Shown in pieces: positions 1-18,609 of a DNA stretch of 18,609 bases. Position numbers and translations under genes: made by a program. The first letter of the stretch is position 1. Every line of letters begins with the position of its first letter. The stretch lies in contig JBBIJB010000048.1 in the NCBI GenBank assembly GCA_037446215.1, positions 1-18,609 on the forward strand. Reading direction: 5' to 3'. Under the pieces are notes generated by a model, which was not told where the DNA came from, did no database searches, and saw only the letters and a list, made by a program, of their open reading frames with translations. The DNA comes from Armatimonadota bacterium. Lineage in GTDB: Bacteria > Sysuimicrobiota > Sysuimicrobiia > Sysuimicrobiales > Humicultoraceae.

Positions 1-278
1 GGCACGTCCGGCCGGGTCGCGGCGAAGGCGAACGTCAGGCCGGTGAGCGTGGCGGTCAGGGTCGAGATGACCATCATCGCCAGGCTGTTCCTGGCGGCCT
101 GCATCCAGCGCAGGCTCTTGGGGATGTCCAGGTAGTCCTGCAGCGTAGGATAGACCAGCACCCTGAAGGTGGGGTAGAGGACGAAGACCACAAGCACGAC
201 CGCAGCCGCTGCAAAGGTAAGCAGCAGGCCCGGGTCGGCCGCGTGCCTGCGGATCTCAGCCCATCGGGCTAGCGCCAT
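1..278 (-). CDS. ABC transporter permease, FbpB/AfuB family (5' part; runs off the window edge)
   Basis: Not in ORF track. Hand translation from ATG at 278: MALARWAEIRRHAADPGLLLTFAAAAVVLVVFVLYPTFRVLVYPTLQDYLDIPKSLRWMQAARNSLAMMVISTLTATLTGLTFAFAATRPDV. Hydrophobic helices with the typical FVLYP...NSL pattern; SD-like AGAGGG upstream; follows the binding-protein gene. Confidence 0.88.
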   Translation of the reverse strand, partial: MALARWAEIRRHAADPGLLLTFAAAAVVLVVFVLYPTFRVLVYPTLQDYLDIPKSLRWMQAARNSLAMMVISTLTATLTGLTFAFAATRPDV

Positions 279-301
279 CTCAGCCCTCTAGGTGGGCCCG
301 A

Positions 302-337
302 GGGGCGGGCGTGCCGTGCGCAGTCGCCGCCCGCCCC
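302..337. other. GC-rich intergenic stem-loop between binding-protein and permease genes (probable mRNA-stabilising hairpin)
   Basis: Perfect 10-bp inverted repeat GGGGCGGGCG (302-311) / CGCCCGCCCC (328-337); no U-tract. Confidence 0.6.
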
Positions 338-362
338 CGAGATCCAGTGTGATGGTACCGCC

Positions 363-1382
363 TCAGCGGCCGATCTCCCTCGTCCAGCGCTCGCGTACCC
401 GCGCCTGGTTGTCGATCGCCCATGCCCGGTCGTACTTCACGAACTTGAGCGCCTCGAACGCGGTCGCGCCCATCGGGACCGGCACGTCCGCCCTGACGGG
501 GTAGCGGAACCCGTACTTGGAGTTGATGTCCTGCGGCGTGCGGGTCAGCAGGAAGTCCACATACGCCTTTGCGCCCTCGACGTTGGGGCCGCCCTTGACT
601 ATCGAGACCGCCCCGATCTCGAACGCCGTGTCGGGGGGCACCACGGTCTCAAGGGGCTGCATCCCTGCGAGGCGCGCACCGATGCCCTCGTGTGCCCACT
701 GCATGCCGACTACGCCCTCGCCGCGCGCCAGGAGCGTGATCGTGCCGGGCGCGGTGGGGGTGTACTGAGAAGCATTCGCATTAAGAGCCCTGAGGAACGC
801 CCATGCACGCTCCTCGCCCAGGCGGAAGATCTGCGCCGCGACGAAGATGTACCCACCGCCGGTGGTGATGGGGCTCGGCATAATGAAGTGCCCCCTGAAC
901 TCGGGCCGGAGGAAGTCGTCCCAGGTGGCGGGCTTCGGGATGCGCCGAGGCGCCATCTCGCGATCCCACCGGTCGGTGTTCACGATGATCCCCAGCGCCC
1001 CCAGGTACCAGCCGTGCCAGAAGCCGTCGGGGTCGCGGTAGGCCGGGCTGATCTTCGCCTCGGCGAACGTGGGAGAGACGTACTTGAGCAGCAGCCCCTC
1101 TCGGGCCAGGGGGGCGTGGAAGTCCGCGGAGCCGCCGACGAAGATGTCGGCGCGAGGCTTGTCCTTCTCGACCCTGATTCGCGCCGCGATCGTGCCGGCC
1201 GCGGCAACGGCAAGCGACTCCACGGGGATGCCGGTCCTCTTCGTGAACTCGCGGTTCACGAGTGTGTTCTCAAGGTCTGGCAGAGCGGAGTAGACGACGA
1301 TCTTGGAGGACTGGGCCTGCGTGATGCCCGCGCCCGACAGTACCATTGCCAAGAGCAACGCCACCGTAGCGATACGCCTCAT
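363..1382 (-). CDS. ABC transporter substrate-binding protein, AfuA/FbpA family (sugar-phosphate/Fe3+ clade)
   Basis: 339 aa; Sec signal peptide MRRIATVALLLAMVLSGAGITQA; motifs EKDKPRADIFVGG, NTDR, PATWDD, WAHE, FEIGAVSIVKGG, AKAYVDF resemble AfuA-type proteins; SD AGGAGG upstream. Confidence 0.9.
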   Translation of the reverse strand: MRRIATVALLLAMVLSGAGITQAQSSKIVVYSALPDLENTLVNREFTKRTGIPVESLAVAAAGTIAARIRVEKDKPRADIFVGGSADFHAPLAREGLLLKYVSPTFAEAKISPAYRDPDGFWHGWYLGALGIIVNTDRWDREMAPRRIPKPATWDDFLRPEFRGHFIMPSPITTGGGYIFVAAQIFRLGEERAWAFLRALNANASQYTPTAPGTITLLARGEGVVGMQWAHEGIGARLAGMQPLETVVPPDTAFEIGAVSIVKGGPNVEGAKAYVDFLLTRTPQDINSKYGFRYPVRADVPVPMGATAFEALKFVKYDRAWAIDNQARVRERWTREIGR

Positions 1383-1441
1383 TCCGATCCTCCTCTCGTG
1401 ATCTCTTTCGTTCCCAGCCGACTGCTCGAGAAACCAGATCT

Positions 1442-1462
1442 CCTGCCGGCCATGCCGGCAGG
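1442..1462. other. Inverted repeat in the HAD-to-binding-protein intergenic region
   Basis: CCTGCCGGC-cat-GCCGGCAGG, 9-bp perfect stem with a 3-nt loop. Confidence 0.45.
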
Positions 1463-1514
1463 GCTTGCCCAGGCTAACCAGAACTTACCACCACGGGCGG
1501 TGCCGCACCTGCAC

Positions 1515-2324
1515 CTACTGCTCGCCCGCGGCAAGCACGAATCTGTCGATCACCTCCTGCAGGCCGTGATCGTTGTTGCTGGGGGCCACGAAGTCGGCTC
1601 GCGCGCGCAGCTCCTCGGGCCCGTTCGCCATCGCCACCCCCATGCCCGCGTACTCGATCATCTCGAGATCGTTCAGGTTGTCGCCGACGGCGATTATCGA
1701 CTCTCGCTCCAAGCCCAGCCTGGCGGCAACCTCCCGTAGAGCGCTCCCCTTGTTCACGCCGGGAGGCAGGATCTCAAGGTAGTTCGTCTCCGAGTAGACG
1801 TAGTTGACCGAGAAGGGCAGCGCGTCGATCTCCCGCCCGACGGCGAGAAGATCCGCGCGCTCGCCTATGTTGAGGATCTTCATCGGCTCGGCCCGCAGCC
1901 AGTCGGCCAGATCGCCCACGGCCTCGGCCTCCAGCCCGTCCTTCTGCTGGTAGGCGACCGTGGCCTCGGTCATCCGCGGAACGAACACCCGCTCGTCCGC
2001 GTAGAGGTGAGGCTGCACCGACGGGTGGCGCCTGAGGATTCGCAGCACCGCCAATGCGTGATCCATCGGAAGGGGCGCGCGGAACCAGACCTCGTCCCGG
2101 AGGTGGTCGTAGACGAGCCCCCCGTTGTAGAGGATGACGGGGGGATCGGCCCCCAGCCCCTCTACGAACCTCCGGGCCGACGGCCATATCCTCCCGGTGG
2201 CCAGGCAGACGCGGACTCCTCGCTCCTGCGCCGCGACCACCGCGGCGCGCACAGGAGGGGTGATCTCTCGCCTGGCGTTGACGAGGGTCCCGTCTATGTC
2301 CACTGCGAGCAACCGATACCGCAT
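1515..2324 (-). CDS. Cof-type HAD-IIB family phosphatase
   Basis: True start at ATG 2324 (MRYRLLAVDIDGTL), 269 aa; motifs DxDGT, LATGR, NGG, GVNKG, GDNLNDLEM, VAMANG. The ORF-track extension to 2888 is spurious. Confidence 0.95.
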   Translation of the reverse strand: MRYRLLAVDIDGTLVNARREITPPVRAAVVAAQERGVRVCLATGRIWPSARRFVEGLGADPPVILYNGGLVYDHLRDEVWFRAPLPMDHALAVLRILRRHPSVQPHLYADERVFVPRMTEATVAYQQKDGLEAEAVGDLADWLRAEPMKILNIGERADLLAVGREIDALPFSVNYVYSETNYLEILPPGVNKGSALREVAARLGLERESIIAVGDNLNDLEMIEYAGMGVAMANGPEELRARADFVAPSNNDHGLQEVIDRFVLAAGEQ

Positions 2325-2377
2325 GGTGGCCTCTTCTTCCCTGCTCCCCTTCCCGTCCTCCAAGCCGCCCGGCCCTC

Positions 2378-3361
2378 CTAGTCGAGAGGCAGCCGGACCG
2401 CCCGCTCCTCGCGGGTCGCCCTGTACACGGCCTCGACCAGCTCGGTGGCCCGGAATCCGTCCTCCGCCGTTACCGCAGGAGGATGGTCGCCCAGCGCGGA
2501 GCTCACGAAGCCCCGATCCTGCTCGACATATCCCCACTTCTGATCGAAGGCCATGTGGAAGCAGTCGATCGACTCGACCTGCTCCCGCATGCCGGGGCTG
2601 AACCACGCCCTCTCGAGCTCCTCGGTGACCACGGTGCAGTGGTCGCCGTAGATCTCCACGCGCTCGTAGGGGAAGAGCCACGAGGTGTGTGCCACGCTCG
2701 TCACGGACGCCACCACGCCGCTCTTGAACGTGAAGAGCATGACGAAGCCGTCGGGCTCGCTGTAGACGCTCTGCCTCGCCGCTCCGCAGACCTCGGCCAC
2801 GTCGCCGAAAAGGAATCGCCCCATATCGAACAGGTGCACCGGCGTCTCGTAGAGGTACCCGCCGGTCACGGCGGGGTCCCCCGTCCACGGCGGGGCCTTC
2901 AACTCTCCCCTGTTGTGCTTCATCTGGGCCATACGAGGGATGACCGAGCCCTCCTCGATGCGCTGCTTCGCGAAGCGATAGACGTTGGAGAAGCGCCGGT
3001 TGAACCCTATCTGGTAGGCGCCCTTCGCCTTCTTGCTGGCGTCGCGGATCCGGCGTGCGCCCTCGAGAGAGGTCGCCATCGGCTTCTCTGAGAACACGTG
3101 GAGCCCGGCCTCGAGAGCGGCCACCACCGGCTCCACGTGCAGCGAGTTGGGAGTGCAGATGAACACTGCCTGAGCGCCCGCGTCGATGAGGGACGGAAGC
3201 CCGTCGAGGGCGCGGGTCTCCACCTCTCCGGCGAGGCGCGAGGCCGCCGCCGGCGCGACGTCGGCCACCCCCACCAGCTCGACCCGAGGATCCCGCTTCA
3301 GGACCAGCGTGTGTACGCGGCCGATGAAGCCAGCTCCGAGTACGCCGACCTTGAGACTCAT
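2378..3361 (-). CDS. Gfo/Idh/MocA family NAD(P)-dependent dehydrogenase (probable inositol/cyclitol dehydrogenase)
   Basis: 327 aa; GAGFIG Rossmann motif, CTPNSLH, EKP motif, GFNRRF, ETPVH; lies between iolI and the HAD gene. Confidence 0.92.
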   Translation of the reverse strand: MSLKVGVLGAGFIGRVHTLVLKRDPRVELVGVADVAPAAASRLAGEVETRALDGLPSLIDAGAQAVFICTPNSLHVEPVVAALEAGLHVFSEKPMATSLEGARRIRDASKKAKGAYQIGFNRRFSNVYRFAKQRIEEGSVIPRMAQMKHNRGELKAPPWTGDPAVTGGYLYETPVHLFDMGRFLFGDVAEVCGAARQSVYSEPDGFVMLFTFKSGVVASVTSVAHTSWLFPYERVEIYGDHCTVVTEELERAWFSPGMREQVESIDCFHMAFDQKWGYVEQDRGFVSSALGDHPPAVTAEDGFRATELVEAVYRATREERAVRLPLD

Positions 3362-3403
3362 ACGAGCAACCCTCCCGTCCTCACAGGTTTCACCGCGGTT
3401 CTT

Positions 3404-3424
3404 CCGGCGGCCTCACACCGCCGG
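3404..3424. other. Intergenic hairpin immediately after the iolI stop codon
   Basis: CCGGCGG-cctcaca-CCGCCGG, 7-bp stem, no U-tract. Confidence 0.4.
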
Positions 3425-3425
3425 C

Positions 3426-4253
3426 TCACGCGAAGAGGCTGCGCGTGCTCTCCAGCCCGCGCCGCGCCAGCTCCTCCGGATCCCACTCCCAGTACTCCGG
3501 CCTGAACAGCTCCAGCGAGTAGGTGCCGCGGTAGCCCATCTCCTCAAGGCGCCCGACCAGTTCACGCAGCGGGATCACCCCCTCTCCGGGGAGGAGCCGG
3601 TGCGCGTCTCCAAGCCCCGAAGGATCTCCGGGCTCGGCGTCGTCGACGTGAACCACGAAGATGCTCGATGCGTCCAGCCCGTCCAGGTCCTTCAGCCTTG
3701 ATCCGCCCGCGTAGAAGTGGAACGTGTCTATCACAAGCCCTACCCCAGGATCGCCCACCTCGTCCACGATCTCGCGCGCGGCGCGCAGCGTGCTGACCGA
3801 GCATGTCGCGAATCCCAGGAACTCGAAGCCCACCCGCACGCCGAACTCACCGGCTACCCCCGCCATCGCGCGGAGCGCCGCGACGGTGCGGGCCCTTGCC
3901 TCTTCCTGGGGAATCGCTTCGTCGGGGAGGAAGCTCGGCACGGCGATGACGTAGGGGCTGCCGATGGCCGCCGCCCACCCGCAGAGGGTGCGGCAGCGCG
4001 CGAGCACGGCCTCCAGCCCATCGCCGGTGCGGAGGGTCGAGTCCTCCAGCGCATTTATGCTCGCGGCCGCCAGCCCGTGGGAGCTCAGCAGTCCCGCCAG
4101 CTCCTCGAGGGTACCGCCGGCCGCCAAGAACTCCTCGATCTTCGCGTCCCTCAGCTCAACATCCTGATACCCTGCGGCGGCGGCCACACGGATGTCGCTC
4201 CTCAGGTCGACGTTCGCACCGGTTGTTGCTCCGTTCAGGCCGAATCTCGGCAT
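3426..4253 (-). CDS. iolI: Inosose isomerase (2-keto-myo-inositol isomerase), sugar-phosphate isomerase/epimerase TIM barrel
   Basis: Start ATG 4253 (MPRFGLNGATT), 275 aa. Colinear with my recollection of Bacillus subtilis IolI: NGATT, INAL, YVIAVP, EFLGFATCSV, GLVIDTFHF, HVDDAE, PGEG, SLELFRPEYW. Confidence 0.85.
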   Translation of the reverse strand: MPRFGLNGATTGANVDLRSDIRVAAAAGYQDVELRDAKIEEFLAAGGTLEELAGLLSSHGLAAASINALEDSTLRTGDGLEAVLARCRTLCGWAAAIGSPYVIAVPSFLPDEAIPQEEARARTVAALRAMAGVAGEFGVRVGFEFLGFATCSVSTLRAAREIVDEVGDPGVGLVIDTFHFYAGGSRLKDLDGLDASSIFVVHVDDAEPGDPSGLGDAHRLLPGEGVIPLRELVGRLEEMGYRGTYSLELFRPEYWEWDPEELARRGLESTRSLFA

Positions 4254-4297
4254 GTGCGGACTCTCCTCTCTGGATCGCGGCCCGCGGCGCCCAGCTC

Positions 4298-5071
4298 TCA
4301 GGCGCCGGCCAGGACGCGGCTGCTTTGGCCCAGCGCCTCCTCCGGGGACGCGGAGGGCCAGAACTCCAGGCCGATGGCCTCCCGGTAGCCGGCCTGCGAG
4401 ATGCGCCTCATCATCTCGGGCCACAGGATCGCGCCGGTGCCGGGCTCGCGGCGGCCAGGGACGTCGGCGACGTGAACGTGCACGGTCTTCCCAATGGCAG
4501 GGCCCACGCGATCGAGGATGTCGTCGTGCATCACAGCCATGTGGTAGACGTCGAGCAGGAGCCGCACCGAGGGATGCCCGACCTCGTCGATCAGCCGCTC
4601 CGCCTGGACGAGCCCGTCAAGGAAGTAGCCGGGATGGTCCACCTTGGAGTTCAGAGGCTCGACCGCGAGCGTAACCCCCTTCGCACCTGCCGAATCTCCG
4701 GCGGCCCGGAGCCCGTCTACCGATGCCTCCCACTGGTCGGAGAGGGTGGCACTGTCGGAACGGTATCCGACGTGGGCCACCAGCAGGCGCACTCCGAGCC
4801 TGCGCGCCACCTCCAACGACCGGTCGAGGTGCCGCAGGGTCCTGGGATGATCGGAGCGGGTGACCAGCGGCTCATCGAAGGTGTTGCCGCTGAAGATCAC
4901 GGGCCGGAGCCCAAGGGTATCCTTGGCCCGCTCCATGTCGTCCAGATCCTGCCGCCTCCAATCCCAGAACTCGAACAGCGCGAATCCCATCCCGTGGAGG
5001 CGCCCGAGCGCCTCCCGGGTGGGTGTGTCCTCGAAGATGCTGTCGATGCAGGGGCAGAGCCTGCCTGTCAC
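4298..5071 (-). CDS. Hydroxypyruvate-isomerase (Hyi/OtnI)-family TIM barrel protein
   Basis: 257 aa, GTG start with GAGG SD; EFWDW, LAVEPLN..DHPGYFL, LLDVYHM, HVHVADVPGRREPGTG and GLEF are Hyi-family signatures. Confidence 0.88.
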   Translation of the reverse strand: MTGRLCPCIDSIFEDTPTREALGRLHGMGFALFEFWDWRRQDLDDMERAKDTLGLRPVIFSGNTFDEPLVTRSDHPRTLRHLDRSLEVARRLGVRLLVAHVGYRSDSATLSDQWEASVDGLRAAGDSAGAKGVTLAVEPLNSKVDHPGYFLDGLVQAERLIDEVGHPSVRLLLDVYHMAVMHDDILDRVGPAIGKTVHVHVADVPGRREPGTGAILWPEMMRRISQAGYREAIGLEFWPSASPEEALGQSSRVLAGA

Positions 5072-5127
5072 TGCATACCTCGCGCCGTCGTCAGCGCGCT
5101 TCGCCCCTGGTACGCCTCACGCGACAT
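5068..5127 (-). CDS. Putative 19-aa mini-ORF MSREAYQGRSALTTARGMQ
   Basis: GGAGG (5137-5133) lies 5 nt before ATG 5127 and 3 nt after the iolM stop; its TGA overlaps the GTG of the Hyi-like gene (GTGA). Confidence 0.35.
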   Translation of the reverse strand: MSREAYQGRSALTTARGMQ

Positions 5128-5140
5128 GGACCCCTCCGGT

Positions 5141-6310
5141 TCAGGGAAGGATGACGATCTTGCCGTCCTCGCGCTTCGTGGCCTTCTGTATGGCCTCCGC
5201 GCCCTGGTCCAGGGTGAACCTGTCGGTGATGATCTGGGTCATGTCGATGCGGCGTGCCGCCATCAACCGGATCACAGAGGGGAAGTTGCCGTAGCCGGAG
5301 TGCCCCTGCGCGCCGAACACCTGCGCCGCGTGTGTCTGGAGGTGCTCCAGGTACATCGGCACCCGCTCGGAGGCCCTCCCGATCATCACGATCTTGCCGC
5401 CGACTGCGAGTGTCTCCTCCATCTCAGGGATCGTGAGGGGCGGCAGTCCCGCCGACTCGAAGTGCAGGTCGGCGCCCTCACCCAGGGTGGCCTCCATTAT
5501 CGCGTCGCGCGGCCTAGCGCCCTGCCGCTTGAGCTCGACCGGATCGTAAACGTACTCGGCGCCCATCTTCTTGGCCAGCTCCCGGCGGAACGGCGACACC
5601 TCGAACGCGATGATCCGGCTGGCGCCCGAGGTCCTGGCCAGCGCGATCGCGGCGAGACCGATCGGGCCGGTTCCGAAAACGGTCACGTAGCCGCCCGGCT
5701 TGAACCCGCCGGCTCGAGTAAACATGGCGTTGTAGGAGACGCAGGTCGGCTCGCACACCGCGCCGGCCTCGTAGGCCTTCGTCACGTCGCCGTAGACGTC
5801 GGCCAGCTCGTTGATCTTCCAGCAGTACTTGGCGCCGACGACGATCGACTCCGCCAGCGCTCCATCGATCGTGAAGCCGATCTCCTCGAGCCGCTGGCAC
5901 TGGTTCGGGTAGCCGTTGCGGCAGGGTGTGCACTCGCCGCACCAGATCATCTCTTCGACCGTTACCATGTCTCCGACGCGTAGGTCTGAGACCTCGGAAC
6001 CCACCTCCACGACCTCTCCCGAGAACTCGTGCCCGAGCGCCACCGGGAACTTGGTTAGCCCAGGGTAGAGCATGTAGCCATCGTTGTCGGTCTCGTAGAA
6101 GTGAACGTCGGAACCGCAGATGCCGCATGCTCGGACGCGCACCCGTACATCCCGCGGCCCTACGGAGGCCTCGGGGAGCTCCTTCACGCTGAGCTTCGGG
6201 TTGCGCCAGACGCTGCTGCCGGTTATCGCCTTTCCCGTAGCCCGCTCGAACTCACTGACCTTGTAGCCCTCGCGGGGCTCCCACTTGGCATCAAGCACCA
6301 GACCTTTCAT
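5141..6310 (-). CDS. iolM: Scyllo-inosose 3-dehydrogenase, Zn-dependent MDR family
   Basis: Start ATG 6310 (AAGGAGG SD), 389 aa. The distinctive N-terminus LDAKWEPR...GSSVWRNP and motifs CGICGSDVH, GYMLYPGLTKFPVALGHEFSG, EEMIWCGECTPC, EPTCVSYNA, GPIG, QGHSGYGNFP match my recollection of Thermotoga maritima IolM. Confidence 0.88.
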   Translation of the reverse strand: MKGLVLDAKWEPREGYKVSEFERATGKAITGSSVWRNPKLSVKELPEASVGPRDVRVRVRACGICGSDVHFYETDNDGYMLYPGLTKFPVALGHEFSGEVVEVGSEVSDLRVGDMVTVEEMIWCGECTPCRNGYPNQCQRLEEIGFTIDGALAESIVVGAKYCWKINELADVYGDVTKAYEAGAVCEPTCVSYNAMFTRAGGFKPGGYVTVFGTGPIGLAAIALARTSGASRIIAFEVSPFRRELAKKMGAEYVYDPVELKRQGARPRDAIMEATLGEGADLHFESAGLPPLTIPEMEETLAVGGKIVMIGRASERVPMYLEHLQTHAAQVFGAQGHSGYGNFPSVIRLMAARRIDMTQIITDRFTLDQGAEAIQKATKREDGKIVILP

Positions 6311-6356
6311 CCACATTCCCTCCTTGGATAGTTGAAGTGCACTCCCTGGACCGCTC

Positions 6357-7382
6357 TCAACTCGCCCCGCGCCCCCCGGCCCCAGATGCGCCACACGAAG
6401 CCCTCACCACCAGCGCCGGATCGAGAACCAGGCGTCGGGGCCGGCGGTCGCCGCCGTTCAGCAGTTCCATCATCCGCTCCATCGCCAGGCGGCCCATACG
6501 GTACTTCGGCTGGGCGACCGTGGTGAGCTGGGGTTCGACGAGCGAGGCAAAGGTGATATCGTCGAACCCCACAACGGCCACGTCCTCCGGGAGCCTGCGC
6601 CCCTTGGCCCGGAGTTCCTCCATAGCCCCGATGGCCATCAGGTCGTTGCAGGCCACCACGGCGCTGAACCTCACCCGCCGCCGCAACAGCGATGCCGCGG
6701 CCGCGGCGCCTCCCTCGGCGCTCAGGCCGCCGTCGCCGAGCAGGGCGGGCTCCGGCCGCAGGCCCGCCGCCCGCAGGGCGTCCTTGTAGCCCGCGAGCCG
6801 ATCTCGCTCCACCGGGTGAGTATGCGGACCGATGAAGGCGATGCGGCTGTGGCCGAGGCTGAGCAGGTGCTCGGTGGCTTCGCGGCCACCGCGGCGGTTG
6901 TCGACAAGAACAGCGTCGATGCCTACCCCCTCGGGCGCCCGCGCAATAAGGACTACCGGTACTCCCTGCCGTCGCAACATACGGAGGTGCCCCGTATTCG
7001 CACTGACGGTGGCGAAGATGAGTCCATCCACCATCCGCTTGCGGAGCAGGGTCAGATAGCTACGCTCCTTGGCCAGATCCTCGTAGGTGTTGCAGAGCAG
7101 GACCGCGAGTCCGGCGTCGTTCGCCACGTCCTCTATGCCGCGGGCGATCGCGGGGTAGAAAGGGTTGCTGATGTCCGGGACTATGAGGCCGATCGTGTGG
7201 GTTACGCGGCTCTTCAGCCCGCGCGCCACGAGGTTCGGCTGGTATCTGAGGCGTGCGACCACGGCCCGCACGCGGCGGCGCGTGCCCTCGCTCACGCGGT
7301 GATCGCTTCCGCTCACCACACGCGACACGGTTGCGACCGAGACGCCGGCCGCCGATGCCACCTCGCGTATGGTTGAAGCCAA
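6357..7382 (-). CDS. LacI family transcriptional regulator
   Basis: HTH TIREVASAAGVSVATVSRV, hinge YQPNLVARGL, NPFY, CNDLMAIG, GFDD, LTTVAQP. Likely start TTG 7382 after GGAGG; alternative ATG 7400. Confidence 0.96.
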   Translation of the reverse strand: MASTIREVASAAGVSVATVSRVVSGSDHRVSEGTRRRVRAVVARLRYQPNLVARGLKSRVTHTIGLIVPDISNPFYPAIARGIEDVANDAGLAVLLCNTYEDLAKERSYLTLLRKRMVDGLIFATVSANTGHLRMLRRQGVPVVLIARAPEGVGIDAVLVDNRRGGREATEHLLSLGHSRIAFIGPHTHPVERDRLAGYKDALRAAGLRPEPALLGDGGLSAEGGAAAAASLLRRRVRFSAVVACNDLMAIGAMEELRAKGRRLPEDVAVVGFDDITFASLVEPQLTTVAQPKYRMGRLAMERMMELLNGGDRRPRRLVLDPALVVRASCGASGAGGRGAS

Positions 7383-7448
7383 GCCTCCGCCTCCACTCAT
7401 GCCGGGGTGCGCGCAGCGGCCTCCACCAGGCCCTCCGGCCGCCCGCGA

Positions 7449-7464
7449 TGGTAAACGATTACCA
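7449..7464. promoter_or_regulatory. LacI-type operator TGGTAAACGATTACCA
   Basis: 14 of 16 positions palindromic with central CG; AT-rich in a GC-rich context; about 65 bp upstream of the lacI start and just downstream of the predicted promoter. Confidence 0.85.
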
Positions 7465-7472
7465 CATCCGCG

Positions 7473-7499
7473 GTTCGACGGCAAGACCTGGATTCCTGC
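7473..7499 (-). promoter_or_regulatory. SigH-like promoter of the lacI-iol operon
   Basis: Minus strand GCAGGA-atccaggtcttgccgtc-GAAC, i.e. AGGA-N17-GAAy, the Bacillus sigma-H geometry; operator starts 9 nt downstream. Confidence 0.6.
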
Positions 7500-7520
7500 C
7501 AAGCTCGGAGGGGCGCGTAC

Positions 7521-7916
7521 CTAGGTGGTCTGCTCGGACAGCCGCTCGACCGTCACCGCCGCTCCGTCGCGTACCCCCTGGAACCGCGCGGCGTCGCCGT
7601 CCACCCGGCCGAAGACGTTCACGGGGCTCGCGGCCCTGGGCTCCGCGCCGCGGCTCGCGGGGGTGGCGCCGAAGAAGATGCAGAACGCCTCACCGGGGGG
7701 CCAGTAGCCCAGATCCCCCACGGCTACGACCTCGCGCGCGTCGGGCGCGCCCGGCAGTGAGAGCCCGATCCGGAAGTAGATCTCTTCCCCCCACCGATTG
7801 GCCCGCCCCCGTATCGGCAGCGCCTCCCAGATCGCATCGGCGGTGGTGGAGCGGTCGAGGGCCGCGGTCGCCTCGACCTCCCCTGCCTTGATTCGGACTA
7901 CCCTGCGCTCCGTCAT
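7521..7916 (-). CDS. Cyclophilin-like fold protein (DUF369/TM1367-like)
   Basis: Start ATG 7916 after GGAGG, 131 aa; ALPIRGRANRWGEEIYF, GDLGYWPPGEAFCIFFGATP, PRAASPVNVFGRV. Confidence 0.88.
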   Translation of the reverse strand: MTERRVVRIKAGEVEATAALDRSTTADAIWEALPIRGRANRWGEEIYFRIGLSLPGAPDAREVVAVGDLGYWPPGEAFCIFFGATPASRGAEPRAASPVNVFGRVDGDAARFQGVRDGAAVTVERLSEQTT

Positions 7917-8002
7917 CTCGGGCCTCCCGTGACGCGAGCGCCCCGTGGGAGCTCGCTGACTCGGTCCGGCCAAGACGGTTCCACCAGCGGGGCCGGATAC
8001 CC

Positions 8003-8031
8003 TCCACAACCCCGCGGAGTTCCTCTAGAAT
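8003..8031 (+). promoter_or_regulatory. Possible sigma70-type promoter of gcdH
   Basis: TCCACA (8003-8008)-N17-TAGAAT (8026-8031). Confidence 0.4.
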
Positions 8032-8097
8032 CAGAGCGGTGTCAGCCAGACAGGATCGGCGCTCGCGGTCAAACACCCGGACCCTGGAGGCGAAGAC

Positions 8098-9276
8098 GTG
8101 AAGCAACCTGCTGTCAGGCCCCTGGACTACTACCTGCTGGACGAGATGCTGGACGAGGAGGAGCGGATCCTGCGCGACACGGTGCGCAGGTTCGTCGACC
8201 GCGAGGTCTTACCGCACATCGGAGGATGGTGGCTTCGAGGCGAGTTCCCGCGCCATCTCGCGCAGAAGCTCGGGGAGATCGGCGTGCTCGGTGCGAACCT
8301 GCCAGCCGAGTATGGGGCAGCGGGTGTAAACAATGTCGCGTACGGCCTCATACTGCGGGAGCTCGAGAGGGGCGACTCGGGCCTTAGGTCGTTCGCCTCC
8401 GTGCAGGGCTCACTGGTCATGTACCCGATCTACGCGTTCGGGAGCGAGGAGCACCGCCGGCGGTGGCTCCCGCGACTGGCGGCCGGAGAGGCGATCGGGT
8501 GCTTCGGGCTGACCGAGCCGAGCGCCGGGTCAGACCCCGCGTCGATGCAGACACGGGCGCGGCGGCGTGGAAACCGCTGGGAGATCTCCGGCACGAAGAT
8601 GTGGATCACCAGCGGGTCGCTGGCAGACGTTGCCGTGATCTGGGCCAAGGACGATGAGGGTGAGATCCGCGGCTTCCTGGTCGAGCGCGGAACGCCCGGC
8701 TTCTCGGCCCACGAGCTGAAGACGAAGGCGAGCATGCGCGCCTCGGACACCTCAGAGCTCGTGCTCGACCGTGTCGAGATCGAAGACGACTGCAGGCTGC
8801 CGAAGGCGGAAGGGCTTCGAGCGGCGTTGGCCTGCCTGACCCAGGCACGGTACGGCATCGCGTGGGGTGCCGTCGGCGCCGCCTCGGCCTGCTTCGAGGA
8901 GGCCCTCGGCTACGCGTGCGACCGCGTCGCGTTCGGCAGGCCGATCGCGGCAACCCAGATCATCCAGGAGCGCCTGGTGGACATGATGACCGAGATAACC
9001 AAGGCGCAGCTGCTCGCCCACCGGCTCGGCCAGCTCAAGGACAGCGGGAGGATGAACTACGCGCACGTATCGATGGCGAAGCGCAACAACGTGCGCATGG
9101 CGCTCGAGGTCGCGCGCTCCGCTAGGACGATCCTCGGAGCCTACGGGATTACTACCGAGTACCAGTGCATGCGCCACGCGGCGAACCTGGAGTCCGTCGA
9201 CACCTACGAGGGGACCTACGACATCCACACCCTGATACTTGGAAGGGAGATCACCGGCTTCAGCGCATTCGGCTAG
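8098..9276 (+). CDS. gcdH: Acyl-CoA dehydrogenase, glutaryl-CoA dehydrogenase type
   Basis: 392 aa, GTG start with GGAGG SD; RELERGDSGLRSFASVQGSLVMYPI, GCFGLTEP, KMWIT, ARYGIAWG, KRNNV and TYEGTYDIH are GCDH-type signatures. Confidence 0.85.
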   Translation: MKQPAVRPLDYYLLDEMLDEEERILRDTVRRFVDREVLPHIGGWWLRGEFPRHLAQKLGEIGVLGANLPAEYGAAGVNNVAYGLILRELERGDSGLRSFASVQGSLVMYPIYAFGSEEHRRRWLPRLAAGEAIGCFGLTEPSAGSDPASMQTRARRRGNRWEISGTKMWITSGSLADVAVIWAKDDEGEIRGFLVERGTPGFSAHELKTKASMRASDTSELVLDRVEIEDDCRLPKAEGLRAALACLTQARYGIAWGAVGAASACFEEALGYACDRVAFGRPIAATQIIQERLVDMMTEITKAQLLAHRLGQLKDSGRMNYAHVSMAKRNNVRMALEVARSARTILGAYGITTEYQCMRHAANLESVDTYEGTYDIHTLILGREITGFSAFG

Positions 9277-9298
9277 GTGTCCCGGCGCGCCCGCCCAC

Positions 9299-9336
9299 AA
9301 AAACAGAGAAACGGCGGTCTGACCCGCCGTCCCTCT
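9299..9336 (-). terminator. Rho-independent terminator of the minus-strand peptide transcript
   Basis: Minus RNA AGAGGGACGGCGG-gucaga-CCGCCGUUUCUCU-GUUUUU: 13-bp stem whose two G-U wobbles would be A-C mismatches on the plus strand, followed by a U-tract. Confidence 0.85.
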
Positions 9337-9354
9337 TGGGCAAGCGCAGGGCGG

Positions 9355-9399
9355 CTACTTGCCCTTCTTCTTAGCGGCCTTCTTCGCCTTCTTCGCCAC
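9355..9399 (-). CDS. 14-aa Lys/Ala-rich peptide MAKKAKKAAKKKGK
   Basis: GTG GCG AAG AAG GCG AAG AAG GCC GCT AAG AAG AAG GGC AAG TAG; perfect SD AAGGAGG (9414-9408) with 8-nt spacing; terminator stem begins 18 nt after the stop. Confidence 0.75.
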   Translation of the reverse strand: MAKKAKKAAKKKGK

Positions 9400-9463
9400 C
9401 GTCCTCGCCTCCTTCTGCTTGGAAGATGGACGGCAGTATGGTGCCGTCGCATGTTCGTTCGCT

Positions 9464-9474
9464 ACTAGATGTTG
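9464..9474. promoter_or_regulatory. NrdR-box-like motif (CAACATCTAGT on the minus strand)
   Basis: Resembles the core of NrdR boxes (CnACATCTAGT type); single copy only. Confidence 0.35.
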
Positions 9475-9498
9475 ATATTCCTTCTCCACCCATCACAA

Positions 9499-9527
9499 AT
9501 TGTTGTTTCTCTTGTGGGGCAAGACAA
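9499..9527 (-). promoter_or_regulatory. Possible sigma70-type promoter of the Lys-rich peptide gene
   Basis: TTGTCT (9527-9522)-N17-AACAAT (9504-9499) in a conspicuously AT-rich stretch. Confidence 0.4.
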
Positions 9528-9533
9528 GCCGCT

Positions 9534-9560
9534 GCAGGAAAGGTCGACCGACAGCAGAAT
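9534..9560 (+). promoter_or_regulatory. SigH-like promoter of the SLH/SPOR/NAGPA gene
   Basis: GCAGGA-aaggtcgaccgacagca-GAAT = AGGA-N17-GAAT; ends 9 nt before ATG 9570, which has no good SD. Confidence 0.6.
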
Positions 9561-9569
9561 GACGGGGTA

Positions 9570-11519
9570 ATGGGAGCTGGTAGTGCCTGGCGGTGCCGAG
9601 CGTCAGCCGGCCTGGCCGCGGTCGTGCTAGTGCTAGTGGGGGCCTGGGGGCCGGAGCGTGCGGCGGCCCAGCCTGCCGACGTCACGGGCCACTGGGCAGA
9701 AGAGCAGGTCCTGGATCTACTCAGGCGCGGCATCATCTCCGCGGATCCCGAGGGCCGCTTCAACCCGGACGGGGCCATAGGGCGCGGCCAGTTCGTGGCT
9801 TGGCTGGTCTCGGCACGGGCAATTCCAAGGATCCGCCTCGAGGCGCGACCGTTCACGGATGTTCCGACGTCTCACGCCTTCGCACCAGAGATCGAGACCG
9901 CGGCCGCCTACGGCATGGTCGTTTCGGGCGGGGCCTTCAGGCCCGATTCCCCGATGCTCCGCGCCGACGGCTTCGAAGCACTGCTCCGCACGTTGGGCCA
10001 CACCTTCGAGTCATCGTACATGTCGCTGGCTCCGCTGCCCTTCGTGGACGCGGACGGACTCAGCACGGTGGCCCGCGGCGCCGTCGCGGTTGCGGTGAGG
10101 AGCGCCCCGCCTCTTCTCCGCGAGCCGCCCTCCGATCGACTGCGGCCGGGTGAGGTGATGACCCGCGCCGAGGCGGCCAGCCTCGTCTGGGGCTACATCC
10201 AAGCCGTAGAGCGGGGGGGGCGCTTCACGTTCGTCCGGCCGCTGGGCAGTGGCGTAACCTTGGTTCTCGAGAAGAGGGGAGCGCTGCGGTCTCTCCCCGC
10301 CTGGAGGGTCCAGATCGGCGCATTCGCCGAGGAGGATAGGGCAAGGCAGCTGGCCTCGTCGATGCGTGCCCGCGGTTTGGCCGCATTCGTGGACCTCCTG
10401 GACGACCTCCACAAGGTCCGGGTCGGGAGCTTCGCGACGCGCGGCGAGGCGGTCGAGCTGCAGCGGCGGCTCTCCGGCGAAGGGTTCCAGACAGCGCTCG
10501 TCGTGACCCTACCGGACTACGAGGTGCTGCCAGGGCCTTTCTGGACGGGAGCGGTGCTGATCGAGGCCCCGGGGGGTGCCCGCCTTCGGCCGGCGCTGGC
10601 GCGGGGAGCGGAGATGGGGCGCGGGAGGACGAGCGACGCGGCGCGCAGGACGGGCGCGATCGCGGCGGTCAACGGCGGGTTCTTCGCGAGCGGCGGCGGC
10701 CCGCTCGGCTGCCTCGTGATAGACCGCGAGGTGGTCGCGTCGCCGCAGCCCGGGCGCACCTGTGCGGGCATCCACGAGGACGGCGGGGTCCTCTTCGACG
10801 TCGTGCGACTTGAGGCCGCGGCCACTGCGGATGGGCGCTCAACGACCATCGACGGCGTCAATCGGGCCCGGGGATCCGACGAGATCATCCTCTACCGCCC
10901 TGCGTTCGGCGCCTCGACGCGCACGAACAACTTCGGCGCGGAGGTGATCCTGGCAGGCGACACGGTACTGAGTGTCGTAGACGGAAGGGGGAACAACTCA
11001 ATACCCGCGGGCGGCTCGGTGCTCTCCGGGCATGGGCGGGGCCGGTCGGCGCTGCTGACCGCGTTCCGGCCCGGAGAGAGGGTTGTTGCGGCGGCGCGTC
11101 TGGGCCCGGTCTCCGGCGACCCGAGGTGGTCCGGGGTCCGCCACGTGATCGGCGGCGGGCCGCGCCTGCTGGCCGCGGGTCAGTTCGTAGGAGGAGAGGG
11201 GTTCAGGCCGTCCTTCTCGGACCGGAGACACCCGAGAACGGCGCTGGGAGTGCTTGCCGACGGTCGCGTCCTGCTGGTGACAGTGGACGGGCGACAGCCC
11301 TATCACAGCCTCGGCATGAACCTGCTGGAGCTCGCGATGCTGCTTCTCCAACTCGGCGTCACCGACGCGCTCAACCTCGACGGCGGAGGGTCGACGACCC
11401 TCGTGGTCGGCGGCTCCGTCGTCAACCTTCCCTCTGACGAAGCAGGCGAGAGACCGGTGAGCGATGTGCTGCTGGTGCTGCCGCCGGAGTCGGCCGGGCG
11501 CCGGCATCCCGTGCAGTGA
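9570..11519 (+). CDS. Secreted SLH + SPOR + phosphodiester glycosidase (NAGPA family) protein
   Basis: 649 aa from ATG 9570; signal peptide ending ERAAA; SLH repeats (DVTGHWAE..FNPDGAIGRG; FTDVP..FRPDSPMLRA; FVD..LRPGEVMTRAEAA); SPOR (WRVQIGAF...KVRVGSFATRGEA); NAGPA motifs AAVNGGFF, GGGPRLL, RHPRTALG, TVDGR, ALNLDGGGST. Confidence 0.9.
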   Translation: MGAGSAWRCRASAGLAAVVLVLVGAWGPERAAAQPADVTGHWAEEQVLDLLRRGIISADPEGRFNPDGAIGRGQFVAWLVSARAIPRIRLEARPFTDVPTSHAFAPEIETAAAYGMVVSGGAFRPDSPMLRADGFEALLRTLGHTFESSYMSLAPLPFVDADGLSTVARGAVAVAVRSAPPLLREPPSDRLRPGEVMTRAEAASLVWGYIQAVERGGRFTFVRPLGSGVTLVLEKRGALRSLPAWRVQIGAFAEEDRARQLASSMRARGLAAFVDLLDDLHKVRVGSFATRGEAVELQRRLSGEGFQTALVVTLPDYEVLPGPFWTGAVLIEAPGGARLRPALARGAEMGRGRTSDAARRTGAIAAVNGGFFASGGGPLGCLVIDREVVASPQPGRTCAGIHEDGGVLFDVVRLEAAATADGRSTTIDGVNRARGSDEIILYRPAFGASTRTNNFGAEVILAGDTVLSVVDGRGNNSIPAGGSVLSGHGRGRSALLTAFRPGERVVAAARLGPVSGDPRWSGVRHVIGGGPRLLAAGQFVGGEGFRPSFSDRRHPRTALGVLADGRVLLVTVDGRQPYHSLGMNLLELAMLLLQLGVTDALNLDGGGSTTLVVGGSVVNLPSDEAGERPVSDVLLVLPPESAGRRHPVQ

Positions 11520-11578
11520 GCGGGCGGTTCGATAGGGAGGAGCCGATCCGTACGCCCGAATAGGAGGTTTGGCCATCC

Positions 11579-13189
11579 ATGCTCGACACTTGCTTCAGGC
11601 ACGCGAAGGTCGCCGACGGAAGCGGCAACCCCGCCTTCCTCGCCGATGTTGGGGTCAGGGACGGCAGGATCGTCGGCGTCGGTGACCTCTCGGGGATGCA
11701 CGCGCGCCACAACGTCAACTGCGCGGGCGCCGTGCTGGCCCCGGGCTTCATAGACCTTCACACCCACACCGACTTCTCGCTGCCCTCCTACCCTGGCGCG
11801 GAGGCAATGACCCGCCAGGGAGTGACGACACACCTCGCGGGGAACTGCGGCTTCTCACCGTTCCCGGTGAGGGCTGAGACGCTGCCGCTGCTACGCTCCT
11901 ACGCGGAGTTCATCGGAGCCGGTCTCTCCTACGACTGGGAGGATGCCGACGGCTACGCCGGCATGCTGGAGTCACTTCCCCTGGGCTGCAACATCGCCCT
12001 CCAGGTCGGTCATGGAACCCTGAGGATCGCGGTGATGGGGTTCGACGACCGGCCCCCGACGCAGGCGGAGACGGAACGGATGGCTGATCTCGCCGCCAGG
12101 GCGTTCGAGCAGGGTGTCTTCGGCCTCTCATCCGGCCTCATCTACGCGCCAGGCAGCTTCGCCGCCACCGACGAACTCGTCGCCATGGCGTGCGCGGCGG
12201 CCGGGCACGGCGCCTTCTACTCGACGCACATCCGCGGCGAAGGAGCCACCCTCGTCGATGCCGTGTGCGAGGCGCTGGAGATCGGAAGGCGGTCGGGAGC
12301 CCCGGTGCAGATAAGCCACCACAAGGCGTCAGGGCGTCAGAACTGGGGGAAGGTCAGGGAGACACTGGGTCTCATCGACAGGGCGCGGGCCAAGGGCCAG
12401 GACGTCTTGGCCGACCAGTATCCCTACACGGCCGGCAGCACGACGCTGGCGGCCATACTGCCGCGGTGGGTGCTTGAGGGCGGTGTGGAGAGGATGCTCG
12501 AGCGCCTGGCCGATCCGGAGACTCGTGCGCGCATAAAGGACCTGCTCCTCCCGCCCGAGGGGGCGCGGCAGGCAGAGGCGCGGGAGTTCGACCCTGAGGC
12601 GATCATGATCAGCTCCGTCCCGGACGGCCCGAACAAGGTGCACGAGGGATCGATGCTGGCAGAGATAGCGAGGGACAGGGGCGAGCACCCCCTGGACACG
12701 GCGCTGCACCTCCTGCGTGAGGAGCGAGGCGGCGTGCAGATGATAATCTTCTCCATGTCGGAGGAGGACGTGAGGACCGTGATGCGGCACCGCGCGGTCA
12801 CCGTCGCAAGCGATGGGTGGACGCTCAGCCCCAGCTCGGGCGGGAAGCCGCATCCGCGGAGCTACGGAACGTTCGCGCGGGTGCTCGGCACCTACGTGAG
12901 GGAAGAGCACGTGCTTCCCCTGGAGGAGGCCGTCCGGAAGATGACCTCGCTGCCGGCCGGCAGGCTTCGCCTCGGAGATCGGGGCACCGTTCGCCCCGGC
13001 GGCATCGCGGATCTAGTTGTGTTCGATCCCTCGACCGTTTCGAGCCCTGCGACCTTCAAGGACCCGCACAGGTTCTGCGAGGGCGTGCTGCACGTCATGA
13101 TAGGCGGCCAGTTCGTGGTGGAGATGGGAGAGGACACCGGCGCCAGGCCGGGCCGGGTCCTGAGGAAGACGAACTCGACGAGGAGATAG
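11579..13189 (+). CDS. N-acyl-D-amino-acid deacylase (D-aminoacylase), amidohydrolase superfamily
   Basis: 536 aa; PGFIDLHTHTD, GNCG, GLIYAPG, HIR, ISHHK, DQYPYTAGST, ASDG, HPRSYGTF, EAVRKMTSLPA, ADLVVFD. Confidence 0.93.
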   Translation: MLDTCFRHAKVADGSGNPAFLADVGVRDGRIVGVGDLSGMHARHNVNCAGAVLAPGFIDLHTHTDFSLPSYPGAEAMTRQGVTTHLAGNCGFSPFPVRAETLPLLRSYAEFIGAGLSYDWEDADGYAGMLESLPLGCNIALQVGHGTLRIAVMGFDDRPPTQAETERMADLAARAFEQGVFGLSSGLIYAPGSFAATDELVAMACAAAGHGAFYSTHIRGEGATLVDAVCEALEIGRRSGAPVQISHHKASGRQNWGKVRETLGLIDRARAKGQDVLADQYPYTAGSTTLAAILPRWVLEGGVERMLERLADPETRARIKDLLLPPEGARQAEAREFDPEAIMISSVPDGPNKVHEGSMLAEIARDRGEHPLDTALHLLREERGGVQMIIFSMSEEDVRTVMRHRAVTVASDGWTLSPSSGGKPHPRSYGTFARVLGTYVREEHVLPLEEAVRKMTSLPAGRLRLGDRGTVRPGGIADLVVFDPSTVSSPATFKDPHRFCEGVLHVMIGGQFVVEMGEDTGARPGRVLRKTNSTRR

Positions 13190-13234
13190 CGCCCGCGATC
13201 CGGCGGGCCGTGCCCGGGCTCCGGGACCCCTAGG

Positions 13235-13867
13235 TCAGGGCTCCTCGCCGACCGCGGTGAGGTCGTCTCTCGTGTCTATGTCCGCCGCTTCGGCCTCGGG
13301 CAGTGGAACGGTGGTGACCTCCTCTGGGTGCGCGAGCAGTATGCTCCTTGCACCGCGGTCTCCCTCCAGCGCAAGCAGCTCCGGAAACAGGCTCCTGTGG
13401 AAGTACGCGGGAGGGCCGGCCGTCGCGAGACAGGCCGACGCCACGATTCGGGCCCCCCCGGAAGCAGCATCGATCAGCCGGGCGATCGCCTCCGCGGTCA
13501 CGAACGGCTGGTCCGCAAGCAGTATCACGGCGCCCTCGGCATCCCCGTGAACTGCCCCAACGCCCACGCTGATCGACGAGCCCATGCCCTCCCCGGGCTC
13601 CGGATTGTGCACGATCCTGACGCGCAGCCCGTCCAGCAGGGCCCTGTAGAGGTCGCCGTGGGTTCCGAGCACTACGATCACCTCAGCGCACCCCGACTCC
13701 AGCGCCGCCTGTGCCGCCCTGCGAATCATCGGCACACCCCTTATGGGCAGCGCCAGCTTCGGCCTGCCCATGCGGGTGCTGCCGCCGGCTGCGAGCACCA
13801 CCGCGGCGACAACCGTCCTGTTCACGGCCGTCCCGATCATGGTCGGATCCTGGTGCTCACGCCTCAC
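13235..13867 (-). CDS. mocA: Molybdenum cofactor cytidylyltransferase (MocA-like nucleotidyltransferase)
   Basis: VLAAGGSTRMGRPKL, HNPEPGEGMGSS, LADQP, LEGDRGAR, DIDT; GTG overlaps the xdhC stop (alternative ATG 13840). Confidence 0.88.
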   Translation of the reverse strand: MRREHQDPTMIGTAVNRTVVAAVVLAAGGSTRMGRPKLALPIRGVPMIRRAAQAALESGCAEVIVVLGTHGDLYRALLDGLRVRIVHNPEPGEGMGSSISVGVGAVHGDAEGAVILLADQPFVTAEAIARLIDAASGGARIVASACLATAGPPAYFHRSLFPELLALEGDRGARSILLAHPEEVTTVPLPEAEAADIDTRDDLTAVGEEP

Positions 13868-15009
13868 CTATCGGCGGCCGGCTCCGCGTGTATCGGGCCG
13901 TGCCGCTCACGCAGGAACCCGCCCCGTCGCCCCCTTGCCGCGGCAAGGATCTCGCCGACAACCGAGATTGCAATCTCGTCAGGTGTCTCGCCTCCAATGT
14001 CCAGCCCCACCGGTCCGAAGAGCCGGGCCTCGCTCTCTCCGGCCACCTGCACGCCGGCTCCGCGAAGCTCCCGCAGAATCTTCTCGGTCCGGGCCCGCGG
14101 CCCCAGCACTCCGATGTAGCCGGCGTCGCTTGGCAGGAAGGCTCGCAGCAACTCCTTGTCGTGCAGGTAGTTGTGAGTCATCACCAGCACGCAGGTGTGC
14201 CGGTCCACCCGCACCGCGTCGCGGGCGTCGGAGAACTCCGCGTGCACGAACCCGACCGCGCCGGGGAAGCGCTCTGTGGACAGCAGCCCTTCCCTGCGGT
14301 CCAGGACCAGGACCCGCCATCCCAGCTGTGCCCCGAGCCTGACCACCGGGACCGCATCGTGGCCGGCTCCGCAGACCACGAGCCTCAAGGGAGGGCGCAT
14401 CACCTCAACGAAGATGCGCGCGGCGCCCTGCGGGGTGGCCACCCTGTGGCACCCGGACCGCAGCCCGGCAAGCGCCGCCCGGACCAGCGCGACCGCCTCG
14501 TCACCCTCGCTGTCGCCGCCCGGATCACAGAGCGAGCCGAGGCTGCGGCCGTCCGGCCAAACCGCCATCCGCGATCCGGTCTGCAGCGCGCCCGCGCCCG
14601 CCACAACGGTGGCAACGGCAACGGCCTCCGCGCCCTCCATCGCGCCCCGTACGGCTTCCCACAGCACATCCCCGGCGCCGGCAACCTCGACGAAGACCTC
14701 GATCGCGCCGTTGCATCCGAGGCCGAGCCCCCACACGGCGTCGTCGTCCGCGGTGAGATCGTAGAGGAGCACCTTGGGGGTGCCGGTCCCCATCACCTCG
14801 CCTGCCGCGTCGGCCACGTCGGCCTCGAGGCATCCGCCGCTGATGTTGCCCACCAGCCGTCCCGAGCCGCACACCAGCAGGCGTGCCCCCTCGCGCCTGT
14901 AGGTCGAGCCCCGCACGGCGATGATGGTGGCCAGCGCCGCCGGCTCGCCGGCGGCCGAGGCCTGGTTCACGGCTTCCAGGATCTCCGCGTACTCTTTCAT
15001 AGCGCTCAT
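13864..15009 (-). CDS. xdhC: XdhC/CoxF/CoxI family Moco-insertion chaperone
   Basis: 381 aa; GSTYRREGA, ISGGCLE, GLGCNG, GAGHDA, MTHN, YIGVLGPRAR, PVGLDIGGETPDEIAIS. Confidence 0.93.
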   Translation of the reverse strand: MSAMKEYAEILEAVNQASAAGEPAALATIIAVRGSTYRREGARLLVCGSGRLVGNISGGCLEADVADAAGEVMGTGTPKVLLYDLTADDDAVWGLGLGCNGAIEVFVEVAGAGDVLWEAVRGAMEGAEAVAVATVVAGAGALQTGSRMAVWPDGRSLGSLCDPGGDSEGDEAVALVRAALAGLRSGCHRVATPQGAARIFVEVMRPPLRLVVCGAGHDAVPVVRLGAQLGWRVLVLDRREGLLSTERFPGAVGFVHAEFSDARDAVRVDRHTCVLVMTHNYLHDKELLRAFLPSDAGYIGVLGPRARTEKILRELRGAGVQVAGESEARLFGPVGLDIGGETPDEIAISVVGEILAAARGRRGGFLRERHGPIHAEPAADR

Positions 15010-15030
15010 CGGCCGCGCCCTCCTACTACC

Positions 15031-16212
15031 TCACCCCGCCAGATACCGCTCGAGCCTGCGCAGGCTCTCGAGGTTGTGCGCCGGCGCGAACACGTCCACG
15101 TAGGGAAGCGCGACCCGCATCCCCTGGCAGATCGGCTCGTATCCTGGGCTCGCCAGCAGCGGGTTCAGCCATATGACCCTGTCGGCCCGGCGGCGCAGCT
15201 CACGCATCGCCGCGGCGAGGAGATCTGCGTCACCGGTGTCCCATCCGTCGCTTATGATTATCACGACCGTGCGCCCGGAGAGAGAACGCGCGCCGTGCTC
15301 GTCGAGGAAGCTCTGCACGCTCCGCCCTATCTTTGTGCCGCCCGACCAGTCCGGGACCTGTCTGGAGACCTCATCGAGCGCTGCTCGCAGGTCATCGCGC
15401 CGCAGCGCGCCGGTGATCCTGCTCAGGCCGGTGCTGAAGACGTACGTGTCGACCCGCCCCATGACGTGCTGCAGCGAGTAGATGAACTGTATCAGGAACC
15501 GGCTGTAGAGGTCCATCGAACCGCTCACATCGCACAGCAGGACGATGCGTGTCTTCTGCACCCTCCGCTCGCGCAGAAGCAGCTCCGTCATCTCTCCTCC
15601 CCGCCGCAGGCTCCGGCGGAGCGTTCGGCGGATGTCCAATACTCGACCCCGCCGGGCGTGCCGCATCCTGCGCGATACCCGTGTTGCCACCCTCCGTGCG
15701 ATCGCCGCGAGGACCGCGGAGATCTCGTCGAGCTCGTCGGCCGTGAATGAACCGAACTCCTTCCGGGTGAGCACCTCGGCGGGGCTATAGGCCGGAGCGC
15801 GCTCTCGCTCTTCATCGCCTCCCGCCCCCTCGCCCCTCTCCCTGAGGACCCGCTGGAGCGCCTCGGCGCCGTCGATAGGCGGGAGTTCCTCGGCGCGGCC
15901 CGTCTCTGCGGGCGCGGCCGACTCCGGGAACCGCCAAAACTCCCAGAAGGCAGCGTCGAAGATGGCCTGCGCATCCGGTCCGGAGGCGAGCACCGCCCGT
16001 AGCGCGAGGTAGGTCTCGTGCCTGTCGAGGAGATCCACCGCTGCCAGAGCGCGCAGCGCGTCGGCGGCCTCGGCCGGCCCCACACCGAGGCCCCGCCCGC
16101 GCAATAGGCGGCAGAAACCGACTAGGTTGGAGATCAGGTCTCCCCGGAGGGCAGGCCTTACGGGCGAACGGGCAACCGCTCCGCCGCCTCGGCCACGGCT
16201 TCGTGGCTCCAT
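15031..16212 (-). CDS. coxE: VWA-domain CoxE-like protein
   Basis: MIDAS DVSGSM, FSTGL, WSGGTKIG, ISDGWDTGD, IWLNPL. Start uncertain; ATG 16212 overlaps the coxD 3' end by 55 nt. Confidence 0.9.
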   Translation of the reverse strand: MEPRSRGRGGGAVARSPVRPALRGDLISNLVGFCRLLRGRGLGVGPAEAADALRALAAVDLLDRHETYLALRAVLASGPDAQAIFDAAFWEFWRFPESAAPAETGRAEELPPIDGAEALQRVLRERGEGAGGDEERERAPAYSPAEVLTRKEFGSFTADELDEISAVLAAIARRVATRVSRRMRHARRGRVLDIRRTLRRSLRRGGEMTELLLRERRVQKTRIVLLCDVSGSMDLYSRFLIQFIYSLQHVMGRVDTYVFSTGLSRITGALRRDDLRAALDEVSRQVPDWSGGTKIGRSVQSFLDEHGARSLSGRTVVIIISDGWDTGDADLLAAAMRELRRRADRVIWLNPLLASPGYEPICQGMRVALPYVDVFAPAHNLESLRRLERYLAG

Positions 16213-17108
16213 GGCTCCCCTCTCTCCTCCAACGCGGCGATCCCATCGAGCAGGAGGCCCAGCCACTGCGACCGTACTGCCGCCGCATCGTCGTGGTGCT
16301 TGAAGAGGGCGCCGAGCGTCTCCAGGACCGCGTCACGGTCCAGGTGGTCCCTGTGCAGCGCGAGCAGCGCCGCGCTCCAGTCCAGGGTCTCCGCCACTCC
16401 CGGGGTCTTCTCAAGGCGGATGCGCCTCACCATCTGCATGAATGCCCCTATCTGCTCGGCGAGGTGCGCGGAGATCGTCGGTACCTTGCGCCGAACGATC
16501 TCTATCTCCTTCTCGAACGTCGGGTAGTCTATCCAGAGGTAGAGGCACCTCCGCCTGAGCGCGTCGCCCAGCTCGCGCGTGCGATTGCTGGTAAGCACCA
16601 CATAGGGAACCGCGGTGGCCGATATCGTGCCGATCTCGGGAATCGTGACCTGGAAGTCGGAGAGGACCTCGAGCAGGAATGCCTCGAACTCCTCGTCCGC
16701 CCTGTCGATCTCGTCCACCAGCAGAACCGGCGGCTGAGCTCGCGTGATCGCGTCGAGCAGCGGCCTCTTCAGGAGGAACGGTTGGCCGAAGATCTCCGCC
16801 TCCCGCTCGTCCAGGGGTCGGTTGTTTCCCTCGGAGATCCGAATGTGAAGCAACTGCTTCTGGTAGTTCCACTCGTAGAGCGCGGTGGTGGCATCAAGCC
16901 CCTCGTAGCACTGAAGCCTGATGAGATCGGCCTGGAGTGCCCTGGCCATGACCTTGGCGACCTCCGTCTTCCCGACCCCGGCTGCTCCCTCTATCAGGAG
17001 CGGCTTCCGCAGCTCCGTCGATAGGTAGACACTGGTCGCGATGGTCCTGTCCGCGATGTAGCCCCCAACTTCCAGCAGGTCCCTGATGCGCGCTATCTCC
17101 GGATGCAC
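16158..17108 (-). CDS. coxD: MoxR-family AAA+ ATPase, CoxD type
   Basis: 316 aa; Walker A GAAGVGKT, RLQCYEGLD, LYEWNY, Walker B LLVDEIDRADEEFEAFLLE, LRRRC, PGVAETLDW. Confidence 0.94.
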   Translation of the reverse strand: MHPEIARIRDLLEVGGYIADRTIATSVYLSTELRKPLLIEGAAGVGKTEVAKVMARALQADLIRLQCYEGLDATTALYEWNYQKQLLHIRISEGNNRPLDEREAEIFGQPFLLKRPLLDAITRAQPPVLLVDEIDRADEEFEAFLLEVLSDFQVTIPEIGTISATAVPYVVLTSNRTRELGDALRRRCLYLWIDYPTFEKEIEIVRRKVPTISAHLAEQIGAFMQMVRRIRLEKTPGVAETLDWSAALLALHRDHLDRDAVLETLGALFKHHDDAAAVRSQWLGLLLDGIAALEERGEPWSHEAVAEAAERLPVRP

Positions 17109-17110
17109 GG

Positions 17111-17998
17111 TCAGCTCCTGCGGGCGCGGCGGGCCCGGCTCCTGTCACGTGCCAGGAGGAGGGCGCGGCGGGCAAGCACGCGGGCCAGGTGCAGCCGGTA
17201 GTCGGCCCCGGCGTGTATGTCGGAGCTGGCTTCCACTCCGGCCGAGGCCGCCTGCGCGGCGCTCTCGATCTGCTCGTCGCCGGGCTCCTTTCCCTCGAGG
17301 AAGCGCTCGGTCTGCAGGGCGCGGTAGGCGGTCGACGCCACGCCCGTCACGCCAACGCGCACGTGGGAGCACGCGCCGTAACGGTCCAGGACCACCACCG
17401 CGGCAACGCCGGCCAGCGCGTACCCGGAGGCCGGGTTCGCGATCTTCAGGTAGGCTGCCCCAGAGCGAGCCGGAGCGGCCCTCAGGCGCACCTCGGTCAG
17501 CACCTCCAGGGGGTCGAGCGCGCTCATCATCGGACCAAGGAAGAACTCGTCCGAACCGATCGTCCGGATGCCCCCCGGTCCCTGCGCGACAATCTCCGCC
17601 CCGAGCGCCAGCACCGCCGCCGGGTAGTCGGCGGCCGGGTCGGCGTGGGCCAGGGTCCCGCCCAGCGTGCCGAGGTTGCGTACCTGGAGGTCGCCGATGG
17701 CGGCCGCCGTCTCGGCCATCAGCGGCGCGCCCCGTGCAACCGCTCCCGCGGTCTCGATCTCCCAGTGGGTGGCCAAGGCGCCCAGGCGCAGCCAGCCGCC
17801 CCTCAGGGCGATCCTCTTCAGCGCGGAGATCCGGCCGATGTCGACGAGGTGGGCAGGGGTCGCGACACGCAGCTTCATCATCGGCAGCATGCTCTGGCCC
17901 CCGGCCACGATCTTGGCGTCCGGGCCGTGCTTCTCCAGCAGTCGCAGCGCGGCCGCAACCGTGCGCGGCCTGTGGTACGAGAACGGGGCGGGGATCAT
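17111..17998 (-). CDS. coxM: FAD-binding medium subunit of a CO dehydrogenase/xanthine oxidase family molybdoenzyme
   Basis: Start ATG 17998 (MIPAPFSYHRP; ATGA overlap with coxG), 295 aa; AGGQSMLPMMKLR, IGDLQVRNLGTLGG, HADPAADYP, SDIHAGADYR. Confidence 0.92.
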   Translation of the reverse strand: MIPAPFSYHRPRTVAAALRLLEKHGPDAKIVAGGQSMLPMMKLRVATPAHLVDIGRISALKRIALRGGWLRLGALATHWEIETAGAVARGAPLMAETAAAIGDLQVRNLGTLGGTLAHADPAADYPAAVLALGAEIVAQGPGGIRTIGSDEFFLGPMMSALDPLEVLTEVRLRAAPARSGAAYLKIANPASGYALAGVAAVVVLDRYGACSHVRVGVTGVASTAYRALQTERFLEGKEPGDEQIESAAQAASAGVEASSDIHAGADYRLHLARVLARRALLLARDRSRARRARRS

Positions 17999-18447
17999 CC
18001 GCCCTCCTTCGCGGGAGCCACCTCGCGCTCCAGCGCCTTGAAGAACTGGCCTGCGAGTTGCTTGGCGACTCCGCCGAACAGGCGGTGGCCGACGCTCATG
18101 AGCATCCCGGTCATCTGCACGTCGCCGGAGTACCGCACCATCGTGCCGCCTTCGTTGTCGTCGAGCGTGAGCACGCCGGTCGCCTTGATCGTTCCGGGCC
18201 TGCCGCCGCCCTCCACCGTCAGCGTCATCCTCTCGAGCGGGGTCCTGTCGGTGATGCGGGCCTTGCCCTCGTAGGAGCTGCGCACCGGTCCTATGGCGAG
18301 CTCCAGCGTCGCATCGTAGGAGTCCTCGCCGGTGGGCTCCAGGCTCTTGAGCCCGGGCACCACGGCCGTGAGGACCTTGGGGTCGTTCAGCGCCTCCCAC
18401 ACTCTCTCGCGGTGGGCGGGGAGCAGGTACTCTCCTTCAATCTTCAT
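17995..18447 (-). CDS. coxG: CoxG family SRPBCC protein
   Basis: 150 aa; RERVWEALNDPKVL..VPG, IGPV, SVGHRL, AGQFF; GGAGG SD; no C-terminal membrane anchor. Confidence 0.9.
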   Translation of the reverse strand: MKIEGEYLLPAHRERVWEALNDPKVLTAVVPGLKSLEPTGEDSYDATLELAIGPVRSSYEGKARITDRTPLERMTLTVEGGGRPGTIKATGVLTLDDNEGGTMVRYSGDVQMTGMLMSVGHRLFGGVAKQLAGQFFKALEREVAPAKEGG

Positions 18448-18609
18448 CTATCTCCTCCGGTCTCGTCCAGTTCAGCCAGATAGCCGCGCAGATCATCCCC
18501 GCGCAGCCCGTTGCCGAGCCCTACGGCCAGGCGCAGCCTTGCCTTGTGGCCCTGGAGGTCGTGAACGAACATCACGCCTCGCGCCTCCAGGTCGCGGAAC
18601 GCGCCCTCG
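18444..18609 (-). CDS. Asparaginase/glutaminase family protein, C-terminal fragment (truncated by window edge)
   Basis: Hand translation EGAFRDLEARGVMFVHDLQGHKARLRLAVGLGNGLRGDDLRGYLAELDETGGDR*; the L..GV.F..DL...KAR..L...L pattern fits the asparaginase C-terminal domain; stop overlaps the coxG ATG (ATGA). Confidence 0.7.
   Translation of the reverse strand, partial: EGAFRDLEARGVMFVHDLQGHKARLRLAVGLGNGLRGDDLRGYLAELDETGGDR

Follow-up and report, generated by a model that had tools for sequence, protein, structure and literature searches.

Comparative sequence analysis points to a conserved 14-codon lysine-rich micro-gene of the uncultured phylum CSP1-3, with a predicted sigma-H-type promoter and a leader that may gate translation

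The window, by which we mean the whole stretch of 18,609 nucleotides that was analysed, carries a short minus-strand unit in the gap between two plus-strand genes (Table 1). The convergent neighbour encodes a glutaryl-CoA dehydrogenase, for which the matches in the PDB sequence search were 2eba (3e-151), other glutaryl-CoA dehydrogenases (1e-116 to 1e-137) and other acyl-CoA dehydrogenases (2e-73 or weaker), while the divergent neighbour encodes a cell-wall protein with SLH, SPOR and NAGPA domains and a signal-peptide-like N-terminus that begins at its likely start codon. Direct reading of the minus strand confirmed the GTG-initiated frame proposed in the initial annotation, in which 8 of the 14 sense codons specify lysine and which is preceded at 8 nt by a perfect Shine-Dalgarno sequence, as well as the proposed 7-bp leader hairpin; the encoded peptide reads M/V-AKKAKKAAKKKGK. 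Every one of the lysine codons is AAG, which reflects the codon usage of the genome rather than a special feature of the micro-ORF, since a codon count over three genes of the window gave 22 AAG and no AAA.

Table 1. Features of the micro-gene and of its surroundings, in window coordinates
Feature	Position	Strand	Details
Glutaryl-CoA dehydrogenase gene, convergent neighbour	8098..9276	+	Pfam and PDB sequence search; outside the unit
Intrinsic terminator	9297..9336	-	Stem 9336..9305, 13 pairs (8 G-C), loop of 6, then GTTTTTGTGG (U-run)
ORF-end/3'-UTR hairpin	9338..9364	-	GGGCAAG 9364-9358 (last ORF codons) with CUUGCCC 9344-9338
Micro-ORF	9355..9399	-	GTG start 9399-9397, AKKAKKAAKKKGK, 14 residues, stop TAG 9357-9355
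Alternative leader helix	9396..9436	-	CUGCCGUCC 9436-9428 with GGACGGUGG 9404-9396 (including GUG); CUUCC 9425-9421 with GGAGG 9412-9408
Shine-Dalgarno AAGGAGG	9408..9414	-	8-nt spacer to start codon
5' hairpin	9429..9448	-	7 bp, GACGGCA 9448-9442 with TGCCGTC 9435-9429, variable loop
Sigma-H-type promoter (predicted)	9455..9484	-	-35 GAAGGAATA 9484-9476, 12-nt spacer, -10 AGCGAACGA 9463-9455
Inverted repeat ACAA-N-TTGT (ACAATTTGT)	9495..9503	-	Between the micro-gene promoter and the promoter-like motif of the divergent SLH gene
Sigma-H-like motif GCAGGAAAG-N11-GCAGAATGA	9534..9562	+	Directly upstream of the SLH gene ATG; outside the micro-gene
SLH-SPOR-NAGPA cell-wall protein gene, divergent neighbour	9570..11519	+	Pfam; likely start ATG 9570

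The unit, of about 200 nt, was recovered at 78–89% identity in 16 related genomes and at 70–74% in three others. With a covariance model (R1), the micro-gene was found in 33 of the 34 genomes of the window's family and in 69 of the 94 genomes of the order, which is equivalent to the whole phylum CSP1-3/Sysuimicrobiota. Two paralogues, here called type 1 and type 2, are frequent among the carriers, and they retain the type of peptide although their leader and 3' sequences diverge. Three weak model matches in the window's own genus (L085–L087) proved to be coding sequence and were rejected, so that this genus holds one copy of the micro-gene. No Rfam family matched the unit at gathering score, and the relatives of 20–30 residues were not found in a collection of approximately 15 billion predicted proteins, where the 14-mer itself falls below the 20-residue query minimum. 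A limited search of the literature on lysine-rich small ORFs and leader peptides, lysine-rich microproteins and small RNAs of Armatimonadota returned no such genes, which leaves their unpublished status unproven.

Several features of the alignments support coding selection on the micro-ORF. In the 19 distinct rows whose ORF measures 45 nt, the variable sites by codon position number 0/0/6 and all are synonymous; the ORF lengths among the aligned rows (45, 42, 39 and 36 nt) are all multiples of three; the start codons GTG, ATG and TTG replace one another among copies; and the columns of the Shine-Dalgarno sequence are without any variation in 28 of 28 aligned rows. The conservation of frame and Shine-Dalgarno sequence in relatives, which the initial annotation had named as a check on its proposal, was thus found. 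A scan of the 2.16-Mb assembly for a Shine-Dalgarno sequence and start codon followed by an ORF of at most 35 codons with at least 35% lysine gave the micro-ORF as its single match, and this, together with the conservation of the unit, places it beyond chance. A longer ORF of 44 residues in the same frame (9489-9355) was also considered and was rejected, as the leader alignment contains indels of lengths not divisible by three.

The same 14-residue sequence is encoded by 19 distinct type-1 rows out of 28, and these rows represent several genera. The syntenic orthologues that occupy the lyase/MlaD slot span 11–30 residues and share no fixed positions. Taken together, the 35 distinct peptides (10–30 residues) consist of 58.5% Lys, 24.2% Ala and 6.8% Gly, and neither Asp nor Glu occurs in any of them. 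The range of orthologue lengths and the absence of acidic residues support selection on a polycationic, acid-free composition of small residues, rather than on the exact peptide sequence, which bears out the earlier emphasis on the polycationic character of the product. Judged from these sequence comparisons, the micro-gene is a real, previously unannotated gene of 14 codons that is conserved across the uncultured phylum CSP1-3.

That the micro-gene forms a transcription unit of its own is indicated by its 3' end. Terminator-like sites were found three times in positions 8800-10000, against 0.6 expected, and the site behind the micro-ORF combines a G+C-rich stem-loop, a U-run and compensatory stem changes, with both sides altered in 7 of the 13 pairs (28 rows), as is characteristic of an intrinsic terminator. 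Since both neighbouring genes lie on the plus strand, no minus-strand gene accounts for this terminator, and both the strand-specific terminator and the hidden stand-alone unit claimed in the initial annotation were borne out. The gene downstream of the micro-gene is the convergent dehydrogenase gene in 38 of 41 loci, a synteny confined to the window's family; co-directional downstream ORFs occur in some loci only and vary from locus to locus. Linkage to the SLH gene, on the other hand, extends over two families of the phylum, the second of which keeps the SLH neighbour in seven loci and the dehydrogenase in none. The neighbours of paralogues and look-alikes (a beta-eliminating lyase, MlaD, a peptidase M29 and an AbiEi-like protein) showed no common functional theme.

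On the upstream side, a promoter of the form TTGTCT-N17-AACAAT had been proposed. The letters are indeed present on the minus strand (9527-9522 and 9504-9499), but the proposed -35 element falls in a stretch that is unconserved in an alignment of 20 loci, and a sigma-70 scan of positions 8800-10000 returned no promoter-like sites. In its place, a different and conserved promoter-like motif at 9484-9455 is predicted to be a sigma-H-type promoter, assigned by motif alone, with a predicted transcription start at approximately 9448. Sigma-H promoters have spacers of 11–12 nt, and the 12-nt spacer in the window falls within this range. The -35 element agrees with the RNAGGAWWW half of the consensus RNAGGAWWW/RNNGAATWW (PMC8510167), a consensus derived from Bacillus, whereas the present host lies outside the Firmicutes; the -10 element of the window reads GAAC in place of the GAAT of the Bacillus consensus, and its WW positions are unmatched. 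GAAC is carried by the type-1 copies, while the type-2 paralogues carry CGCGAATAT, CGAATAG or CGAATAC. The strict Bacillus consensus has no match in the window's genome, while a relaxed form of the motif gave 19 sites, the micro-gene promoter among them, against 2–9 in shuffled sequences. Across the phylum, 65 distinct micro-gene sequences were searched with spacers of 11 or 12 nt only; the relaxed motif precedes 52 of them and a loose form 60.

The window's genome encodes a SigH orthologue of 212 residues (G000:C102), which scored 366 bits against NF006148 (cut-off 208) and 349.4 bits against TIGR02859 (cut-off 294.8), and SigH was found above cut-off in 84 of the 94 genomes of the phylum. 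Besides the micro-gene, the relaxed motif precedes ftsA, spoVS, mraZ, a glmU-like gene and a SigF-like sigma gene of the SigB/F/G family in the window's genome. In Bacillus, ftsAZ, spoIIA and spoVG are sigma-H dependent. So is spoVS (PMC8510167). The likeness to the Bacillus sigma-H (Spo0H) regulon thus comprises the bipartite motif with its 11–12-nt spacer, the SigH orthologue and the motif before spoVS, ftsA and the SigF-like gene; the differences are a non-Firmicute host, the lack of a match to the Spo0A C-terminal domain in the window's genome, the type-1 -10 element with GAAC and an assignment made from the motif. A sigma-H-like motif also stands ahead of the divergent SLH gene, and AGGA-N17/18-GAAY occurs at this position in 12 of 28 distinct loci, which suggests that this gene may be co-regulated with the micro-gene. 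The region between the two motifs contains an inverted repeat, which corresponds to a conserved block, ATCAA.AAATTGTG, in the 20-locus alignment and recurs in the second family as AAATTGTGG; it is possibly an operator. As a side observation, a search of sequencing runs for RNA evidence gave four runs that contained at most 0.20 of the sequence words; the matches in RNA libraries were assembled contigs of relatives only, with no pieces at 99% identity or above, and are uninformative on strand, start and level; one such contig, from a single study and not counted as evidence, ends at 9451, close to the predicted start.

The RNA of the unit folds more stably than 200 of 200 shuffled sequences (z = -4.25), and its leader can adopt two folds that are mutually exclusive. 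The 5' hairpin, which probably sits at the extreme 5' end of the transcript, shows no change in its five core pairs in any of 28 rows, has a variable loop, and is retained in the type-2 paralogues as GACGG-GNRA-CCGUC. The alternative helix, which buries both the Shine-Dalgarno sequence and the start codon, is the RNAalifold consensus as well as the minimum-energy fold of the leader, in which the whole Shine-Dalgarno sequence is paired in 21 of 28 rows. Its two stems are paired in 95.8% and 97.1% of cells, the changes being one-sided and of the G-U type only, and it was not retained in the second family. As one of the two exclusive folds hides the Shine-Dalgarno sequence together with the GUG, translation may be gated by the leader. 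At the other end of the ORF, the hairpin formed by the last codons and the 3' UTR is paired in 94.8% of cells, with both-side changes in one pair, and its loop, UAGCCGCCCUGCG, is strongly conserved. A pairing of this post-stop loop with the start region was considered and rejected on inspection of the aligned rows by eye, where neither the rows that start with TTG nor those with a variant loop show a compensating change.

The reading that we favour, with confidence slightly above even, is that of an independent, monocistronic micro-gene, driven by SigH and gated by its leader, the polycationic product of which would bind RNA or ribosomes, or DNA, by charge. RNA polymerase carrying SigH would start at approximately 9448 and stop at the intrinsic terminator, giving an mRNA of about 150 nt. 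Folding and conservation suggest that formation of the terminal hairpin would leave only a weak hairpin at the Shine-Dalgarno sequence, while formation of the longer helix would conceal both this sequence and the GUG. Translation, for which the coding selection speaks, would yield a Lys/Ala peptide of 14 residues, its net charge being approximately +8, and this may bind polyanions when the SigH regulon is switched on, alongside genes of cell division and the transition state. In composition, the peptides share the Lys/Ala-rich repeats of histone-H1-like proteins (Hc1/Hc2, the Burkholderia H1-like proteins and the Rv3852 family), including low-complexity sequence of the AKKA type. These proteins, however, exceed 100 residues, and their family models have cut-offs of 40–135 bits against the 10–14 bits obtained here, the 14-mer being too short to score: the longer relatives remained below the cut-offs of Rv3852_fam (13.9 bits, cut-off 100), hist_H1_lk_Burk (11.4, cut-off 80), Hc2 (9.7, cut-off 135) and Pfam HC2 (11.2, cut-off 40), and the 30-residue relative gave sub-threshold, compositional matches to histone-H1-like families at E-values of 0.059–0.9.

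A more specific role, as a hitherto unrecognised, very small protein of the ribosome or associated with it, seated in an rRNA groove, with the leader hairpin as an autoregulatory mimic of the rRNA site, appears rather unlikely to us. The size class, polybasic make-up, strong Shine-Dalgarno sequence and stand-alone unit would all fit, as would the identity of the peptide across several genera, and the structured, conserved leader resembles the leaders that ribosomal-protein mRNAs use for feedback. The tiny polybasic ribosomal proteins (bTHX, bL37, bS22 and bL38, and the archaeal and eukaryotic eL41) are likewise very basic and often unannotated, some are encoded by separate small genes, and they work by neutralising rRNA charge. 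To our knowledge, all five are longer than 14 residues. In comparison, the micro-gene peptide is built of Lys, Ala and Gly only, and orthologues of unfixed length without fixed positions in a single syntenic slot are unlike proteins of an rRNA pocket. In addition, the micro-gene is not linked to ribosomal genes, the relatives of 20–30 residues have no ribosomal-protein match in NCBIfam or Pfam at E-values of up to 10, and a sigma-H-type promoter would be unusual for a core ribosomal protein. It is also unlikely, in our estimate, that the RNA is the main effector, as a small regulatory and possibly dual-function RNA in which the ORF tunes stability or conformation and conserved loops, UAGCCGCCCUGCG among them, base-pair with targets. 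Because the whole mRNA, non-coding loops included, is conserved roughly like the ORF (variable columns 17/56 in the leader and 32/56 in the 3' part, against 6/45 in the ORF), a function at the RNA level is conceivable, and both the strong fold and the invariant loop past the stop codon would be consistent with it. Nevertheless, the wobble-only variation, the in-frame indels, the interchange of start codons and the acid-free peptides require selection on the product, the paralogues preserve the peptide type over differing leader and 3' sequences, and Rfam offers no family at gathering score.

We consider it very unlikely that the micro-ORF is a lysine-sensing leader peptide, in which ribosome stalling at the lysine codons would permit read-through, for example antisense into the glutaryl-CoA dehydrogenase gene of lysine catabolism. 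Like the amino-acid attenuators of the trpL/hisL type, and like the mycobacterial polycysteine leaderless ORFs (bioRxiv 10.1101/834739), the micro-gene has a very short ORF rich in one amino acid and followed directly by a terminator; the convergent neighbour is indeed a glutaryl-CoA dehydrogenase gene, and the post-stop CCGCC could pair with GGCGG of the 5' arm of the terminator. This regulatory alternative, which the initial annotation had also put forward, found no support, as most loci have no co-directional downstream gene to be regulated and the sole candidate antiterminator, of five pairs, shows no compensatory changes, its percentage of paired cells being reached by 500 of 500 shuffles. 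The non-lysine residues are constrained as well, to small and never acidic ones, so that selection on composition goes beyond the lysine codons, and the antisense idea was rejected because the dehydrogenase linkage is limited to the window's family. A sponge RNA that titrates CsrA/RsmA through GGA motifs is hardly credible: several GGA motifs are present and PrrB/RsmZ of Rfam gave a weak alignment over the full length (E 0.55), but its 15.8 bits compare with a gathering threshold of 44, CsrA (PF02599) has no match in the window's genome (assembly 91% complete), and the coding signature of the micro-ORF stands.

Under the favoured reading of a SigH-driven, leader-gated micro-gene for a polycationic peptide, a phylum-wide gene of 14 codons with a predicted alternative-sigma promoter, a leader that may hide its Shine-Dalgarno sequence and a covarying terminator escapes gene callers. 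Both its peptide, a defined molecule that can be synthesised, and its RNA of 150 nt offer a means of probing the role of minimal polycationic peptides in bacteria. The motif sites further point to a working SigH regulon, with ftsA, mraZ, spoVS and the SigF-like gene, in a non-Firmicute phylum and in a genome without a Spo0A match, and such a regulon outside the Firmicutes would bear on the origin of the sporulation sigma cascade. More tentatively, and with rather more doubt than belief on our part, encoded oligolysine peptides of 10–30 residues may constitute a widespread unannotated class, the members of which in CSP1-3 would be switched by SigH together with division genes, act as ribosome or nucleoid polycations (as a polyamine counterpart or a new minimal component) and have their own leader as a feedback sensor. 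Beyond CSP1-3, a pattern scan returned in-frame look-alikes in Rokubacteria/Methylomirabilota (four, with tandem micro-ORFs), Woesearchaeota (one) and Azambacteria (one).

The ORF, its Shine-Dalgarno (SD) sequence, the 5' hairpin, the TTGTCT-N17-AACAAT pair and the terminator named in the initial annotation were all present as sequence elements on the minus strand (see the table below). After the GTG, the micro-ORF reads GCG AAG AAG GCG AAG AAG GCC GCT AAG AAG AAG GGC AAG on that strand. The exclusive use of AAG for lysine, which had been singled out, was observed as described but reflects plain genome codon usage, since three window genes contained 22 AAG and 0 AAA codons. Screening both strands of the 2.16-Mb assembly for an SD, a start codon and an ORF of at most 35 codons and a Lys content of 35% or more returned the micro-gene as the sole site, and it is therefore not a chance ORF. 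A terminator scan of 8800-10000 gave three terminator-like sites, compared to 0.6 expected; the terminator of the micro-gene scored on the minus strand only, as had been claimed, and both flanking genes lie on the plus strand. The closest solved relatives of the product of the convergent neighbour were glutaryl-CoA dehydrogenases (3e-151 to 1e-116), with acyl-CoA dehydrogenases of other kinds matching at 2e-73 or weaker. In the long ORF of the divergent neighbour, homology to relatives began at residue 76-88.

Positions and basis of the micro-gene elements and flanking genes in the window
Feature	Positions	Strand	Details and basis
Micro-ORF	9399-9355	-	GTG 9399-9397, 14 sense codons, TAG 9357-9355; product M/V-AKKAKKAAKKKGK; direct reading
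SD AAGGAGG	9414-9408	-	8-nt spacer to start; direct reading
7-bp 5' hairpin	9448-9442, 9435-9429	-	GACGGCA with TGCCGTC; direct reading
Alternative leader helix	9436-9428 with 9404-9396; 9425-9421 with 9412-9408	-	CUGCCGUCC with GGACGGUGG (GUG included); RNAalifold
Post-stop loop	within 9338-9357	-	13 nt, UAGCCGCCCUGCG
Intrinsic terminator stem	9336..9305	- only	13 pairs, 8 G-C, then GTTTTTGTGG; terminator scan
Putative sigma-H-type promoter	9484-9455	-	GAAGGAATA, 12 nt, AGCGAACGA; motif match
TTGTCT-N17-AACAAT	9527-9522, 9504-9499	-	direct reading
Glutaryl-CoA dehydrogenase gene	8098-9276	+	Pfam acyl-CoA dehydrogenase domains and solved relatives
SLH-SPOR-NAGPA cell-wall protein gene	likely from ATG 9570	+	Pfam; signal-peptide-like N-terminus at this ATG
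AGGA-N17-GAAT motif of the SLH gene	9534-9562	+	end about 10 nt before ATG

Frame and SD were conserved in relatives. In the 19 distinct rows with a 45-nt ORF, which hold 10 distinct ORF sequences, variable sites by codon position numbered 0, 0 and 6, and all six were synonymous (TAG/TAA stop counted). The remaining ORF lengths of 42, 39 and 36 nt were all in frame, GTG, ATG and TTG interchanged as start codons, and the SD was invariant among the aligned rows. The 35 distinct peptides (10-30 residues) consisted of 58.5% K, 24.2% A, 6.8% G, 3.8% R and 2.8% T, with no Asp or Glu in any of them, the scan having filtered on Lys content and not on acidic residues. Together, the wobble-only variation, in-frame lengths, start interchange, invariant SD and composition show that the product is under selection, for charge and a small-residue make-up and not for fixed positions. 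Judged from these sequence comparisons, the micro-gene is real, conserved and unannotated, and it is very probably translated as a stand-alone gene.

In a BLAST search of 40 relatives, the stretch of about 200 nt that begins with the promoter-like blocks and runs through the terminator was matched at 78-89% identity by 16 genomes and at 70-74% by three more. A covariance model of the unit (R1), built on 28 distinct sequences, matched 69/94 phylum genomes at E <=1e-3; together with the wobble-only variation and the unit's own terminator, this conservation upholds the proposed hidden stand-alone coding unit. By family, matches were found in 32/33 genomes of the window's own family f1 (window's assembly left out), 22/22 of f2, 7/12 of f5, 4/23 of f4 and 1/1 each of f3, f6 and f7. 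With the window's assembly included, 33/34 genomes of its family matched, G005 (92% complete) being the sole one in which R1 gave no micro-gene match. Both the counts and the model take in G015 and G024, genomes that are flagged as unpublished and on which alone no conclusion depends; the G024 row was identical to a public record. Among 20 fetched weaker matches from other families, 18 contained a micro-ORF, one was apparently frameshifted and one was spurious. One such relative, L118 (G026:C2:21060-21418), is an AKKA repeat of about 35 codons with an apparent frame break inside the repeat, which may be a sequencing error or mark a decaying copy.

The pattern search proposed earlier was carried out on one genome per prokaryotic species, with hits sorted by translation, and returned 33 loci, 23 of which were the micro-gene. 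Their record titles read Armatimonadota, Candidatus Fervidifonticultor, Candidatus Nitrosymbiomonas, Armatimonadetes bacterium CSP1-3 or 'bacterium'. According to the excerpted text of PMC11604079, Fervidifonticultor belongs to phylum CSP1-3 (= Sysuimicrobiota), with one class and one order, which agrees with our 'phylum' and 'order' searches covering the same 94 genomes. Four of the 33 loci were false positives, out of frame and resembling N-termini of ordinary genes.

The window's copy (type 1) stood head-to-head with the SLH-SPOR-NAGPA gene in 39/41 fetched loci, 13 of which are the same contigs reached by two routes, and was followed by the convergent dehydrogenase in 38/41. The distance from its stop to the dehydrogenase was 76-130 nt in most loci, 233 nt in one, 2431 nt in another and 734-853 nt where a co-directional ORF was inserted. 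This ORF, about 210 aa long and lipoprotein-like at its N-terminus, lies between the micro-gene terminator and the dehydrogenase in several genera (L009/L049, L013/L031, L016/L029, L018/L039, L030, L048). A second full-architecture copy (type 2) accounted for 17/20 fetched second matches; the remaining three came from the window's genus and were ordinary coding sequence. In families f1, f5 and f7, type 2 is flanked by a beta-eliminating lyase gene and a convergent MlaD gene. The type 2 peptide can be as short as VKKKAAKKKGK (11 aa) or as long as AKKA-type repeats of 29-30 residues. Family f4 has a further form, upstream of a peptidase M29 gene.

The TTGTCT element suggested as the -35 box fell in non-conserved sequence. 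Conserved in every micro-gene type and family were instead the blocks AGGA and GAA[C/T], 17-18 nt apart; paralogues kept both blocks with unrelated spacer sequence. Sigma-H promoters have a spacing of 11-12 nt. The wider pattern agrees with the sigma-H consensus of Bacillus, RNAGGAWWW / RNNGAATWW, as given in the excerpted text of PMC8510167. A relaxed motif lay within 120 nt upstream in 52/65 distinct micro-gene sequences, and a loose form in 60/65. The window's assembly encodes nine sigma-70-family proteins, one of which (G000:C102:3189-3824, minus strand) scored 366 bits with NF006148 (cut-off 208) and 349.4 with TIGR02859 (cut-off 294.8); these scores mark it clearly as an orthologue, in a non-Firmicute genome, of SigH, the sporulation/transition sigma factor of Bacillus. 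SigH was above cut-off in 84/94 phylum genomes, and the window's assembly (91% complete) gave no match to the Spo0A C-terminal domain. Genome-wide, there were 19 relaxed sites compared to 2-9 in five block-shuffles, six intermediate sites (0-3 shuffled) and no strict sites (0 shuffled). The sites at C75:8598-8626, C88:2901-2930, C122:1710-1738, C19:1331-1359 and C29:22194-22223 precede, at distances of 22-137 nt, the genes ftsA, spoVS and mraZ, a glmU-like gene and a SigB/F/G-family sigma gene. Genes that depend on sigma-H in B. subtilis include ftsAZ, spoIIA and spoVG. In Bacillus thuringiensis, spoVS is sigma-H dependent according to excerpts of PMC8510167. The motif matches suggest that SigH controls a conserved set of division and transition genes.

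The RNA from 9460 to 9296 folded at -71 kcal/mol (z = -4.25), and none of 200 shuffles folded as well. Over the 28 distinct rows, 7/13 terminator pairs showed two-sided changes, the 5' hairpin kept its five core pairs unchanged but varied in its loop, and the hairpin formed by GGGCAAG (the last codons) and CUUGCCC was paired in 94.8% of cells. Transcription would start at about 9448, placing the 5' hairpin at the extreme 5' end of the mRNA. RNAalifold did not pick this hairpin, preferring its 3' arm on GGACGG just 5' of the start codon and CUUCC on GGAGG. The two parts of this alternative helix, the minimum-energy fold of the leader, had 95.8% and 97.1% of their cells paired, with one-sided G-U changes only, and the SD was fully paired in 21/28 rows. 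It was absent from the second family, which has another second hairpin. Within the window's family, the leader is probably bistable and would gate initiation. The post-stop loop was almost invariant in that family, and no covarying pairing partner was found for it. The whole chain of SigH control, gated leader and charge-based binder is somewhat better than an even bet.

The regulatory leader peptide (attenuator) offered in the initial annotation is unlikely, as no regulated gene lies downstream and no covariation was seen in the sole candidate antiterminator. Antisense control of lysine catabolism was ruled out on synteny, since the second family kept the SLH neighbour in seven loci and the dehydrogenase in none of them. 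A CsrA sponge failed on Rfam score, and no CsrA gene was found in the window's assembly, which is 91% complete. Function as RNA only is hard to square with the wobble-only variation, in-frame lengths and acid-free composition; given the strongly conserved non-coding parts, a dual role of RNA and peptide is conceivable.

A role as a ribosomal protein would be one form of the charge-based binder, but variable orthologue length and the alternative-sigma type of promoter argue against a protein held in a fixed rRNA pocket. Tiny polybasic ribosomal proteins and H1-like Lys/Ala proteins are among the closest known kinds, though the 20-30-aa relatives did not qualify as members of either family. These relatives reached no Pfam or NCBIfam cut-off, gave only sub-threshold, compositional matches to H1-like families, and were absent (4/4) from about 15 billion predicted proteins. 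The literature searched held no description of such Lys-rich micro-genes. New to this analysis are the census across the phylum and its two paralogue lineages, the proposed sigma-H-type promoter, and a leader predicted to sequester SD and start codon.

The AGGA-N17-GAAT motif of the SLH gene was present in 12/28 distinct loci. It ends so close to the ATG that the SLH mRNA may have little or no leader. In-frame look-alikes exist outside phylum CSP1-3. Four of the 33 pattern loci (L033, L038, L046, L052), from Rokubacteria/Methylomirabilota, carry two tandem Lys-rich micro-ORFs, MAKKKATKKKKGK and, about 45 nt on, MKKKAKKKKK, with one SD each; they lie 3' of an AbiEi_2-like gene and are conserved among the four genomes, with differences that are synonymous. 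Two more are single in-frame micro-ORFs of 11-12 residues behind AAGGAGG, in Azambacteria (L035:2517-2555, with a terminator-like hairpin downstream) and Woesearchaeota (L022:2517-2552); both may have arisen by chance in AT-rich DNA.
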